The notes beneath the pieces were generated by a model. It did no database searches, was not told the DNA's origin, and worked only from the letters and a program-made list of their open reading frames with translations. From the sequence record NC_028950.1: DNA of 64,000 nt. One strand, given 5' to 3'. Of this stretch, positions 1 through 64,000 are shown piece after piece. Within the stretch, counting starts at the first letter, position 1, and each line of letters begins with the position of its first letter. Position numbers and translations under genes: made by a program.

Positions 1-229
1 CATTGAGTTGTTCCAGCACATCGAGAAGCACAATGGTCATTCGTATCTGACGCTGCATCGCGGCAAGCATCGCGGCGCACCTGTGCTGGCAGAAGAACTG
101 AAGTATCTCGTCTATCAATTCTACGACATCGGTGGCATTCCTCCTGACTTTGGTGGAGAGCGTTCTGGTCTTCGTAAGGTTGGTGGCAAGCGTGCTTCGG
201 AAGCTGAAACCGATTTCGATTGGCTTTAA
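1..229 (+). CDS. C-terminal end of probable DnaB-like replicative helicase (phiKZ gp118-like), truncated by window edge
   Basis: HIEKHNGHSYLTLHRGKHR resembles my recollection of phiKZ-like DnaB C-termini; position and opposite orientation relative to the gp77-101 block fit phiKZ synteny. Confidence 0.55.
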   Translation, partial: IELFQHIEKHNGHSYLTLHRGKHRGAPVLAEELKYLVYQFYDIGGIPPDFGGERSGLRKVGGKRASEAETDFDWL

Positions 230-247
230 AGCAAAAAAAATAAGAGT

Positions 248-271
248 CCCTACTCCCTTGCGGGAGTAGGG
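248..271. terminator. Bidirectional hairpin terminator
   Basis: CCCTACTCCC-TTGC-GGGAGTAGGG between convergent genes; A-run on the left (U-tract on minus strand), TATG at 283-286 on plus. Confidence 0.8.
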
Positions 272-291
272 TGCTCTGACTTTATGCCGTC

Positions 292-636
292 TTAGACATT
301 CGGCAATTTGACTGCTTTCACCGAGCCATGATCGAACAGAAAGTAATGCTTTTCACGAACGAGCTTGTAGAAGTCGTCAGTCAGCGTATAAGTCTTGTCG
401 GCTTTCAACTCAATGATGTCGTTCGCGATCAGCCAGTCCAACCAGATATCAACCACGATCGGATCGAGATCACGTTCCCGGTATTCAGCCACCAAGCTTT
501 CCATCGTTGCTGGTTTCGTGAAAATGATGTACCGGATCAGACGGAGCTTGTGATCTTCGGGTTTCAACTCACGGCCGTAACGAATACAGTCTTCGGCCAA
601 CTCGACGATTGTCGGGTGCTCTTTATTCAGAGACAT
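292..636 (-). CDS. Winged-helix-like protein (array member 6)
   Basis: LIANDIIELKADKTYTLTDDFYKLV helix-wing pattern. Confidence 0.6.
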   Translation of the reverse strand: MSLNKEHPTIVELAEDCIRYGRELKPEDHKLRLIRYIIFTKPATMESLVAEYRERDLDPIVVDIWLDWLIANDIIELKADKTYTLTDDFYKLVREKHYFLFDHGSVKAVKLPNV

Positions 637-1024
637 TGTTCACCTGTGCGGAAGCAGAGGTTGCGGGCTCGACAGGTTGGAGATACTCGCCGATGAGTTC
701 CATCATGCTGTCTGTCAGCACGTATCCCTTCTTGGTCGGATGGGCTACGCCGTCCACGTGCAGATCCACCAACAGATTGCTGATGTTCATCTGCGGCATG
801 AAGACGTTCGCTTCACGCAGCTTCTTGAGCAGCAGGTTTTCGTTGATGGGTTTGTTTTCGCCGAGATACAGCGTACGGACGATGAAGCCGGAAGCCGTGA
901 TGTTCGCGTGACCACCATAACCTTCGATGGTCTTCGTCTCGACGGATTCCTTGCTACGAAAGCATGATGCCGCCATGGACTGGATCCGACGGAAGCCCTT
1001 GGCGTTTCGATCGATTTTTAGCAT
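623..1024 (-). CDS. Winged-helix-like protein (array member 5)
   Basis: LHVDGVAHPTKKGYVLTDSMMELI; start chosen at MLKID after TTAAAA, uncertain because it overlaps the upstream gene. Confidence 0.55.
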   Translation of the reverse strand: MLKIDRNAKGFRRIQSMAASCFRSKESVETKTIEGYGGHANITASGFIVRTLYLGENKPINENLLLKKLREANVFMPQMNISNLLVDLHVDGVAHPTKKGYVLTDSMMELIGEYLQPVEPATSASAQVNNVSE

Positions 1025-1352
1025 TTTTAATTGCCACCTCAAAAATAAGTTCTTTCATGTCAGATGTAAGTCTGAGCATGTTTCTCGGAAGAGACTGCAC
1101 CACACCATGTTCTGCTAGAAACCGAGCTACTTTCTTTACATTGTAGTCGGTTGCACTGAAATACTTTTCATGCCTCAGATCGGCAGCAATCTGAATGTAA
1201 CTATGCGGTACGTCGGACGAGAGAACCAGTTTCCTTATTACCAGGACACAGAGTCGGTCCTGAAAGCCTTCTACCATTGTTGCTTGTTGAGCCAAGTCGC
1301 GCATCTGCGCGTCTGCCTTATTCAGCTTAGGTTGTTCTTTCAGGGCCGACAT
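954..1352 (-). CDS. Winged-helix-like protein (array member 4)
   Basis: LAEHGVVQSLPRNMLRLTSDMKELI; GGAGAGG RBS before MSALKE. Confidence 0.6.
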   Translation of the reverse strand: MSALKEQPKLNKADAQMRDLAQQATMVEGFQDRLCVLVIRKLVLSSDVPHSYIQIAADLRHEKYFSATDYNVKKVARFLAEHGVVQSLPRNMLRLTSDMKELIFEVAIKNAKNRSKRQGLPSDPVHGGIMLS

Positions 1353-1360
1353 GGCCTCTC

Positions 1361-1690
1361 CTAATGTTTGGTCATCGTCTGGCTCAAAATCAGATCGATG
1401 ATGGACGTCATCTCCGGATGGAGCCGATACGACACGTTCGGAAACGACGTCTTGGTTGCGAGGATTCCCTTCTGCAACAGATCCGTACATGCGTCACGCA
1501 ACATGTCGGTCGTATGAATGCTGTCACATCCATAGATGCCGAACGCCATGTCTTGCAACGACTTGGGTTCGCCATTCTTGTCCTTCAGGTAAAACACTAC
1601 CTTGTGCTGAGTATCCCAGCTGTCTTGCGGCTTTGCTGCGATGATGACGACTTCTGCCATCTGGCGACGCCACATTTGTTGTGCTGTCAT
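1361..1690 (-). CDS. Winged-helix-like protein (array member 3)
   Basis: LLQKGILATKTSFPNVSYRLHPEMTSII. Confidence 0.6.
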   Translation of the reverse strand: MTAQQMWRRQMAEVVIIAAKPQDSWDTQHKVVFYLKDKNGEPKSLQDMAFGIYGCDSIHTTDMLRDACTDLLQKGILATKTSFPNVSYRLHPEMTSIIDLILSQTMTKH

Positions 1691-1699
1691 TTTGTCCTC

Positions 1700-2266
1700 T
1701 TATTCAAAAGCTTTCTGTTGTTTGAGGGTTTCGTAGAGATCGAGCGCTTCCTTCTTGGAGAGCTTGATCACGCCGACGTAGATATATTCGAGATGCTTCT
1801 GCGTCTCGAACAACCACAAAACATTCTTGTAAAAACCATGCAACTCGGCGAGAGTCACATCCATGCCCTTGATCTGGATACTGACTTTGATCAGATCGTG
1901 TTTCTTGTCTGCCAGAGCCTGACGAGCGGTCTTGCCTTGTTTCTCCGATACCAGGCTCACGAAGTCCAGAGACGGCTGATAGTAGATCCTCGTCTTGAAC
2001 ATCGTTTCGTATTCCGGTGTGTACACACGGATGATGTTCGCCTGTTCGAGATCGGACAAAGCCATATCGACTTCCGATTCCGAGAACAGAAGGCTGCCGA
2101 GGTTCTTGTAGAAGTCCGTTTTCACATGACCTTGTGGTTCGTTGCTCGGCGTCATGAGAAATTGAACGACAGCTTCTTCAACCGACAGATTGCGTTCGTA
2201 TTTCACCGGTGCGCATGCAGCAGCAACCAGCTTCGCGATGACTTCATTGTTTTTATCGAGAATCAT
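1700..2266 (-). CDS. Winged-helix-like protein with C-terminal extension (array member 2)
   Basis: VDMALSDLEQANIIRV...YYQPSLDFVSLV; GGAG RBS. Confidence 0.55.
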   Translation of the reverse strand: MILDKNNEVIAKLVAAACAPVKYERNLSVEEAVVQFLMTPSNEPQGHVKTDFYKNLGSLLFSESEVDMALSDLEQANIIRVYTPEYETMFKTRIYYQPSLDFVSLVSEKQGKTARQALADKKHDLIKVSIQIKGMDVTLAELHGFYKNVLWLFETQKHLEYIYVGVIKLSKKEALDLYETLKQQKAFE

Positions 2267-2316
2267 TTTTAGCTCCGTGAAAGGAATTGTAAAGTTTACA
2301 ACAGGAATTCACGTGA

Positions 2317-2324
2317 GTTATATA
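2317..2324 (-). promoter_or_regulatory. Putative early (virion RNAP) promoter core TATATAAC
   Basis: One mismatch to the phiKZ early consensus TATATTAC; intergenic, after a terminator, with upstream TTTC. Confidence 0.6.
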
Positions 2325-2346
2325 TGTCTGAAATAAAATGCATACA

Positions 2347-2376
2347 CATACACACTGGCGCAAGCCAGTGTGTATG
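2347..2376 (-). terminator. Hairpin terminator
   Basis: 13-bp perfect stem CATACACACTGGC/GCCAGTGTGTATG with 4-nt loop. Confidence 0.8.
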
Positions 2377-2385
2377 ATGGGCGCT

Positions 2386-2706
2386 TTATGCGGCGATTTT
2401 AAAATTGCAAATACGGTCGATCTCCAGCCTCGTCCGCAAACGCAGACGCGACTCCTTATGCAGTCGAACGTGATTGATGGAGAAGATACGACGTGAAACC
2501 AAGTATCCTTCCGGCGTCACAAAACGACTCTTCAAGTAACCCCGTTTTTCGAGCAGTTCCATCTTTTCCATCAGTCCGTCAGCAGACAACTTGCCTTCTG
2601 CATCACGAACGATGTCCGATGAAGTCTTCTCGACCCCGTATGGTGTCATGAGGAGATCGAGAATGATCTCTTCTTGCACCGTTAATTGTTGTTGGTCCAG
2701 TTCCAT
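2386..2706 (-). CDS. Winged-helix-like protein, PadR/MarR-like (array member 1)
   Basis: IILDLLMT...LLEKRGYLKSRFV...RRIFSI. Confidence 0.65.
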   Translation of the reverse strand: MELDQQQLTVQEEIILDLLMTPYGVEKTSSDIVRDAEGKLSADGLMEKMELLEKRGYLKSRFVTPEGYLVSRRIFSINHVRLHKESRLRLRTRLEIDRICNFKIAA

Positions 2707-2735
2707 TTTCTAAGGTCTCGTAGATGTTCTTGTTG

Positions 2736-2912
2736 TTAGACCCGTGCGGTGTTGTTCATCGACTTCTGGCCACCATGCCTGTTGCGGCTCGTGAGACCAC
2801 TGGGATGAACTTCCGATTTCTCGGTTTGTTTGATGTCCTGCGCAACTGCAGGGCTGATCGGGGATTCAGTTTTGAAACTGCCCCATTTGGTGGTGCCGTT
2901 ACCTGGTGACAT
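2736..2912 (-). CDS. Small hypothetical protein, 58 aa, absent from the ORF track
   Basis: Translated by hand: MSPGNGTTKWGSFKTESP...NNTARV*; fills a 300-bp gap on the dominant strand. Confidence 0.5.
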   Translation of the reverse strand: MSPGNGTTKWGSFKTESPISPAVAQDIKQTEKSEVHPSGLTSRNRHGGQKSMNNTARV

Positions 2913-3002
2913 TTTTATTACCCGTCCTTGTGAAAAACCACAGGATCAGCGAAAAAAAAATGTAGTCCGCCCCGTTAAGAGCGGACCCTCCATTAGCGCG
3001 AT

Positions 3003-3170
3003 TTAGCTGCGCTTCTTAGCTGCCCGAGACTTGCTGATGTGGGCTTCTATTTTTTTGTCTTCTTCCATCAGTTTACGAGCCTGTTCCTGAGTCATGTGAT
3101 GCCGTTTCGCAATATCTTCATTGTGAGCGGCAGCCTGAAACAACTTTCTCTGACTTGGGGTATACGGCAT
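3003..3170 (-). CDS. Small basic protein (55 aa)
   Basis: MPYTPSQRKLFQAAAHNEDIAKRH; basic C-terminal tail. Confidence 0.65.
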   Translation of the reverse strand: MPYTPSQRKLFQAAAHNEDIAKRHHMTQEQARKLMEEDKKIEAHISKSRAAKKRS

Positions 3171-3256
3171 TTTCAAACTCCTCAATGGAAAAAATGCGAC
3201 CGAACCCCGAAGGATCCGATCGCCCAACTTACCGGGCTGAGGCTCCCGGTAATCCT

Positions 3257-4399
3257 TTACTGCTGTTCACCATCAGGACCAGGATAGTCGATCGACGATT
3301 TCATGCCGTTGTTGCTTTGGCCAGCCGCTTCGTATTGCTCCTTCGTGACTTGCTCACGGCCGATAAAGTACGCAGGTTCATCCGGCATGGTAACGCCCGG
3401 GAAAGTATCCCAGAGACGCGAAATAAGAACACGCTTGATCGACTCGAACTGCGCAGCGCGTTGCTCTTCCGAACCTTCCAGATGAAACATGTTCATCGAC
3501 AGGAAACTTTCAACAGCTTGCCGGACCAGCAAAAGCTGCTTGTGGTCCGGTTCCGGCTGCAGCTTCACGCCTTTATGCCCGGATGTTTGCGATACATCGT
3601 CGATCTTCAGGAAATGCTTGTCGCCGACGTGGACGATTTCACCATCCTTGAATTCGACGAAACGCTCAGCTACCTGACTGGGAACGAGATTCTTCTCGAC
3701 GATCTTGATCGTGCCGCCGATGCAGAGTTCTTGCAGTTCCGTTTCCCACGTACGATCCTGACGCCATTCTTCATACGCCTGTTCATTCCAGGTCACGGGG
3801 ATACCGAGCGACTTGAGCTTCTCACAGAGAATGCCGGCAAGAGCCGACTTACCCCTGCCCGTACGACCTTCGATCGTCACGCGGATATCGCCGCCATTCA
3901 GATAGTCGGTCGACATACCCGAATATCCCAGCACAGCGAGCGTCCATGCAACTGCGCCGTCCCACATGACCTTCGCATTGCGCGTGTCGTAATGACCATA
4001 CTTCCCGGCGTAGTTCTTGTCCGGATGATCGAGATCGTAGCGCTGCGTGTCCTTGATGAAGTCCTGTTTGCGGGCGAACGACTCGAATGCCTTGGTGTCG
4101 TCTACGATGACTGTCGGACCCATATGAACAAGACCGACTTGCCAGCCATACGGTTCGACCTTCACGCCGAACTCTTTACAGAGCTCACGCGCCACGACGA
4201 CAGCTGCTGCTTCGGTCACGAAGTCACGACGGTGAATCGCCATGCCGTTTTCATGGCGTGCGTATACGCCATAGCCTTCGGTATCCTGATCGGCACCGTC
4301 GGGTTGAATCTCGATGGAACCTTCCGGCGAACCATCTGCTACCGGCTTCCACGGTGCGATTTGAATTGCGATAACTTTGCCCAGATCTTTGTTCGACAT
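3257..4399 (-). CDS. Mosaic hypothetical protein with an internal P-loop
   Basis: VTIEGRTGRGKSALAGIL Walker A-like motif. Confidence 0.65.
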   Translation of the reverse strand: MSNKDLGKVIAIQIAPWKPVADGSPEGSIEIQPDGADQDTEGYGVYARHENGMAIHRRDFVTEAAAVVVARELCKEFGVKVEPYGWQVGLVHMGPTVIVDDTKAFESFARKQDFIKDTQRYDLDHPDKNYAGKYGHYDTRNAKVMWDGAVAWTLAVLGYSGMSTDYLNGGDIRVTIEGRTGRGKSALAGILCEKLKSLGIPVTWNEQAYEEWRQDRTWETELQELCIGGTIKIVEKNLVPSQVAERFVEFKDGEIVHVGDKHFLKIDDVSQTSGHKGVKLQPEPDHKQLLLVRQAVESFLSMNMFHLEGSEEQRAAQFESIKRVLISRLWDTFPGVTMPDEPAYFIGREQVTKEQYEAAGQSNNGMKSSIDYPGPDGEQQ

Positions 4400-4427
4400 T
4401 TTGCTACCTTTTAAAAAGAGATTGGTG

Positions 4428-4718
4428 TTACTTCGCCAGGAGGCGAGTCAGATCGACTTCGACGTAATACCAACTTGCTCCTGCATAATCCGGAGCATCT
4501 TGCAGGTCTTCAATGCTACCGCAAGCAAATACGATATCTTCCCCTGTTTCAAGAAGCGTTTCGACATGACCTTCGATTGCTTCTTTCGTGTTCTCAAATG
4601 CTTCTTCGATCGTAGTACCCCACGAATGACATCCTGGAAGATTCGGAACAATCACGCCATAATCACTACCTTCGTCTTTGTGAATAGCGATGGGGAATTT
4701 ATAAACATACTGGCTCAT
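4428..4718 (-). CDS. hicB: HicB-family antitoxin (no HicA neighbour)
   Basis: IAIHKDEGSDYGVIVPNLPGCHSWGTTIEEAFENTKEAIEGHVETLLETGEDI, typical HicB/UPF0150 fold. Confidence 0.85.
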   Translation of the reverse strand: MSQYVYKFPIAIHKDEGSDYGVIVPNLPGCHSWGTTIEEAFENTKEAIEGHVETLLETGEDIVFACGSIEDLQDAPDYAGASWYYVEVDLTRLLAK

Positions 4719-4742
4719 TTTTCCTCCAACAAACATAGACAA

Positions 4743-4768
4743 GGATAGATGCCCGAAGGCATCTATCC
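4743..4768 (-). terminator. Hairpin terminator (UUCG loop on minus strand)
   Basis: GGATAGATGCC/GGCATCTATCC 11-bp stem. Confidence 0.75.
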
Positions 4769-4786
4769 GGTCATGGCGTTGCGACG

Positions 4787-6016
4787 TTAGTCGTTGGATT
4801 GCGGCTTGGTACGCGGCAGGCGCTTGACTGCCGGCTTCTTGACGATAGCTTTCTTGTACGGCACCGAAACTTTCGACGGCTTCTTCGCCGTAGTAGCAGT
4901 TGCGCCGCCTTCACCCAGGAGCGTCACCTTGAAGCCGAACTTCTCGGCGAAGGCTGCTGCTTGCTTCTGGGTAAGCTTCGACGTCATCGTCGGGTTCTTC
5001 AGGCCGACACCAGCCGCCATGCGGATTACCAGCGCATGTTCGATGACACCCATGCTGCGAACGAGTTGTTCGAGCTTGATCGACTTCGGAATGTCGATGG
5101 TCGGTTGCTTCTTGTTGATGCCTGCCAGACGACTGATTGCCTTCTGCAGTTCCGAGCCTTCCGGAATGGGAGTCTTCGTACCCAGCACCAGCTTCGACGG
5201 ATCGAGCGAAACGCTTGCAGCTGCACCCGACGAATGTGCAACCGGAGTATCGGCGAGCGTTGCCATCGGACCTGACATGATCGCCATACCGCCACCAGAA
5301 GACATCGACAGGTCGACACTAGCTTCGCTCTGTCCGCGTTCTGCGAAGCCCGCCTGAGCCGTTTTAAGGCCCTCTGCGAACGTTCCTTGCTGGCCTTCCG
5401 ACAGGATCTTCGTATCCTTGAAGATCACGACGACGACACGGCCGATCGGACCGACTTCCATGTACTGCACGCGGTCCACCAAATCCGGATTTGCGTTGAA
5501 CGTGCCTTCATGGACGCGGATGATTTCGCGTTGCTTCGTGTCGTAGCCGACCCACACAGTGCTGCTTGCTGCCTTGTGCAGGCCGTCGGTCTGCGAAGCC
5601 TTCGGATCCGGATCACGCACGGTGATGTCGTGTTCGACGACCAGACGACGCTTCCAGTACGAGATGTGAACTTCCACCGGCGTATTGCTGCCGTTTTCCG
5701 GTTCTTGCTGAACCGTACGCACGGTCGGCGGGAACGTCTCGTTGACCATGTGGCCATTGATGAATTCAAACATCATGGCGTAATGCTGCTCTTGCGCCGA
5801 GCGAGCCTGGCCATGGAAGACCGGCGGTTCGTTCGTGTTGAAGCCGATCGTGTACTGCAGATACGGAAGAGCCTGGCCTTCTTCGTGGCCGATGGTGGTC
5901 GTGAGCTTCAGGTTCTGGCGAAGACACGCGAGCGACAGCTGTTGCTGCATCGACAGGATGGTGGCGATTTGTGCAGCGAGTTCCGGATTGGAAATGTTTT
6001 TGTTCAGGCTTTTCAA
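4787..6016 (-). CDS. Hypothetical protein with C-terminal IF2_N-like domain and Lys-rich tail
   Basis: IDIPKSIKLEQLVRSMGV...TMTSKLTQKQAAAFAEKFGFKV aligns by eye with the IF2 N-domain. Confidence 0.6.
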   Translation of the reverse strand: MKSLNKNISNPELAAQIATILSMQQQLSLACLRQNLKLTTTIGHEEGQALPYLQYTIGFNTNEPPVFHGQARSAQEQHYAMMFEFINGHMVNETFPPTVRTVQQEPENGSNTPVEVHISYWKRRLVVEHDITVRDPDPKASQTDGLHKAASSTVWVGYDTKQREIIRVHEGTFNANPDLVDRVQYMEVGPIGRVVVVIFKDTKILSEGQQGTFAEGLKTAQAGFAERGQSEASVDLSMSSGGGMAIMSGPMATLADTPVAHSSGAAASVSLDPSKLVLGTKTPIPEGSELQKAISRLAGINKKQPTIDIPKSIKLEQLVRSMGVIEHALVIRMAAGVGLKNPTMTSKLTQKQAAAFAEKFGFKVTLLGEGGATATTAKKPSKVSVPYKKAIVKKPAVKRLPRTKPQSND

Positions 6017-6026
6017 AGCATGCTCC

Positions 6027-6374
6027 TCAGTTTTGGTAATTCAGATCAGACAAGCGAACGTATTGTTCTTGAAACTGTTCGTCCGTCAGGATCTGAGTGG
6101 TGTCATCGATCGAGACAATCCAATCGCCTTTCTTGCAGACCGTGAGGCTGCCATCGACTGAACCAGCGAGATCGAAATGAAGTTCGGCGTTGGGAACGCC
6201 GATCATCGATGTAAGTTTGCGGCGTGCGAGATGTTTGCAAAAGAGGTAGGGGATCTCATCCGCGTAGCCACGGTAACGGAAGGCGTACACCTTCTGAACC
6301 GTCTTGGGGACGAAAGCATATTTCAGCATTTCGTCCTCTTCTTTCGTTGTCAAACGTCTTTCTTGAGACATCAT
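6027..6374 (-). CDS. Phage hypothetical protein, PGDYG-like family
   Basis: KVYAFRY...LTVCKKGDWIV...ILTDEQFQEQYV. Confidence 0.6.
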   Translation of the reverse strand: MMSQERRLTTKEEDEMLKYAFVPKTVQKVYAFRYRGYADEIPYLFCKHLARRKLTSMIGVPNAELHFDLAGSVDGSLTVCKKGDWIVSIDDTTQILTDEQFQEQYVRLSDLNYQN

Positions 6375-6604
6375 TCTCCCTTCAAGGGCGGAACGGTTTG
6401 ATATTTGGCCAGGTCGTGAACGTACGTCAGGATCTGGTCGTTGAGGCCGTGCAGGTAGTACATCAGAAAGACTGTACAGACCATCACGATTATGCCGACG
6501 GCGCTTACGCGCTTACGGTAGTAAAGCTCGTTGCCGAACAAGATGAGACTACTCAGCAACAAGAACCCGAGAGCGATGATGGCGAAGACTGCTAGCATTT
6601 TCAA
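6371..6604 (-). CDS. Small two-TM membrane protein
   Basis: Two hydrophobic stretches separated by YYRKR. Confidence 0.65.
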   Translation of the reverse strand: MKMLAVFAIIALGFLLLSSLILFGNELYYRKRVSAVGIIVMVCTVFLMYYLHGLNDQILTYVHDLAKYQTVPPLKGE

Positions 6605-6667
6605 CTTCCTTTCTAATAATCAACTAATCAGACCAGTCAATAGCTTTTTATCGGTATTCTCAAGTGG

Positions 6668-6675
6668 ATGATATA
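6668..6675 (-). promoter_or_regulatory. Putative early promoter core TATATCAT
   Basis: Intergenic, downstream of hairpin 6703-6722, T-run upstream; same variant at 18187. Confidence 0.5.
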
Positions 6676-6726
6676 TCTCCAAAAAAGTCTAAACCATACA
6701 CACAGGGAGCCGAAGCTCCCTGCATG

Positions 6727-7734
6727 TCAGAACAGATCTTCAGAGAACAACGGCGTGACACTAATCATGAAACCACGCTCATCCATATCACGTTCACGCC
6801 AGATTCCACCCATCTTGGGTTCTTCCTGGTGATAGAGCTTGGATGCACAACGCGTAAGCATCACGGATGTCGTTGGCGTATCGACGATCATTCGATTGTC
6901 GACTGCCATGAGCATTGCGCGATACCGTGTAACGAAATTGCCGTGATTCGTAAGAAAACCCTGGACTTCGTTTTTCTGCTGCCCGGCATACGCGTCATGG
7001 TATTCCTTGGACTGCAGAATGTGGTGATGACGATGCGGACGATCAACGTACCACACCACACCATCAACCCAATTCGCAGCCGCTACCGGATACTCGTTAT
7101 CGCGATCGATCGTGTCTTCCACGGCCTTGACGATCGGAGTACCGAAGTCTTTGAGCAGACGGAAGTTCGTCTGGCTGAAGATCGCATTACGCAACTTGTA
7201 GAGCCGCGTAATGTCTTCTTCTTCCTCGTCGTACTGAATGATGGTCATCTGCATGGATGGCTCGACGATGTGCGAACACATCGTACCTTCAGTCTTTTGC
7301 CACTTACGAGGACCCGTGATGGTCGCAATGATCGGCTTGTCGATCTTCCAGAACACGCAGATGTAAAGGATGTCGTAACCGAACAGATCGCTGTTGGTGA
7401 TGTCCGACCAGGGAGTACCATCCATCAGCACAAAGTCACGCCCTTTCTTCTCCGGATTCTTCTGCATGAATTCCTCAGCCACCATGATCGCTCGCATGCA
7501 AAGCGATTCGGTCGTTTGAGGATTCACGTCGTATACCGGCTGAGTCAAACCACCCAGTCGATACACGTACTTGCAGGACTTGGCAAAACGGTACAACAGA
7601 TCGTTGATCTTCGGACCAAGACCAATCGCACCGCTGGGATTCGCTCCCCAGTGTCCAGCAAACTGCGCTGGATAACGGAAGTTAGTCTTCTTGACCAGCC
7701 CGCTCAGGAGCTTTTCCGAGTTGTTTTGCGACAT
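6727..7734 (-). CDS. Hypothetical protein
   Basis: Long ORF; C-terminal HRHHHIL...EVQGFLTNHGNFVTRYRA resembles a common phage domain. Confidence 0.7.
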   Translation of the reverse strand: MSQNNSEKLLSGLVKKTNFRYPAQFAGHWGANPSGAIGLGPKINDLLYRFAKSCKYVYRLGGLTQPVYDVNPQTTESLCMRAIMVAEEFMQKNPEKKGRDFVLMDGTPWSDITNSDLFGYDILYICVFWKIDKPIIATITGPRKWQKTEGTMCSHIVEPSMQMTIIQYDEEEEDITRLYKLRNAIFSQTNFRLLKDFGTPIVKAVEDTIDRDNEYPVAAANWVDGVVWYVDRPHRHHHILQSKEYHDAYAGQQKNEVQGFLTNHGNFVTRYRAMLMAVDNRMIVDTPTTSVMLTRCASKLYHQEEPKMGGIWRERDMDERGFMISVTPLFSEDLF

Positions 7735-8194
7735 GAGGAGTATGCTCCCTGTTGAGCGCTTTGCACCAAGCGTGATATGCCTGCCGCGCTGCGGGGAAGG
7801 CAAACAAGCCACTGCGCACTGCTTTCGTTAAAGAAATACGGCCTTTCATCGCCACTTCGAAATCGGCGAGGTTCTGGGCCTCATTGGGATTGTAAGGGAT
7901 CAGTCCCAGACGAATCACCATGTCATGAACGAAGTCCACGAATTCCGGGTCAGGCCAACCCGTTTCGCGTGCGACGTCCATAAGAAGATCTTGCCGCCAC
8001 TTCCAGCCCATCAGGTAGGCCATGGCGTAATAGTTCTCGACTTTCGGATGCTCGTCGTCTTCTTCGACGACTGCTCCACCATTGAAGCGGACCGCCGCAC
8101 CACAGAGGTTCGCAAACTCATGGAGGAAGCGTTGTTTGACTTCTTCCGACAACGGCGGATTGAAGGTATTGACCTTGGCTTCTTTGTAGAACAC
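7682..8194 (-). CDS. Hypothetical protein
   Basis: ORF on dominant strand, GGAG-like RBS. Confidence 0.6.
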   Translation of the reverse strand: MFYKEAKVNTFNPPLSEEVKQRFLHEFANLCGAAVRFNGGAVVEEDDEHPKVENYYAMAYLMGWKWRQDLLMDVARETGWPDPEFVDFVHDMVIRLGLIPYNPNEAQNLADFEVAMKGRISLTKAVRSGLFAFPAARQAYHAWCKALNREHTPHVAKQLGKAPERAGQED

Positions 8195-8223
8195 GTCTCG
8201 CTCCGTAAATGAAGCAAAAAAAA

Positions 8224-8248
8224 TGGTGAGAGGATTTCCCTCTCACCA
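8224..8248 (-). terminator. Rho-independent terminator
   Basis: 10-bp stem followed by a U8 tract on the minus strand. Confidence 0.8.
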
Positions 8249-8265
8249 CTACTGCGCGCGGCCGG

Positions 8266-9720
8266 TTAAGCGCGCAGGAAAGCGTTCATCGCATAGAACT
8301 TCAGCGACGGATCGAAGATCTGCGAGATCGTGCCGATCTTCCAGCGGTCAGCTGCCGGAATCTTGGCGATGAACTCGGGATCGCTCGGATGCGAACCACC
8401 GTTGGCCATGGAGTCCATGACGAAGCGGCTGCCGATTGCCGGACGATGCGGGTTTTGTGCAATCGTTTCCAGCGTACCGATCAGCGAATCGATGACCGAA
8501 CGCGACCAGCATTCCAGCGGAGTCGGCAGGAGCGAATCGTCTTGCAGGTCTTCGAGCCACTTGAAACCGACGTCGACGAGTTCTTCTTCGTTCGTGACGA
8601 TTTCGTAGTTTTCCGGCACTTCGATGGCCATCATCATAGCCAGGTGGTGCTTTTCGACATCGCCCGAAGCGTAGTCGAGGAAGAACGTGGTACGCTGATG
8701 CAGCCATTGTTCCGGCGAACACATTGCGTTCTGCGCGCCCTGAGCGATCAGGTCGACGATGTCCTTCTTCTCGTACTTCGATGCGAGACCCGACTCGCTG
8801 TTTTCCAGCCGGCTGTAGACCCGCATTTCGATTTCTTCGCGTCCTTCACGGATCACGTTGTTCATGATGCCGGTCCAGAAGCCTTCGCACAGCATGCGGC
8901 CCGAGAACACGTTCAGCAGTTCACCGCCGAATTCGCTTCCCGGAACCTTATGCAGATCGAGCTTCGACTGCATGGACAGGAAGTCGAGCGGGTTGATGTG
9001 ACCACCCACGCCGACCGAGCAGTTCATGGCCAGACGTTCTTCACCCACGCCCTTGCCACGCTGGTACACGAAGATGCGATAGCGCTTGCCGATCTTCTTG
9101 TAGAACACGATGTACGGCAGCAGCTGGATGTAGCGGCTGTCGGTTTCGCACCAGCCGCGACGGATGAAGTTCAGGGCCCAGTAGACCGCTTCGTTCAGTT
9201 CGTTCGGGCGCACTTCTTCCTGCGGGACCATCGTCATCATGTCGATGAAGTCACGCGCGGCGATCGCCAGCACTTGTTCGACGGGTTTCTTCTGACCTTG
9301 TACCGAATCGACGAGATCCGAGTACGTCGGCAGACGGCCGAAGTCGTGTTCTTTCATCAGGTCGTGTTCGACCGGCGGCTTTTCGTCGACCATCAGGGGA
9401 ATCTGGCCCGGATAGAGCAGCGTGCCGAAAAGCGGAATCGGCGCGATGTCGTCCATGATCTGTTCGCCGAACTGGTTCTTGAAGCCGAGCGATACCTGCC
9501 CGCCGATCGGAGTGACGACTGCGTTTTCGTCGTCACGCATCTTGGCGGCGCGGCGGATGACTTCGGGTTCGACCGGCAGCAGCGGCACGTACGCACGAGC
9601 CGACAGCGGCGGCGTTTGCTGGATGTCGAGTTCGTCTTGCTGGTTTGCTGCGGGCGTGATCAGAACACGGGTTGCCAGTTCAGCTGCTTCCGCTTGTTCG
9701 AATTTTTCTTGCAAAGACAT
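8266..9720 (-). CDS. Nudix-superfamily phosphoesterase (COG4112-like) with N-terminal extension
   Basis: QLLPYIVF...VYQRGKGVGEERLAMNCSVGVGGHINPLD and degenerate Nudix box IREGREEI. Confidence 0.75.
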   Translation of the reverse strand: MSLQEKFEQAEAAELATRVLITPAANQQDELDIQQTPPLSARAYVPLLPVEPEVIRRAAKMRDDENAVVTPIGGQVSLGFKNQFGEQIMDDIAPIPLFGTLLYPGQIPLMVDEKPPVEHDLMKEHDFGRLPTYSDLVDSVQGQKKPVEQVLAIAARDFIDMMTMVPQEEVRPNELNEAVYWALNFIRRGWCETDSRYIQLLPYIVFYKKIGKRYRIFVYQRGKGVGEERLAMNCSVGVGGHINPLDFLSMQSKLDLHKVPGSEFGGELLNVFSGRMLCEGFWTGIMNNVIREGREEIEMRVYSRLENSESGLASKYEKKDIVDLIAQGAQNAMCSPEQWLHQRTTFFLDYASGDVEKHHLAMMMAIEVPENYEIVTNEEELVDVGFKWLEDLQDDSLLPTPLECWSRSVIDSLIGTLETIAQNPHRPAIGSRFVMDSMANGGSHPSDPEFIAKIPAADRWKIGTISQIFDPSLKFYAMNAFLRA

Positions 9721-9830
9721 GGAAAATCCTTATCTAAAAAGTACTACCGGTTTAGGTCAAACCATCCGGTCTTGTGATAAAAAATAATGAGTCGAGATAG
9801 CCGAAGCTATCCCGATCTCGTTTTCAAAAG

Positions 9831-10412
9831 TTACGTCTTGGGAAAGTTAACGCGTTCCCCACGCTGCTTCTTCGACAGATACATCCTGAAGTCGATGATC
9901 TGCTTAGACAATCTGTCGCGAATCTGTTGTGTTTGCCCATAATTAATCGCAATAGCCGTACAAGCATTCACGAGCTTTGCGAAATCGTTATCGAATCGTT
10001 TATCTGCAAACGACGCACGAATACGTGCCACACCGTCTTCTTCTTCCTGGTTGTCAATACCATACCGCATCTGCATGGTCTTACCGATCTGACTGGAAGC
10101 ATTGTCATGCCCTTCGCGCCACTGGATCTGAGTGAGGTTGTACAAATCCGAAGCACGAATCAGGATAACGAGATCGGGGTCCAGCGGACGACGATTGATT
10201 ACTTCCTTGGCATGGTCCGACCAGACCATGTGCTTATTGTCCATATAGGACCGTAGCAATTCGTTATCAGCCCAGAGTTGTTTGTAATACTTCCTCTCGT
10301 CCTTGTAATTATCCGCGAGTTGAGAAACCGCCCGCTTGTACTGTATGTGTTTAATGATCAACACACCAATAAGAATAACGATGACGAAAGACAATTCTTT
10401 TACCAAATCCAT
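9831..10412 (-). CDS. N-terminally membrane-anchored hypothetical protein
   Basis: FVIVILIGVLII TM segment followed by coiled coil. Confidence 0.65.
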   Translation of the reverse strand: MDLVKELSFVIVILIGVLIIKHIQYKRAVSQLADNYKDERKYYKQLWADNELLRSYMDNKHMVWSDHAKEVINRRPLDPDLVILIRASDLYNLTQIQWREGHDNASSQIGKTMQMRYGIDNQEEEDGVARIRASFADKRFDNDFAKLVNACTAIAINYGQTQQIRDRLSKQIIDFRMYLSKKQRGERVNFPKT

Positions 10413-10476
10413 TTTCTATCTCCATGGTAAAAGCATAAACTTCAGGATGAGGGAAACCTCATCCTGAAAGTACTGC

Positions 10477-10905
10477 TTATTTCTTCTTGACGATCTTCAT
10501 TGGCGCAGGGGGAATTGCACCAATAACGACGCCAGAACGGATATCATCGTGACGCATTTTGATAAGGATGCGGTTGCTACCAGTGACCGGCGGCAGAATG
10601 ATGACGTTTGTCCAACCATCGGCATCGAGTACTTCACGAACGATATTCGCAATGAAGCGATCGTCTGCGCCTTCCAGACGCGAAAACAGATCGATCTCGT
10701 GTTCCTTGCCGATGTACCAGGCGATCTCACCCAGCGTGGGGTCGTACGAATACAGGCCCAGCTTGAGAGCTTTCGCGAGCAGATCGAAGAATACATCCTT
10801 GACCTCTTGTTCCGACTTGAAACGACGGAACGGCTTACCGCTGAATTCGGTAAGCTCTTTCTTGAGCATCTTCTTGACAGCGTCGAGGGAATTCATGTCA
10901 ACCAT
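10477..10905 (-). CDS. Hypothetical protein
   Basis: ORF with AGAG RBS before MVDMNSL. Confidence 0.6.
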   Translation of the reverse strand: MVDMNSLDAVKKMLKKELTEFSGKPFRRFKSEQEVKDVFFDLLAKALKLGLYSYDPTLGEIAWYIGKEHEIDLFSRLEGADDRFIANIVREVLDADGWTNVIILPPVTGSNRILIKMRHDDIRSGVVIGAIPPAPMKIVKKK

Positions 10906-10915
10906 TGTGGTTCTC

Positions 10916-11371
10916 TTATTTCGCGTAAATGATTTCGGTTGAGAAGCCCTCAATGAAGAACTTACCATTGCGCACGAGAGTCATGCGGGCAGTTTCGAGA
11001 TACTTCTCTTTTTCTTCTTCCGACATGTCGTTGAAGTCCGGCACTTTCAGACCAGCATGTTCACGCCAGTACTTCACCTGCGTCCAGGCAATCTTGCGCA
11101 GCGCTTCGTCGTAGTTCAAGAAGACTTCCTTGGCGACATGGATACGTTCGACTACCGGAGCTGTCGGAATATAGTTCACACCATATTCCAGCAAGACACG
11201 TGCCGCTTCGTCGAGGTACTTCTTCTGGTCCACTTCCGACAGATCGGTGAAGGTATCGGACGAAATGATTCCGAGACGATAGTCACGATAAGCGTTTTGT
11301 TCAGCGGCTTTTTGCGTCGCTTGTTCCAGCGGATAAAACTTATGTTCGATCGGACGAATCTCAAACGGCAT
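10916..11371 (-). CDS. Hypothetical protein with an internal duplication
   Basis: TFTDLSEVDQKKYLDEAARVLL versus DFNDMSEEEKEKYLETARMTL; GAGGAGAGG RBS. Confidence 0.7.
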   Translation of the reverse strand: MPFEIRPIEHKFYPLEQATQKAAEQNAYRDYRLGIISSDTFTDLSEVDQKKYLDEAARVLLEYGVNYIPTAPVVERIHVAKEVFLNYDEALRKIAWTQVKYWREHAGLKVPDFNDMSEEEKEKYLETARMTLVRNGKFFIEGFSTEIIYAK

Positions 11372-11462
11372 TAGCCTCTCCTCAATTTTAAAAAGTTGGT
11401 ATTCAGGTACAAAATAAAAAGCCCCGCTATGAAAAATAACGGGGCCGACATCACTTCCCTAA

Positions 11463-11837
11463 CTACTGGAAGGTGGGTTGATGTTGTTGGAATCTACGAT
11501 CGGGCGGAGTGGGTAAGTCATGCACCGCCACTTGCCAACGCCTGCTGCGAACATCTGGTAAGAACAGCGCGCGTTTTTCGTAATAGATGTTTTTCCAGTG
11601 ATCCTGCTTCTGGACATCTTCCCAACCGAATTCGATTTTGGGAGCTTCAAACGTAGACGGGTCGTTATGCTGCACGCCGTTCGTCTGATTCACCTTGCTT
11701 AAGAAAGCAAAGGGATAACCACAGTGAACGCAGAATAACTTCTGCGCATCACGTCCTTCGAAGTTTTCTTTGCTGGATCTTACCGTCCAGTAATGTCCGT
11801 TATCGCAGAGGTACTCTGTGTAACCTTCGTAAGACAT
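11463..11837 (-). CDS. Zn-ribbon hypothetical protein
   Basis: CDNGH...CVHC. Confidence 0.6.
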   Translation of the reverse strand: MSYEGYTEYLCDNGHYWTVRSSKENFEGRDAQKLFCVHCGYPFAFLSKVNQTNGVQHNDPSTFEAPKIEFGWEDVQKQDHWKNIYYEKRALFLPDVRSRRWQVAVHDLPTPPDRRFQQHQPTFQ

Positions 11838-11882
11838 TATTAGCTCCTCGATCTGCATAGACCTCTCTACGCAGACTTTCGT

Positions 11883-12239
11883 TTAAATGAAGTTGTTACA
11901 AGGGGAATACTCCAATTGCCCGGACATAAAGCGATCCGGATAAACTTCGCTACTACTCGTACCACGAAACCCCGAGTACGATACCGATTTCAACTTGAAG
12001 ACTTCTTCCCTGGTCAGGGGATTACCATCCTGATCCATCTCAGCATGGATTTGGAAGCGACGGAATGCTTCGTCGGCTGCTTTCTTCGTATCCTCAGCTG
12101 CAATGAGGCCACGTGACTCTGCGGTCAGCTTGTAGAGAAAACCACCTGGCTGAGCCGACTCCCAATGTTGTTTCTCTTGGGCAAACCGTAGCCGGAAGCG
12201 ATCTCTTGCTTCCAGGCGTTTTTGTTCCTTAGTCTTCAT
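11883..12239 (-). CDS. Hypothetical protein
   Basis: ORF starting directly after TTTTAAA. Confidence 0.6.
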   Translation of the reverse strand: MKTKEQKRLEARDRFRLRFAQEKQHWESAQPGGFLYKLTAESRGLIAAEDTKKAADEAFRRFQIHAEMDQDGNPLTREEVFKLKSVSYSGFRGTSSSEVYPDRFMSGQLEYSPCNNFI

Positions 12240-12395
12240 TTTAAAAGGTATTCCTTTCAAACGTTCAGGATATGACGAGTTGTCCCCGTCATACCAGATT
12301 ACTTAAGGTGGTTCTTCTTGAGCTGCTTTTTTATCCGAGCCTGCCTTGCCAACAGGACTGGATCCGCGTAATGCGAAGCAGTGCTGTGGTTTACA

Positions 12396-12887
12396 TCATG
12401 GCGCAAGTGCGAAGGTTTCGTCGTGCGCCGAGTCTTCACCGCGTTTTGCATCTTCGCGATCCTTGAGCGTTTGTGCTTCAAAGGAGCCTTCCGGGTATTT
12501 GCCCGGGATGCGATCGGGATAAAGCTTCTTCAGACGGCGGATGTATTGCAGCGCATGCCATTCCGTCACGAAGATCAGATTCAGGGCCTCCGGGTAAGCC
12601 GGTACGGCGTTGCAGTCCGCTTTCTGCTGCGGCGTATCAACACCGAAGTCGGCGAAGTGATGAGACTCCATTACGTTGGTGTGTTTACGACCAACGACTT
12701 TCTTGCCTTCGAACCATTCGTAGAGTTCTTCGAACGGTTTGTCGGCACTGCGATGATCCTCGTACGCATACGGGACCGTCACGTAGATCTTCAGAATCTC
12801 CTCAGACATCGAAAAGCCGTTTACGAGATACAGCTTCGCGCCTTTCTTGAAATCTTCGAACTTAGCACGACCTGCTTTAGTTGCCAT
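12396..12887 (-). CDS. Hypothetical protein
   Basis: GGAG RBS, operon context. Confidence 0.65.
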   Translation of the reverse strand: MATKAGRAKFEDFKKGAKLYLVNGFSMSEEILKIYVTVPYAYEDHRSADKPFEELYEWFEGKKVVGRKHTNVMESHHFADFGVDTPQQKADCNAVPAYPEALNLIFVTEWHALQYIRRLKKLYPDRIPGKYPEGSFEAQTLKDREDAKRGEDSAHDETFALAP

Positions 12888-13131
12888 TACTGATTTCTCC
12901 TTGAGTCTGGTTCGCGTTGTGCTTCATGACGAACTCGTTGAACTGATCGGTCAGCAAGTTGATCGGGTTGGGTTTATCCGACAGACCTTTACGATCAAAG
13001 TCCATCGTGACTTGCAACTCACGAATGTAGTGCCCCGGTCCATTCAGTGCTCGCAAAAGCTCCCCGAGTGCTTCCGCATCCACAGGCACCATCAAACGTT
13101 CTTCAACTTGTGCTGACTGCTGTTCCGACAT
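12877..13131 (-). CDS. Hypothetical protein
   Basis: GGAG RBS, overlaps next start. Confidence 0.6.
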   Translation of the reverse strand: MSEQQSAQVEERLMVPVDAEALGELLRALNGPGHYIRELQVTMDFDRKGLSDKPNPINLLTDQFNEFVMKHNANQTQGEISNGN

Positions 13132-13152
13132 TTTCTTACTCCGTTTTAAAAG

Positions 13153-14511
13153 TTAATCAAAATGGCGCGCAAGGTCCTCGCAATCCTTGCGATCCATCTC
13201 CTCTTCCAGCTTCTCCACTTGCCGCAGGGTCATGAAGAGCCGGTCAGGATGCTTCTGCATGAACTTCACCAACTTCTTCACATCGATTGCGTAGAAGCTG
13301 TCAAAGCGCACGCTTATCGGATTGAATACCGAAATGAAACGACCCCAGCCGCCAGTCGCCATGTGGCGATGGAACTTACTGTCGTCGATCCATTTGGCCT
13401 TGTGATCCGCCGGAATGCCGATCTGCTGCCGAATCGCCGCAATAAGACGCGATGTCGAATTAAACAGCGTCTCGCCTTTACGCAGCTTGGGCATCTGGAA
13501 TTCTTCTTCCCGGATGAAGTCGCAGATCAAGTCATGCGACTGCTGAGTGAGAAGACACAGATCGATGTATTCGTACTCGCCAACATCATCACGCAGATCC
13601 ACCGGACCATCACCACGTTTGACGATTTTCCAGACATGATGCATGTTGTACTGGCGAGGTTCATCGACAATGCGAACACTGCCAGGAACACCAGGCTTGA
13701 TCTCCTTCATTACCAGCAGGTAATTACGAGCACCCATCACGACGATATGATCGACCGTGAACCGATTGCCACCGAGATGATCCGGAAGTTCAGGATCGAC
13801 TTCGACGATTGTGCCTTTCGGGAAGTGAGCCGGACCATACTTGATGTCCATTTCCGTACGACCATGCCGACGAAATCGAGTTTCGTAATCAATCAACGTG
13901 ATCGGATACTTTTCTTCGTACTCGTAAATCCACGGCAGTTCAGCGACGAGTTTTCCTTCCGGGTTATGCATCACCCAGTTTTCTTCGCCGGGAATATCTT
14001 CCTGCGCAATCTGCCAGCCATCAACACTCGTGTAAATACCGAGCTTACGTTCAACGAACGTACGATGGAACCGAGGATTGAAGATAACCGTGTTCCAGTA
14101 TTCCTGCGGATCGGGAATCGACGACTGCATCCACATATCGAGATGCTTGTTGAAGAGTTCCAGTTTCACAGCAAGAACCTGCCGCTGCAAAAACAACATA
14201 CCGCCGCGGAAGTCGCTAAAACCACCACGAGCGATTTTCTTCTCGATGCAGCGGATGACTTTCAGACCCGTTTGCATGTATGCCGTATTCGCGCGAGTGA
14301 ACGAAGACAGCGCGATCGATTTCTCGCCGAGAACCAGGTCTTTCGGAAGACCCATCGCATTGTTTACCCGCTTACGAAGAAAATCTTCGAACGCGCGATC
14401 TTCTTCCACGGCATCTGTCGAAAACATCTGTTTACGACTACCGCCGACCTCACTGGCAAACGGATTGAGATTACTCAAATCCGACAATTCTTTCATCAGC
14501 TTGTTATCCAT
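13153..14511 (-). CDS. Mosaic hypothetical protein
   Basis: 452-aa ORF with GAGG RBS; N-terminal segment reminiscent of a portal fragment. Confidence 0.7.
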   Translation of the reverse strand: MDNKLMKELSDLSNLNPFASEVGGSRKQMFSTDAVEEDRAFEDFLRKRVNNAMGLPKDLVLGEKSIALSSFTRANTAYMQTGLKVIRCIEKKIARGGFSDFRGGMLFLQRQVLAVKLELFNKHLDMWMQSSIPDPQEYWNTVIFNPRFHRTFVERKLGIYTSVDGWQIAQEDIPGEENWVMHNPEGKLVAELPWIYEYEEKYPITLIDYETRFRRHGRTEMDIKYGPAHFPKGTIVEVDPELPDHLGGNRFTVDHIVVMGARNYLLVMKEIKPGVPGSVRIVDEPRQYNMHHVWKIVKRGDGPVDLRDDVGEYEYIDLCLLTQQSHDLICDFIREEEFQMPKLRKGETLFNSTSRLIAAIRQQIGIPADHKAKWIDDSKFHRHMATGGWGRFISVFNPISVRFDSFYAIDVKKLVKFMQKHPDRLFMTLRQVEKLEEEMDRKDCEDLARHFD

Positions 14512-14559
14512 CTTTACCTCATTTTAAAAGGGGTTTTCAGAGTCATGCTGCGAGTAGTT

Positions 14560-15411
14560 TTATTCTTCTTCGGCAAGTGCGTTCTGGGGTGAACCGTTGG
14601 ATTCTCCTTCGACACCGCATCCTCGATTTTCTTTCGAGCAGAGTCCGTCAACTTCAACGGTATTCTTTCCTTGGACATCAGATTCCTCTTTGTTCAAGTA
14701 AGCCAGTCGCTCTGCAATCGCTTCTTGCAGAGTCGTCTTATTGCGGCGTTCCCAAATAAAAACGGTCTTCGCCATGGTCTCACACGCGACACAACGTTCG
14801 CATGGAACGAACTTCACATCGTCAGGCTGGTCATCTCCAGCAGGTTCAGGAAGTTCGCAAATCCAGAGATGCGGAATGATTTCCTTAGGCATCTCTTTCA
14901 GAATCCGATCCTTCGTGTGATACATCAGAGGAAACTCCATCGGCACTTGCTCGTAACGCGCAAATGCACTGGTGTGTTTCCATGCAGCTGCCAGATCCCC
15001 GAGATGCATTGAGATCTGATCGCCCATCACGATACCCATGCAGACTTTGGAATGCTTATTGCCATCTGCCGCATATTGCAAACCAAACTGCCACAACGGA
15101 GCCTGAGCGAATGTATGATCGGGAATGTGGTTGTTCCAGCTTTTCTTCGTATAGCCATCTGCCGGATCCACTTCCTTAACCAGCACCGCATCGCCCAGAT
15201 TAACAATCGTGTCCGAGAGGACACGATTACCAGTCTTCTTCTCGAAGAATGCGATGATCTTCTTCCGGGCAGCCAGTTCCATCGGAATTTTGTCTGGAGA
15301 CTGATGTGCTTTGATGTAGCAGGTATAAACATCACCTTCTTGCAAAGCACGCCAGAGCATGTACGAGGAGTCCATGCCGCCCGAGAATACGAGAAGAGGT
15401 TTCTTAGCCAT
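14560..15411 (-). CDS. QueC-like PP-loop ATPase (7-cyano-7-deazaguanine synthase family)
   Basis: LLVFSGGMDS PP-loop and C-terminal Zn motif C-x18-CERCVAC. Confidence 0.8.
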   Translation of the reverse strand: MAKKPLLVFSGGMDSSYMLWRALQEGDVYTCYIKAHQSPDKIPMELAARKKIIAFFEKKTGNRVLSDTIVNLGDAVLVKEVDPADGYTKKSWNNHIPDHTFAQAPLWQFGLQYAADGNKHSKVCMGIVMGDQISMHLGDLAAAWKHTSAFARYEQVPMEFPLMYHTKDRILKEMPKEIIPHLWICELPEPAGDDQPDDVKFVPCERCVACETMAKTVFIWERRNKTTLQEAIAERLAYLNKEESDVQGKNTVEVDGLCSKENRGCGVEGESNGSPQNALAEEE

Positions 15412-16148
15412 TATTTTTCTTCCTTCTTATCTTCGAACTCCGAATGCGAATCGAGGTTGCTGAACGCGACCTTTCCTTCGGGAAGAGGTTTGGTCAAAAT
15501 TTCATCCAATTTGTGTTCCGGACGAAGACGACCGACAAGCATCTTGCGATGGATGTTCAGCGGATCACCTTCACCGCGTGTCATCGGAACATTCGGATTC
15601 ACGTCCGGTCCTTTGAACTTATCCGAATAACCGCCGACTTCCATCATAGGCGGATGATCTGCATCCGGAGGAATGACGCCGAACGACATCGAACCATCCG
15701 GATTCATCTGGCAGTCGATTGCGATCGGCTGGGCGCGTGTCTTCAGCATTTCCATTCCTTCTTCAGAAATATTCCGATCGACCATCACTTCAACTTCCGG
15801 CATTTCTAACGAGATCTTCATCGTCAGACCCGCCTTGATCGCCTCATTCAACGCCATCATCGATTTCCGTTCTGTAACGGGGTGAACGATAAGGGGATAG
15901 AGGCTTCCACGGTGGATGTCAGGATCGCGCGGGACGAAGGGGGTAGGACCGGGCGACGAGAAGATCACCATTTCGCCTTTACGAAAACCGCCATCCAAGA
16001 TGGTGTTCATGAATTCGGAATTAACTGCGCCACGACGCATCATTTCCTGCCGCTCGTTACTTACGAGACCTTCAAGTGCATCCATTGCGTCGTTACCCAA
16101 AACAGCACGCAGTTGTTTTTCGATCTTATCGTTCATGCTTACCTTCAT
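15411..16148 (-). CDS. Hypothetical protein containing a degenerate DnaB H1/H1a fragment
   Basis: MNTILDGGFRKGEMVIFS...RKSMMALNEA...ISLEMPE. Confidence 0.6.
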   Translation of the reverse strand: MKVSMNDKIEKQLRAVLGNDAMDALEGLVSNERQEMMRRGAVNSEFMNTILDGGFRKGEMVIFSSPGPTPFVPRDPDIHRGSLYPLIVHPVTERKSMMALNEAIKAGLTMKISLEMPEVEVMVDRNISEEGMEMLKTRAQPIAIDCQMNPDGSMSFGVIPPDADHPPMMEVGGYSDKFKGPDVNPNVPMTRGEGDPLNIHRKMLVGRLRPEHKLDEILTKPLPEGKVAFSNLDSHSEFEDKKEEK

Positions 16149-16597
16149 TTTAAAATGATTGAGGACAACGCAGCGATGGCGTATTTATCACCCGCCATAC
16201 TTTCGCACGTTGCTCGAAGTGCTTCTACATCACTTGCGCGTTCCATCGCCAGATGTTCATCATCCTCCTTCATCTGGATGAATTTCATCTTCGCACGAAT
16301 GGCGCGGTAATACGGACGAATTTCGTCTATACAAGCCCTCAGCACAGTGAGAATGTCTCTGCCCGGCCCATCTTCGTGGAACAGTTTGTGCAGCAGAGGC
16401 TGATTGTCATCGTTAGGCGGCAGTAACAACAATTCCCGACACACCGCCATGCGTATGTACTCATAACGGGCATGTACTGCAGCCACGCTAATGCCGAAGT
16501 CTTTGCCGACACGGGCAAAACCCTTACCCTCGAAAACGATTTCTTCGAAGATACCGAAATAACTGTTTAGGTTTTCCAATGTCTGCATGATGATCAC
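16145..16597 (-). CDS. HTH-containing protein (sigma-70 region 4-like)
   Basis: IVFEGKGFARVGKDFGISVAAVHARY. Confidence 0.5.
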   Translation of the reverse strand: MIIMQTLENLNSYFGIFEEIVFEGKGFARVGKDFGISVAAVHARYEYIRMAVCRELLLLPPNDDNQPLLHKLFHEDGPGRDILTVLRACIDEIRPYYRAIRAKMKFIQMKEDDEHLAMERASDVEALRATCESMAGDKYAIAALSSIILK

Positions 16598-16788
16598 CGA
16601 TTCAGATGTGAGACGAGAGCTTCAGCTTCGGACTGCGAGTAAACCACAGCCAGCTGATCACCATCTTCATCGATGATTTCGAACTGCTCGACGTCCTGCA
16701 ATTCGTCGACAGTAACCGGGTCACCACTTTCGTGCTTGAAGACGTGTTCTTCAACTGCGTCTTCTTCAATCTTAGCCCATTTGTACAT
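16594..16788 (-). CDS. Small acidic hypothetical protein (64 aa)
   Basis: GGAG RBS before MYKWAK; the longer track start runs through terminator 16838-16855. Confidence 0.65.
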   Translation of the reverse strand: MYKWAKIEEDAVEEHVFKHESGDPVTVDELQDVEQFEIIDEDGDQLAVVYSQSEAEALVSHLNR

Positions 16789-16863
16789 TTTGTTGCTCCT
16801 CAGTTTTAAAAAGACCTGGTAATTACTTCTTGAAACAGGGGAGCCGTAGCTCCCCGACGGCAC

Positions 16864-17487
16864 TTACCGATAGCTGTAATAGCGAGGTGCTTGACGGTAA
16901 GCGTAGTTAGGTGGGTCGTAACGCGGTTCATAACCCCGTGGGTAATACTGGCCGGAATAGCCACGCATAGCCGGTTGGATCACGATGGGAGTCGGACCAT
17001 ACCAAGGCTGTTCGTATTGCTGAACGTATTGCGCGGGTGGCCGTTGGTAATACTGAGGCGCAGGAGACCGGACGAGGTGTGGTGGCTCCTGGTAGTACGC
17101 ATCTTGAGGCACGTACTGCTGCTGATACGACGGTTCATCGGCATAGACTTCCTGAACCTGGTAGGGATCCTGCCGTTGCTGCATGCGAGGCAGCGGACGC
17201 GTATAGTCGCGTGCGACTGGCGGCAAAGGAGGAGGCTGTTGAGCTTGCATTTGCTTTGCATCATAATCCCCTCGCTGAATCCAACCGTTACGGAAAGCCC
17301 TGGCAGTGGTCGACATGGGATTGTCCGGGTCTTCGGCCCGACCATCCGCATTACGCGACCAGTCTTCAGGAGTGATTTGTCGCGGCTGACCATTCTGATC
17401 CGGGACATCGTACGCATACTCCGGACCATCTGCCCAAGCTGTGGCACTGACAAGTAACAGCACGCAAAGCGCGATTCGAGTTTTCAT
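16864..17487 (-). CDS. Exported Pro/Gln/Tyr-rich protein
   Basis: Sec signal peptide MKTRIALCVLLLVSATAWA followed by low-complexity sequence. Confidence 0.7.
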   Translation of the reverse strand: MKTRIALCVLLLVSATAWADGPEYAYDVPDQNGQPRQITPEDWSRNADGRAEDPDNPMSTTARAFRNGWIQRGDYDAKQMQAQQPPPLPPVARDYTRPLPRMQQRQDPYQVQEVYADEPSYQQQYVPQDAYYQEPPHLVRSPAPQYYQRPPAQYVQQYEQPWYGPTPIVIQPAMRGYSGQYYPRGYEPRYDPPNYAYRQAPRYYSYR

Positions 17488-17513
17488 TTTTCTTCCCCGT
17501 GTTTTAAAAGACG

Positions 17514-18068
17514 TTACTTCTGCTTCGGAAAGAGATAAAAGATCGAGAGCAATCTGCAATCTTTATCCAGTTTGATGGACTGGTTGCCGAGCAACAATCT
17601 TGACGCATTTTCAAAACCACGACTGCATGCCGAGATATAGTCGTCCATGGACATAATCATCGTGCCAAAGCACTCAGTCGTACGGACAATCGAATCATCA
17701 GACTCTGACGCGAAATTCAGCGGGCAGACCTTCTGATCGATGGGATCCGAATCGGTGTGAACCGGACAGATCCAGTTACTACCCCGTTTATCCTGAATCA
17801 CCATGAAAGCACAGAGATTGCGGATCTTGTTTGTATCTTTGTCCAGATACTCCAAATACTCCCCCTCTTCACGGGTCTTGAGGATATCCTCATAGATCGT
17901 GGAGAAAGTATCGGAGTCCATGATCACCTTCCCGAAGAAGATCAATGGATTCTGAAAAGGCTCCGGGTCTTCTTTGAGCAGAAGGGAATTCTTCCACTGA
18001 ATCGGAGCGGCCGGGTTTACGGGTTTATCTTCATTCTTAGGTTTATTTACAACAGGATTCATGATCAC
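17514..18068 (-). CDS. Hypothetical protein
   Basis: ORF downstream of a putative early promoter. Confidence 0.65.
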   Translation of the reverse strand: MIMNPVVNKPKNEDKPVNPAAPIQWKNSLLLKEDPEPFQNPLIFFGKVIMDSDTFSTIYEDILKTREEGEYLEYLDKDTNKIRNLCAFMVIQDKRGSNWICPVHTDSDPIDQKVCPLNFASESDDSIVRTTECFGTMIMSMDDYISACSRGFENASRLLLGNQSIKLDKDCRLLSIFYLFPKQK

Positions 18069-18186
18069 TCACCTGTATTTATTTTAAAAACGGACTGCCT
18101 TTTATTAGGCAGGCTTTTCCTCCCAAGTTCAAGCATTATTGCAGACGAGTTATGAATTACTCGCTTGTCTACAGAACTTCAGTAGG

Positions 18187-18194
18187 ATGATATA
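18187..18194 (-). promoter_or_regulatory. Putative early promoter core TATATCAT
   Basis: Intergenic, after hairpin 18218-18256, upstream TTTC. Confidence 0.5.
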
Positions 18195-18217
18195 TTTCCG
18201 AAAAGAAATAAAGCAAA

Positions 18218-18256
18218 CATAATCCCAGGGAACCCTTTCGGGTCCCTGGGATTATG
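18218..18256 (-). terminator. Long hairpin terminator
   Basis: CATAATCCCAGGGA...TCCCTGGGATTATG. Confidence 0.8.
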
Positions 18257-18279
18257 TCATTGTAGTTACAGCAGCCTAC

Positions 18280-18723
18280 TTATGCAGCAGGCGGGGGAGT
18301 CCCAGCAGCCGGTTGTGCCGGCGTCTGGGGTGCAGCAGCCACCGGCGGTGCTGCAGCCGGTGTAACAGCGGTTGCCAAAGCCTGTGATGCGACTGCGGAA
18401 ATAAGGGCTTCAGCGTTGGCGACAGCCTGCGCGTCATTCGCGGATGTCGTCAATGTATCGAGATGCTTCTGTTTGATCAGGCGCGATGCTGCGCCGACAA
18501 ACGAGATGATCGCGATGAGGTGCGCCAGTTGCGGAGGAGCACTTGCGCCGGTCAGCAAACCCGACTGGAGAGCCAGGTTGTACAGATCCGGAGCAGCGCC
18601 TACGATGGCGAAGAACCACACCGAGTACATCGTGTAGAACTTACGCCATTCGGCGACGAGTTCGAGACCAACCTTATTCAGGCCAGCTTCGATCTTGTCT
18701 CCGAGTGCGGAGAAAAAGCTCAT
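18280..18723 (-). CDS. Putative holin-like membrane protein
   Basis: LVAEWRKFYTMYSVWFFAI motif typical of small phage holin-like families; two TM segments; Ala/Pro tail. Confidence 0.5.
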   Translation of the reverse strand: MSFFSALGDKIEAGLNKVGLELVAEWRKFYTMYSVWFFAIVGAAPDLYNLALQSGLLTGASAPPQLAHLIAIISFVGAASRLIKQKHLDTLTTSANDAQAVANAEALISAVASQALATAVTPAAAPPVAAAPQTPAQPAAGTPPPAA

Positions 18724-18734
18724 GTTTACCTCAC

Positions 18735-19337
18735 TTATGAAAGAACTACGATACCAACGTCCTTGACACGGAGTTCTCCGTTGGGCGGATAAACCATGAC
18801 GTGAGGAACATTAGCTGCATACTGACGAAGCGTTTCTTCTGCGTCGTCTCTTTGCCTGGCTTGCTCGTAAAACCACTTGGTCTTGCCGAGATACTTCTTG
18901 CACTTGGATTCCATTGCTCCGGGACCCGTGCCAATGAAACCACGAGCGCGCATTTCTTTATAGAAAGCACGCAGCGCCATTTCACGTTGTTGTCTTGTCA
19001 TATGGTACCAATCGAAACGATCAGACCACTCGTCCATCTCCGGAGTCTCGACGACTTCGAATACCATATCGTGCGGCATGTCGGCCGTATCCACGATATG
19101 CATGTAGAGTTTTTGTCCAGACTTCCAGAACTCGTGCTTATGCTCGAAGATCCTGGCAATGTCTTTCTCAGGAATTGGTTCGATGAAAAGCGAAATGTGG
19201 TCGTAGTAACCACCCGGCATCCCATAGAGTGCCTGATCGGCCACATCCTTCTTGATTGCTTCAGGAGAAAGATGGTGAGTCAGTCGGCTCGTCTTGAGAG
19301 TCGCGTATTTCGCTTTTGAGTAATGATAGAAAAGCAT
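18735..19337 (-). CDS. Conserved jumbo-phage hypothetical protein
   Basis: MLFYHYSK start coupled by TAATG to the HAD gene. Confidence 0.7.
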   Translation of the reverse strand: MLFYHYSKAKYATLKTSRLTHHLSPEAIKKDVADQALYGMPGGYYDHISLFIEPIPEKDIARIFEHKHEFWKSGQKLYMHIVDTADMPHDMVFEVVETPEMDEWSDRFDWYHMTRQQREMALRAFYKEMRARGFIGTGPGAMESKCKKYLGKTKWFYEQARQRDDAEETLRQYAANVPHVMVYPPNGELRVKDVGIVVLS

Positions 19338-19822
19338 TACTTGATGTCGAACGTCTTGGTTCCGTCGCCTTCCTCTTTCGGAGGTAGGACATCCCACTGA
19401 ACGAGAATCTCGCGCAGCTTCACCCAGTCAACGCAGGGTTTACCGTTGCTACCGATCTTGAGCGGAATACCGATACCAGCATCGTCCACATAGATGGAAG
19501 CGTAGACTTTGGGAGAATTGGACCATTTCTCCTGCTCCGGGTTTTCGTTGATTCCCCAGAAGTCCACATTGTTCTTGTTGCAATAGACGACAGCTTCGTG
19601 CAGCTTGTCTTCCGATCGCATGGTCAGAAGAATGAGCTTGATGCCTACCTTCTTCAATTCTTGAAGGACTTCGATAGCCCCTTCGTTCGGTTTACCGATG
19701 TACGGAAAGTCGTTCTCGACAATTGTGCCGTCGAAATCGATCGAGAAGATGGTCTTTTCGAATTTCTTCTGTGACTCAGCTTCGTCGACTTGCGTCACTT
19801 CGTTAGTGTTAAGCCACGGCAT
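19337..19822 (-). CDS. HAD-superfamily hydrolase (BT0820-like)
   Basis: DFDGTIV motif I, LLTMRS motif II, IYVDD motif IV. Confidence 0.85.
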   Translation of the reverse strand: MPWLNTNEVTQVDEAESQKKFEKTIFSIDFDGTIVENDFPYIGKPNEGAIEVLQELKKVGIKLILLTMRSEDKLHEAVVYCNKNNVDFWGINENPEQEKWSNSPKVYASIYVDDAGIGIPLKIGSNGKPCVDWVKLREILVQWDVLPPKEEGDGTKTFDIK

Positions 19823-19875
19823 ATCTTCACCCTGTTATTTGTCACAAGATCAGCCAAAAAAAATATATAGGACAT

Positions 19876-19905
19876 AGAATGGATGGGCTTTCGCCCATCC
19901 ATTCT
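19876..19905 (-). terminator. Hairpin terminator
   Basis: 13-bp stem with GAAA loop, then TATG and a T-run. Confidence 0.8.
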
Positions 19906-19915
19906 GTACCACTCG

Positions 19916-20386
19916 TTAGTCCTGAGTAATCAGGACGTATTCCCATTTATCGGCGTTGGGAATGCACCGGTCCTCTGCTGCCTTATAGGCTGACGCTTGA
20001 TCCCACAGCGATGACTGTTCGATCAGAGTGTGAATGATAGAACATGCCGTACCAACCTTATCGTATTCTTCGCGAGAAAGAACACGAATCTGCTTGTTTT
20101 TGCTGTCCCACGACTTGTGGACGATCGCTTGAGCTTCTTCCAGGATTTCCTGGATACCGACCGACTCGAAGTTCTTCAGCAACTCCAGACCCACATACAT
20201 CCGGATCTTCAGCGTAATGCGATCGCCCAGGTTGGCGAAACCATCACGATAGGCGAGCAGCCGGAAGTAGCAGTTCAGCGTCATCGTAGTGGAATCGTCT
20301 TCCGAGTACTCGAACTTCTTTGCCGAGTATTCAACGATGCCATCTTGCTTCGGACGGAAGCCTTTGCGGATTTGAGTTTTAGCCAT
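19916..20386 (-). CDS. Hypothetical protein
   Basis: ORF in operon. Confidence 0.65.
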   Translation of the reverse strand: MAKTQIRKGFRPKQDGIVEYSAKKFEYSEDDSTTMTLNCYFRLLAYRDGFANLGDRITLKIRMYVGLELLKNFESVGIQEILEEAQAIVHKSWDSKNKQIRVLSREEYDKVGTACSIIHTLIEQSSLWDQASAYKAAEDRCIPNADKWEYVLITQD

Positions 20387-20398
20387 TTTGATGTTGTC

Positions 20399-21292
20399 TT
20401 ATTTCGTTTTGAAAAGGTTTACGACGTTTTGGGGTTTGGGCCGAACTTTCAGATTCGGGATTTCGTCATACTGCTCACGCAATACCTTCTTGGCCCACTG
20501 GTAATACTTACCCGTGTCCCGACGATACGACATCGGGATAGGTGTTTGCGTCATGAACGAATACGCCATTGCACATTCGCAATAGAACTGCTCGTCGATC
20601 AGGCCGTAGTACTTTGCCTGTTTCTCCGGATCCAGAAAGAGACCGTTCATTTCAGCCAGATGAATCGAACCAATTACTCGATCCAGTTCGATCTTGCTGA
20701 AAAGTCCGATCGGATAATCCGAATCGTCGACGATGTCTGTTGAACACGGTACGCGATCTCGCTGGACGATCGCCAACTGAACGAGATAGTCCAGTACCTG
20801 CAGACCTTCGTAACACAGGCGCTGAGGAATCGGCGTTTGCTGGAACATCGCATTCGCATTGAAGTACGAGAACATCGACAGCTTGGTCATTACCTTTGCC
20901 GTCGTTTCATTCAGCGCCTTCACGAATTCAACATCCGAACTACGCTCTTGTACTTCTTGGACGTTGTCCTGCAAGAGCTTAGCCATCTGGCCGCGAGCAA
21001 TTGCCAGCTGTTCGATTTCCAGTAACCAACCAGGCTGAACCTGAGTCGGGTAAATCGCAACATCCTTGAAGCCGAGCCTGCGATGGGCAATCGTGCCGTC
21101 GGTATCGACCTTTACCGATTCCAGCGTGGGAGGAACAGTCTCAGAGCCTCCCAGCCATTCATATACGCGAATGGCATTAGATGATGAATGGAACTTGCCA
21201 TCGAAGTCTTTAAGGCATCCTTCAATGCTAGGTAAAACATATTGTTGTTGTCCGAGGTTAATTGTCAAAGGGGTTTTCATTAGTAACTCCAA
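20399..21292 (-). CDS. Hypothetical protein
   Basis: 297-aa ORF in operon. Confidence 0.7.
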   Translation of the reverse strand: MELLMKTPLTINLGQQQYVLPSIEGCLKDFDGKFHSSSNAIRVYEWLGGSETVPPTLESVKVDTDGTIAHRRLGFKDVAIYPTQVQPGWLLEIEQLAIARGQMAKLLQDNVQEVQERSSDVEFVKALNETTAKVMTKLSMFSYFNANAMFQQTPIPQRLCYEGLQVLDYLVQLAIVQRDRVPCSTDIVDDSDYPIGLFSKIELDRVIGSIHLAEMNGLFLDPEKQAKYYGLIDEQFYCECAMAYSFMTQTPIPMSYRRDTGKYYQWAKKVLREQYDEIPNLKVRPKPQNVVNLFKTK

Positions 21293-21813
21293 TTCGATAG
21301 GCGCTGGGCCGTTACTGCGTTTTGTGGAAAGTCATTCAGTTCGTCGAAATGACTCTCATGTACTTCCACTGTGAAGGTGAAGTTATTGATTTTGGTGATC
21401 TCGGTTACAGCAGTGAGGTCACTCGTGAAATGAGGATCACGCTCATGCCCACGTGGAAGCTGATGAGGTGCGAAGTAATAACCCGCGCCCTGCAACTCTC
21501 CGAATACTTCGTTTCCGCAATACAGAACAAGATCTCGCAAGCGATCTCGATCCAGATGGGAAAGATGATAACGCCCGATCCCAAATTGACTGATGATGCT
21601 GTACGACAGATCTTCGAGATTCTGTTCGCATGCATTCATGGATCGTGGAAACATTGCGCATGCGGTCATGACTTCTTCGATGAAAGCGTAGAACGTAAAC
21701 GCTCTCAGAAAGCGAAGATATTCAGGCCATGGTTCGCGTGCTGCTCTTTTTATTTCATTCTCGTACGCGTCGTAAGAGCGTTTGAGCCTTATAACAAAAG
21801 TTAGATTGGCCAT
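21280..21813 (-). CDS. Hypothetical protein
   Basis: ORF in operon. Confidence 0.6.
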   Translation of the reverse strand: MANLTFVIRLKRSYDAYENEIKRAAREPWPEYLRFLRAFTFYAFIEEVMTACAMFPRSMNACEQNLEDLSYSIISQFGIGRYHLSHLDRDRLRDLVLYCGNEVFGELQGAGYYFAPHQLPRGHERDPHFTSDLTAVTEITKINNFTFTVEVHESHFDELNDFPQNAVTAQRLSNWSY

Positions 21814-22222
21814 TTCGCAGTGGATGTTTTACAACGATTGCAAAATTGGAACGAGAGATTGGAACGACCCTAACTGGCCTAGTTCCTCTCTCACGGATAT
21901 AATCGAAGAGACGTACATCGTCAAACATCTCAACGATAGATTCACAGATTGCGTAAAGAATACCGCAGACTTTTACATACGGCTCATCTTGCGAGAAGAT
22001 GTATTCCTGAACGATTCCCTTATCGTAGAGTTTACCGATCAGGTACTCGATCTCATTTATTTGTTGCCGTGCTTCTTTGGCATTGTCCATTCCTTCGGTC
22101 AGGAACCTAACTAACTCCTCCAACAGATCGCGACGATTTACGTCCTCGAACATTCCGGTCGTATCGAAACGACGTATATGGCGATCAATGTTGAAGATAA
22201 CACCGAATCGATATTTCGCCAT
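21755..22222 (-). CDS. Hypothetical protein
   Basis: AGGT RBS directly after terminator 22245-22276. Confidence 0.65.
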   Translation of the reverse strand: MAKYRFGVIFNIDRHIRRFDTTGMFEDVNRRDLLEELVRFLTEGMDNAKEARQQINEIEYLIGKLYDKGIVQEYIFSQDEPYVKVCGILYAICESIVEMFDDVRLFDYIRERGTRPVRVVPISRSNFAIVVKHPLRNGQSNFCYKAQTLLRRVRE

Positions 22223-22237
22223 GATGTACCTAATTCA

Positions 22238-22394
22238 AAAAGATCCCATCCTGGAGCCCGTCGGCTCCAGGATGGGTGACACTATTGACACAGACAGGAT
22301 CAACGGCTAAATCGGATCACACACCCATGCCATTAGTCCCGAGAGAATAGCGCTCGTACCGAGGAGAAGGTACTGGAGATGAGCAGCTATTCAA
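22238..22394 (-). ncRNA. Candidate structured sRNA or attenuator leader (about 155 nt)
   Basis: Bounded by TATATTAC promoter (22399-22406) and a 14-bp terminator (22245-22276) plus U-run; long 5' hairpin; only an 8-codon ORF. Confidence 0.5.
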
Positions 22395-22398
22395 TTAG

Positions 22399-22406
22399 GT
22401 AATATA
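22399..22406 (-). promoter_or_regulatory. Early promoter TATATTAC
   Basis: Exact match to the phiKZ early promoter consensus, with upstream TTTCA. Confidence 0.7.
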
Positions 22407-22419
22407 TCGGTGAAATGAG

Positions 22420-23682
22420 TTACACCGCTGCCGGCTTGAAGCGGATCGGCGGATGCGACTTGTAATACACCGTCAGGCGAGTGGCGTCGAACTTCGTCAC
22501 GTCTTCCAGAGTCGGGTCGACGATGATGCGAGCCGGTGCCATCGGAGTGCGATCCAGCTGCTTCTTCACGCCTTCATGCTGGTCATGGTAGATATGGTAG
22601 TCGCCCATGAAGTGGGTGTATTCCCACGGCACGAAACCCGTAACCTCGGCGAGTAGGTGAGCGAGCAGCGAATACATGCCGACGTTGAACACGGTGCCGA
22701 GCGGTACATCTTGCGAACGTGCGAAACATGCGAGCGAGAGTTTGCGGGGGATGAAGCCTTCCGCACCCTTGATGCTTTCGAGCAGTTGCAGGCCGGCTTC
22801 GGTGAGTTCCAGATGCTTGTCGTCGCCGAGGTTGTACTGCATGCCGACTTCTTCCGTTTGACGAATCCAGCCCTTGTCGAACAGGAACTTGTTGGCGAGC
22901 ATCTTGTAATACTGCTCTTGCGCTTCATGCGTGAGACCGCGCATGCCGTTGAAGACCGTATCGAACGTCTTCTCGAAACCGTCGTGGGAATCGAGCGAAT
23001 AACGCAGGACTTCCAGATCGGACATCGGAGCCGTGTTGACCTGCCACATCGAGTGACACGGAGCGAGAGCCATACGGCCAGCGTCCGCATTTGCCGACGG
23101 CGACATCTTGGTGTCGGGCAAGAGACCCGCATGCCAGACGTTCACGACGAGACGACGGCTGTCCGGATTGTTCTTCAGTTCGTTGACGATATTCATCAAC
23201 TGATCGACGCCGCCCGAACCACCGTTCTCGAACGGGGTGAAACGTTCCTTGACGAGGTTCGCCATGAGGCCACGGATCTTCACGACGAGATCCATCGGCG
23301 TACCTTCGTACGGATTCAGATCGTCGATCTGCATCTGCAGGCGTTCCATATCGGCACGGGTAATGCCGTTCGTCCAGTTACGCCACTGTTCACCGTACAT
23401 CGGTCCGATCGTGCCGCTTTCCGGACCCATCCACGAGTTCCAGATCTTGTTGTCGCGGTCTTGCAGCCAGTCCACCGAGACGATGCCCTTGAGCATCCAT
23501 TCCAGTTCTTCGGCGATCTTCTTGTACGCCACTTCACGCGTGGTCGGAATCGGCCAGATGCCGTGACGCAGCGAGAATTTCATCATGCCGCCGAACTTCG
23601 AAGTCGTACCCGTGCCGGTACGATCGGTCTTCACATCACCCGTTTCCAGGATGTCTTTCAGAACGTCGAGATACTGTTTCAT
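22420..23682 (-). CDS. thyA: Thymidylate synthase with two large insertions
   Basis: DRTGTGT, GPMYGEQWRNW, DSRR, ALAPCH catalytic Cys, RSQD, FN, GDYHIY. Confidence 0.95.
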   Translation of the reverse strand: MKQYLDVLKDILETGDVKTDRTGTGTTSKFGGMMKFSLRHGIWPIPTTREVAYKKIAEELEWMLKGIVSVDWLQDRDNKIWNSWMGPESGTIGPMYGEQWRNWTNGITRADMERLQMQIDDLNPYEGTPMDLVVKIRGLMANLVKERFTPFENGGSGGVDQLMNIVNELKNNPDSRRLVVNVWHAGLLPDTKMSPSANADAGRMALAPCHSMWQVNTAPMSDLEVLRYSLDSHDGFEKTFDTVFNGMRGLTHEAQEQYYKMLANKFLFDKGWIRQTEEVGMQYNLGDDKHLELTEAGLQLLESIKGAEGFIPRKLSLACFARSQDVPLGTVFNVGMYSLLAHLLAEVTGFVPWEYTHFMGDYHIYHDQHEGVKKQLDRTPMAPARIIVDPTLEDVTKFDATRLTVYYKSHPPIRFKPAAV

Positions 23683-23716
23683 TTATTTTTCACCAAAAAA
23701 AAATACTGCAGTTAAA

Positions 23717-24097
23717 TTACAAACGAATTTCCATGACCGACAATGCGGTGCCGGACTTAATGATCATTCGCTCAGGAAGAGGGATGCAGCTTATCTGTTC
23801 GAGATACTTTTTGAAGTAATACATCGTCTCTTCAACTCGCAACAGATATGACATCACATCTGCCGGGAGTCTGCCGAGTCTTTCTCTGATGTCAATTTCA
23901 ACATCGTCCAGGAATTCACACAGGACGTAATCGAAATCGTCACCATCTCGAACCATTTGTCCTTGCAATCTCTCTACTAATTCCTCACAGAGCTCAATGT
24001 AATCGTATTCTATAAAAATCGGCTGTTCTTCCCTCAACAACCGACCGATGCGTCTTTTCTCGTAAGTATCACCGACGAGGTAACGGGTTTCTCGCAT
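23717..24097 (-). CDS. Hypothetical protein
   Basis: Acidic helical ORF. Confidence 0.6.
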   Translation of the reverse strand: MRETRYLVGDTYEKRRIGRLLREEQPIFIEYDYIELCEELVERLQGQMVRDGDDFDYVLCEFLDDVEIDIRERLGRLPADVMSYLLRVEETMYYFKKYLEQISCIPLPERMIIKSGTALSVMEIRL

Positions 24098-24447
24098 TTG
24101 CGTATCAATCCGAAAAGCGACAGCGGACTAACGTTGTGGATTTCGAAATCCCCCAGAGAGTCTAGAAGTTCGAACTGTGACAACTGTCTAACCATTTGCT
24201 TAGCCAACTTCGCAAGCTTCCGTAGAATCTTGTTGGCCTTTTCAAAAGTATTTCCCTGAGCATAAAGATAACGACGAGTGCCTTCCAAATAGTACCTTAG
24301 ACTTTTGGAAGACTTCTTTACGCCGAATACCCGGCTCACCCGAAGGTGTTCGTAAAATCCTTCCAGAAGTTTAAAATACCGCCGCTTAAAGCGAACGAGC
24401 TTTGGAACTGGCTTTTTAAAGCCAAAAAGAAGAATGTCAGTTTGCAT
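24034..24447 (-). CDS. Basic hypothetical protein
   Basis: First ORF downstream of promoter 24488. Confidence 0.5.
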   Translation of the reverse strand: MQTDILLFGFKKPVPKLVRFKRRYFKLLEGFYEHLRVSRVFGVKKSSKSLRYYLEGTRRYLYAQGNTFEKANKILRKLAKLAKQMVRQLSQFELLDSLGDFEIHNVSPLSLFGLIRKCEKPVTSSVILTRKDASVGC

Positions 24448-24487
24448 GCAATGAAAGGTTGATATGAAATCAACTTACAACAAAGTT

Positions 24488-24495
24488 GTAATATA
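24488..24495 (-). promoter_or_regulatory. Early promoter TATATTAC
   Basis: Exact consensus, downstream of terminator 24533-24559. Confidence 0.7.
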
Positions 24496-24584
24496 TGCCT
24501 GACCAAAACTGGAATAAAATGGACATAAAGGATACCAGGAGGCACGAAGCCTCCTGGTACTCTCACTCAGTCCTGACTAGCAGG

Positions 24585-24674
24585 TTACTTCACGAACAAC
24601 CACGGAAAGCACATTTCCCAACATGCTTGCACCATGACACCGTAGGCCAAACCCATCTGGACAGGAAGGAACAT
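24585..24674 (-). CDS. Possible 29-aa hydrophobic peptide
   Basis: MFLPVQMGLAYGVMVQACWEMCFPWLFVK*; starts 1 nt after the upstream stop and ends before the terminator. Confidence 0.3.
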   Translation of the reverse strand: MFLPVQMGLAYGVMVQACWEMCFPWLFVK

Positions 24675-24675
24675 G

Positions 24676-25968
24676 TTACGCCTTTTCGAGTGCGTTGAAT
24701 TCGCCGGTGATCTTGGCGAACTGGTCGTTGGTCAGCTGGAAGATGACGCGAGCGATGTACAGCGGATGCGAGATCTTTTCGCCGGGTTCGAGCGTTTCGT
24801 TCAGGCGGTTGTATTCGCCTTCCAGAATGCCCGAGTTCAGCACACCACGCACCAGCGGCCACTTGCTTTCGTCGCCGCACTGCTTCTCGACGACTGCCAG
24901 GTACACGCCCTTCTGCTCCAGTGACAGAGCTTCGAACTCTGCCTTGGTCAGGACGTATTCGCCCAGCACGCCCTTGGCCGATGCGTACGAGACCGAAGCG
25001 TTGACTTCTTCAGCGACCTTCTCGACCGTTTGCTCCGGAGCCGGATCGTTCTCGTCCAGCTGGACCGACACTTGCGCACGCGCTTGAGCCGAGATTTCGC
25101 GAGCCGTTTCAGCGTCGAGTTGATCGAGATCGCCTGCACGAACAGCATCGACCTTTTCAGCCACGCTCAGCGGTTGTTCGATTTCTGAAGCCGGGTTCGG
25201 CGGAGTCGGCTGTTCCTTCTTGGCCTTTTCCTTCTTCTTACCCGAGCCGTTCTGCTGACCATTGTTGAACTTCTCGCCGAGAGCTTGCAGGCCGGCGCCG
25301 ACGTAGTTCTTGAACTGGCCGGGCTTGAAGACGAGCTTCGGGTTGAAGACGAGCGCGGGCAGGTTCTGCTTGAGCTTCGACAGGACTTCTTGTTCCAGAC
25401 GGTCCGGACCGATGAAGTCGGCGAGTTGCACCACGGGCGAGATGATCGTGAATTCGAAAGCTTGATCGGTATCGCTGCCTTCCTTCAGCCAGAGCTTGCC
25501 CTTGATGCCTTCGACCTTCGGGCCGTCTTGCACGCCGCGGATGGCGTTGAAGAACACCATGTTGCCCAGCGGCACCTGGATCGTTTCGACCAGCGGCTTG
25601 TTGCGGCCGTGATGGATCGACGAGTAGTCGACGCGGTTCGTGTTCAGCTGAAGCAGGTTGCGGAAGAGCGTGACCAGCTGGCTGTCGGAGGGCAGTGCCG
25701 GAGCTTCGAGGATGCCGTAGTGGTTCTTGAACGAGTCGCTGTTGACGAGCGCGTTCAGAGCCGACGCGAGCTTCGCCGTCAGATCCTTCATGTTCTTGCG
25801 ATGCTTCTTCAGTTCCGCCAGATTGCGGTTCAGGCGCCAGTAAGCGACTTCGCCGTTCGACAGATTCACAGCGCCCGACGGCAGGTCAGCCGACAGTGCA
25901 TTGAAGATCTTCGGCAGCGGCAGGAACTGGATGGTCTGGCCTTCGACGGTGCGTTGGAGTTTGCTCAT
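24676..25968 (-). CDS. Hypothetical protein, probably highly expressed
   Basis: 430 aa with strong C/G third-position bias and a Lys-rich linker. Confidence 0.8.
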   Translation of the reverse strand: MSKLQRTVEGQTIQFLPLPKIFNALSADLPSGAVNLSNGEVAYWRLNRNLAELKKHRKNMKDLTAKLASALNALVNSDSFKNHYGILEAPALPSDSQLVTLFRNLLQLNTNRVDYSSIHHGRNKPLVETIQVPLGNMVFFNAIRGVQDGPKVEGIKGKLWLKEGSDTDQAFEFTIISPVVQLADFIGPDRLEQEVLSKLKQNLPALVFNPKLVFKPGQFKNYVGAGLQALGEKFNNGQQNGSGKKKEKAKKEQPTPPNPASEIEQPLSVAEKVDAVRAGDLDQLDAETAREISAQARAQVSVQLDENDPAPEQTVEKVAEEVNASVSYASAKGVLGEYVLTKAEFEALSLEQKGVYLAVVEKQCGDESKWPLVRGVLNSGILEGEYNRLNETLEPGEKISHPLYIARVIFQLTNDQFAKITGEFNALEKA

Positions 25969-26160
25969 GATGTACTCTTGAGTGAGGTTTTGAAAGTCCC
26001 AAAATCGGGCACGATGAAGTCTGGATACGCTCAGACAGCTTTTCCAGCGAATGGATCGGTTTTAAGTCAGCACGTGCAAAGATGCGTATCATGCCAAATC
26101 ATAACAACCTAACGATAGAAAATAACTTTAGACAAGAGGCCGAAGCCCCCTGTCTTTTTG

Positions 26161-26574
26161 TTATAGTGAATGGTACAGATGCACGGCCCAGTACATGATC
26201 TTTCGTTTCCACCACGGAGTACCGAGTACTTTCATGGCTTTTTCGAAAATCAGATCGACTTCATCTTGCGAAATCCTCAGAACCGGATTATCCCCGTTCC
26301 GTGTCAGTGCGAGAGTTGTGCACAAGTAATCGTGCATTACTGCTGCCTGACCGTACACGCCCCACGGAGGAAAGATTCCCCACAGAAGACGCGGAACAGT
26401 AGCGCCATCGGTGATGAATCCCTTCGGGACGGTAACGTATTTTTGGTCTATGACCTCACCGATGAAAAACGTGAACGTATCGTCGGTATGCCAGAGGTCT
26501 TTGTCTTTTGCTTTCGACAGCGCTTCGTCGTAAATGATACCGACGTCGTTGTCGAATGAACCCACAATCGTCAT
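26161..26574 (-). CDS. DUF1353 family protein
   Basis: VTVPKGFITDGATVPRLLW...AAVMHDYL. Confidence 0.85.
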   Translation of the reverse strand: MTIVGSFDNDVGIIYDEALSKAKDKDLWHTDDTFTFFIGEVIDQKYVTVPKGFITDGATVPRLLWGIFPPWGVYGQAAVMHDYLCTTLALTRNGDNPVLRISQDEVDLIFEKAMKVLGTPWWKRKIMYWAVHLYHSL

Positions 26575-26652
26575 ACTCTCTCACTTGGCTGTTAAACCAA
26601 ATGATCATAAACTAGAGAGGGCTTTCGCCCTCTCTAGTCTACGTTTCGTTGA

Positions 26653-27321
26653 TTATGCCGGGAGAGTGATCTCTGCCGGGATCGTCGGGAGGTCAGCTGC
26701 CGTAGCAGCATTCGTCACCGCGTCTTTGAGCGTCCAACCCGCACCCAGGAAGCCCAGATACGCGTCGTAAGCTGCATCAGACAACGACACAATCTGCGTC
26801 GGGGTACACATATGGGTCACGTTTTCCCAGTCACGGAACGGCATGACCGGATCCGTAGTACCTTTGGCAATCAGCGCCTCCGCGCGAATGCGGGCGCTGG
26901 CGATGTTTGCACGATCGCCATCACGCAGCTGAACGTGACCTGCTACGTCGGTGAACGCGAACGAGAAACCCTTTTCGATCGCAGCCGTTACTTTGGTTGC
27001 GATTTCTTCGAGCATGCCAGTCTTCCTTACGGAAAGAGCATTGGCCAGCTCGTCAGCCGTATAGGCGCGGGCATTCCAGTTCTGCGACCAGACGCCGTTT
27101 GCAAAGACAGGATCGCCTTCGCTCACGACATCTGCCGTGGGTGCTGCTACGTCTTGAACGACGAAGTAGCCCAGACCGTTGAGATAGCTCTCGTCGGTCT
27201 CGTCCGGAAACGAGATGTTGGGATTGTCCAGCCGTACCTGACCCATGTAAACCGGGTAGGTATTGGGCTGACCTGCCGCACCGATCTTGACCAGGCGGGT
27301 AGAAGCGTTGATAGTCGCCAT
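26653..27321 (-). CDS. Tail fibre assembly-associated protein (DUF4376-like C-terminus)
   Basis: Follows the fibre gene; QLRDGDRANI...FRDWENVTH. Confidence 0.65.
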   Translation of the reverse strand: MATINASTRLVKIGAAGQPNTYPVYMGQVRLDNPNISFPDETDESYLNGLGYFVVQDVAAPTADVVSEGDPVFANGVWSQNWNARAYTADELANALSVRKTGMLEEIATKVTAAIEKGFSFAFTDVAGHVQLRDGDRANIASARIRAEALIAKGTTDPVMPFRDWENVTHMCTPTQIVSLSDAAYDAYLGFLGAGWTLKDAVTNAATAADLPTIPAEITLPA

Positions 27322-27336
27322 GTTTGTTAGCTCCTA

Positions 27337-30300
27337 TTAGTTCGGAACCGAGCCGACCCATTCCGTACCGTCCCAGTTCAGGACAACGGTGGTCGTGCTG
27401 TTGGTCAGAGGAGGCGCCGAGCCGTCGAACCAACGGATGGTGTTGGTCCAGGTCATGGCGTTCGTCTTGCCGTAGATCTTCACGATAACGGTCGTCGTCC
27501 GGTCAGCAGCCGGCAAGTTGGTCATCGTGATTGCAGCAGCAGCCGTATTCTGGATACGGAACGTACGCGCAACCGAGAGGTCAAGCGTAACTGCGCCAGC
27601 GGAGATTGCAGCATCGACAGCCTTCAGAGTGTAGGTATCCAGACGAGTCCAGACGCCGCTCTTCAAGATATACGTACCCGTATCGGTCGGGATCGAATCG
27701 AGCAGCGTTTGCTCAATCCATTCACCAGCCTTCAGTGCGTAAACTTTCTGACCGGTCGCATCGACAGGCAGATTGTTCACGACATCCGGCAGATCCGCCC
27801 AGCCCGAATCGTTGTACGCACGGAACTTGCCCGTGGCCGCAGGAGCGTTCAGGTTACCGCCGCCGATGTAGCCCAGAGGAGCCCACGTCGACACGCTGGT
27901 TTTCCGGAAGAACTGCTGCGTGTTGCTGTTGAAGTAGTAGTCGCCGACATTACCGTCTTGCGCCTGCGGATCGCGCGTGAGCACAATCCAGAGCGAGCCC
28001 TGAGGGCCAGTCGGACCTGCAGGACCCGTGAGACCTTGCAGACCACGCAGACCCTGAACACCCTGCGGACCTTGAGCACCAACCACGTGACCCAGGTTGA
28101 ACCACTGCGAAGTGGTCGACAACCAGATCCAGCAGTTGTAAGTACCAGGCGAAGCCGAATCCGGAATCGCGTAACCCGTACCAGCCGTACCCGTTGCCGG
28201 GAGCAGGGACGAATCACTCAACTGACCGATGATCGAAATCGCCGGACCAGTTTGACCAGTAGCACCGGTCGCACCAGTTGCACCTGCGGGACCTTGCGGA
28301 CCAGTCGTCAGGGTGATGTAGTCGTTGATGGTTGCTCCGGGTTGGAGCTTTCCTGCGAGGATGGCGTCCTGGACCGCAGAATTGCCGGTAGGACCGACGA
28401 GCGAGGCGAGCCACTGGGCTTGCGTACCCACAAATCCGCCAGCGACGGCCGCCTGGTAGGCTGATTGGCCAGTTGCGCCAGTTGCGCCAGTGTTACCTTG
28501 GACACCTTGAATCCCTTGCGGTCCTTGAGCAACCGGACCTGCATCGATCCAGGCCGTGCCGTTGTGGATGAAAATATGACCAGCAGCGGTCGCCACTTTC
28601 GACAGAGAACCTGCCGGAATAGCTGCAGCCGAAGCATAGTCGCCGATGTACGCGAGACTCGTACCATTCGCACCGGCAGCGCCAGTAGCACCCGTAGCAC
28701 CTTGAATGCCCTGGATGCCCTGGATACCTTGGTCGCCCTTAGGACCAACCAGCGAAGCAAGCCATGCGGTGACATTGCCTACGAAGCCTTGGGCTACAGC
28801 AACCGTATAAGCGCTGTCGCCCTGCAGGCCCTTAAGCGAAGCCAACCACTGAGCCTGGGTACCAGCAAAGCCGCCCGCCACTGCGACATCGTAGGCGGAC
28901 TTACCATCGGCACCCACCGGACCTTGCAAGCCTTGCGGACCCTGCACACCGATTTGACCGTTGTCTTTCCAGCCGTTGGTTGCATCCCACAAGTAAATGT
29001 GGTTGGTATCTGCCGTGGTAGCAGCAGCACCCGTATGCGTGCCAGTCGGAAGAGCCGCAGCGTTCGCAAACTGACCGATGTACGTGAAACTCACGCCATC
29101 TGCGCCCTTAAGCGATGCCAGCCATTCCGTCACGGTGCCTGCGAAACCAGCAGCTTGCGCTTGCTGATAAGCCGACAGACCGTTGGTGCCGTTCGTACCG
29201 TTTGCACCACGCCATTGACCCATGTTGACGAACTGAGCGCTCGTCGAGTTGTAGACGTAGATGAAACCACCGATTTCGTAAGCATCGCCATTGGCGTTGC
29301 CAGTCGTCGGAAGGTTTGCCACAGCCGGGAGCGAACCCTTAGCGTTGACGGGTTGACCAACAGGACCTTGCGGGCCAGTTACACCGGCGGGACCCGTGAA
29401 GTTGCCTTGGTCGACGAATACCGCGCCGTCCCACGTCCAGAGGTGACCAGCGATCGAGTACGTGTCGCCCACGGTTTGACCCGTAGTCGGCAGCAATCCA
29501 GTGTTGGCGAGGGTACCCTTCGCTTTCATCGGAAGACCTGCGGGACCCTGAGGACCCGTTGCACCAGCTGCACCCGTATCGCCCTTCGGACCCACGTTGC
29601 GGCCGAGGTTCACGAATTGCGAGTTGATCCAGACATGGAAGTCATAGCCGTTCGTGTCGTCACCGACCAGATAGCCATGGTTGTTGGTGCCAGTTGCAGG
29701 CAGAGCGCCCACCGTCGCCACCGTACCGTCAGCCACGAACGAGATCGCCGTATCACCCTTGACGCCTTGCGGGCCAGTGATGTACGAGATGAACAGCGGC
29801 AACGTGTTGATTTCCGGATGCTGAGCACGAACGACATCCCATGCCGATTGACCTTGCGGCCCAACCGGACCAACTGCACCGGTGTCGCCCTTGAGACCTT
29901 GCTGACCTTGCAGCTGCCAGGTCGTGCCCTGCCACACATACATGACAGTGCCGATCAGCCAGGCATCGCCATTGCGTTGGCCGGAGACAGGCAGGTAGTC
30001 GGGCGAAGGAAGCGAACCGAGCACCGTGATGCCCGAGCCGTCCTTACCAGGCGTCCCCTGGAAATTCCCCATGTCCGTCCAGGCACCGTTCAGGTTCATC
30101 CAGACGTGAGTGCCGACGAAGAAGTAGTCGGATTGCAAGAAGCCCGAGGGATCCGGCAGATCAGCCGACGTATTCACCGAACCAACGAGATGGCCGAGCA
30201 CCGAGCTTTGACCAGCAGGACCGGTAGCGCCAGGAGTACCGGTATCACCCTTCGGACCTTTCAGGGTTGCCAGCCAGGCGTTCAGATCGCCGACAAAGCC

Positions 30301-30897
30301 TTGGTTGACTGCGTCTTCGTATGCAGATTTGCCATGCAACGAAAGCAGCCACGTCGGTTCATCACCAACGAAACCATCAGCCACGGCAACTTCATAAGCC
30401 GACTTACCGTTCGTACCAGCTGCACCAGCAGCACCGGTGTCACCTTTGGTGCCTTTGAGCGAAGCAACCCACGTAGCCATGTCGCCGACGAAACCACCGG
30501 CAACAGCGGCCTCGTAAGCGCTTTGACCGGTAGCACCGGTATCACCCTTAACACCTGCGGGACCTTGGATACCTTGGTCACCCTTTGCTCCCTTGAGCGA
30601 GGTAACCCAGGCAGCTTCGGTACCAGCATAGCCTTGATCGAGAGCCGACTGGTAAGCGGACTTACCGTTTTGCCCTTGAAGGCTCGACAACCATTGAGCC
30701 TGAGTGCCGATGTAACCGGCAGCGACAGCGACCTCATAGGCCGATTTGCCGTTCACCGTTACACCACCCAGGGGAACCTTCACGCTAGCCGCCTGACCGA
30801 CCACATGCACTTCGATGTACGAATTCGCAGCGTCGATCTGGCCAGTCAGCATGTCAAGTTCGAGGATGGTTTTACCCACCACTTGAGGACCCGTCAT
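27337..30897 (-). CDS. Collagen-like tail fibre protein
   Basis: Gly-X-Y runs, about nine GxSAY..A...GF.G....WL.SL.G repeats, about eight beta-knob repeats, C-terminal TLDLSVARTF domain. Confidence 0.9.
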   Translation of the reverse strand: MTGPQVVGKTILELDMLTGQIDAANSYIEVHVVGQAASVKVPLGGVTVNGKSAYEVAVAAGYIGTQAQWLSSLQGQNGKSAYQSALDQGYAGTEAAWVTSLKGAKGDQGIQGPAGVKGDTGATGQSAYEAAVAGGFVGDMATWVASLKGTKGDTGAAGAAGTNGKSAYEVAVADGFVGDEPTWLLSLHGKSAYEDAVNQGFVGDLNAWLATLKGPKGDTGTPGATGPAGQSSVLGHLVGSVNTSADLPDPSGFLQSDYFFVGTHVWMNLNGAWTDMGNFQGTPGKDGSGITVLGSLPSPDYLPVSGQRNGDAWLIGTVMYVWQGTTWQLQGQQGLKGDTGAVGPVGPQGQSAWDVVRAQHPEINTLPLFISYITGPQGVKGDTAISFVADGTVATVGALPATGTNNHGYLVGDDTNGYDFHVWINSQFVNLGRNVGPKGDTGAAGATGPQGPAGLPMKAKGTLANTGLLPTTGQTVGDTYSIAGHLWTWDGAVFVDQGNFTGPAGVTGPQGPVGQPVNAKGSLPAVANLPTTGNANGDAYEIGGFIYVYNSTSAQFVNMGQWRGANGTNGTNGLSAYQQAQAAGFAGTVTEWLASLKGADGVSFTYIGQFANAAALPTGTHTGAAATTADTNHIYLWDATNGWKDNGQIGVQGPQGLQGPVGADGKSAYDVAVAGGFAGTQAQWLASLKGLQGDSAYTVAVAQGFVGNVTAWLASLVGPKGDQGIQGIQGIQGATGATGAAGANGTSLAYIGDYASAAAIPAGSLSKVATAAGHIFIHNGTAWIDAGPVAQGPQGIQGVQGNTGATGATGQSAYQAAVAGGFVGTQAQWLASLVGPTGNSAVQDAILAGKLQPGATINDYITLTTGPQGPAGATGATGATGQTGPAISIIGQLSDSSLLPATGTAGTGYAIPDSASPGTYNCWIWLSTTSQWFNLGHVVGAQGPQGVQGLRGLQGLTGPAGPTGPQGSLWIVLTRDPQAQDGNVGDYYFNSNTQQFFRKTSVSTWAPLGYIGGGNLNAPAATGKFRAYNDSGWADLPDVVNNLPVDATGQKVYALKAGEWIEQTLLDSIPTDTGTYILKSGVWTRLDTYTLKAVDAAISAGAVTLDLSVARTFRIQNTAAAAITMTNLPAADRTTTVIVKIYGKTNAMTWTNTIRWFDGSAPPLTNSTTTVVLNWDGTEWVGSVPN

Positions 30898-30947
30898 GGA
30901 GAACTCCCATTTCCTGTAAAAAATTACTTTGTTTTTGCGAAAAAAAA

Positions 30948-32009
30948 TCAGACGTAGGTACGCGCGTCACCACCCGTGGTGCCAACACGATAGCTACCGT
31001 CTCCTACAAGACGGACGTTGATGATCGTCGGCGTGTCGTAGGTGACTTTGAGGGTATACGTACCCGGAAGCCATGCGAGAGACGTCTTTTTAAACGTGAT
31101 CGGATACTCAGAGAGACCAGGCTCAAACGCCGTATTCTCAATGTCATCAGCGGTCAGGTTAAGACCGAGGGCTGCGTTGATCTGATCGAGTATGCTGTAG
31201 ACCGTGAACGGGTCGTTGGGTACGAGCACCGTCGGGATGTTCCCGCCGGCGAATTGGTCATTGATCGTGCTAGGACTGACGCGAGTGTAGTACAACCACT
31301 GATCGACATACCCTTGCTTATGCGCATACACATAGATACGGGTATTACGACCGGCAGGAGCGACGGACACCGATTCCATTGCACCGAAATCGAAGTCGAT
31401 CATCTCTTGCCAATTCACGGCGCTGTCGTGATTGGCGATGCTCGTCAGCTGCGTCTTTTTGTCGGCCTGAATGCTGGTTGCCGAAAGGAAACCGAACAAC
31501 AGGTAATTCGGGAACAACAGATTTTTCTTTCCACCACCGAGGACGTTGATGTAGCGCCATCCCATCCAGATTTTCGAAGTCGGTAATGCAGTGATGACGA
31601 AATCGTCATCCATTGTTGTGTACTCGGTATTTACCAGATCGTTTTCCGTCAGCCGGACACCCAGCTGTCTGTTGATCTGATCGAGTATGTCATACGTTTT
31701 GAAAGGAATTGCGAGAGGTTGGATGACAGAATCATCCACCACACGCAGTGCCGCGAGAGGAATCCGATGATACAGAAAACCGGTTTCAGTCGGGAACATG
31801 CGATGATCGAACTTCGGATTGATCTTCGCAGGAATGTACGTGTTCGGATCGTCTTCGATGTCAGGTCGCTGATCCAACGCCTTTGGAGTACCGAATGTCG
31901 CCATGGGAGGCGGCAGTTTGTACTTGTTGGAAATATAGATCAGATCACAGAGAGTCTCTGCCTCCGGACGATCGAAGTCGTATGTCAAGATGAACTGGAA
32001 GATCGACAT
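30948..32009 (-). CDS. Virion structural protein with duplicated domain (fibre-associated)
   Basis: Repeat YDILDQINRQLGVRLTENDL / YSILDQINAALGLNLTADDI, typical of phiKZ-like structural proteins. Confidence 0.7.
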   Translation of the reverse strand: MSIFQFILTYDFDRPEAETLCDLIYISNKYKLPPPMATFGTPKALDQRPDIEDDPNTYIPAKINPKFDHRMFPTETGFLYHRIPLAALRVVDDSVIQPLAIPFKTYDILDQINRQLGVRLTENDLVNTEYTTMDDDFVITALPTSKIWMGWRYINVLGGGKKNLLFPNYLLFGFLSATSIQADKKTQLTSIANHDSAVNWQEMIDFDFGAMESVSVAPAGRNTRIYVYAHKQGYVDQWLYYTRVSPSTINDQFAGGNIPTVLVPNDPFTVYSILDQINAALGLNLTADDIENTAFEPGLSEYPITFKKTSLAWLPGTYTLKVTYDTPTIINVRLVGDGSYRVGTTGGDARTYV

Positions 32010-32120
32010 ATGACTCCGTTCCTGGGGTTAAAAAATCAAAAAAAAATACACATAGCTCAAACGATTAATGCAGCAGACATACTATCCAGGATCGAAATCC
32101 TGGATAGTAGTCATGCACGT

Positions 32121-32468
32121 TTATGCAGCGCGGACAATGTGACTACCGCGTTGTGAAGCGCGCGCCGGAGCGAGGCCGCTGTACGAATACAGATGCGTCG
32201 GATCGATGCCTGCGGTCTTGGCGTGGAAGAACAGTTCTTCGATCAGAGCCGGCGTCATCTTCGGAGCATGGGTATGACCCTTGAAGAAGAACGAGATCGT
32301 GATCGGCGACTTTGCGCCTTCCTTGAACCAGGTGCCGACGATGGCACCGTGTTCGCCCTTGCCTGCTGCTTCGTGACCGAACAGCACTTCGTGCTTCAGT
32401 TGACGGTCGGTGTTGATGAAACCCAGTTTGCCCAGAATCTTTTTCATTTGGAATATCCTTTCAAACAT
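32121..32468 (-). CDS. Hypothetical protein
   Basis: ORF between two hairpins. Confidence 0.6.
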   Translation of the reverse strand: MFERIFQMKKILGKLGFINTDRQLKHEVLFGHEAAGKGEHGAIVGTWFKEGAKSPITISFFFKGHTHAPKMTPALIEELFFHAKTAGIDPTHLYSYSGLAPARASQRGSHIVRAA

Positions 32469-32504
32469 TTTAAAGTAGGGGACCGAAGTCCCCCGGTTAA
32501 CTAC

Positions 32505-33095
32505 TTACTGCGGCGTGTTCATTGCCACATTGCACTCTTCGCATTGGAAGTTGTGCTGATGGTCGTAAAAGATGTGATCTTGCACGACCGTCTTCTGGCA
32601 CGTATGACACTTAAACTCATACTGTCCAGAATCATCATCCAAATCGTCTTGATTCGGATCTTGAGCCGAATACCAAGCGTCATCACTGTCATCGGAATTA
32701 TCATCTCCGAATTCAGCACGACGATCAGCATCGTCACGAGCAACGCGGGCTTTGTGCTTATCGAGCTCTTTGCACGCATTGCAGATGAACAGCGGCTCGT
32801 CGCCTTGGGCAGCGTAGAAGTCATACCACCGCCACTCGAAGCCGTCTTTCTTCTTGACGGTCAACTTGCAGTCAGCGCAATGACATTCTTCATTGCCCTC
32901 TTCCTCGTCAGCTTTCTCATCGCATGCCTTACAGCACACGAACGAGCTAACCGGACCGAAGGAATCCATTTCGCGACGAATGACTGTCGCGAGGTTGACG
33001 TCGGCTTCCACATGCTCGCATGCGCTGTCTTCAGCGATGAGCTTTTGTTTGTGTTCGACGTCGCCAACGATAATGCCACGAGTAAACCAGTTCAT
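32505..33095 (-). CDS. Cys-rich, multi-Zn-finger acidic protein
   Basis: CCKAC, CHCADC, CNAC, CHTC, CEEC plus a Asp-rich linker. Confidence 0.7.
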   Translation of the reverse strand: MNWFTRGIIVGDVEHKQKLIAEDSACEHVEADVNLATVIRREMDSFGPVSSFVCCKACDEKADEEEGNEECHCADCKLTVKKKDGFEWRWYDFYAAQGDEPLFICNACKELDKHKARVARDDADRRAEFGDDNSDDSDDAWYSAQDPNQDDLDDDSGQYEFKCHTCQKTVVQDHIFYDHQHNFQCEECNVAMNTPQ

Positions 33096-33159
33096 GGTTT
33101 CTCTTCTCCTAAAAAGGTTTTGAGCGCCGGAGTGATTACCGGCATTTTGGCCCAGCTGT

Positions 33160-33648
33160 TTACATCCCGTACTTCACGAGGAAGTCATCGAACTGGCGGA
33201 AGAACTCTCCACGAATGTAAGTGACGCCGTGGAAGTCTCGTGCACTGATTCGTGATTCAGGATCTTTGCGGTATGCCTGAAGCATGATTTCGGCGATCAT
33301 CGGTTCGAGCCGGCGAATGTAGTCTCTGTTATACGGGGCATCGAAACCGAAGTGGCTCAGCACCGCCAGGTATGCATTGACCTGGAACGAATCCGTGAAA
33401 CGATCATGTTCGAAATCTCCGCTATCGGCCATGCCTCGGAACCGCAGCGACATCAGCCACTTGTCGACTTTTACCGTCGCCAATTCGAAACTCTTCATAT
33501 CTTCGTTTCGTTCAGCAAAAGCCTGAAAACGAAGATCGATCATTCCGTTGTCGTAGTGGCTACGAGAATCACGTGCGTTCATGTCACGCAGAACTTCACC
33601 ATCGTAAACAACATGGACCACGTACTTCTTATCCATTCGAAACTCCAT
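33160..33648 (-). CDS. Hypothetical protein
   Basis: First ORF after promoter 33692. Confidence 0.65.
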   Translation of the reverse strand: MEFRMDKKYVVHVVYDGEVLRDMNARDSRSHYDNGMIDLRFQAFAERNEDMKSFELATVKVDKWLMSLRFRGMADSGDFEHDRFTDSFQVNAYLAVLSHFGFDAPYNRDYIRRLEPMIAEIMLQAYRKDPESRISARDFHGVTYIRGEFFRQFDDFLVKYGM

Positions 33649-33691
33649 TGTAAAAGGAAGTTCAAAGCCTTTGATTGGCTTTATCCTTTTC

Positions 33692-33699
33692 GTTATATA
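33692..33699 (-). promoter_or_regulatory. Putative early promoter core TATATAAC
   Basis: Intergenic, after hairpin 33731-33754, upstream TTTTTCA. Confidence 0.6.
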
Positions 33700-33763
33700 T
33701 CAGTGAAAAAATCTAAAGCGGCATATGACGAGGATAGGGCTTTCGCCCTATCCTGTCTTTCGT

Positions 33764-35146
33764 TTAAGTCAAACCAGTCAGACCAGCCTGATTGGGATCA
33801 TCCGCTCTCACGAAGATCACCATTGCAACGAATGAACGATAGCCATTTGCCATCAGGCCTTTACCATTCATCTTGGTTTGAATGTGCGCTTTCAGCAACA
33901 CGCCATTGACTTGCTTCACCTCACCCTGATCGAGGAACATGATCTTCACATTCAGACCAGGCTTGATGAGTTTGGGATTAGCATTTTCCCATTCGATCGT
34001 GTAAAAGTGTCCTTGTCCACGAGCCAGACGAGAAGTTGCCAGATACGGATTTGCCGTAATCCCTTCAGGCGAGAGTCGAACATTATTCTTTCCGTTAGCA
34101 GCTTGCTCGCCAACAAATTCATTGTTGTTCTGACTACGCCTAGCCAATGCTGTATTGTTGCCGCCCTTAGAGAAGCCCTGAACAATCTTGTTAGCATCTG
34201 CGAACATGACGCCATTACCAGCATTGTCCTGAATCTGACTCTTGTCGGATTCGATCTTCTTGTTACCCGTCGACAGGATAGTCGTGATGCCATTCTGCGT
34301 GAGGTAAGTCTTTTCGACCTGAGGGAAGCGCTTAGCAGGAACCGATATGACGACGAGCTTTTCCTTCGCATCATCAAAGCCTGCCGTGTCGTACGGCGGA
34401 TACACGTACCAGATACGCTCATGAACAAACTGAGCCATACCGGTCGGGAAAATACCACCGCATTTGGTTTGAACGTAATCCGCCAGATCCGAGAGCATGA
34501 CGCCGTGATCAATTACGACCTGACTCTGCTTATCGGTAGCCGCGTTCGGATGCATGTTCACGCCCAGAAGCTTGTTGTCGTCATCGACTTCAATCTGACC
34601 ACAGTTCATCGTGATCAGATGTTTGACGAGATCCGCATTGGTCGTGTTGGTGAAGTTGCCACCCACACTACATTTGCTGATGTCATCGAGTAGCTTAGGC
34701 TTCAGCTGAATATCGACTTCGACAAAGTCAAGCAGGTTCTGGACCTCTCGACTCAAGTTCTCGGTGTTGTTGTCTTCCGACATGAAAGGACGAGCCTTCG
34801 GGTCGACTGACACGTTAAAGGTTTCGACAATCACGGATCCAGCAGCACTGGATTTATCGTAACTGTTGGGATTGAGTAGTTCCGTTTTCAGGATAAACTC
34901 AAGACTTCCCTTGGCGGGATAAACGAAAGCCGTGTAGTCACCCAACATCATGACTACGCGAATCATCTTCACCGCGCCATAGTTCAGTTCGTAATCAGCA
35001 TGTTCGTCGATGTCCGTAATCTTGATCACGTCATACGTCTTGGTGCCAACCTTGAACTGACCAGTATAGCTGTAGAAGTTGGGCTGGAAACCGGAGTTCA
35101 ATACCCGCTGGATATCGAAGTCCAATGGGGAGCTATCGATGTTCAT
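33764..35146 (-). CDS. Virion structural protein, putative baseplate hub (phiKZ gp101-like)
   Basis: Size, position at the end of the conserved block and recalled similarity. Confidence 0.6.
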   Translation of the reverse strand: MNIDSSPLDFDIQRVLNSGFQPNFYSYTGQFKVGTKTYDVIKITDIDEHADYELNYGAVKMIRVVMMLGDYTAFVYPAKGSLEFILKTELLNPNSYDKSSAAGSVIVETFNVSVDPKARPFMSEDNNTENLSREVQNLLDFVEVDIQLKPKLLDDISKCSVGGNFTNTTNADLVKHLITMNCGQIEVDDDNKLLGVNMHPNAATDKQSQVVIDHGVMLSDLADYVQTKCGGIFPTGMAQFVHERIWYVYPPYDTAGFDDAKEKLVVISVPAKRFPQVEKTYLTQNGITTILSTGNKKIESDKSQIQDNAGNGVMFADANKIVQGFSKGGNNTALARRSQNNNEFVGEQAANGKNNVRLSPEGITANPYLATSRLARGQGHFYTIEWENANPKLIKPGLNVKIMFLDQGEVKQVNGVLLKAHIQTKMNGKGLMANGYRSFVAMVIFVRADDPNQAGLTGLT

Positions 35147-35847
35147 TGAATACGCCCGTGAATACCTGAACGATCCATATACGACAGGAAGATGTCACGC
35201 ATGGATGGACGCTCCGGCAACTTCTTCTCTTCCACGTTTTCTTCTTTCGGCTTGTCAGTAACAGGCACCGTCGAGTACTTGTTGCGAACGGTGTACTGAT
35301 CTTGCTTTGCCTTGCCGCGATCTTTGACCCGTTTGTCGACAGCCTCGAACATTGCGTTGAGGTTGATGATTTCTCTCTGAAGACCTTCGGGGATGAAGGT
35401 ACGGGCAAATTCCTCACCGTACTCGTGACCAGCGTACTGATACACGGCTTCAGCGAATTCGTCGATCTGCACCAGATCTTCAAACGGCACGTTGTGATTG
35501 AACACAGTCGACTGGATGCGCTTCGCCCAATCGAACGTATAGTCCTGGCAGATCTCGTAGATCGCTTTCGTATCGTCACGCTTAACGATACTGACCATCG
35601 TGTGTTCATGATAGTACTCCACCATCTGAGCGATGGGGATGTACACGGGAGCTTGTTGTTTCATGAGCTCCCGGTCTACGTTTTGATTACCCGATGTGTG
35701 CAGGCCGTAGCGTTCCAGGTACGCCGTACCGTATCGAGCGATACGAGGTACCTTACACAGCCAGACCCGACCCCACATCGGATACCGAGGATCATCGAAA
35801 GGGATGCTACTCGGATTAGGTGCGGGGCGTTTCTTTTGTTCGGTCAT
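35143..35847 (-). CDS. Conserved phiKZ-like protein (gp100-like)
   Basis: Synteny; ATGA coupling. Confidence 0.55.
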   Translation of the reverse strand: MTEQKKRPAPNPSSIPFDDPRYPMWGRVWLCKVPRIARYGTAYLERYGLHTSGNQNVDRELMKQQAPVYIPIAQMVEYYHEHTMVSIVKRDDTKAIYEICQDYTFDWAKRIQSTVFNHNVPFEDLVQIDEFAEAVYQYAGHEYGEEFARTFIPEGLQREIINLNAMFEAVDKRVKDRGKAKQDQYTVRNKYSTVPVTDKPKEENVEEKKLPERPSMRDIFLSYMDRSGIHGRIQ

Positions 35848-37193
35848 AGCCTTCTGAGGTTGTACTTGATCAACAACAGGAGAAGCGGAATGTAGTAGAA
35901 CCGTTCCACATGCCCCCAGTTGAGAATGTCGTCACACACTTTCAGAATATCGCGAGCGGCGATAATTTTAAAATCGATGTAGTCCAGCAGCAGACTTTCG
36001 AGCAACGACAGGTTCGTGTTGTCACGCGTATAGAAGGCGCTGGAGAGGACGTAGCCGTTGTCCATGTCGATGGGCTTGATGACTGGCATCGGGGCAATGG
36101 AGCCGTCCGTAGGCGGTACAGGAGGCACGTACGCAGGCATTGTCGACTTGATGTTGACGGGAAGCAGAGGTTTCTGGATTTCCTTGGCCATCATGAAGTC
36201 AACGTTCGTCTTCGGATCAACCGGATACACGACTTGGGCGATACCCGAGTAGCGCATCGAGGCAAGCAAAGCCGAGCGGTGGAAGTTGATACGAGACGTC
36301 AAGCCAGTCTTCGTGTAGATGAAGTTCATCAACTTCGGATCACGATTGGAAAGCATCGTCCACAGACTCATGGACGAGATCGCACCATCGTCACCGATGT
36401 TCAACTCACGGATCGACTGGATATGAACATCGTCGAACGAGTTCATGATCGACTTGACGAAATCGACCAGACCATGGTCGTAAGTCGGTACATCCTGCAT
36501 CGGCACAACAATCGTCATGTACTCGCGACTGAAGTACTGATTGAAATACAACTGAATGTAGTCGTACCAATAGCCAGCCAATTTCTTGCTGTTCTGGTAA
36601 TCGTCCTCAACGAGCAAGGGATTCTGCATGTTAAGCAGAAAGTCCTTGACGAAGTAGTACGTGACGATCGTCTTCTGATCGAGATCGTAGATACGCGTCT
36701 GATCATTGATCGCAATCAGCTGATACTCGATCTGGTGGGCATGATCCACGAAGATCTGCATCGCCTGAACTTTCGTGACCTTGAAGATACCTTCACGGCC
36801 ATCGGCAATGCCGGCACGGAACATGTCGCCTTCCTGAGGAACCAGGAAAGGATAGACGTTCGCCATACCCTGCATCGTCATTTCGTTGGTCTGAGGATCT
36901 TGAGAAACCTGCGTCAAGTCCTGAGTCACTTTCAGTTCCATCGACCAGATGCGACGGTACTGTTGGAGAACGGCAGGCAAGGACGTATCCTGGCCTTTGA
37001 TCTCACTGTTCTTGTCGAGGATCTGTGAGTAGTAATCTACCACCCACGGCGAGCCTTCGATATACGCAAGCAGATCGCTCTGAGGCGTATATTCAGTATC
37101 GATGACAGCGGTCTTCACACCCGGCTTGAACGGACGCACGATGTCCAGTTTGGGCTGAGTGGGAGCCTTGTCGGTATCTGTCCAAAGCGGCAT
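35844..37193 (-). CDS. Virion structural protein (phiKZ gp99-like)
   Basis: LLAYIEGSPWVVDYYSQIL; synteny. Confidence 0.6.
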   Translation of the reverse strand: MPLWTDTDKAPTQPKLDIVRPFKPGVKTAVIDTEYTPQSDLLAYIEGSPWVVDYYSQILDKNSEIKGQDTSLPAVLQQYRRIWSMELKVTQDLTQVSQDPQTNEMTMQGMANVYPFLVPQEGDMFRAGIADGREGIFKVTKVQAMQIFVDHAHQIEYQLIAINDQTRIYDLDQKTIVTYYFVKDFLLNMQNPLLVEDDYQNSKKLAGYWYDYIQLYFNQYFSREYMTIVVPMQDVPTYDHGLVDFVKSIMNSFDDVHIQSIRELNIGDDGAISSMSLWTMLSNRDPKLMNFIYTKTGLTSRINFHRSALLASMRYSGIAQVVYPVDPKTNVDFMMAKEIQKPLLPVNIKSTMPAYVPPVPPTDGSIAPMPVIKPIDMDNGYVLSSAFYTRDNTNLSLLESLLLDYIDFKIIAARDILKVCDDILNWGHVERFYYIPLLLLLIKYNLRRL

Positions 37194-37202
37194 TGCGTCC
37201 TC

Positions 37203-38768
37203 TTAATTCTTCGATTTAAAAACGCCATTGACGGTACTGAACTGTACGGTCTTCATGGCACGATTGATGGTTCGGCCTTTGAGACATTCAGCGAATGCGT
37301 CGTAGGAGCGTGGCGTCAAGCCGTTAGCGAGAATGTTGTCGCACGGCCGATAGTTGCCCGCGGTCGTCGGCGCAATGTACTGCACGATCTGTTCGAACGC
37401 ACAGGGCGAATTACGCAGACGAGCCTTGGCATCTTCCGTGATGTAGGTGAGGTCAGTGGTCACCGAAACACGCAAATGCCAGACCTTACGTTTGTTGAGC
37501 GGCTGAGTCGAATAGACGTTCAGATTCTCATCCATGCGAATCCAGCTCGGATCAGCCAGCAGTCGACCCATGTAAAGGGCGACGTTCACTGCCGATTGGC
37601 GAGGCTTGGTCACATACTGAGCTTCCGACGCCATGAACTGCTTCATGCAGTCACTGAACTGGAAACCGTACGAATCCGCTTCGAGATCCGTCAGGTTCAT
37701 GAGCAGGTTCGGATCCATCCCAGCTGCCACTTGTTCGTCAGTTGGCAACAACACGAGAGTCGTCACCATACGCATCGTCCTTTCAGGAACATTGCGAGGC
37801 ATGAACTCATCGAACGTCGGGAAGTAACGACCCGGGAAATCACGCCATACCTGATTGATGTCGTTCATAGCTTCAAACGACTTCAGATGTGCCATCGACC
37901 AGCTACGTGATTGCTGATGGTCTTCCAAACGCTGGAAGCCTTCCTGATTGCGGAACTTCTTGTCCAGGATCTGATTGTGAACCGAGATCGGGTACATGAA
38001 GTGAATGTCCTTCGGCTTCTCGTAACGCAGTACGTACGGAATTTCCACTTCCCATACATCGGTTTCGTCTTTACGCTGACCGAAGTCAGGTTCAGAACCG
38101 ATGTCGAAGAAACCGAGACAACGCATCTGGGTATCTTTGAATACCCCCAGCGTGTTCTTACCAGCCTGATCAGTCAACAGACCGTATCGGGGATTGACCC
38201 ATTTCTGGAAGAACGTGTCAAAGTCCTCGCCATAGCCCGCTACAGCCTCCTGGAGGCTCCAGAGTTCTTTCAGGATGACCATGTAGGACTCAGGCATCGC
38301 AAACGAATACTGAAGCGTATGAAGCCACGTATCTTCGCGGTTCGGGATCTTCATGATCATGTAATCGTACCAGCGACGAGCATCCGTCTTGTTCTTGGCA
38401 CGATAATGGATCGAGAACTTCATTTCCACCGATGCATAAATCGGACGCATCTCGATTTCGAGGTCACGATTCAGAAAGAGTGGAATCTGTTCAGGCTGTT
38501 TGGTCACCATCGCCGGCAGCCAATCGTTGACGTAGTTCTCCGTAATTTCGATGAAGATCTTGTCAGTCGACGGCAGGCGAATGGTTTCGTATTTGTTGGA
38601 GATATAGCCATGAGGCTGAGCGACCGTATCCGCATAACCCGGATAGTTAATGTTCATGTTTGCGGGCAAACCGAGACGATCGATCAGAATTTCCTGGACC
38701 GTGGCTACAGCGATGGCACGACTCACCGACTGATCGGATTCCAGGATAGGTCTTTGAATCTTGGGCAT
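37203..38768 (-). CDS. Virion structural protein (phiKZ gp98-like)
   Basis: 521 aa; synteny. Confidence 0.6.
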   Translation of the reverse strand: MPKIQRPILESDQSVSRAIAVATVQEILIDRLGLPANMNINYPGYADTVAQPHGYISNKYETIRLPSTDKIFIEITENYVNDWLPAMVTKQPEQIPLFLNRDLEIEMRPIYASVEMKFSIHYRAKNKTDARRWYDYMIMKIPNREDTWLHTLQYSFAMPESYMVILKELWSLQEAVAGYGEDFDTFFQKWVNPRYGLLTDQAGKNTLGVFKDTQMRCLGFFDIGSEPDFGQRKDETDVWEVEIPYVLRYEKPKDIHFMYPISVHNQILDKKFRNQEGFQRLEDHQQSRSWSMAHLKSFEAMNDINQVWRDFPGRYFPTFDEFMPRNVPERTMRMVTTLVLLPTDEQVAAGMDPNLLMNLTDLEADSYGFQFSDCMKQFMASEAQYVTKPRQSAVNVALYMGRLLADPSWIRMDENLNVYSTQPLNKRKVWHLRVSVTTDLTYITEDAKARLRNSPCAFEQIVQYIAPTTAGNYRPCDNILANGLTPRSYDAFAECLKGRTINRAMKTVQFSTVNGVFKSKN

Positions 38769-38802
38769 AAGTTGTCCAGTGTTGGTTCTATGTCAAAAGA
38801 TG

Positions 38803-39219
38803 TCACTCGTTTCGCTGCATGTAATCAGGCAGATCGGGAAACGGCAAAATCTTTCCTTTCAATTCGTGGGAGCAGTCGTCCAGGAAATACACTTCTCCCG
38901 GCTTGGCTCCATTGCAGCCTACCCAGGTATGGCACTGCTGGCATTCGAAATCGTGTTCGTCTTCAGGATGCTTCTCGTTGAACGTACACCAGCAATCGTC
39001 ACCAGGTTTATGGGAAGTACAGTAGTGACCGGAACGCGTGAGAACGCTCGGACCGAAGACGGGATTGTTCACATCTCCATTCCACGTCCAGTTCTGACCC
39101 GGAGGACCACCTTGTGTGGTGATCTGGTGCGTGGTTTTACATCCTTGGCACCAGTAGGTCAAACCGCTACGGCCACGATTGTCAGACCAGTTACGAAGTT
39201 TCGAAGACAGAAGCGCCAT
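38803..39219 (-). CDS. DUF6527-like Cys/His metal-binding protein
   Basis: CQGC..H...WTWNGD...PSVL...CH...FLDDCSHEL. Confidence 0.7.
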   Translation of the reverse strand: MALLSSKLRNWSDNRGRSGLTYWCQGCKTTHQITTQGGPPGQNWTWNGDVNNPVFGPSVLTRSGHYCTSHKPGDDCWCTFNEKHPEDEHDFECQQCHTWVGCNGAKPGEVYFLDDCSHELKGKILPFPDLPDYMQRNE

Positions 39220-39294
39220 GATGTTCTCAATAAAGATTAACCAAAGGATCAACACTACCAGTAGCCTTTCGGCTACTGGTAGAGGATCTGCTGT

Positions 39295-39573
39295 TTAGTC
39301 GTCGTGACCACGAGTGCGTTCACGGAAGGAACTGTGACCCGACATCCGGGCTTTCAGATCCTTGTTGTTGGCGTCTCCAGGACCGTATGCATCGTTGATG
39401 GTCCTGACTGCACGCACAGCCGCATGGCCGACGTTCTTGGCTGAACCCACCACTACTTCCTTAACGTCATGCGCGGCGTTCTTCACACCTTGCTTGGCGT
39501 TTTCTTTGGTGTCCTGCCACGAGCTCAGGGAAACTTGGCTCTTGCGAGGTTTGTCGATTTGGTAGAAGCCCAT
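39295..39573 (-). CDS. Small hypothetical protein
   Basis: TGATC-ATG coupling to the upstream gene; followed by a hairpin. Confidence 0.55.
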   Translation of the reverse strand: MGFYQIDKPRKSQVSLSSWQDTKENAKQGVKNAAHDVKEVVVGSAKNVGHAAVRAVRTINDAYGPGDANNKDLKARMSGHSSFRERTRGHDD

Positions 39574-39575
39574 GA

Positions 39576-40886
39576 TCAGTGTCCGTCCTTCTTCAGGTCA
39601 ACGTGGTTACCGCTACGGTTGTTGAAAGCCAACACGTATTGGGCGAGATTGATGAAGGAGTTCACGATCCCGTCCACCATGCCGTAATACATCAGGCCGG
39701 GCTGATCCATCGTCTTCTGGAAGAACTTCAGATCGTACATCATGATGTCACGGTCGGATTTCTTCTCTTTGCTGGAGAAGAGTCCTGCACCGATCTTCTT
39801 GATCTTGGCTTCCATGCCCTTGATGAACGCTTCCTTGTCAACCTGATACTGCTTGACTTTATCCGCACAGGCGAGCAACTGCTTGTTCAGATACTGGATG
39901 TTCTCGATGAGCTTGTCGGGATTGGCGAAATCGCCTTCCAGTACAGCATACTTGTTCAGGTTGATGATGCCTTCGACCTTCGTCTTGCTGATCTTCAGAC
40001 CATCCACCCAACGAAGATTCTGCTTCATCACGTCGTCGCTCTTCGCATCGTACTTGGGAGGAGGCGGCATCTGAACCGTGATGAAAGTGCTGTCGCCGAA
40101 TTCTTCCGACGCATACACCTTAACATCGCCATTCTTACCGCGAGCAGCAGCAAGGATCTTTCCGTCACGAGTTTCCTCGAACGGAACAGGCATGGAGTCG
40201 TCGGTCGGCTTGTCGCCCATCATGCTTTCTTTGGCCTTGTGGTTCATCTCGTGCTGGGCGCTAAACACCTTCAGCATTTCAGAACCGATACGAGCCAAAG
40301 TCGGACCATCCATGATGCCGTGGTTGGTCACGATATGCTTAAGGATTTCAGGCTTGGACAGATCGCACTTGGTGTAGAAGCCGTTGGAGCCAATGGGATA
40401 CGGACCATCCTTCTTCTGTTCGTCGGTCTTTTTCTCGTTGGCAGCTTTGACTTCTTCAGCCTTGTTCTTCAGATCGGCTGTCTTTTCTTCATGATCCTTG
40501 TTGCGCGTGAAGATACGCTTGATCAGACCCCCGACCCACAGGAACGCTTTCTTGATCGCATTGATAATGGACATGAAAACATTCTTGATGCCTTCGCCGA
40601 AACCTTCAAGAGCAGCGTGACTGATGTCATGTTGCTTGAACGATTGCAGATCGGGAATCACTTTGTTCGAATTTCCGCCGATACGACCCAGACGCAGGAA
40701 GCATTCAACGGAGTGCTGGACGAGTTTATACGCCGTCTCATCGAGTCCCTTATCGCCGTCGGTCATCAGTTCCTGGGTATACGTGAGACTTTCCAGAGTC
40801 TGAATGGCCGTTTCGACTTTCTCGTTATCGTGAGCATAAGCCTGGAGGTCCAGATCCAAGCTATCGTTATAGGTGAGTGAGCTCAT
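39576..40886 (-). CDS. Internal head (inner-body/ejected) protein, processed paralogue family
   Basis: Acidic propeptide, A-x-E site (AALE/GFGE), then amphipathic IKKAFLWVGGLIKRIF. Confidence 0.7.
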   Translation of the reverse strand: MSSLTYNDSLDLDLQAYAHDNEKVETAIQTLESLTYTQELMTDGDKGLDETAYKLVQHSVECFLRLGRIGGNSNKVIPDLQSFKQHDISHAALEGFGEGIKNVFMSIINAIKKAFLWVGGLIKRIFTRNKDHEEKTADLKNKAEEVKAANEKKTDEQKKDGPYPIGSNGFYTKCDLSKPEILKHIVTNHGIMDGPTLARIGSEMLKVFSAQHEMNHKAKESMMGDKPTDDSMPVPFEETRDGKILAAARGKNGDVKVYASEEFGDSTFITVQMPPPPKYDAKSDDVMKQNLRWVDGLKISKTKVEGIINLNKYAVLEGDFANPDKLIENIQYLNKQLLACADKVKQYQVDKEAFIKGMEAKIKKIGAGLFSSKEKKSDRDIMMYDLKFFQKTMDQPGLMYYGMVDGIVNSFINLAQYVLAFNNRSGNHVDLKKDGH

Positions 40887-40913
40887 CGGATTCCTTAATT
40901 AGACGTCATAAGA

Positions 40914-40947
40914 GAATACTCAGGAGCCCGAAGGCTCCTGAGTATTC
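40914..40947 (-). terminator. Hairpin terminator
   Basis: 15-bp stem, UUCG loop, then TATG. Confidence 0.8.
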
Positions 40948-40992
40948 CCAGTGACAACTAACCGAAGTCAGTTACCGGCACGAAGCCAAGGA

Positions 40993-42309
40993 TTACTCCT
41001 TGTTTTCGTACTGGCGTGCCGACAGTTCGGCGTATTGCAGCGCCGAGCTCATGCCGCGGATCGAGTGCGAGGCGTACGACGCCGCCGGCTCGTCCATCAG
41101 CTTGCGGAAGATCGTCGCGTTGGCCTTGGCGATCTTGTCCTGGTCAGCCTTCGAGTCACCAGCAGCGCGCTCGTCGCTACGCGACATGTACTTTTCGAGC
41201 TTCTGGATGAACTTCGTCTTGTTGTTGTTGATCTCGGTCAGGTTGCGCTTGTACTCGCTGACTTCGCCGGCGAACTTCTCGATGGCTTCCGCGAAGCCGC
41301 GGATTTCGTCGACGCCGAGGGTCTTCAGGCTCTTGCCTTCGTCCTTCTTCTCGGACAGGCTCACCGAACCGGCCTTGATCTTGCTCGCGTACTCGCCAGC
41401 GCCCTTCGCGTCCGTGCCTTGGTTCTTGGCCATGGCCAGGTACACGACGGATTCGCCCGGGAAGCGCGAGGTCACGTAGACCGCGACGTCGCTTTCAGCC
41501 GTCACGCGCTTGGCGGTGCCGCCGTCGGCCGGCTTCATGCCGTACGATGCCGGGGTCGGCTCGATCATGTCGGTCACGCTGACTTCGGCGATCTTGCCGA
41601 ACTTGTCGGTCAGTTCCTTCTGAGCCTTGAAGAGGGCTGCGCCTTCCTTCGAGAGCTCTTGCAGGCCCTGCACCGTCACCGGAGCGCCGTTGACGCGCAC
41701 AGCGTTGTACAGGCTGTTGTTTTCGAAGCTGGCTTCTTCAGCCTGGCCCGACAGCTTCGTCGTCGATTCCTTCAGCTTCTGAGCGCGCTGTTGCAGACGC
41801 TCGGCCGCGCCGAAGATCTTGTTGAAGAAGTTGCGGACCCACTCGATCGACTTCTTGATCGCGTCGACGATCGATTGCCAGATCTTCTTGGCGGAGATTT
41901 CGAGTGCTTCGACGGTGGCTTTGCCCAGGGCAGCGCGGTTGCTGCGCGTACGGAACGATTCCGACGACGGGATGCCGAGCTGCTTGTACGTCACGCCGAT
42001 GCGTGCGACGCGGAGCAGCGTTTCGACGGACGTTTCGATGATCTCGGCCGTGTTCTCGTCGATGCCTTCGCCTTCGTTCGCTTCCGCGACTTGTTCGGCG
42101 ATGGTTTCCAGGCCGTCGGCTGCAACAGCAGCTGCGTCGATCTGGTCGTTGCCCGTGTTGATCGCAGCTTCGTCGGCGTTGATTTCGCTGACGGCCGATG
42201 CCAGGGTGTTGGTTTCGTCCGGAGCGATTGCGTCAGCACCGGTCATGTTGTCTGCGGCGTCGAAGTTTTCGTTCGAGTGCAGGATGCCGCTTTGCGGAAG
42301 GAAAGACAT
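40993..42309 (-). CDS. Abundant internal head protein (phiKZ gp93/gp162-like family)
   Basis: Acidic propeptide, SSESF and EALE sites, IKKSIEWVRNFFNKIF, strong codon bias. Confidence 0.75.
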   Translation of the reverse strand: MSFLPQSGILHSNENFDAADNMTGADAIAPDETNTLASAVSEINADEAAINTGNDQIDAAAVAADGLETIAEQVAEANEGEGIDENTAEIIETSVETLLRVARIGVTYKQLGIPSSESFRTRSNRAALGKATVEALEISAKKIWQSIVDAIKKSIEWVRNFFNKIFGAAERLQQRAQKLKESTTKLSGQAEEASFENNSLYNAVRVNGAPVTVQGLQELSKEGAALFKAQKELTDKFGKIAEVSVTDMIEPTPASYGMKPADGGTAKRVTAESDVAVYVTSRFPGESVVYLAMAKNQGTDAKGAGEYASKIKAGSVSLSEKKDEGKSLKTLGVDEIRGFAEAIEKFAGEVSEYKRNLTEINNNKTKFIQKLEKYMSRSDERAAGDSKADQDKIAKANATIFRKLMDEPAASYASHSIRGMSSALQYAELSARQYENKE

Positions 42310-42441
42310 GTGGATTACTCCATTGCAATGAAGAGGTTACTAAGAGGCCCTTAGTTTAAAACACCTACTCTCGTAGGATCCGGAAAAACGTGCATTCTAA
42401 ACTATATGCCTAAAACACACGTTCTAGTTCTCACCAGACTA

Positions 42442-43026
42442 TTAAGAGCCAAAGAACACGCGAAGGGTGAAAAGCATGTCGCTCAAACCATCCCGTTGTC
42501 CCAGCCATGTACGCAGGAAGTCCCGGATGAGAACGGGTTCGTTGTTGTACCTGTTCAGAAGGAACTCGCGAGTGGCGACTCCGACCGTCCAGGCGTTGTG
42601 CTTTCCGATGTCCAGTGTGTCCACATAGATCATCGGATGATACTTCCGGAACCCCGTGTACACGTAGCAGACCGTCTCGTCAACGAAACGATTTTGCATC
42701 GTGTCAAAATATGGGTTCTGTTTTTGTTTTTCGATCCATTCATTGATCGTCAAAGTGCCGAAAGCACCGAGGGCAGACCGATACAGGCGTTCGCGAAAAG
42801 CGAAATCCCGCTTGAGCATGTCCTCGTGCTTCGTGACCTCTTTCCAGAGTTCCTCGATGTCCGCGTTCGGAGTGAGGTCATTGGCCTCAGACTCCAAAGT
42901 GATACGCCGAGTTGCGGCACCTATAAGATCCACCTGAATGGGTTTGTTCACCTGAGCCTTACGGTACTCGATGGGTGCACCGAGAAAACCGTTCGGGTAG
43001 AGTTTCAACCCACCGAAGATCTTCAT
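42442..43026 (-). CDS. Conserved phiKZ-like protein (gp91-like)
   Basis: Synteny. Confidence 0.55.
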   Translation of the reverse strand: MKIFGGLKLYPNGFLGAPIEYRKAQVNKPIQVDLIGAATRRITLESEANDLTPNADIEELWKEVTKHEDMLKRDFAFRERLYRSALGAFGTLTINEWIEKQKQNPYFDTMQNRFVDETVCYVYTGFRKYHPMIYVDTLDIGKHNAWTVGVATREFLLNRYNNEPVLIRDFLRTWLGQRDGLSDMLFTLRVFFGS

Positions 43027-43916
43027 TACTGCATCTCCTCTTCGGCCTTGTTGATTTTGTAAATCAAGCCTTCCGACTTATCGCGCAGGAGTTTGATCTC
43101 CTTCTCGACTTGCGGGTTGGACTTGCCGGCTTGCGCTTCTTCCAGGAGCAGGATACGCGACTGGATGCGACGCAGGTCTTCCTGCGCCTCTTTGTAGCGC
43201 CATGCCTGGAACTCGACGATCCACTTGCCGATGTGGAAGAACGGGTTCAAGCCGACCGGGATGAAACCCATCTTGAACGGGTCCATCTTCAGTCGACCAA
43301 ACAGCGCGTTGTTGTCGTCGCTGTCCACGTCCACCTTCACGTTCGGGATCTCGTCGAACTTCGACTTGAACTTGTCGTCCGACAATGCTTCGAGAACTTC
43401 CAGGAAGAACGGGAAGCGATCTTCCACCCACGAAGCTTCACCCTTCGTGAGGTTGTCCTTCTGATAGTCCTCGTACATGCCGATGGCTTCGGTTTCGTAC
43501 ACCGTGACTGCCTCGATGAACTTGCGGCAGAAACGGTTCAGGAATGAAGCGTTGTCCACCAGTTGCATCATGACAGCCGAACGATGGTCGATCGTGGCCT
43601 GCGACACCGTGTCGGGCATCGTCTTGCGGATTTCCTGAGCCAGGATATCCAGGTTCTTGGCAACCTTGTGGAGGCGCTCTTTCAGGTCTTCGACCACTGC
43701 CGCGTTGCGTCCCAGACGGAATGCTTCGCGATAGCGTTCTTCGTACCCGAGGACCATCTCCGACTTCGGCTTGGTCGTTTTGAATGCCGCAGCAGCGGTG
43801 CTGACGATCGGAGTGACTTTGGTGCTCAGATCTTGCTGAACCACTTCCAGCGAGGAGAGTACCTCGTCCTTACTCGTCACACCCTTGAGCGACTTGACGT
43901 ATGCGTTGATATTCAT
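43026..43916 (-). CDS. Major inner-body protein (phiKZ gp90-like)
   Basis: Synteny; GFIPVGLNPFFHIGKW motif and C-terminal coiled coil. Confidence 0.65.
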   Translation of the reverse strand: MNINAYVKSLKGVTSKDEVLSSLEVVQQDLSTKVTPIVSTAAAAFKTTKPKSEMVLGYEERYREAFRLGRNAAVVEDLKERLHKVAKNLDILAQEIRKTMPDTVSQATIDHRSAVMMQLVDNASFLNRFCRKFIEAVTVYETEAIGMYEDYQKDNLTKGEASWVEDRFPFFLEVLEALSDDKFKSKFDEIPNVKVDVDSDDNNALFGRLKMDPFKMGFIPVGLNPFFHIGKWIVEFQAWRYKEAQEDLRRIQSRILLLEEAQAGKSNPQVEKEIKLLRDKSEGLIYKINKAEEEMQ

Positions 43917-43932
43917 GTTGGCAGCCTTGCTG

Positions 43933-45033
43933 TTAGAAGCTCGGAGCGTTGCCGAGCTGGTAAGCTTTCAGAATATCGGTGATCGAGGCGCTTTCCTTCT
44001 GGTTGGCCGCCTTGCACTCGCGGATCGACAGATCCGACACCGACGGAATACCGGTCGTGTAGAACTGCACACGGTCGTATTCCGTATCCATCACGGCCAC
44101 GATGAACAAGCCCGTTGCGTCGAACAGCTTCTGGCGAGCCTTGAAGTTGCTGAACTTGTCGTTCATCGCCAGTTCGACCTTCTTGATGGTTTCCATCGTG
44201 GTCACCACCAGGTTCGTCGAGTTCGCAACCGACGGGTTCAGCGACAGCATGCCGGAGAACTTGTTGTTGCGACGCTGATTGGCGAGTGCCGTGTAGACGC
44301 CCGTCTTGTCCTGCATCAGGTTCTTCTTGTGTTCCTTCACGAGATCACGTGCCGTGAGCAGATCGACCAGATTGATCTGACCGCTACGGTACTTGATCCA
44401 GCGCGTGGACACATCGTTGTCGACATGACCAGTCGAGAGCAGCTTCGAGAGCAGGTCGGGGACCATCGTCGAGGCTTGCAGACGAATCATGATCGGCAGC
44501 GTACCCTTGTTGCCACCAGCGGACACCTGAACTTCCAGGAGCTTGCCCACCGACAGGTTGGACGCTTCCTTGATCACTTCCGTCGAACGCGAAGCCAGGC
44601 CGCCCGGTTCCGAGATTTCATTCTCGCCGCCGAGCATCTGCGTTGCTTCGTTCGAGATGGACTTGAACGACGGCAGACGATGCTTGAAGCTTTCGTTGGA
44701 CATCGTCCAGATCGCGCCGGCGGTGTCGATGGCGCTGTCTTTCGGACTGCGATTGGGGTTGAGCTTGTCCAGGTGACGAGCCACTGCGATGTTGTCGATG
44801 CTTGCCTGGAGCATGTTCCAGGACAGCAGATAGTATGCCGAAAAAGCCGAATGCAGTGACTGGGTCACTGTGGGCGTATTTTCGTTGAAGAGCACACTGG
44901 AGTCGACGATCATCAGGGGTTCGACGCGCGCAGGACGGGTGTAGTCGACGTACGAATCGGCAGTGCCGGAACGCATTGCGTCGATTACTTTGCCAGCGGT
45001 GACGAGGCCGGCTTCTCCAAGCTTTTCAAGCAT
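43933..45033 (-). CDS. Inner-body protein (phiKZ gp89-like)
   Basis: TRPARVEPLMIVD; synteny. Confidence 0.65.
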   Translation of the reverse strand: MLEKLGEAGLVTAGKVIDAMRSGTADSYVDYTRPARVEPLMIVDSSVLFNENTPTVTQSLHSAFSAYYLLSWNMLQASIDNIAVARHLDKLNPNRSPKDSAIDTAGAIWTMSNESFKHRLPSFKSISNEATQMLGGENEISEPGGLASRSTEVIKEASNLSVGKLLEVQVSAGGNKGTLPIMIRLQASTMVPDLLSKLLSTGHVDNDVSTRWIKYRSGQINLVDLLTARDLVKEHKKNLMQDKTGVYTALANQRRNNKFSGMLSLNPSVANSTNLVVTTMETIKKVELAMNDKFSNFKARQKLFDATGLFIVAVMDTEYDRVQFYTTGIPSVSDLSIRECKAANQKESASITDILKAYQLGNAPSF

Positions 45034-45065
45034 GATTTTATTCCTCGGGATAACAGGACTTTTAA

Positions 45066-46334
45066 ATGGATAACAGATTAGATCTAACGATCGACCAGAT
45101 CTATTCACTCGGGAAAAACGGGTCGGAGACCCTGCAAGCTGGGTTGGATCGGATCTATAATTCGACTCCGCTCGGTCCGTTGCCGAGTAACATGGTCAAC
45201 ACGATTTACGGTATCAACCACCGACAGACTCAGTTGGCTTTGCCTTTCAACCGCGACAATTATGGTTTGACATTTTTTACGCGGCCGAGGTTGAACCTGA
45301 CCACCAACAACATTCGTTTTGTTCGGCAAATGTATCCGTTGTTGAACACGGAGCCACGGTCTATTCAGCGGATCATCCGCTGCCTGCTGGATCCCTCACT
45401 GGCATATCCAGACACGCAGTACACTCAGATCCAACCTGTCAAGTCGCCCTACGTGGACGACCTGAATATGTTTATTCCACTGCTGTCCAACCTTTGTCTT
45501 ACGATTTCCGGCTGGCCTGATTACGTCGTCGATACACATACGACGCCCGAGGGTCATTATCGGGAATCGCACAGCATGGTCGACAGCAGTATTGAAGTTA
45601 AAAACACATACGAATTGTCGGCTTCCTTTCGGAACATACCGAATAATCCGGTCACATTATTGTTTTATTTCTGGATCTTCTACGCATCGAAGGTCTTCGA
45701 AGGTGAAATGATTCCGTACGGCTCCTCGCTGTATGAAAATGAGATCGATTACAACACCCGAATCTACCGTCTGGTACTGGATCCGACCAAGCGTTACGTT
45801 CAACATATCTTGTCGACTGGGGCGTCTTTCCCCCTCAATGCGCCGGTTGGTGCGCTGGGTAACTTCGACCACGACCAGCCCTTCAATGAATCAGGGGACA
45901 ACGTCAACATCCGCTTCCAATGTATCGGAATGGATTACAACGACCCGATCCAGATTCAGGAGTTTAACTCCGCTGTGGCGCTCATGAATCCTGGCATGGA
46001 CGATGGTTACCGCGACCAGTATTACATCAAGATTCCTTACCAGATCCTCTCGTTCTTCAACATGCGTGGTTATCCTCGCATCGACAAGAGCACGATGGAA
46101 CTGGAGTGGTACGTGTCCTACGCGATGTTCAACTCGTACGCTCAGCAGTTGAGTGACTTCGCCAATATCCAGGGCATGCGCAACCAGACATTCCTGCAAT
46201 ATATTTCCGCTGGCGACTCTACTAATTATAAGAAAGCCTTGGAAGACCTGGATACCGAAAATCTGAATCAGACGTTCAATGGTGGCGTTATTAAAGCTAA
46301 CGTCAACGGTAACTCTGGTTCCTCACAGACTTAA
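45066..46334 (+). CDS. Virion structural protein, tube-like/baseplate (phiKZ gp88-like)
   Basis: YGLTFFTRPRLNL; opposite strand as in phiKZ. Confidence 0.7.
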   Translation: MDNRLDLTIDQIYSLGKNGSETLQAGLDRIYNSTPLGPLPSNMVNTIYGINHRQTQLALPFNRDNYGLTFFTRPRLNLTTNNIRFVRQMYPLLNTEPRSIQRIIRCLLDPSLAYPDTQYTQIQPVKSPYVDDLNMFIPLLSNLCLTISGWPDYVVDTHTTPEGHYRESHSMVDSSIEVKNTYELSASFRNIPNNPVTLLFYFWIFYASKVFEGEMIPYGSSLYENEIDYNTRIYRLVLDPTKRYVQHILSTGASFPLNAPVGALGNFDHDQPFNESGDNVNIRFQCIGMDYNDPIQIQEFNSAVALMNPGMDDGYRDQYYIKIPYQILSFFNMRGYPRIDKSTMELEWYVSYAMFNSYAQQLSDFANIQGMRNQTFLQYISAGDSTNYKKALEDLDTENLNQTFNGGVIKANVNGNSGSSQT

Positions 46335-46348
46335 CTGGAGCCATTTTA

Positions 46349-49267
46349 ATGGGCACTATCCGTGACATCATGAACGACGCCCTGGCGGCGTCGTATGACC
46401 CTAGCGGTCAGTTCAGAGCGTCGATGCGTACGCTCGTAGCAGTCATGAACGGAGAGATCGATGACATCTCTCCTGCCAACCCGGTCGTTTTGACTGTCGA
46501 GAACACGGCAGCACTGATTGCGGCTTTCACCGAAAGCATGCAGACTCAGACGCAACGGCTCTTGCAGGTGAATGCTCAGACGCCTGAGGATCTCTACCCT
46601 CACATGGCAGACGTGCATTTCACCAACATCTTCAACCTGCCGGCGAAGACGACTTTCACTCTGATTCTGGATAAGAAGGAAATCCTGAATTCGATGAAAC
46701 CGATCGCCGGCACGATGTCGAGCAAGGTGACGATTCCTCGTGACTCGTACTTCACGATCTCGGATTACGTCTTCGGCATTCACTATCCGATCGACATCAT
46801 CCAGCAAGTGCACGGCGGTATTCGTGTTCAGTACGACACAAGCGAGACGACCGCTCTGCAAGCCCTGTCGACCAACATCCTGAACACGCGCGAAGTCCAG
46901 CGTGACGGTGTGACGTATCTGGCAATCGACATCGACGTCTTCCAGTTCGACATTGCGAGCAAGACGCCAACCGTCACTCAGGGTACGACCTTCAGCTTCA
47001 ATGTGTCGATCACGGATCTGTATTACGCGACTCGTGTCTACATGACGAACGCCGATGGTTCGATGACCGAGATCCCCGTCACGTATAGCGAGAAGATCTA
47101 CGATCCTCTCAAGCCGTGTGCTGTGGTGAAACTGAGCGATGGGAATGTGAACATTTCCATTCCGCAGATCTACATCAACCAGGGCATCATTCTGGGTGTG
47201 TTGCGCTGCGATGTTTACACCACGAAGGGTCCGCTTCAGACGGATTTCTCCAGCTACGCGATCGGGTCGGTGGGTCACCGCTTCAGAGACCTCGATAAGA
47301 ACGCTGTAACGACCTATACGGCCCCGATGCAGCAGTTGGATACCTGCACCCTACTGGCTGAACAGCCGGTCTCTGGCGGCGCTCTGGCGATGACTTTCGA
47401 CGAGTTGCGTACCGCTGTGATCGCTGATGCAATTGGCGACCCCAACATCCCGATCACGCCTGCTCAGATCCAGAACTTCATCACGCGTCTGGGCTACGAC
47501 GTCATCAAGAATACCGACATCGTGACCGACCGTGTGTTCCTGGGTACGAAGAACATGCCGGACCCGACCGATGCGTCTTTGCTGACTGCTGCGAACGCTT
47601 CTATCGAAACGATGAATGCGGCGTTCACCGATCTGATCGGTAACTCGGCAGTGCTCGACAACACGGCGGATTCGAACTCCATCACCTTGACGCCTAAGGC
47701 TATCTACCAATTGGTCGACGGCATGCTCAAGCTGGTGGACGACTCCACGCTCGCTTCGATCAATGCAATGCGCAGCGATCTGAAAGCAGCATACATCACC
47801 AATGGCGGTTTCCTCTATTCGCCGTTTTACTACGTGCTGGATAAGAGCAACAACCAGTTCCGACTGGCGCCTTACTACCTGGATAATCCCCAGGTCTTGT
47901 CTCAGACGTTTGTTCAAGACAACGAAGGCACGCTCCTGCAAGTCAATACCAACGGTTACACGCTGGCAAAGACCGACACAGGCTACAAACTTCGACTCAC
48001 CGTTAAGTCGAATGCTGACTACAAGGCTCTGCTGGACACGGACGTACAGTGCATCCTGGGCTTTAAGTCGCCGACTGAAGAAGATCCCTGCTGGATGGTC
48101 GGTACGATCTACGGAACGGATCCCGTAAGCAAGGAACGGATCTGGGAATTCGATCTCGACTCCAACTTCGCGATGGACGTCACGGATCGGCTGGACTTCC
48201 GTAACTTCAAGATGTACGACACGACCGCGAAGACAATCTTCGCGAATCTCACGCAAGACTTCACGGTTATCTATGCGACGCAATCGCAGCTGGGTAACCT
48301 CTTCGTGCCTGGCCTGATCGACGCACAGCTTCCGCGTTATCTGGTCGGCCTGAATAGCAAGGCGATCTGCCAGGAAAAGCTGTCTTTGCAGTTCGGACAA
48401 GCTTTGTCGAATCTTTGGGCGCGTGCTCGTTCGGTTGCTTCCACGATCGAATACGAAACGTACCCGACGGATGTTATCCTGCGTTACACGGAAGACATCT
48501 GGAAGATCGATCCTGCGACCAATAGCACGATCTTCATGGTCAACGGTAAGCCCACTCGCATTCTTCTGCATGCGAAGGGCGATCCGATGCTGGACGTCAA
48601 TGGCAACCAGCAGATTCAGTATCCGGCTGGTTCGATCGTGTATGACAATACGCAGAATCCGCCTGTACCGATCGTCAAGAACGTTCGTTATCTGAAGCAT
48701 CGCTTCGAGCTCTTCCTGATCGAAGGCGTCTATGCATTCAGTAACGACGACATTGCTATCGCCTATCGTAACACCGTTGCTCAGACGGTGGCTTCGTGGG
48801 TGACGACCGACATGGTGAACGTTCAGAAGGCTTCGATGGATAAGACGCGAGTCTACTTCTATCCGAAGACGATCTTCGGCACCATCGAGGTTATGGTAGC
48901 TGATGGGATTATCCAGCAGATCTCGGCAGGTCAGCGTTTCGACGTTGCATTGACCGTGACCAAGGAAGTCTATCAGGACGACGTTAAACGACTGCTGCTG
49001 ACGAATCAGACGACGACGGTGATTGCCGCCTATCTGAAAGGTCAGACGCTTTCCAACAGCGACATCGTGGATCAGCTTCGCGCTAATTATGGCGAAGACG
49101 TTCTGGATGTTCAGGTATCGCTCTTTGGTGATGCTGCGAACATTCCGGTGATGCAGTTGGTCAATGAAGTCCACTGTTGCGGTATTCGTAAACGACTGGT
49201 GTCGCGTGATGACAACAAGCTGGTCGTGCAGGAAGACATCAACGTGACCTTCACGATGATCCAGTAA
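46349..49267 (+). CDS. Large baseplate wedge-like protein (phiKZ gp87-like)
   Basis: 972 aa; synteny and orientation. Confidence 0.7.
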   Translation: MGTIRDIMNDALAASYDPSGQFRASMRTLVAVMNGEIDDISPANPVVLTVENTAALIAAFTESMQTQTQRLLQVNAQTPEDLYPHMADVHFTNIFNLPAKTTFTLILDKKEILNSMKPIAGTMSSKVTIPRDSYFTISDYVFGIHYPIDIIQQVHGGIRVQYDTSETTALQALSTNILNTREVQRDGVTYLAIDIDVFQFDIASKTPTVTQGTTFSFNVSITDLYYATRVYMTNADGSMTEIPVTYSEKIYDPLKPCAVVKLSDGNVNISIPQIYINQGIILGVLRCDVYTTKGPLQTDFSSYAIGSVGHRFRDLDKNAVTTYTAPMQQLDTCTLLAEQPVSGGALAMTFDELRTAVIADAIGDPNIPITPAQIQNFITRLGYDVIKNTDIVTDRVFLGTKNMPDPTDASLLTAANASIETMNAAFTDLIGNSAVLDNTADSNSITLTPKAIYQLVDGMLKLVDDSTLASINAMRSDLKAAYITNGGFLYSPFYYVLDKSNNQFRLAPYYLDNPQVLSQTFVQDNEGTLLQVNTNGYTLAKTDTGYKLRLTVKSNADYKALLDTDVQCILGFKSPTEEDPCWMVGTIYGTDPVSKERIWEFDLDSNFAMDVTDRLDFRNFKMYDTTAKTIFANLTQDFTVIYATQSQLGNLFVPGLIDAQLPRYLVGLNSKAICQEKLSLQFGQALSNLWARARSVASTIEYETYPTDVILRYTEDIWKIDPATNSTIFMVNGKPTRILLHAKGDPMLDVNGNQQIQYPAGSIVYDNTQNPPVPIVKNVRYLKHRFELFLIEGVYAFSNDDIAIAYRNTVAQTVASWVTTDMVNVQKASMDKTRVYFYPKTIFGTIEVMVADGIIQQISAGQRFDVALTVTKEVYQDDVKRLLLTNQTTTVIAAYLKGQTLSNSDIVDQLRANYGEDVLDVQVSLFGDAANIPVMQLVNEVHCCGIRKRLVSRDDNKLVVQEDINVTFTMIQ

Positions 49268-49278
49268 CATAGATGAAC

Positions 49279-49312
49279 CATACACACCTGGGCTTGCGCC
49301 CAGGTGTGTATG
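49279..49312. terminator. Bidirectional hairpin terminator
   Basis: 15-bp perfect stem between convergent genes. Confidence 0.85.
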
Positions 49313-49323
49313 TGCTCTTTCGT

Positions 49324-51114
49324 TTAGTCTTCTTTCTTCGGCTGACCCGTCACGATACGGAGAGCGTTTTCAGCTTCCGACGTGGACATGGTGATCGAAG
49401 GACGATCTTCATCGTCGTTATCGTCCGAACCGCCAAACGACACCTTCAGGTGCGAGACGGAGACGAACGGCAGCATGTGTTGGTTGACCGTCGATTCCCG
49501 GGCTTCCTTACTCAGGTCCGAGAGATCGTCGACGAGTTCTTCCAGCGAAGGAGGAACCATTTCTTTCACCTTGTTGTAGAGCGCCACGATGCCGGCAGCG
49601 TTCTTCTTCAGGGTATTGACGACATCAGCGGCATTCTTGGTGACTTCCGTGTAAACACGGGAGATCTCCGCATACACTCGCATGAGGCCGGTGTAATTCT
49701 CCGTCAGAATGCGTTGCATGCCGATAATCGTCTTGGCGTTCGCGCGATATTCGGCAGAATCGAACTTCTCCTTGTCCTTCGCATTCTTGCGCAACTCTTC
49801 GGCTTTCGCTTCGAGCTGTGCCATGATCGGTTGAGACTTCTTGAGAAGCTCAATGAACACGATCATGCCTCGCCAGTTAACTTCCTTCAGACGACGGACG
49901 CCGATCTGATAGCCGGAGAGGAGTTCTTCCAGGTCGTTGAAGTTCGGCTCTTTCGAACCAGCATCGTGAATGCTGTCACGAAGAGCCTGCGCCCATGCAG
50001 GTGCGGATTCGAAGGTATGGGAACCGATCTTGAACGCAGCCGGCCGTTCGTCCGAGATCTTAGCCAGGGACAGAAGGGACGACTCTTCTTTCCGGTGGCT
50101 GGTAAACGTCGCGCTGGAGTCTGCGAATGCGGACTGACCTGCTTTCATGAAGTTGAAGGCTTCTTCCAGCGCATCCAGTTCGGACACCATGATCTTGCTG
50201 TAGCTGTTAAAGCCCTCGAACGATGCAGTGATGAGTGACATCGCATCACTGCGTTCTTGAGCGAAAACAACCCGAGCGTAACGACTCGGCTTTCTCATGT
50301 ATTCCAGAACTTCTTTGCCGCCTTCGACGCCCATCAGAGCTTCGCCCAAATCGATCTTCAGAAAATGCTCGCGCTGTGCTTTCGGATCGATTTGCGTGTT
50401 GTCGAGCAGATCGGGAATCTCCCGAATGATCTGGTCTTGAATCGATTCAGGCAGAGAGGACTTGCGGATTTCCTCGTGGCTGATAGCATTCGGCATCCGG
50501 ACGTTCAGCTGCTTGCCCTTCACGGACTTAACCTTCGAGACCGTGCGTTCAAGAACCTTTTCCTGTTGCTCGACTTTCTTCTCGGATTCGCGAACGCCTT
50601 CTTCCGCTTTATCCAGAGAACCGCTGCCACCGCCACTCGATCCGTTTCCACCACCGAATAGCCAGCTGATGAACTTGTAGATGATGGCGACGAGAAACGC
50701 TGCTGCTGCCGCGATCACCACCCACATCTGGCCCGAGATCGCTTCCAGACTCGGCTCATAGCCAACGCCGGAAACATCTTCAGTGAAGTAGCTGGGCTTG
50801 ATGTGGGATTCGAGAGACGGAACGAGTTCCAGAAGCTCGTAAGCCATCCCACGACTCATGCCCTTTTCCTTCTTCATCCGACGTTCCAGATCGACGAGGC
50901 GCTGGACGTAGGATTCGGTCGAGATGATCAGATCGATGTCGTCCTTCATCTCCGGAAATTCGTTGGCCAATTCCGGTTGTTTGAAGAACGACGTATCGGG
51001 CATCTCGAAGCCGCTGTTGGGACCGCCGTCAGCTGCCGACTGCATGGCTTGCTTACGGATGTCCTCGTTGTCGTTGAACTTGTCCCACGTGAAAATGGAG
51101 TCGCCTCGCATCAT
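49324..51114 (-). CDS. Processed internal head protein with TM helix (phiKZ gp86-like)
   Basis: STE, SLE sites, then MWVVIAAAAAFLVAIIYKFISWLFGGG. Confidence 0.65.
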   Translation of the reverse strand: MMRGDSIFTWDKFNDNEDIRKQAMQSAADGGPNSGFEMPDTSFFKQPELANEFPEMKDDIDLIISTESYVQRLVDLERRMKKEKGMSRGMAYELLELVPSLESHIKPSYFTEDVSGVGYEPSLEAISGQMWVVIAAAAAFLVAIIYKFISWLFGGGNGSSGGGSGSLDKAEEGVRESEKKVEQQEKVLERTVSKVKSVKGKQLNVRMPNAISHEEIRKSSLPESIQDQIIREIPDLLDNTQIDPKAQREHFLKIDLGEALMGVEGGKEVLEYMRKPSRYARVVFAQERSDAMSLITASFEGFNSYSKIMVSELDALEEAFNFMKAGQSAFADSSATFTSHRKEESSLLSLAKISDERPAAFKIGSHTFESAPAWAQALRDSIHDAGSKEPNFNDLEELLSGYQIGVRRLKEVNWRGMIVFIELLKKSQPIMAQLEAKAEELRKNAKDKEKFDSAEYRANAKTIIGMQRILTENYTGLMRVYAEISRVYTEVTKNAADVVNTLKKNAAGIVALYNKVKEMVPPSLEELVDDLSDLSKEARESTVNQHMLPFVSVSHLKVSFGGSDDNDDEDRPSITMSTSEAENALRIVTGQPKKED

Positions 51115-51125
51115 GGCGGGTCACC

Positions 51126-51602
51126 TCACGAGAGCGAGATCTTGTTGCACTCGCGCAACTTGCAGATGAGCAGGTTGGCCATCTGGAGAACGGCCGATGC
51201 CTGCATGCCGACTTCCTTGATGGCGTTCCACACTTCGACCGACATGATCGGAGCGATGCCCAGTGCCGTGGCCAGGAATTCGAATTCCGGGTTCACGTTG
51301 TAGTCGCACGCTTCGCCGTTCAGGATACGGCTGCGCAGCAGGAACATCATCTTCGCAGCTTCACAGGCTGCTTGCACGTCGATGAGCATTTCCTCGTTCA
51401 GGAACGAGACCGTACGCGCGACGTTTGCCGTGTGTGCATCTGCGAACACCGTCATCGGGTTCAGTTCGTTGCCGATCTTCGGAACGAGATGGTTGCCGAT
51501 TGCCATGCCGATGATGACCGGCAGGATCAGGCGACGCTTGGTGGAATCGGGCAGCATGAGGCTGACCTTGCCAGCGAATTCTTGGACTTCGAGATTCTGC
51601 AT
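51126..51602 (-). CDS. Virion protein (phiKZ gp85-like)
   Basis: Synteny. Confidence 0.55.
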   Translation of the reverse strand: MQNLEVQEFAGKVSLMLPDSTKRRLILPVIIGMAIGNHLVPKIGNELNPMTVFADAHTANVARTVSFLNEEMLIDVQAACEAAKMMFLLRSRILNGEACDYNVNPEFEFLATALGIAPIMSVEVWNAIKEVGMQASAVLQMANLLICKLRECNKISLS

Positions 51603-51617
51603 GATGGTGACCTGTGG

Positions 51618-52949
51618 TTAAGCGTTACGGAACTTGTTTGCGTAGTAGAACAGCTTGTTGGACGCCATGTCTTCGAGCTGTTGCTGGAATTCGATCTGTT
51701 TGCGTTTGTTGACGCCCGACGGAATCAGGTAGTCATAGACCAGGCCCACGAGCTGGGTATGGTCCTTGAAGTTTTCGTTGGTCTTGTCGATGATGTCGAT
51801 ATCTTCGCGGATGCGAGCCGAATCTTCTTTCGTCAGACCGGGTTCCTTCAGTTCGTTCACGAGATCGTTGCGGATACGCGTGAAACGACGACCAGCTTTG
51901 TCGTACCAGTCGTGATGGGCATCTGCCAGCAGGAGACCAGCGAGCAACACGAACGTCGTGTATGCGCCATAGACCTGACCGACTGCGATTTCGAAGATGC
52001 CGAGCGCCAGCACACAGACCTTCACGAATTCCATGAAGAAGTAGCCGACCCAGCCACGACGATAGATCGTGCCCTTGTACATCTTGTCCAGACCTGTCAC
52101 GAGATCCTTACCGGCGCCATGACGCGTTGCGAACTGATCCGACAGAGCTTCGAAGCTGTTGATGTCGTAGCCTTCCACGCCCGACTGGCTGCGGTTGTTG
52201 CGTGCCAGGTTCGAGATGATGACCGTGTAGATCGTCGTGTTGTTCTTGTTGCCGAGATCCTGGGCATCGATGTTCGTCAAGGACAACATGTCGCCAGCTT
52301 CCTTGATGATGATCTCACGCTTGCCGTGATCGGTCGTACCGTCCAGTTCACGCACCATCGTGATGAGGATCTGGTTGGTCGTACGGAAGCGGATCAGGTG
52401 TTCGAAGAACGACCAGACGTGACCGACTTCATGCAGGATGATCGCCGAGAGTTCAGGACTCGTGTATTCACGGCCGTCGAAGAGCTTGTAGAGCAGACCC
52501 TTGTTGCCGTAGATCATTGCAGCATTCAGGTACATCTTGATCGGCGGCAGATCTGCCAGGTAACCGTCCACCCAGCCTGCGTTCAGATCCATGAACGCAC
52601 GCACTTCCTTGTTCTGGCTCTTGCGGATGTCGGCGAGCGAGCGCTTGGAGAGCGTCGTGTCCTTCCAGCCGTAACCTTCAAGCAGCGGGCTGTTCTTGTC
52701 CAGATGCGGGGGTTCCGTCATCATGGGCATGTCCGAGACGCTGACCTCGAAGTTGATGTTCGTGTTTTCTTTGATGCATTTTGCGACTGCGATCTCGAAC
52801 TCGGTGCGAGTATTACCGTCGCTCTTGGTACGGTACTCGTCGATGATCGCCGTCATCTCGCGGTGAAAGCGATCGTTCTGGAACGAGATGCTCTCCGGCG
52901 AGTAGATGGGATTGATGGTGGTAAACATGTTTTGGCCGACCTTTGTCAA
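51618..52949 (-). CDS. Virion protein with zincin (M48-like) motif and TM hairpin (phiKZ gp84-like)
   Basis: AIILHEVGH plus downstream EALSDQFA; two hydrophobic helices. Confidence 0.7.
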   Translation of the reverse strand: MTKVGQNMFTTINPIYSPESISFQNDRFHREMTAIIDEYRTKSDGNTRTEFEIAVAKCIKENTNINFEVSVSDMPMMTEPPHLDKNSPLLEGYGWKDTTLSKRSLADIRKSQNKEVRAFMDLNAGWVDGYLADLPPIKMYLNAAMIYGNKGLLYKLFDGREYTSPELSAIILHEVGHVWSFFEHLIRFRTTNQILITMVRELDGTTDHGKREIIIKEAGDMLSLTNIDAQDLGNKNNTTIYTVIISNLARNNRSQSGVEGYDINSFEALSDQFATRHGAGKDLVTGLDKMYKGTIYRRGWVGYFFMEFVKVCVLALGIFEIAVGQVYGAYTTFVLLAGLLLADAHHDWYDKAGRRFTRIRNDLVNELKEPGLTKEDSARIREDIDIIDKTNENFKDHTQLVGLVYDYLIPSGVNKRKQIEFQQQLEDMASNKLFYYANKFRNA

Positions 52950-53024
52950 CGGTAATTAAAAATCAGACGACACAATGTTGTGCCTGAAATTGTCCTACGC
53001 CTCATAAAAAAGGTGCGAAATAGA

Positions 53025-55118
53025 ATGGATAATATTCTGTTACTCAACAAGAGGAACAAAACAGCAGTTTACCCTGGTGATCTGTTGGTCATTGACATTG
53101 ACAGAACGTGTCCGATTCTTGGAAATCCATTTCCGATGAAGGACCCAAGCGATGAAGAAAGAGAGCGAGTAGTCGACTCTTATCGTCGTTATTTTGAAAA
53201 AGAATACGAAGCTGGTGGCGCTCTGACAAAGAGAGTTCACGAGCTAACAGACCTGGTTCGCTCTGGTAAGCGGATCGGTCTTAGATGCTGGTGTCATCCT
53301 AAGCGATGTCACGGCAACATCATCATTTCCAAAATCAAAGAACTACTGGAAGGAAACATGACTGAATCGCCTCAACAACCCAGTAAAGAGTTTCTGAACT
53401 ATCCTTTCGCCAAAGAAGATATCGACTACGTCGAGTGTCGTTTCGCTATCCACATTCCGAAGGACAAGCACAACGACAAGAGTATCGACCTTCATGCGGT
53501 CAAGGAAATCATCCACTTCAAGGATGGTACGACCAAACCGTGGGTGAAGTACATCCCGAATTACCAGTGCAAATTCTGGACGACGAAGCCTCATGTTCGT
53601 AACGGCCGGTTTGCACACAAGCAAAAGAAAGAATGGGAGTCACTGGATAACCTGATCGAAGGTCAGGCTACGGCTTCCGGCATGGGTTTTGCAGTTGCTC
53701 GTGCGTTGGACCAGATGCGTCTTGCTGATCGTATCTTCGATCTGAAGGATTCGCCTTTCGTCTACGGTCTCGATATTCCGTCGACGGTACAGCTTAAGCA
53801 CGACTACACTGTGCGTATGCAAGGTAAAGCGGATACTCCGTTTACCATCGCCTATTCGGATACTGAAACGAACATGCTCGGTATCGAAGAAGGCGCTTCG
53901 AAACACATCATCATGCAGTCGCTCTTCCACGAAGACGGGCGTCTCTTCACGGTGATTCTCGAAGACTTCGTGAAGACGCTGCCTAACCCGCAGAAAGATC
54001 TTCGTGCCCTCTACGACGAACACATGCCTCAGCAAGGCAAGGATCTCGTCAAGGATTGGGAAATCGCAATCGTCAAAGAACCGATCGACATCGTCAAGGC
54101 AATTCTGCAACGATGCCATACGTGGCAGCCTGACTTCCTGTCGTTCTGGAACATGATCTTCGACTTGGACAAAATGATCCAGTGCGTTGAAGACGCCGGT
54201 TATCGTCCTGAAGACATCTTCTGCGATCCTCGTCTACCGCGTGAGTTGCGCTACGCTTTCCTGAAGCGCGCCAACCCATCCAAGACGTCGGCATCGGGTC
54301 GTTTGATGACCAAGAAACCTGCTGACCAATGGCATAGCTGGCTGTGTCCTGCCTCGTTTTACATCATCGACCAGATGGCTACCTACCGTTTCGTTCGTAA
54401 GTCGAAGCAGCTGGAAAAGTCTTACGGTCTGGATGACATTCTGGGCAAGGAACTCGAAGGTCTGGGTAAGCTCAAGCACAAGCCTGCTGAAGGTTTGACT
54501 AAAGCTGAATTCCACATCTTCATGCAACAGAAGTATCCTGGCGAGTACGTGATCTATCACATCTGGGATGCGGTCTGTATGCACCTGCTGACGTTGAAGA
54601 CGAAGGACTTGTCATTCTCGTTGCCAGGTACGACGGAGTTCTCGGACTTCGTGAGCTTTGAATCGGAACCGAAGCGCTATATCCACAAGTTCCATTTCTA
54701 CGCATTGGAAAACCATCGATGCGTGACTGGTGTATCCAGTAAAGCTCTGGTACAAGAATACGACGACATGACCATCTCCACCAAAGGCCACATCGTTACG
54801 CTTGAACCACATTTGACTGTGGATTCGGGGATGAAGATCTTCAATGATTATCCCGAGCTACAGACAAACTTCTACGGCCACAATGCTGACTTGGACGTTA
54901 AGTCCAGTTATCCATACGGCCAGTGGGTTTTCAACATGTCGCGTCAGACGACTGTTCGAGAACTCGTTGAGATCGAAGGTGTGCGAGATCATACTCGCCG
55001 CATCCAAGGTCTTAACATCTCCGGTGGACGCAGTAACGCAGTTGAATTCTGTACTGAGATCTTCGGTCTTCCGACTCTTGCTGAACTCGACAAGATTTAT
55101 GATCAAGCACATGCATAA
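53025..55118 (+). CDS. Family B DNA polymerase exonuclease/N-terminal subunit (phiKZ gp82-like) with in-frame N-terminal DUF4326
   Basis: ExoI YSDTET, ExoII WNMIFD, ExoIII YHIWD, motif A DLDVKSSYP; DUF4326 ILGNPF and CWCHPKRCHG; internal ATG at 53358. Confidence 0.85.
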   Translation: MDNILLLNKRNKTAVYPGDLLVIDIDRTCPILGNPFPMKDPSDEERERVVDSYRRYFEKEYEAGGALTKRVHELTDLVRSGKRIGLRCWCHPKRCHGNIIISKIKELLEGNMTESPQQPSKEFLNYPFAKEDIDYVECRFAIHIPKDKHNDKSIDLHAVKEIIHFKDGTTKPWVKYIPNYQCKFWTTKPHVRNGRFAHKQKKEWESLDNLIEGQATASGMGFAVARALDQMRLADRIFDLKDSPFVYGLDIPSTVQLKHDYTVRMQGKADTPFTIAYSDTETNMLGIEEGASKHIIMQSLFHEDGRLFTVILEDFVKTLPNPQKDLRALYDEHMPQQGKDLVKDWEIAIVKEPIDIVKAILQRCHTWQPDFLSFWNMIFDLDKMIQCVEDAGYRPEDIFCDPRLPRELRYAFLKRANPSKTSASGRLMTKKPADQWHSWLCPASFYIIDQMATYRFVRKSKQLEKSYGLDDILGKELEGLGKLKHKPAEGLTKAEFHIFMQQKYPGEYVIYHIWDAVCMHLLTLKTKDLSFSLPGTTEFSDFVSFESEPKRYIHKFHFYALENHRCVTGVSSKALVQEYDDMTISTKGHIVTLEPHLTVDSGMKIFNDYPELQTNFYGHNADLDVKSSYPYGQWVFNMSRQTTVRELVEIEGVRDHTRRIQGLNISGGRSNAVEFCTEIFGLPTLAELDKIYDQAHA

Positions 55119-55129
55119 AGCATAGGTCA

Positions 55130-55157
55130 CCATTCCTACCCGAAAGGGTAGGAATGG
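55130..55157. terminator. Bidirectional hairpin terminator
   Basis: 12-bp stem, GAAA loop, TATG downstream on both strands. Confidence 0.85.
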
Positions 55158-55169
55158 ATCTATGTCTGC

Positions 55170-55766
55170 TTACCAGAGACCGTAACCAGAAGGCGTATAC
55201 TTAGGCGTTGCTTGCCAGTCCACAACCGTAAAGCCATTGGAACCATACGGACTACAGACCATCGGCCACCAAGTCGATTGACCAGGACAGTAGGTAGCCA
55301 GGTTAATGTTTCCTTCGTTCGTGCCGTTGCGGTAGTAAGTCAAAATTTTGTTATCGAGATCTACAGCGGCACCAACATAATCACCTTGGGTAAAACCCGT
55401 TACGCCATAAGCAACACGGTTGTTATTGCCGTAGATAAGCGAACTTGTCGGGTTGCTGCAATACCAGTAAATTTCACCAGTAGCAGTCGTCCAAGGTGTC
55501 GTTATCAAGCCAGTCGAAGCAGTCCCTAAGCCGATGAGCGGACTATAACTGATGCTACCTTCGAACTGAGTTGCGATGATTTCGAAATAGTACTTGCCTG
55601 AGTTCCTCGACAGCGTCGCCTTTACCGCCTGACCGTAAGGCGAAATGGTGGCTCGAAGATTATTATTCGAAAGCGTTACCTGAGTGCCTTTGTTATTCGG
55701 ATCCCAGGTCGTAGCGGTTGACGCTACTACGACTTTCTTTTTTAAGAGTAGTGTGGATGCTAACAT
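55170..55766 (-). CDS. SPRY/B30.2-like domain protein, likely tail accessory
   Basis: VTLSNNNLRA, SGKYYFEI, GDYVGAAVDLDNKILTYYRNG. Confidence 0.8.
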   Translation of the reverse strand: MLASTLLLKKKVVVASTATTWDPNNKGTQVTLSNNNLRATISPYGQAVKATLSRNSGKYYFEIIATQFEGSISYSPLIGLGTASTGLITTPWTTATGEIYWYCSNPTSSLIYGNNNRVAYGVTGFTQGDYVGAAVDLDNKILTYYRNGTNEGNINLATYCPGQSTWWPMVCSPYGSNGFTVVDWQATPKYTPSGYGLW

Positions 55767-55769
55767 AGA

Positions 55770-56360
55770 TCACCAGAGTCCATAGCCTGCTGGGCAATAT
55801 TTCGGCTGTGCCTGCCAATCAACAATAGTCGGATTACCAGCCTGACCGTTAGGGGAAGCTACGACTGGGTAGAAGACCGTGCCCGCCGAATAAGTAGCGT
55901 AATTAAGAAGACCCTGCGAAACACCGTTCTTGATCCAGTAGACTGTCTTGGCATCCATGTCAAGAGCCACTCCGACAATATCGCCTTGGACCGGATAGTT
56001 ACCGTACTGAATCCGCAGGTTCGACGAGTAGATAAACTGCGAATAAGCTCCGCCGCCGTAATACCAGAACATTTCATAGGTGTTAGTGTTCCATGGCGAC
56101 GTGAATGGAGTGGTGGTCGTACCAAGCCCAACCATCGGCATGTAAAGGGGGTTTGTGCCTTCCCACTGCGTCAGCTTAACCTCGTAATACCATTTTCCTG
56201 AAGTCTTGGAGAGTGTCGCAAAACATGCGCCGCCGGTCGTTCCACAATTCGCACGCAAGTTACCGTTTGATACAGTAACAGAAGAAGCCTTAAGTGTCGG
56301 GCTGAATGTCGTAGTGGTCGACTGAATCTTCTTCTTTAAAAGCAGTGATGATTCAAGCAT
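55770..56360 (-). CDS. SPRY/B30.2-like domain protein, tandem paralogue
   Basis: SGKWYYEV, GDIVGVALDMDAKTVYWIKNG; both paralogues end GYGLW. Confidence 0.8.
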   Translation of the reverse strand: MLESSLLLKKKIQSTTTTFSPTLKASSVTVSNGNLRANCGTTGGACFATLSKTSGKWYYEVKLTQWEGTNPLYMPMVGLGTTTTPFTSPWNTNTYEMFWYYGGGAYSQFIYSSNLRIQYGNYPVQGDIVGVALDMDAKTVYWIKNGVSQGLLNYATYSAGTVFYPVVASPNGQAGNPTIVDWQAQPKYCPAGYGLW

Positions 56361-56428
56361 AAGAAGCCCAGTATAATTTGTCAAAAGTCATAGGATCGCA
56401 TCAGGGCTTGCGCCCTGATGCGAGTCCG

Positions 56429-57124
56429 TTAACCGATGTACTGGATGATGTTGTCGACCGACTTCTGTACTTCACTGATCGAGCGAGTTGCGTCAATAGT
56501 GAAAAGCGGTCCTGCTTCCTGCAACATGCGCTGACTGAACTGTGCACGGAAGTTCTGGATGAGATTCTCGAAGAATTCATCCGGCTTGGTTTCGAAGGCG
56601 TCTTTCACATCGCCGGCTGCTTTCACACGCTCGTCAACACGAGCACGGGACGTTGCCAGATCGATGTCCAGAAAGATCGTGGCGTAACCCTTGATCTGGT
56701 TGTAGAGCCATGCACGCTGACTGAGCGGATAGTTCGCCAGGATGTTGGGCAGATTCAGATGGTAGTCAAACATCTGATCACAGAGCTTCTTAGGGATTCC
56801 CTGCGTGAAGTGCTGGTATGCCCACGTCGTGTCGTTCCAACGGTCACTGATGACCACCTGGCCAGCCAGAAGGGCAGGTATGATGGTCTCGGTCAGAACA
56901 CGACGACGCAGATACAGAATGCACGACAAAACAGCCGGCATCGGGATTTTTTGATGGATCCATGCGTCTCGCATGAACGATGCTTCTTCGTCTTTCGGAT
57001 AGGCCGCGACGACGACGTTCGGAATACCTTTTTCGCTCAGGTATTCGCCGATGTATTTCGAGATGCTGCTCTTACCGGAACCATCGATACCTTCGACGGT
57101 CCAGAAACGATTATCGCTAGCCAT
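56429..57124 (-). CDS. tmk: Thymidylate kinase
   Basis: VEGIDGSGKSS P-loop, VISDRW, AYQ. Confidence 0.9.
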   Translation of the reverse strand: MASDNRFWTVEGIDGSGKSSISKYIGEYLSEKGIPNVVVAAYPKDEEASFMRDAWIHQKIPMPAVLSCILYLRRRVLTETIIPALLAGQVVISDRWNDTTWAYQHFTQGIPKKLCDQMFDYHLNLPNILANYPLSQRAWLYNQIKGYATIFLDIDLATSRARVDERVKAAGDVKDAFETKPDEFFENLIQNFRAQFSQRMLQEAGPLFTIDATRSISEVQKSVDNIIQYIG

Positions 57125-57178
57125 GTATGCCTCTTAGGTTTAGGGAGATACCAATGTATCTCCCTACCCAGTTTCTTT

Positions 57179-58171
57179 TTAGATACGTTCCAACACAGGA
57201 CGCCAGTAGAACGAGGTTGCGTAGTTACCGGTTTTCGTGTAACCCGGCGTATACGAACTGCCGGTATAATTACCACGCTGGATATGTGTCGATGCAGTCA
57301 CGAGTTCTTGAAGAATCATGTCCGTGACCATTCCAATATAGGTCGTCGACGCGTTATATGCCAGCGTGGTATCGAGCGCCTGCCAGTTTCTTCCCTTCTG
57401 ACTAATCGGCGTCCAACTCAGCATTTTGTAAATGAGATCGTTCCATTCCGAACCGGAAAGATCGAGCTGGGTGTCGTATGTGTCAGCGGTATAATAACCA
57501 GTCGTCAGCGATGAAACAGCCGGATTGTTTGCCGTCGTAAATGCGGCAGTGAATGGGGTATTGGGCCCGACGCCCGTCGGCAATCGAACTTTGAAATTCG
57601 AGCCATTGACGTTAATCACTTTCAGCTGATTGACGCCAGTCAAAGTGTTGTAATCGCGCGGACCGATGTCATTCGTTCCGTAGACCAGACCAGCATTATA
57701 AAGTGCCGTCCAGGTTGTTTGTCCGATCGGCTGCAGGGGCATGAACAATGTCTTGCCCTTGAATGCAAATTTGAGCCAGTTCTGAGACCCATAGGGGTTC
57801 TTCGCAGTGATTGCAATACCGGACCAGGCAATAAAAGCATCCCAGGATATGAAGTCCACTGCCTGAACAATACCGTAAAAACCAGCCGTCAGATCGCCAT
57901 ACTGAAGCGTCTGAGGTCCAGGACCGCTATACGTCGTCGCAGTGGCTGGAATATTGGCGCTCAGAATGTGGTCGGTGCCATTGTAGACATCGAACATGTA
58001 GTAGTAGGTCGTACCCGCTACTACGTTCGTATCGGTATACTGCGTGGCATTTCCCGCAATAGTGTCGTACACTGCAGGAAGATTGTTCGGATCGATTGCA
58101 GCAGTCGATCGATAGACACGAATTCCTTGAGCTACGGAATTGATGTTCGTAAAACTGATTTGAATTTGCAT
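57179..58171 (-). CDS. Tail accessory protein: FN3-like N-domain plus GPGPQ-family domain
   Basis: GIRVYRS...YTDTNVVAGTTYYY; GPGPQTLQYGD...WLKFAFKGKTLF. Confidence 0.7.
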   Translation of the reverse strand: MQIQISFTNINSVAQGIRVYRSTAAIDPNNLPAVYDTIAGNATQYTDTNVVAGTTYYYMFDVYNGTDHILSANIPATATTYSGPGPQTLQYGDLTAGFYGIVQAVDFISWDAFIAWSGIAITAKNPYGSQNWLKFAFKGKTLFMPLQPIGQTTWTALYNAGLVYGTNDIGPRDYNTLTGVNQLKVINVNGSNFKVRLPTGVGPNTPFTAAFTTANNPAVSSLTTGYYTADTYDTQLDLSGSEWNDLIYKMLSWTPISQKGRNWQALDTTLAYNASTTYIGMVTDMILQELVTASTHIQRGNYTGSSYTPGYTKTGNYATSFYWRPVLERI

Positions 58172-58180
58172 TTCTAATCC

Positions 58181-59194
58181 TTACAGAACCAGTTCCAGAA
58201 CTTGACGCCATCCGCCATAGATGTTGGATACACCCAAGGCGTTCCAGAGAGTAGTGCCAGCGTAGCCAGCCGTTACGGCCATATTCGACAATGACCCCGG
58301 GTATACTGGCAAAACGTTGGTGGCGCGACCACCGCGCAGCAAGCCCAGATTGGCGTTAGTAAACCCGGAAGTCTGCTGACAGTGTTCCGTGATACCGTAC
58401 GACGCACCCATAGCCGGATAAAGATCCCAGTCTTGGCGACCCAATACATTGTTGGTCACGTCCCCGGTATACTTTATCGGCGACATGAACGACCCCAAAA
58501 TGTCGTCGTATTCGTTCGTGGGGAGTGCCGCAGCGCCAGTAAGAGCTACGTTTGCCGGTAGTGCAGCATTATCAGGCAACCCTTTCAGAATTCGAGGAAT
58601 CAGGGTAAAGCCGTTGATGGTCTGCGGATGATATTGATTCGTGGCGGTTGCACCGCCAGGGACCAAAAGACCATTATCGTTGGTGCCGAAAACAGCGCCG
58701 GCAGAATACAGGGTGGTGTAAGCGATGTTGTACTTATACATCGTACGTGCGACGAAAAGTACTTTGCCCTTATAGGCGACTTTCAGCCAATCCAAATCGT
58801 TCGTCAAGGCCGTACCAGCAGTACTGAGGCCGAGTGCAGTTCCCAGGTTGGCATAGCTGATAAGATCGCTGGTAGATTTCGCATAACCGAAATAGCCCAG
58901 ATCCCAGTCACCGGAAATAAGCTTCTGAGGACCCGGACCCGTGTCTGCTGCAGCGACTGCGCGGAAGGCACGGTTCGGCGTCAGCGTTTCGTCAGTACCC
59001 TTGAAGATACCGACGCGATAGTAGTACTTGTTGCCGCGTACTACGGTTGCGTCAACATAAGACGTAGATCCTGCTGCGATGGTTGCGAGAGGTGCGGGCA
59101 TGCTGGCGTCGAGCATAGGCGTATCACTACGATACACGTGAACGCCGTCTTCAGTTCCGCCGTTGTAATTGTCAAATGTAATTGTAATATCCAT
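58181..59194 (-). CDS. Tail accessory protein paralogue (FN3-like plus GPGPQ-family domain)
   Basis: GVHVYRS...YVDATVVRGNKYYY; GPGPQKLISGD...WLKVAYKGKVLF. Confidence 0.7.
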   Translation of the reverse strand: MDITITFDNYNGGTEDGVHVYRSDTPMLDASMPAPLATIAAGSTSYVDATVVRGNKYYYRVGIFKGTDETLTPNRAFRAVAAADTGPGPQKLISGDWDLGYFGYAKSTSDLISYANLGTALGLSTAGTALTNDLDWLKVAYKGKVLFVARTMYKYNIAYTTLYSAGAVFGTNDNGLLVPGGATATNQYHPQTINGFTLIPRILKGLPDNAALPANVALTGAAALPTNEYDDILGSFMSPIKYTGDVTNNVLGRQDWDLYPAMGASYGITEHCQQTSGFTNANLGLLRGGRATNVLPVYPGSLSNMAVTAGYAGTTLWNALGVSNIYGGWRQVLELVL

Positions 59195-59202
59195 GGTTCA
59201 TC

Positions 59203-60231
59203 TCAAGGATTGAATGTGTAACCGACATTGGCGCTTCTCTTCAGAGCTACATCAACCGGGACGATGGTCTGAAGTCGGGAAATCGGGGTATTGACTGTTG
59301 GAGTCGGATTAGAAGTCTTCGTAACGATAACCGTCGAAGGCACAATCGCAGACAGTCGTTTAAGCGAAGTCGACAATGTAGCAACAGCCGCTTGAGTAGC
59401 AGAAGCTACAAGAGGCGGGGCGTTGTTGACGCTAACAGTCGAAGGACGGATCGTGAAAAGCTGGTTCGCAGGAACCAGCTCAAGCACAGGTCGATACAGT
59501 GCCGAATAAATAGGCGACCGAGCTCCCAGAACGTATCCGGAAATACCCGTCGTACTGACCGTTGTGTTGTAGTGGAAAAGCGGTGCTCCGTTCGGATAAG
59601 TCGTGTTGACCAGGTTTTCCCGGTTGACTTCGCCAATAGCACTCGTTCCCAACATGTCCGAAGATAGAAACTGTTCGAACTTCTGTTCCGTGTAAAGCGA
59701 GAAAGAGATGTTGCAGCAACGATACAAGAGTTCCGTAAACATCGAAGAACGTCTCGGAGTCGTATCGGTACTCGTTCCGACAGTCTGAGTCGGTGTCGGA
59801 TTCGCGTCGCCCGTGACGGTACGAATTTTGAATTTGTAAGGTCCTTTGTTAAGGAACCTCAGCTGCCAGGTCGGATAGGCTACACCAGGTGCGCCAACAC
59901 TATCGACGCCTGCGAGCATGCCTGCCGCATACAGACCAGCCCAACTCGTAATGCTTCCAGAAGCTGATGCGTAGAAAATCGGATACTTTTTGATGAACAG
60001 ATATTTGCCGTAGTACAAGAACTTCAACCACGGAGTGTTATCGTTCGATATGGTAGCAGCAGCCAGTTCGGGAATTTGGGCAACAATATCTGCAGCGGAG
60101 AACAGATCGGTATTTGAGACCTGACCGAAGTATCCAACAGTACTGTCACCTCCCGCGAGCGTCTGCGGTCCCGGTCCGGAATCAGAGTAAATCTGCTTAC
60201 TCTTGCCGGCGGCCAGCATGGGTTCTAACAT
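59203..60231 (-). CDS. Tail accessory protein paralogue (GPGPQ-family domain, no FN3)
   Basis: GPGPQTLAGGD...WLKFLYYGKYLF. Confidence 0.7.
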   Translation of the reverse strand: MLEPMLAAGKSKQIYSDSGPGPQTLAGGDSTVGYFGQVSNTDLFSAADIVAQIPELAAATISNDNTPWLKFLYYGKYLFIKKYPIFYASASGSITSWAGLYAAGMLAGVDSVGAPGVAYPTWQLRFLNKGPYKFKIRTVTGDANPTPTQTVGTSTDTTPRRSSMFTELLYRCCNISFSLYTEQKFEQFLSSDMLGTSAIGEVNRENLVNTTYPNGAPLFHYNTTVSTTGISGYVLGARSPIYSALYRPVLELVPANQLFTIRPSTVSVNNAPPLVASATQAAVATLSTSLKRLSAIVPSTVIVTKTSNPTPTVNTPISRLQTIVPVDVALKRSANVGYTFNP

Positions 60232-60373
60232 TATCGCTCCAATTAAGGCAACTACATCAGGCTTTTGGCCTGATGTAATTATTTTTACAAAGCCAAACTA
60301 TCTGTTCGCTACGGCAAAAAAGCAAAAAAAAATCCCCGGTGGTTAGCCGGGGATAATCACGCGCCGCCGAGGG

Positions 60374-61141
60374 CTACACGCGACGCATGTAGAGACTCAG
60401 GGGCACGTAGGACGGATTCACGAAGCGGTACATTGCTGCACGCGCTTGTTCTTTACGACGGATTTCATCTGCCTGATGGAGCAGGGAATCGAGCTCGCTT
60501 TGGTTGCGAGCCGTACCCATCCATTTGCTACCGCCATCTTCGACAGACGAATAGCCAACGCCGACATGACCGTTGTCATACGTTCTGACAAACACGCCGT
60601 CAGGCACCAGCAGATCTTCGACGAGCAACTGGTGATTCCGATTGTACTTCACCGGATACCAGAGATTCTTATTGACTTCGTCTGTCAGGAAACGCAGATT
60701 GTCGAAGTAGTAGTTCGCGGCTTCGAGGACCATCAGCTTGTAGTCGGTATTCCAGAAATCTTTCGCAAGTTCCGTTCCGCCGAATACCCGGATGTAGACT
60801 TTGCGCTGACCACGTTGCTGAACCACCATCTTCGAAGGAAGGATGAAAACGCCATGGCCAGGAATGACCTTGACGCCTTCTTCCTTTTTATCGAACAGCT
60901 GCCGCAACTTACCGCGGCTGCTGAACGCCTTCGATTGACCGAGCGCGACATTGTATTCGCGGAAAGCCTCGGCCGATACTTCTTCGTCCACGATGGGCGT
61001 GAACACGTGGCTTTGGCGAATGCTATTCACACGCCACGCTTTATCGCCACGACCAATGTTGATCATGGACAGATCCGAATCGATCGGGAATTCACGATTC
61101 AGAATACGCACTACATTTTTGCCGACGGAGATTTGTTGCAT
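60374..61141 (-). CDS. Hypothetical protein
   Basis: 255-aa ORF followed by a terminator at 60332-60354. Confidence 0.7.
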   Translation of the reverse strand: MQQISVGKNVVRILNREFPIDSDLSMINIGRGDKAWRVNSIRQSHVFTPIVDEEVSAEAFREYNVALGQSKAFSSRGKLRQLFDKKEEGVKVIPGHGVFILPSKMVVQQRGQRKVYIRVFGGTELAKDFWNTDYKLMVLEAANYYFDNLRFLTDEVNKNLWYPVKYNRNHQLLVEDLLVPDGVFVRTYDNGHVGVGYSSVEDGGSKWMGTARNQSELDSLLHQADEIRRKEQARAAMYRFVNPSYVPLSLYMRRV

Positions 61142-61177
61142 GTCGATTTTATCCTAACTAAATTTTGAAGTTGAAGC

Positions 61178-61915
61178 TTAAGCGGCGTGGGAGCCGATTT
61201 CCTCAGAGTTTGCTGCTTCCTGGCTTTCGTCGGATGCAGCCTTTTGGCGAGCCTTGATGATGCAGATCGCCATGTCCACGGCCACCAGAAAGTGAGCGTG
61301 GGAAGTTGTGTACGGATTCTTCGGAACAGAAACCGTACTTGCCAACCGTCGCGGATCGCCAGCTTCTTCATAGCTTTCCAGCGGCGCGGTCGTCTGATAC
61401 GCGTCGATCATTTCCTTGGTAGCGGCAATGACCGAATCAACCCAGACATACTTCTTTTTCCATGCAGCCTTGTAATAGCGCTTGGCGTCTTCCACGCTAT
61501 AGCCGGCTTCGGCAAGCGTCGTCAGACAACCTTGTTCGAAAATCTCGCGAGTGCGAACGGACAGCGGGATTGCGACGATCGTTCGGCCGACTTCCTTTTC
61601 ATCCTGCTTGCGGATGTTGACCCGGATGTCCCATTCGCCGAGGCGATGCGGAACTCGACTCCAACCATGGAAGAATTGTACCAGGTCCTTCTGGCGTCCT
61701 TCCGAAACGATCTTCTCGATTTCTGCCACAGCCGCTTCATCAGCAGCCGATGCGAGAGGCAGAGGGGCTGCCCGATGAGCAGGGCGGTGCGTTGCGTGGT
61801 TATTTCCTCCACGGCTATATGCCGAGGTATGCGGCCGGTGGCGTTGGCCTTCTGTGGATTGGGGCGTATTCTTCTTGTTGCCGCCGAATCGATGTGCCAT
61901 ATTGAGATAAGTCAT
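61178..61915 (-). CDS. Hypothetical early protein with basic disordered N-terminus
   Basis: GGGAG RBS before MTYLN; downstream of promoter 62013. Confidence 0.65.
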   Translation of the reverse strand: MTYLNMAHRFGGNKKNTPQSTEGQRHRPHTSAYSRGGNNHATHRPAHRAAPLPLASAADEAAVAEIEKIVSEGRQKDLVQFFHGWSRVPHRLGEWDIRVNIRKQDEKEVGRTIVAIPLSVRTREIFEQGCLTTLAEAGYSVEDAKRYYKAAWKKKYVWVDSVIAATKEMIDAYQTTAPLESYEEAGDPRRLASTVSVPKNPYTTSHAHFLVAVDMAICIIKARQKAASDESQEAANSEEIGSHAA

Positions 61916-62012
61916 GATGACTCCCAAGACATAATTTTGGTAAGCGAGGAATTCGCTTGTTTTAACCAACAGAACTGAATCCGACAAAAGTTTTAGCCGG
62001 AAATTCATTTTG

Positions 62013-62020
62013 ATTATATA
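62013..62020 (-). promoter_or_regulatory. Putative early promoter core TATATAAT
   Basis: Intergenic, downstream of hairpin 62080-62107. Confidence 0.4.
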
Positions 62021-62109
62021 TTGTTGATTTTTTCTGCATTATATCTGAACGCCACACAGATAAAAACATACATAGACCAATACCAGAAGCCTTGCGGCCT
62101 CTGGTATCG

Positions 62110-62547
62110 TCATTTCTTTGGCTGTTGATTACTAGGCGTTTGGGCAAGCAACTTCTCCAACTTCTGAATGGCGCCGTTACCGGCACCAAGCAGCTTGGCG
62201 CTATGCTTCTTCGCCGAGTTAATCACCTTCAGGAAATCGCGTCGAGGATAACGAATCAACTCATCGAACGATAACCCGAAGATTTCATGCACCCGGTTTT
62301 CAGCAAACTGGTCGAGTCGGAAGTCAAGCGGGTCCACACGAGCCAGATCCTCAAGAGGCGAGCAGAACAACAGAGGCCATGGAACGGATTTGTCGTCCGG
62401 CGCATCGTGATTGTAGATGCCAAAAGCGGTTTCGTACTTCATCCGCATGAACAATTCCGCGTCCACCACGTTGGGCAGCTTGGTATTGGTCATGGCTTCC
62501 AGTATCACGTTGACCGGACTTCTTCCTCTGTCTTCTACTCTCGCCAT
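62110..62547 (-). CDS. Putative baseplate/tail assembly protein (phiKZ gp78-like)
   Basis: EIFGLSFDELIRYP; synteny; start placed just after the upstream stop. Confidence 0.55.
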   Translation of the reverse strand: MARVEDRGRSPVNVILEAMTNTKLPNVVDAELFMRMKYETAFGIYNHDAPDDKSVPWPLLFCSPLEDLARVDPLDFRLDQFAENRVHEIFGLSFDELIRYPRRDFLKVINSAKKHSAKLLGAGNGAIQKLEKLLAQTPSNQQPKK

Positions 62548-62555
62548 CTCGGGTT

Positions 62556-64000
62556 CTAGTCCGATGTGTCCTCCAGACTCCTCGATGAGAGTCCAAGCAA
62601 CTTCTGCTCGACCAGCTGAAAAAAAACCGAAATCGCATCGACTGCGATCAGGCGCGGCCACTTGTCGCCAGACAGGGTGTCCTCGTACTCGTTGACCGAA
62701 GTCGTCGCAATGATTGCGACTTGCGTGTTGTTGATGTAGTCGCTGATCGCCTTGAAGAACTTCCGGGAGATCTCGTCGGATGCCGACAGGGACACGAGCA
62801 CCTTGTCCACGTTTTCACGCGTGGTGTAGAGCTCACCATCTTCCTCGATCGACTTGACGTAGTGCGAATACTGGCGCAGACGGGAAGCCTTAGCCAACTG
62901 GCTAATGTACTGCATGCGCTTCTGATCGGTTGCATCTGCGCCGAGAGCTTCGTGAACCGCAGCGTTGATCTCGTTGATCCACTTTTCGCCGGAGTCGAAG
63001 TACTCTCGCAGGCTGGGCGTGTACAGATGCAGCTTCACGCCCGCGCCGATGTCGACAACCGTGTTCTGGTTGAAGACGAACTGGTCCTTGTAGTCCTTGA
63101 TCGTCTTGAGCGTCATCGGCGATTCGATGCGCTTGACCAGGTGTGCCAGCTGCTCTTCCTTGAACATTTTGGCGTTCATGAAGAGCGACTTGCGCAGGTC
63201 GATGATCTGCGTCAGTTCTTCCTTCGGCAGCTTCGTATCTTCCGTGAAGACGGCCCGGGACATCGGGAAGCCATTCGGATAGATAGCGGATGCCACCGAC
63301 AGAGCGATCAACGGCAGATCGTTCACGGTGATGTGATCGACCAGGTTTTCCTTGGGCAGATCGCTGACGGTCGTTTCGACCATCGCCGCGACGAACGCTT
63401 CGAAAACAGCCTTGGCCGTGAAGACCGAGTTGTTCGCGAACATGAGACCATGCGTTGCCCGACCGAGCTTGATCGGTTCAGCGATGATGGTGCGCCACAG
63501 GCCGATGATGTCGTATTCTTCCAGCGGCTTCACCGTCACGTAGAAGCCCGAACCGACGAGCGGAACCTGCACCGGCGAACCCAGACCCAGACGTGCACGA
63601 ACCGAGAGGTTCAGACGTTCCGAGCTCATCCGCGAGCCACGACCCTTGTTCGAGAACTTGGGGCGGCCGATGTTGATGTTCTGTCCGGCGTACGACAGAG
63701 CGTTGCGCCATTCAGTATTCGGATCAGCCAGAGCGTCTTCGAACACGCCATGAGCGGGAACCGAGCGGAAGCCGTTGAGCAGCGTCTGATACCAGTTCAC
63801 TGCATCTTCGTTGACGTCGACTTCGCCCATCTTGGTCGCCGACATGTCGTCGTTGATACGACTTGCCGAATCGGGCAGAAGGGGAACCAGGACGCCCTGG
63901 AATTCCTTCAGCTGTTCTTCACCGGGAGCAGGCGACATCAGGTCGGTCTTGCTTTCCCAGTTCTTGGCTTGCTTGGGCACCTCGACGGTTTGCGGGTCGA
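62556..64000 (-). CDS. Baseplate hub assembly-like protein (phiKZ gp77-like), 5' end outside window
   Basis: Frame is open to the window edge; RLGLGSPVQVPLVGSGFYVT, IYPNGFP; synteny. Confidence 0.6.
   Translation of the reverse strand, partial: DPQTVEVPKQAKNWESKTDLMSPAPGEEQLKEFQGVLVPLLPDSASRINDDMSATKMGEVDVNEDAVNWYQTLLNGFRSVPAHGVFEDALADPNTEWRNALSYAGQNINIGRPKFSNKGRGSRMSSERLNLSVRARLGLGSPVQVPLVGSGFYVTVKPLEEYDIIGLWRTIIAEPIKLGRATHGLMFANNSVFTAKAVFEAFVAAMVETTVSDLPKENLVDHITVNDLPLIALSVASAIYPNGFPMSRAVFTEDTKLPKEELTQIIDLRKSLFMNAKMFKEEQLAHLVKRIESPMTLKTIKDYKDQFVFNQNTVVDIGAGVKLHLYTPSLREYFDSGEKWINEINAAVHEALGADATDQKRMQYISQLAKASRLRQYSHYVKSIEEDGELYTTRENVDKVLVSLSASDEISRKFFKAISDYINNTQVAIIATTSVNEYEDTLSGDKWPRLIAVDAISVFFQLVEQKLLGLSSRSLEDTSD

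Follow-up and report, generated by a model that had tools for sequence, protein, structure and literature searches.

Six small open reading frames (ORFs), O1 to O6, lie on the minus strand at positions 292 to 2706 of the stretch of 64,000 nucleotides analyzed here (the window; record NC_028950.1), which comes from RSL2, a phiKZ-related jumbo phage of Ralstonia (Chiangmaivirus) with a genome of 224 kb. The question raised by this locus is whether such divergent small proteins are copies of a single winged-helix (WH) domain and, if so, whether the copies would act on nucleic acids. Our combined results favor, at a probability of roughly 70%, a lineage-specific expansion of one small WH domain comprising O1 to O5, encoded in a single operon of Chiangmaivirus-type phiKZ-related jumbo phages, in which the acidic copies would serve as protein binders and O3 as a nucleic-acid binder.

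Gene content and transcription units

The original prediction described six consecutive small minus-strand ORFs, and this layout was confirmed. O1 (ORF120, 114 amino acids [aa]; 292 to 636) is a predicted short-form WH paralog with an acidic core, O2 (ORF121, 133 aa; 623 to 1024) and O4 (ORF122, 104 aa; 1361 to 1675) are further WH paralogs, O3 (132 aa; 954 to 1352) is a basic WH paralog with a KNxKNRxKR tail, and O5 (ORF123, 188 aa; 1700 to 2266) is the long form. O6 (ORF124, 106 aa; 2386 to 2706) is a conserved small protein of the upstream transcription unit. All six ORFs are real genes and, in comparison with their orthologs, evolve under purifying selection (dN/dS, 0.09 to 0.48). This includes O3, which the RSL2 annotation omits; the gene does appear in the annotations of FLC4-5C, FLC6, RsoM3USA, and SURPRISE13, and orthologs with 46 to 72% identity are present in all relatives (dN/dS, 0.28). 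A plus-strand ORF of 302 aa at 1364 to 2272 was rejected as a gene and taken to be the shadow of O4 and O5.

The genes O1 to O5 are tightly spaced or overlapping and appear to form one operon that runs from a promoter at 2331 to 2317 to a terminator at 271 to 248. The promoter is a minus-strand phiKZ-type early motif, TCAGACATATATAAC, upstream of O5. The pattern TCAnnnATATAT[AT]AC occurs at 11 genomic sites, where about 0.1 would be expected by chance, and every site is on the minus strand; its copy before O5 reads TCAnnnATATATAAC, and the motif is kept upstream of the array in all 10 relatives examined. Early promoters of the virion RNA polymerase type in jumbo phages are characterized by a strongly conserved, AT-rich motif some 10 nucleotides long that recurs before several operons (PMC7598289), and the RSL2 motif is likewise a conserved AT-rich repeat upstream of operons. 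We infer from its similarity to the motifs of other jumbo phages that this is a putative early promoter. The earlier suggestion that five genes stand behind an early promoter of their own (at 2317) thus holds for the motif, given the 11 sites and the conservation, while the early timing is read from the motif only. RSL2 requires the host RNA polymerase (PMC5468394), so that this promoter may be read by either a host or a phage polymerase. A sigma-70-like match at 2293 to 2265 was dismissed as a promoter, as it overlaps the start codon of O5 and the region is poorer in such matches than shuffled sequence.

At the downstream end, the intrinsic terminator (248 to 271, minus strand) has a G+C-rich stem of 10 bp and then a T-rich tail; it lies in the gap that separates O1 from the convergent DnaB gene and ends the O5-to-O1 operon. 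At the upstream end, a terminator-like hairpin with a 12-bp stem (2347 to 2376, minus strand) follows O6 and sets its transcription unit apart from the array; in relatives, the sequence of its stem varies and the pairing is retained.

Kinship among O1 to O5 and the position of O6

The six genes had been proposed to be duplicated, diversified copies of one another, a view that our comparisons uphold for O1 to O5 and not for O6. Family profiles built from 9 to 14 orthologs each were compared with hhalign, which scored O1 against O5 at 96.9% over 95 columns and O1 against O3 at 95.4%; weaker pairs were O3–O2 (58%), O4–O5 (58%), and O4–c5 (49%), and controls with unrelated neighboring families gave 0 to 2%. 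Against the superfamily profile A9 (O1+O3+O5N), O2 reached 93.3% (E = 2.8e-7; 76 columns) and O4 reached 92.2% (E = 6e-7; 61 columns). The alignment is collinear and takes in an N-terminal LNK/LDK helix. Other searches agree: BLAST single linkage joins the O1 and O3 families, the O1, O2, and O3 profiles are each other's best nonself matches in an hmmsearch of the RSL2 proteome, and a distant O2 ortholog (L023:5043) matches the O3, O5, O1, and O4 HMMs collinearly. Judged by these profiles, O1 to O5 are true paralogs carrying one duplicated and diversified domain.

The two-part motif by which the copies had been recognized, written as a regular expression, matches four of all six-frame ORFs in the 224-kb genome, namely, O1 to O4 only, against 0.06 matches in residue shuffles; the motif was defined post hoc from these proteins, so that this count overstates the significance, and the homology tests are independent of it. 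In O5, the second half of the motif is degenerate (Y-x-P-[ST]-x-x-F-x-x-L), and O6 carries the first half only.

The array also varies among related phages. Its copy number ranges from 4 to 8, gene order and fusion state differ, and O5 is duplicated in two contigs. Tandem-WH fusions occur in relatives, one of which (P0036) has three modules, while another (P0043) is found at the syntenic position. Very low pairwise identity and nonsignificant single-sequence BLAST E values are what chance or compositional likeness among unrelated small ORFs would predict, but the gap between the profile scores and their controls, the genome-wide motif count, the collinear alignment through the N-terminal helix, and the fused tandem copies make this reading highly improbable, and on these comparisons we consider it refuted for O1 to O5 and possible for O6.

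O6 stands apart from the array: it belongs to the preceding transcription unit and evolves slowly, with 73 to 92% identity in relatives. With hhalign, it scored at most 6% against every array family and 4.1% against A9. Its profile retrieved IML3 (E = 0.17) as the best match among PDB sequences, followed by a 70-aa transcriptional regulator (E = 0.37), and Pfam matches to Stork_head (0.09) and LexA_DNA_bind (0.17) were each seen in one member. As a lead from a protein language model, the named ESM Atlas clusters closest to O6 all represent wHTH families (scores of 0.88 to 0.90). We tentatively suggest that O6 may adopt the WH fold, with its wing and tail both basic. Weak tblastn matches of O6 to SPO1-like Bacillus phages (E = 0.1 to 0.8) were taken as chance.

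The winged-helix fold and the named families

The AlphaFold model of O5 (pLDDT, 76) has the element order H-H-b-H-H-b-b-H, with helices at residues 29 to 37, 49 to 57, and 63 to 75 and strands at 47 to 48, 79 to 82, and 95 to 98. It consists of an N-terminal winged helix (residues ~1 to 110) and a conserved C-terminal beta-beta-alpha-beta-beta-alpha domain (~125 to 188), the fold of which is unassigned. The AlphaFold and Foldseek check envisaged for these proteins, applied to O5, returned a winged helix: the top 50 Foldseek matches in the PDB are all wHTH proteins, mostly with probabilities above 0.9. In a wide VIA-align search, all 50 of the best 50 chains are WH domains (Z, 7.4 to 8.6; root mean square deviation [RMSD], 1.6 to 3.5 Å; 65 to 90 residues); since Z scores of 7 to 8.6 are middling by the calibration of the tool, we place the weight on the uniformity of the matches and on the independent sequence-profile result.

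The latter was obtained with A9, which retrieved Zur (E = 0.0018), the Cdc53 WH-B domain (E = 0.0033), and BlaI (E = 0.0099) from PDB sequences, along with MarR, AdcR, MecI, MCM-WH, RPC3, and RPA32C; most of the other matches were also WH proteins, and annexin V and designed proteins were among the few that were unrelated. Profiles of the individual families gave nothing significant against PDB sequences, and the merged profile alone was informative. Among 1.84 billion proteins, A9 found 39 matches, and those outside the family that have any Pfam assignment all include WH-type families (such as RPA_C, MCM WH, MarR, and TrmB). The shared domain of O1 to O5 is thus best described as a winged helix, modeled with confidence here for O5 and extended to O1 to O4 through homology. 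For O2, the ESM Atlas model is mediocre (pLDDT, 0.62), and its nearest neighbors are Fur-like and IclR regulators (TM score, 0.55 to 0.57). Our model of O4, made from four sequences, had too low a pLDDT (47.6) for a fold search. A BFVD model of a 104-aa RSL2 protein resembles the O5 model (probability, 1.0; TM score, 0.69; RMSD, 3.8 Å); the protein is almost certainly O4 (ORF122), an identification made by length and annotation and not by accession.

The motif had originally been read as a wHTH signature of the MarR/PadR type, and the first part of this reading fared better than the second. The motif does mark a WH domain, and the O5 model places it at the end of helix 3, in strand 2 (the wing), and in strand 3, with a Thr capping the next helix; membership in a MarR or PadR Pfam family was not borne out for any of the six. 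Neither MarR (PF01047 and PF12802, no match at an E value of ≤1) nor PadR (PF03551) matched any of the six proteins, and MarR_2 (PF12802), searched in all six frames of the genome, gave nothing at an E value of ≤10. PadR chains appear weakly (profile E, 0.55; Foldseek E, 0.06 to 0.08). Z-alpha domains touch Z-DNA through a conserved Asn/Tyr of H3 and a Trp of the wing; the ADAR1 Z-beta domain matches O5 at a Z of 8.1, not above other WH domains. Scans of the six proteins against Pfam, PHROGs, NCBIfam, and PADLOC were uninformative; four of the six have PHROGs of their own, of unknown function. An IMG/VR scan with O5 yielded no relatives. As far as sequence comparison can tell, O1 to O5 are a new WH family of a known kind, limited to Chiangmaivirus-like phages.

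Charge, divergence, and possible functions

In the O1, O2, O4, O5, and O6 families, the net charge of the recognition helix (H3) lies between −1 and −4 (about −3 in O1), and the WH core of O5 carries −7. The O3 family has the sole basic H3 (+1), together with a pI of about 9.9 and an invariant KNxKNRxKR tail. The idea of a whole battery of nucleic-acid-binding proteins is accordingly doubtful for the families with an acidic H3 and is retained for O3, the likeliest predicted nucleic-acid binder in view of its basic character and conserved Lys/Arg tail. In O1, O2, O4, and O5, the WH is more likely a protein-binding surface than a sequence-specific DNA reader, although an acidic helix 3 is compatible with DNA binding via the wing or partner proteins. 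Expressed at the onset of infection, the array proteins would be diversified small regulatory or host-interaction modules, and the C-terminal domain of O5 may mediate oligomerization.

We consider it unlikely that all six are classical sequence-specific wHTH factors, MarR/PadR-like dimers that act on phage or host operators and set the temporal program. Bacterial repressors are the nearest structural neighbors of the WH fold: MarR, ArsR/SmtB, Fur/Zur, BlaI/MecI, PadR, and HxlR have it in common with O5 (ArsR, Z of 8.3), and the signature of a hydrophobic H3, a G-hydrophobic strand, and a Y-x-L-T strand with helix cap is shared. Jumbo phages typically encode 1 to 15 HTH/wHTH transcription factors, perhaps working with their own RNA polymerases (PMC7824862), and the basic O3 and the basic wing and tail of O6 would fit such a role. 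However, the array members fall below every Pfam and NCBIfam threshold, the six-frame MarR_2 search was empty, and the H3 is mostly acidic. In contrast to the bacterial regulators, the short forms (104 to 133 aa) have little sequence outside the WH and lack ligand sites, metal sites, and the extra dimerization helices of MarR and PadR, which in MarR are N- and C-terminal and lie on both sides of the wHTH, and the array is a tandem multicopy operon in a phage. In addition, between RSL2 and RSF1, O1 to O5 are 38 to 61% identical, compared with 93.5% for DnaB, which would be unusual for regulators tied to conserved operators.

O1 to O5 diverge much faster than the adjacent DnaB and yet are under purifying selection, an observation that bears in both directions on a second, doubtful explanation, in which the array is a counterdefense or host-takeover panel. 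Each acidic WH copy would block a different host protein (a nucleoid protein, a defense sensor, or an RNA polymerase factor), with diversification driven by an arms race with the hosts. Rapid divergence, changes in copy number, and gene replacement at the DnaB-proximal end of the array among relatives are consistent with this, as are the early-type promoter, the acidic surfaces, and the spread of the related phages over two host genera, Ralstonia and Burkholderia. On the other hand, dN/dS stays below 0.5 throughout, with no sign of pervasive positive selection, and PADLOC matches or likeness to known antidefense proteins were not found.

More speculatively, and at low probability, the acidic paralogs could be diversifying protein-docking modules and not DNA binders, either as TFIIE/RPC62-like factors on the sigma-less multisubunit polymerases of the phage or on the host RNA polymerase or as decoys for host DNA-binding defense or nucleoid proteins. 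Many WH domains of TFIIE-, RPC62-, RPA32-, MCM-, and cullin-type factors bind proteins, not DNA. The A9 search brought up several domains of this group (RPC62/RPC3, the RPA32 C-terminal domain, the MCM WH, and the cullin WH-B, as RPC3, RPA32C, MCM, and Cdc53), and array relatives resemble these factors in having two or three WH modules per chain. Factors of this group are the top Foldseek matches of full-length O5 (TFIIE, E = 7e-3), with whole-chain TM scores of only about 0.3; unlike TFIIE, the array has no zinc ribbon or other TFIIE feature, and its sequence kinship to these factors does not go beyond the generic WH profile. The globular domain of linker histone H5/H1 superposes most tightly on the N-terminal domain of O5 (Z, 8.4; RMSD, 1.6 Å; 70 residues), but sequence identity is 9%, and the histone WH is strongly basic, in contrast to the acidic O5 core. 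Were the docking modules real, the tandem-WH fusions of relatives would correspond, in one polypeptide, to a complex whose subunits are separate proteins in RSL2.

The preferred reading, an expansion of one WH domain in a single operon, has parallels in other jumbo phages, such as the zinc ribbons of Bacillus phage G (about 35 copies) and Myb-type HTH factors (Iyer et al. 2021, PMC7824862). There, too, a small regulator-type domain has been multiplied and has diverged, with its role unknown (PMC7824862); the RSL2 array differs in its WH domain, in the contiguity of its copies within one operon behind an early-type promoter, and in the tandem-WH fusions of its relatives. The array is a genuine, if rather ordinary, instance of a regulator-like domain amplified in a phage, and most copies look ill suited to DNA binding.

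Five genes known as "hypothetical," among them the one that the RSL2 annotation lacks, now have a fold and a place in a protein family, and the likely early transcription units of RSL2 can be mapped from the 11-site promoter motif and the conserved terminator-promoter junction. The Chiangmaivirus-like clade comprises jumbo phages of plant pathogens that are studied for biocontrol. In these phages, the array is a compact example of how a regulator-type domain is duplicated, diverges, and is fused within an early-type operon, and its acidic H3 allows a test of whether WH expansions in phages act as transcription factors or as protein-binding modules for host takeover.

Genes of the locus and their relationship

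Over its first 6 kb, the window matches positions 124001-130000 of Ralstonia phage RSL2 (224 kb; genus Chiangmaivirus, phiKZ related) at 100% identity. On one side, the locus borders a convergently oriented gene for a DnaB-like helicase, whose end is at window position 229, and on the other a run of small minus-strand genes. The ORF list shows all six of the consecutive minus-strand frames that had been proposed; with their likely limits set by comparison with relatives, these are O1 (292-636; ORF120, 114 aa), O2 (623-1024; ORF121, 133 aa), O3 (954-1352; 132 aa), O4 (1361-1675; ORF122, 104 aa), O5 (1700-2266; ORF123, 188 aa), and O6 (2386-2706; ORF124, 106 aa). Across all six, dN/dS against orthologues is 0.09 to 0.48, with dS partly saturated, so that O1 to O6 are real genes. 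This holds for O3 (dN/dS of 0.28), which lacks annotation in both RSL2 records, leaving 1025-1360 empty, and is annotated in the related phages FLC4-5C, FLC6, RsoM3USA, and SURPRISE13; its orthologues in relatives show 46 to 72% identity. In RSF1, the O3 orthologue (L006:8923-9150; RSF1 127032-127421) aligns over 130 residues with one internal TAA stop; its annotation is that of a 75-aa ORF, possibly a truncated copy. In RSL2, the O3 and O2 frames share 71 nt (954-1024), and both are retained: the C-terminal tail of O3 (QGLPSDPV...) is conserved in the FLC phages, RsoM3USA, L012, and L013, and the N terminus of O2 (MLKIDRNAKGF...) is conserved in RSF1, SURPRISE13, L016, L017, and L019. O2 may alternatively start at Met17, with an overlap of 23 nt. 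A 302-aa plus-strand open frame opposite O4 and O5 (1364-2272) was rejected as a shadow ORF with no evidence of conservation; it had pushed O4 and O5 out of a greedy longest-ORF gene call.

The original prediction described six paralogs sharing a two-part motif, L-x-x-x-[GDN]-[IVY]-[IVLA], a wing, and then, usually, Y-x-L-[TH]-x-x-[MF]-x-x-[LI]. As a regular expression, this motif has exactly four matches among all six-frame ORFs of the whole genome, namely, O1, O2, O3, and O4, against 0.06 in shuffled proteins; the expression was composed after these proteins had been seen, so that this count alone is no fair test, and the homology tests that follow are independent of it. Single-sequence BLAST among O1 to O6 gave nothing significant, and profiles from six sequenced relatives gave weak links among families. 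More distant arrays were gathered from metagenome and Logan contigs via orthologues of O4, O5, and O6, and with the resulting 9 to 14 sequences per family, the O1 and O3 families were joined by BLAST single linkage. Comparison of family profiles with hhalign linked O1 to O5 (96.9%, 95 columns) and O1 to O3 (95.4%), with weaker pairs for O3-O2 (58%), O4-O5 (58%), and O3-O5 (57%); eight unrelated neighboring families used as controls, including ORF125 and ORF126, scored 0 to 2% against everything, except for one pair at 11%. A merged profile (A9), a MAFFT alignment of 25 O1, O3, and O5 N-domain sequences, has a common N-terminal LNK/LDK-x-x-x-I-x-x-LA helix besides the motif, and both O2 (93.3%, E of 2.8e-7, 76 columns) and O4 (92.2%, E of 6e-7, 61 columns) align to it in hhalign. 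In hmmsearch of the RSL2 proteome, the O1, O2, and O3 profiles find each other as best nonself matches. By these sequence comparisons, O1 to O5 are diverged copies of one domain. The paralogy thus stands for five members and is not detected for O6, which scores no higher than 6% in hhalign against all array families. O6 is slow evolving (73 to 92% identity in relatives). Among language-model clusters that have names, those closest to O6 are without exception winged helix-turn-helix (wHTH) families (scores of 0.88 to 0.90), which is the sole positive sign of a winged helix in this protein; its best profile matches in the PDB were IML3 (E of 0.17) and a 70-aa transcriptional regulator (0.37), and Pfam gave Stork_head (0.09) and LexA_DNA_bind (0.17), each for a single family member.

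Fold of the array proteins

The only confident model obtained here, that of O5 (AlphaFold, four input sequences, mean pLDDT of 76), has an N-terminal domain in the order helix 8-18, helix 29-37, strand 47-48, helix 49-57, helix 63-75, strand 79-82, strand 95-98, and helix 100-109. The best 50 Foldseek matches in the PDB were all winged-helix proteins (top E of 7e-3, probabilities mostly above 0.9), among them TFIIE, MarR/MepR/ZitR, ArsR/SmtB, PadR, SSV1 F-93, Orc1/Cdc6, and RPC62. VIA-align, which is independent of Foldseek, likewise returned winged-helix domains for residues 4-116 in 50 of the 50 best matches (Z of 7.4 to 8.6), including the histone H5 globular domain (Z of 8.4, rmsd of 1.6 Å over 70 residues) and ArsR (Z of 8.3); because these Z values are middling by the tool's calibration, the weight of the result lies in its uniformity. 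Independently of any model, the top matches of A9 among PDB sequences were Zur (E of 0.0018), Cdc53 WH-B (0.0033), and BlaI (0.0099), together with AdcR, MCM-WH, eS10, MecI, Fur, AsnC, RPA32C, PadR, and ArsR. Against 1.84 billion proteins, A9 had 39 matches at an E of ≤0.001, and wherever a match outside the family has Pfam assignments, these include winged-helix families (e.g., RPA_C, MCM WH, MarR, TrmB, HTH_12, HTH_45, Penicillinase_R, and HxlR). An ESM Atlas model of O2 (pLDDT of 0.62) is nearest to Fur-like and IclR regulators (TM of 0.55 to 0.57). In BFVD, the O5 model matched a 104-aa RSL2 protein (probability of 1.0, TM of 0.69, rmsd of 3.8 Å); O4 is the sole annotated 104-aa gene among the candidates checked for this entry, and its own AlphaFold model reached a pLDDT of only 47.6.

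On the O5 model, the motif covers the last part of helix 3, wing strands 2 and 3, and a Thr/Ser capping the next helix, which bears out its reading as a wHTH signature. Its assignment to MarR/PadR does not hold: HMM tests for MarR and PadR were negative, placing the array family outside both.

O5 also has a C-terminal beta-beta-alpha-beta-beta-alpha domain (residues ~125-188, window 1700-1890), common to the long-form paralogs c5 and c13, which is its best-conserved part, with K133, K147, and E173 invariant and W151 present in at least 90% of sequences. Among the fold-search matches listed for O5, all fall on the N-terminal winged helix and none on this domain.

Transcription units and variation among relatives

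ORF125 and O6 lie in one transcription unit upstream of a hairpin with a 12-bp stem (2376-2347), which directly follows the O6 stop and is followed by TTTATTTCAGACATATATAAC. The motif TCAnnnATATAT[AT]AC has 11 genome sites, against ~0.1 expected, always on the minus strand: 2331, 22413, 24502, and 33706 in the window and genome positions 8172, 51623, 60045, 98326, 100474, 200272, and 221986; nnnGTGAA is often next downstream. The first of these agrees with the promoter proposed near 2317 upstream of five genes, and the hairpin-promoter junction is preserved ahead of the array in ten related phages and contigs, including the distant contig L023, the stems varying in sequence with pairing kept and the promoter core nearly invariant. 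In jumbo phages that encode polymerases, early promoters are recognized by an AT-rich motif conserved ahead of numerous operons (PMC7598289); by analogy, the array promoter would be early, and the 11 sites, judged by their sequence, likely map the early promoters of RSL2. RSL2 is rifampicin sensitive, unlike phiKZ (PMC5468394). From O5 to O1, the genes are separated by ≤24 nt or overlap, and a terminator at 271-248 closes the unit. Nearby, ORF126 (3003-3170, minus strand, 55 aa, pI of 10.1) forms a one-gene unit (2964-3223, minus strand) that is bounded by good intrinsic terminators at 3223-3196 and at 2987-2964 and has no recognizable promoter motif.

Copy number in related phages, which the original prediction had proposed as a check, is 4 to 8 superfamily members between O6 and DnaB, with four in FLC6. 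An additional long form, c5 (213 to 218 aa; 84.5% to O5 in hhalign, Foldseek E of 8e-4), is present in RSF1 and three contigs, O5 occurs twice in each of two contigs, and other relatives have c13 (94% to O5) or c15 (67%). In place of O1, the FLC phages carry (L002:2274-3958, L004:2275-3950, and L015:5620-7295) a 61-aa ORF, a gene for a 283-aa AAA-like ATPase, and one for a 167- to 176-aa protein with NUMOD3/I-TevI DNA-binding motifs, which looks like a homing-endonuclease-type insertion adjoining DnaB. Tandem fusions also occur: P0043 (452 aa, L023:6001-7359), encoded on a JGI contig of 218 kb that shares the synteny, has at least two winged-helix modules, and P0036 (552 aa, L022:70-1728) has three (residues 6-105, 114-215, and 264-354); the further multistretch matches P0041, P0046, and P0047 (640 to 1440 aa) have no Pfam match. 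Identity between RSL2 and RSF1 is 93.5% for DnaB, 78% for O6, 61% for O2, 52% for O5, 46% for O3, 41% for O1, and 38% for O4.

Charge and proposed role

Family medians of recognition-helix net charge are negative for O1 (-3), O2 (-2), O4 (-1), O5 (-4), and O6 (-3) and positive for O3 (+1) and c5 (+2). The winged-helix core of O5 has a net charge of -7; O3 has a pI of ~9.9 and an invariant KNxKNRxKR tail, and in O6, the wing is basic (+4) and the C-terminal helix is invariant and basic. In wHTH-DNA complexes generally, the major groove is poorly read by an acidic helix 3. The predicted battery of nucleic acid-binding proteins thus narrows to O3 as a candidate, on its helix 3 charge and pI, while the acidic helix 3 of O1, O2, O4, and O5 speaks against the remainder; O3 would bind nucleic acid, as might O6. 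Many winged-helix domains serve as protein-interaction surfaces, as in cullin, RPA32C, TFIIE, and MCM, and the acidic copies probably use the fold in this way.

The array family has no Pfam or NCBIfam model, falls in four PHROGs that are all without functional annotation, and has all of its detectable relatives within Chiangmaivirus-like phages. Jumbo phages commonly encode 1 to 15 HTH or wHTH factors, and lineage-specific expansions of small domains of the DNA-binding type occur in them as well, for example, the zinc ribbons of phage G, with ~35 copies (PMC7824862); the RSL2 array resembles these expansions and adds a new family to a known kind. Together, its proteins would act early as a panel of modules for regulation or host interaction.

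Follow-up and report, generated by a model that had tools for sequence, protein, structure and literature searches.

The question raised by this locus is what the phage encodes in the 197-nt gap that separates, on the minus strand, a thymidylate synthase-like gene from a gene of 155 aa. The window, i.e. the whole stretch of 64,000 nucleotides that was analysed, derives from Ralstonia phage RSL2 (AP014693; genus Chiangmaivirus), a jumbo phage of the phiKZ-like type with a genome of 224 kb, to which the 2 kb surrounding the locus are 100% identical. Window position 1 corresponds to genome position 124001, and the positions given below refer to the window unless the genome is named. The initial annotation had described a self-contained unit within the gap, consisting of a promoter, a structured RNA and a terminator, and had proposed that it acts either as an early small RNA or as a translation-coupled attenuator of the downstream genes. 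As far as can be judged from sequence comparison, the unit, with its promoter, structured RNA and terminator, is real, conserved and specific for the genus, and it most likely represents a new phage small RNA rather than an attenuator governed by an upstream open reading frame (uORF).

The gene upstream of the RNA unit (thyA; 22420..23682, minus strand) encodes a thymidylate synthase homologue of 420 aa (Pfam PF00303, 1.5e-71; phrog_160, 3e-82). The Pfam profile has 266 positions and matches in two stretches, which points to an insertion of ~100 aa in the homologue, at about residues 220 to 313. The downstream gene (21755..22222, minus strand), whose start codon lies 14 nt past the U-tract of the terminator, carries no annotation in the RSL2 GenBank record and is annotated in FLC6, FLC8, RsoM3USA and other relatives. 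Its third codon positions are the least invariant (0.23 versus 0.57 and 0.71), a substitution pattern of the coding type, and its first eight codons differ among relatives by synonymous changes. The encoded protein has no match in Pfam, PHROG, PDB or Atlas, and no homologues were detected outside Chiangmaivirus.

Transcription of the unit would start from a promoter of the early type. A genome motif scan and the alignment of relatives delineate the sequence TTTCACCGATATATTAC at 22399..22416 (minus strand), with the 15-nt core motif TCAnnnATATATTAC. The exact TATATTAC reported by the initial annotation at 22399-22406 on the minus strand is indeed there, and its assignment to the phiKZ early consensus agrees with the consensuses for phiKZ, 201phi2-1, OBP and N1M2, for which predicted or mapped early promoters have been tabulated (PMC7058600 Table 2). 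The extended form, TTTCA-N3-ATATATTAC-N4-(G/T)TGA, fits the early promoters of the same four phages (PMC7058600 Table 2), and the early consensuses of 201phi2-1 and N1M2 end in GTG/GTGWA, 4-5 nt past the core (PMC7058600). At the RNA unit the sequence reads TTTCACCGATATATTAC-CTAA-TTGA and thus contains what characterizes such promoters: an AT-rich core of ~10 nt with TTTCA upstream and GTG/TGA downstream. Moreover, the same core followed by CCTAAnTGA immediately precedes protein genes of Cronobacter phage CR5 and of Serratia phage 2050HW.

Within the 224-kb RSL2 genome there are seven exact copies of TATATTAC / TCAnnnATATATTAC, all on the minus strand and all preceded by TCAnnnA, and near copies with one or two mismatches number 10 on the minus strand versus 3 two-mismatch matches on the plus strand. 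In the window alone TATATTAC was observed twice, against 0.4 expected. Written as TCAnnnATATAWWAC-N4-(G/T)TGA, the class comprises 17 minus-strand sites, at window positions 2331, 22413, 24502, 33706 and 62027 and at 12 places elsewhere in the genome; a leader of similar sequence (GTGAnTTTCC ... AAACTTTT) comes after many of the TATATAAC variants. At the RNA unit the promoter is invariant in all nine genomes compared, including 15 of the 15 core columns. By its motif, the promoter of the unit belongs to the early-promoter class of the phiKZ-like phages. Since the early promoter motifs of jumbo phages are centred near -10 (PMC7598289), transcription would start in the TTGA region past the core, at 22391..22395 and presumably around 22392 (minus strand), i.e. 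at the foot of the first hairpin, which would yield an RNA of ~156 nt.

The motif and terminator scans also revealed a second exact early promoter at 24488-24502, preceded by a terminator at 24532-24560 (both minus strand). This order, terminator followed by promoter, is the classic one and contrasts with the order of promoter, RNA and terminator at 22237-22416. According to the scans, the second promoter (start about 24495) opens an operon that runs through thyA and first meets a strong terminator at 22245. The RNA unit would thus be located in the 3' UTR of thyA, having a promoter of its own and sharing the terminator of the operon.

The predicted RNA is highly structured. An RNA of 166 nt folds at -70.1 kcal/mol, compared to a mean of -47.3 for shuffled sequences (z = -5.7; none of 200 shuffles was as good). 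All arms of the first hairpin that had been described were found in place on the minus strand. This hairpin, P1 (22345..22392), consists of an 11-bp lower stem, a 7-nt bulge on the 5' side, a 5-bp upper stem and an 8-nt apical loop. Its arms are GAAUAGC / GCUAUUC (22386-22392 / 22345-22351), GCUC / GAGC (22381-22384 / 22352-22355) and GUACC / GGUAC (22369-22373 / 22356-22360). The bulge AUCUCCA (22374..22380) and the apical loop UUCUCCUC (22361..22368) form two CU-rich unpaired elements that are, as the initial annotation had remarked, complementary to Shine-Dalgarno sequences of the GGAG type (here GGAG/AGGAG); the loop contains CUCCU, which we take to be the core of the anti-Shine-Dalgarno sequence on the basis of the usual 3' end of 16S rRNA rather than that of the host itself. 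The second domain, P2 (22277..22341, minus strand; apical loop AUUUAGC at 22306-22312), abuts the terminator, and its candidate fold is one long irregular hairpin. This extended hairpin is the minimum-energy fold in seven of eight homologues, RSL2 alone favouring a local nested fold.

The unit ends at 22237..22276 (minus strand) in what has the make-up of an intrinsic terminator: the perfect 14-bp stem that had been noted at 22245-22276, in which 10 of the 14 pairs are G-C, encloses the loop GACG and is directly followed by the U-tract AUCUUUUU at 22237-22244. It is the strongest terminator-like site in the surrounding 12 kb (15000-27000). The tail of 5 U is short for classical Hfq-dependent small RNAs. 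The opposite strand offers a poorer candidate: the structure holds many G-U pairs, the plus strand folds more weakly (-59.7 versus -70.1 kcal/mol) and the U-tract is confined to the minus strand. A plus-strand RNA with GGA loops, of the CsrA-sponge type, was therefore rejected, given the weaker fold, the conversion of G-U pairs to C-A mismatches and the lack of a promoter and a U-tract.

The statement that the unit holds no open reading frame longer than 8 codons is correct for AUG starts, but two frames open with TTG, one at 22394 with 25 codons and one at 22303 with 22 codons. The former is broken in relatives by indels of 1-2 nt and the latter spans columns with 1-nt indels, so that no conserved coding potential is evident. 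Promoter and terminator signals are both present and conserved and would delimit a putative discrete non-coding transcript.

The initial annotation had made its proposal dependent on conservation in related phages, and this was borne out. Each of the nine sequenced members of Chiangmaivirus (RSL2, RSF1, RsoM3USA, SURPRISE13, FLC6, FLC8, FLC4-4C, FLC4-5C and FLC4-11C) contains the intergenic region. Across the five lineages 62% of its columns are invariant (100% in the promoter, 70% in P2), whereas in the flanking genes of the same lineages codon positions 1 and 2 are 57-72% and position 3 is 23-34% invariant. Judged by these figures, the intergenic region is under purifying selection comparable to that on first and second codon positions. 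The stems covary: P1 shows compensatory double changes in 5 pairs and the terminator stem in 7 (12 in total), values that were reached in none of 500 shuffles. Overall 98% of the cells are paired, a fraction that drops to 30-47% when the partners are slid; for P1 the figure is 97-100% across 7 distinct sequences. In the terminator the U-tract is invariant, next to the seven compensatory pairs of the stem.

Moreover, the CUCC-type elements are conserved as sequence and as single strands. While the surrounding stems vary, CATCTCCAG in the bulge region and TCTCCTC in the apical loop are invariant in all relatives, and both are predicted to be unpaired in all of them. The mean unpaired probability in eight homologues is 0.99-1.00 for the bulge and 0.98-1.00 for the apical loop, so that AUCUCCA and UCUCCUC combine invariance with accessibility (unpaired P >= 0.98), as expected of conserved seeds. 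In P2, the candidate extended fold contains a single pair that covaries (A-U to G-C) together with four that vary one-sidedly yet stay paired (G-C/G-U). The 5' strand and the apex hardly vary, and the conservation of the 5' strand exceeds what pairing would require.

In the searches made, the family is restricted to a single genus, Chiangmaivirus. A covariance model of the RNA scored 164-187 bits on the Chiangmaivirus copies and at most 12 bits elsewhere in the same genomes. It found no homologue in CR5, Serratia phage 2050HW, Goslar, RP12, phiKZ, 201phi2-1, EL or OBP (noise of ~10 bits at most), and neither the model nor blastn-short revealed a second copy in the RSL2 genome. An Rfam 15 scan of 21500-23000, with E-values up to 10, gave no relevant match, the lone hit being a 14-bit chance match inside the neighbouring gene. 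In scans of IMG/VR with a 21-mer and an 18-mer from P2 and with a P1 pattern, RSF1 was the sole match. The 21-mer had no match in metagenome or prokaryote genome contigs; the 18-mer had 7 and 6 matches, in unrelated taxa, all of which were rejected by the covariance model. The scans thus point neither to a homologue in the host nor to a perfect target there. Soil metagenome DNA contigs contained variants like those of FLC, RsoM3USA or RSF1 and added no new covariation, and no RNA run that was searched carries the sequence of the unit. A CU-rich hairpin 4.5 kb before the window was also considered and set aside as an ordinary 16-bp terminator-like hairpin. It is a perfect CU/GA-rich hairpin (CTCCTACTCCTACCCC / GGGGTAGGAGTAGGAG, genome 119491-119526) with promoter-like sites adjoining on both strands, and it probably functions as a bidirectional terminator.

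The attenuator that had been proposed on the basis of a uORF finds little in these comparisons to sustain it. Ribosomes translating the 8 codons would control an antiterminator pairing between AUGGGUG (22322-22328) and CACCCAU (22272-22278, overlapping the terminator stem). The elements do exist in RSL2: the AUG frame, MAWVCDPI, is found at 22307..22333 (minus strand), both pairing strands are present, and an RSL2 RNA that is ended before the 3' arm of the terminator folds into the pairing. CACCCAU, however, is replaced in all other lineages, and the pairing is specific for RSL2, as RNAs ended at the same point differ in the 7 other homologues and have no pairing of the terminator 5' arm in common. 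The peptide is not conserved either. In five FLC genomes a 1-nt deletion shortens it to 3 codons (Met-Ala-Trp-stop), across the other lineages codons 4-5 change non-synonymously (VC, ES, AG, VG), and the lone Shine-Dalgarno-like sequence before the frame is GGGA, 3 nt ahead of the AUG. Neither of the two hallmarks of a leader-peptide attenuator, a conserved leader frame and a conserved competing antiterminator helix, is thus found, and we consider this mechanism highly improbable.

The combination of an early promoter class, covarying stems and invariant unpaired CUCC elements makes an early small RNA with loops complementary to ribosome-binding sites plausible. Specifically, we favour a trans-acting early RNA with its own promoter and a terminator shared with the thyA operon, which would mask GGAG-type ribosome-binding sites; this reading has, in our judgement, slightly less than an even chance of being right. 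In such a scheme the virion RNA polymerase presumably reads the early-type promoter just past the stop codon of thyA and starts at ~22392, and the transcript would end at the terminator at 22237-22276, where the thyA operon ends as well, giving a product of ~156 nt with three hairpins. P1 would display the two invariant single-stranded elements, AUCUCCA and UCUCCUC, that are complementary to GGAG/AGGAG, and the RNA could pair in trans with the ribosome-binding sites of phage or host mRNAs and so lower their translation early in infection, while P2 and the terminator hairpin may confer stability or bind a protein. We infer the discrete transcript, its exact ends, the action in trans and the targets from the signals and the conservation described above.

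This preference follows from the complementarity to GGAG/AGGAG and from the likeness of the unit to type I 3'UTR-derived small RNAs and to RNAs of 201phi2-1. Type I small RNAs such as MicL and DapZ have a promoter at the end of the upstream gene, share the intrinsic terminator of the mRNA, depend on Hfq and carry their seed in a single-stranded 5' region. The RSL2 unit has the same layout, but its candidate seeds are in a bulge and a hairpin loop and its promoter is of the phage early type. Masking of Shine-Dalgarno sites by loop seeds is also known, e.g. for the kissing loops of OxyS and fhlA and for the C-rich loops of RsaE/RoxS and RNAIII, and two loops can act together. Pyrimidine-rich loops facing GGAG-type sites are the common feature here; the motif in RSL2 is UCUCC instead of CCC/UCCC, there is no sequence homology, and the targets are candidates. 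Within the phiKZ-like phages, ONT-cappable-seq in 201phi2-1 identified 11 short RNAs (sRNA001-011), 8 of which result from termination just past a start site in a 5' UTR, and a short RNA upstream of gp182 was also mapped in phiKZ (PMC11512511). Like these, the RSL2 unit belongs to the same jumbo-phage lineage and combines a start, here a predicted one, with a terminator within 250 nt, in a 5' UTR or intergenic position (PMC11512511). It is nevertheless distinct from 201phi2-1 sRNA005 and the RNA upstream of gp182: the covariance model finds nothing in phiKZ and 201phi2-1 and gives ~10-bit noise in EL, the RSL2 unit lies past thyA and not before a tail gene, and the RSL2 RNA is predicted while theirs were mapped.

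Potential sites of action exist. The region from -20 to -4 of 64 annotated FLC6 genes contains GGAG in 24, AGGAG in 13 and GGAGA in 7 cases, and any CU-rich loop matches many Shine-Dalgarno sites. In a scan of 485 candidate start regions the best duplexes were no better than those of shuffled queries (-18.8 versus -17.8 for the bulge, -22.8 versus -22.1 for the loop). One candidate site, ACUGGAGAUGA (genome 10628-10638, minus strand, outside the window), is a perfect 11-nt complement to the bulge and its flanks and lies in the 5' UTR of a conserved gene (start at genome 10623), which encodes 153 aa, hydrophobic over a stretch near the N terminus, and is preceded by an early-type promoter site at genome 10907. 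The match spans the Shine-Dalgarno site, and each of the five lineages retains 8-11 bp of it. Nevertheless, since the duplex energy is no better than that of the shuffled controls and there is no compensatory change among the five lineages, we treat the pairing as a lead and not as evidence of a target.

The near-invariance of P2 speaks against the small-RNA reading, as the masking of ribosome-binding sites offers no explanation for it. A cis-acting role also has to be weighed, in which a phage or host factor on P2 or P1 (of nut/RAT type, put-like or a riboswitch) would make the terminator conditional and set the read-through of polymerases from the early promoter and the thyA operon into the 155-aa gene and the cluster that follows. 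Transcription attenuators and riboswitches, like the put antiterminator RNAs of phage HK022, are conserved structured RNAs that lie directly upstream of genes, between a promoter and an intrinsic terminator. The RSL2 unit has this very layout, with a strong terminator and a gene start 14 nt on, but lacks a conserved competing helix, a conserved leader peptide and an Rfam match. The short distance implies that some read-through or an overlapping promoter is needed for the 155-aa gene, which also fits a role in cis, and the genome motif scan found no early-type promoter on the minus strand between 22413 and 2331 (~20 kb). In addition, P2 lies right against the terminator, and pairing alone would not require the degree of invariance seen in its 5' strand. 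Against this stands that the Rfam scan, with E-values up to 10, gave no match to a known riboswitch or leader family, that no alternative pairing with the 5' arm of the terminator is common to the lineages, and that P2 and the terminator are adjacent without overlapping. Moreover, the T-run with the A/T-rich stretch behind it resembles CTTTT(T)AAAA, an element that recurs before many genes, and the 155-aa gene may thus not depend on read-through. On balance we regard a conditional leader as unlikely. The CTTTT(T)AAAA motif is found 0-4 nt upstream of the Shine-Dalgarno sequence of many genes (window 4418, 11395, 12247, 13152, 14530, 16813 and 17510 on the minus strand, and others). In the genome as a whole it occurs 19 times on the minus and 7 times on the plus strand, and it is a candidate promoter or 5' UTR element for a different temporal class.

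A passive role, in which the hairpins merely confer stability, on the thyA operon mRNA at its 3' end and on the transcript of the internal early promoter at its 5' end, with the terminator as leaky punctuation and no regulatory target, would be in line with the use of the terminator by the operon that starts at about 24495 and with the position of P1, whose beginning coincides with the predicted start, as is usual for protective 5' hairpins. A portion of the 5' arm of P1, CTAATTGAATAG, moreover overlaps a promoter-proximal sequence that is kept upstream of the protein genes of CR5 and 2050HW. Stability, however, needs the stems alone, and here it is the stems that drift with compensation while the bulge, the loop and the 5' strand of P2 are the most conserved; the conservation of the unpaired parts thus disfavours a passive element, which is not a probable account of the unit. 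The same unpaired parts could serve in a putative decoy RNA that, through the CU-rich elements together with the invariant P2, would bind a host or phage protein or the ribosome instead of mRNAs. Three pyrimidine-rich single-stranded segments (bulge, loop and a UCUCU linker) together with a sequence-invariant helix do suggest sequence-specific recognition, but no known protein-binding motif, no CsrA-type GGA repeats on the minus strand and no Rfam match were found, and we consider a decoy quite improbable. There is likewise only a slight chance that an immediate-early RNA, made by the virion RNA polymerase, would with its two CUCC-type loops mimic the anti-Shine-Dalgarno sequence of 16S rRNA and titrate GGAG-type sites globally, thereby reprogramming host or phage translation, or that P2 would act in a put-like manner on the multisubunit RNA polymerase of the phage.

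The trans-acting early RNA that we favour would be a further phage-encoded small RNA. To our knowledge, a function is known for very few small RNAs from lytic phages and for none from the nucleus-forming jumbo phages; a literature search gave no description of the Chiangmaivirus RNA unit. The comparative support is unusually clear, in that the promoter class is defined, the stems show compensatory changes and the loops are invariant. In the course of the analysis the early-promoter motif of RSL2 was defined (~17 sites) and the 155-aa gene that is absent from the annotation was recovered. Phages of the genus Chiangmaivirus are under development for the biocontrol of Ralstonia and Burkholderia glumae. 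If expressed, the unit would give access, through an element that is compact and open to mutation, to early post-transcriptional control in this lineage and constitute the first RNA family for Chiangmaivirus.
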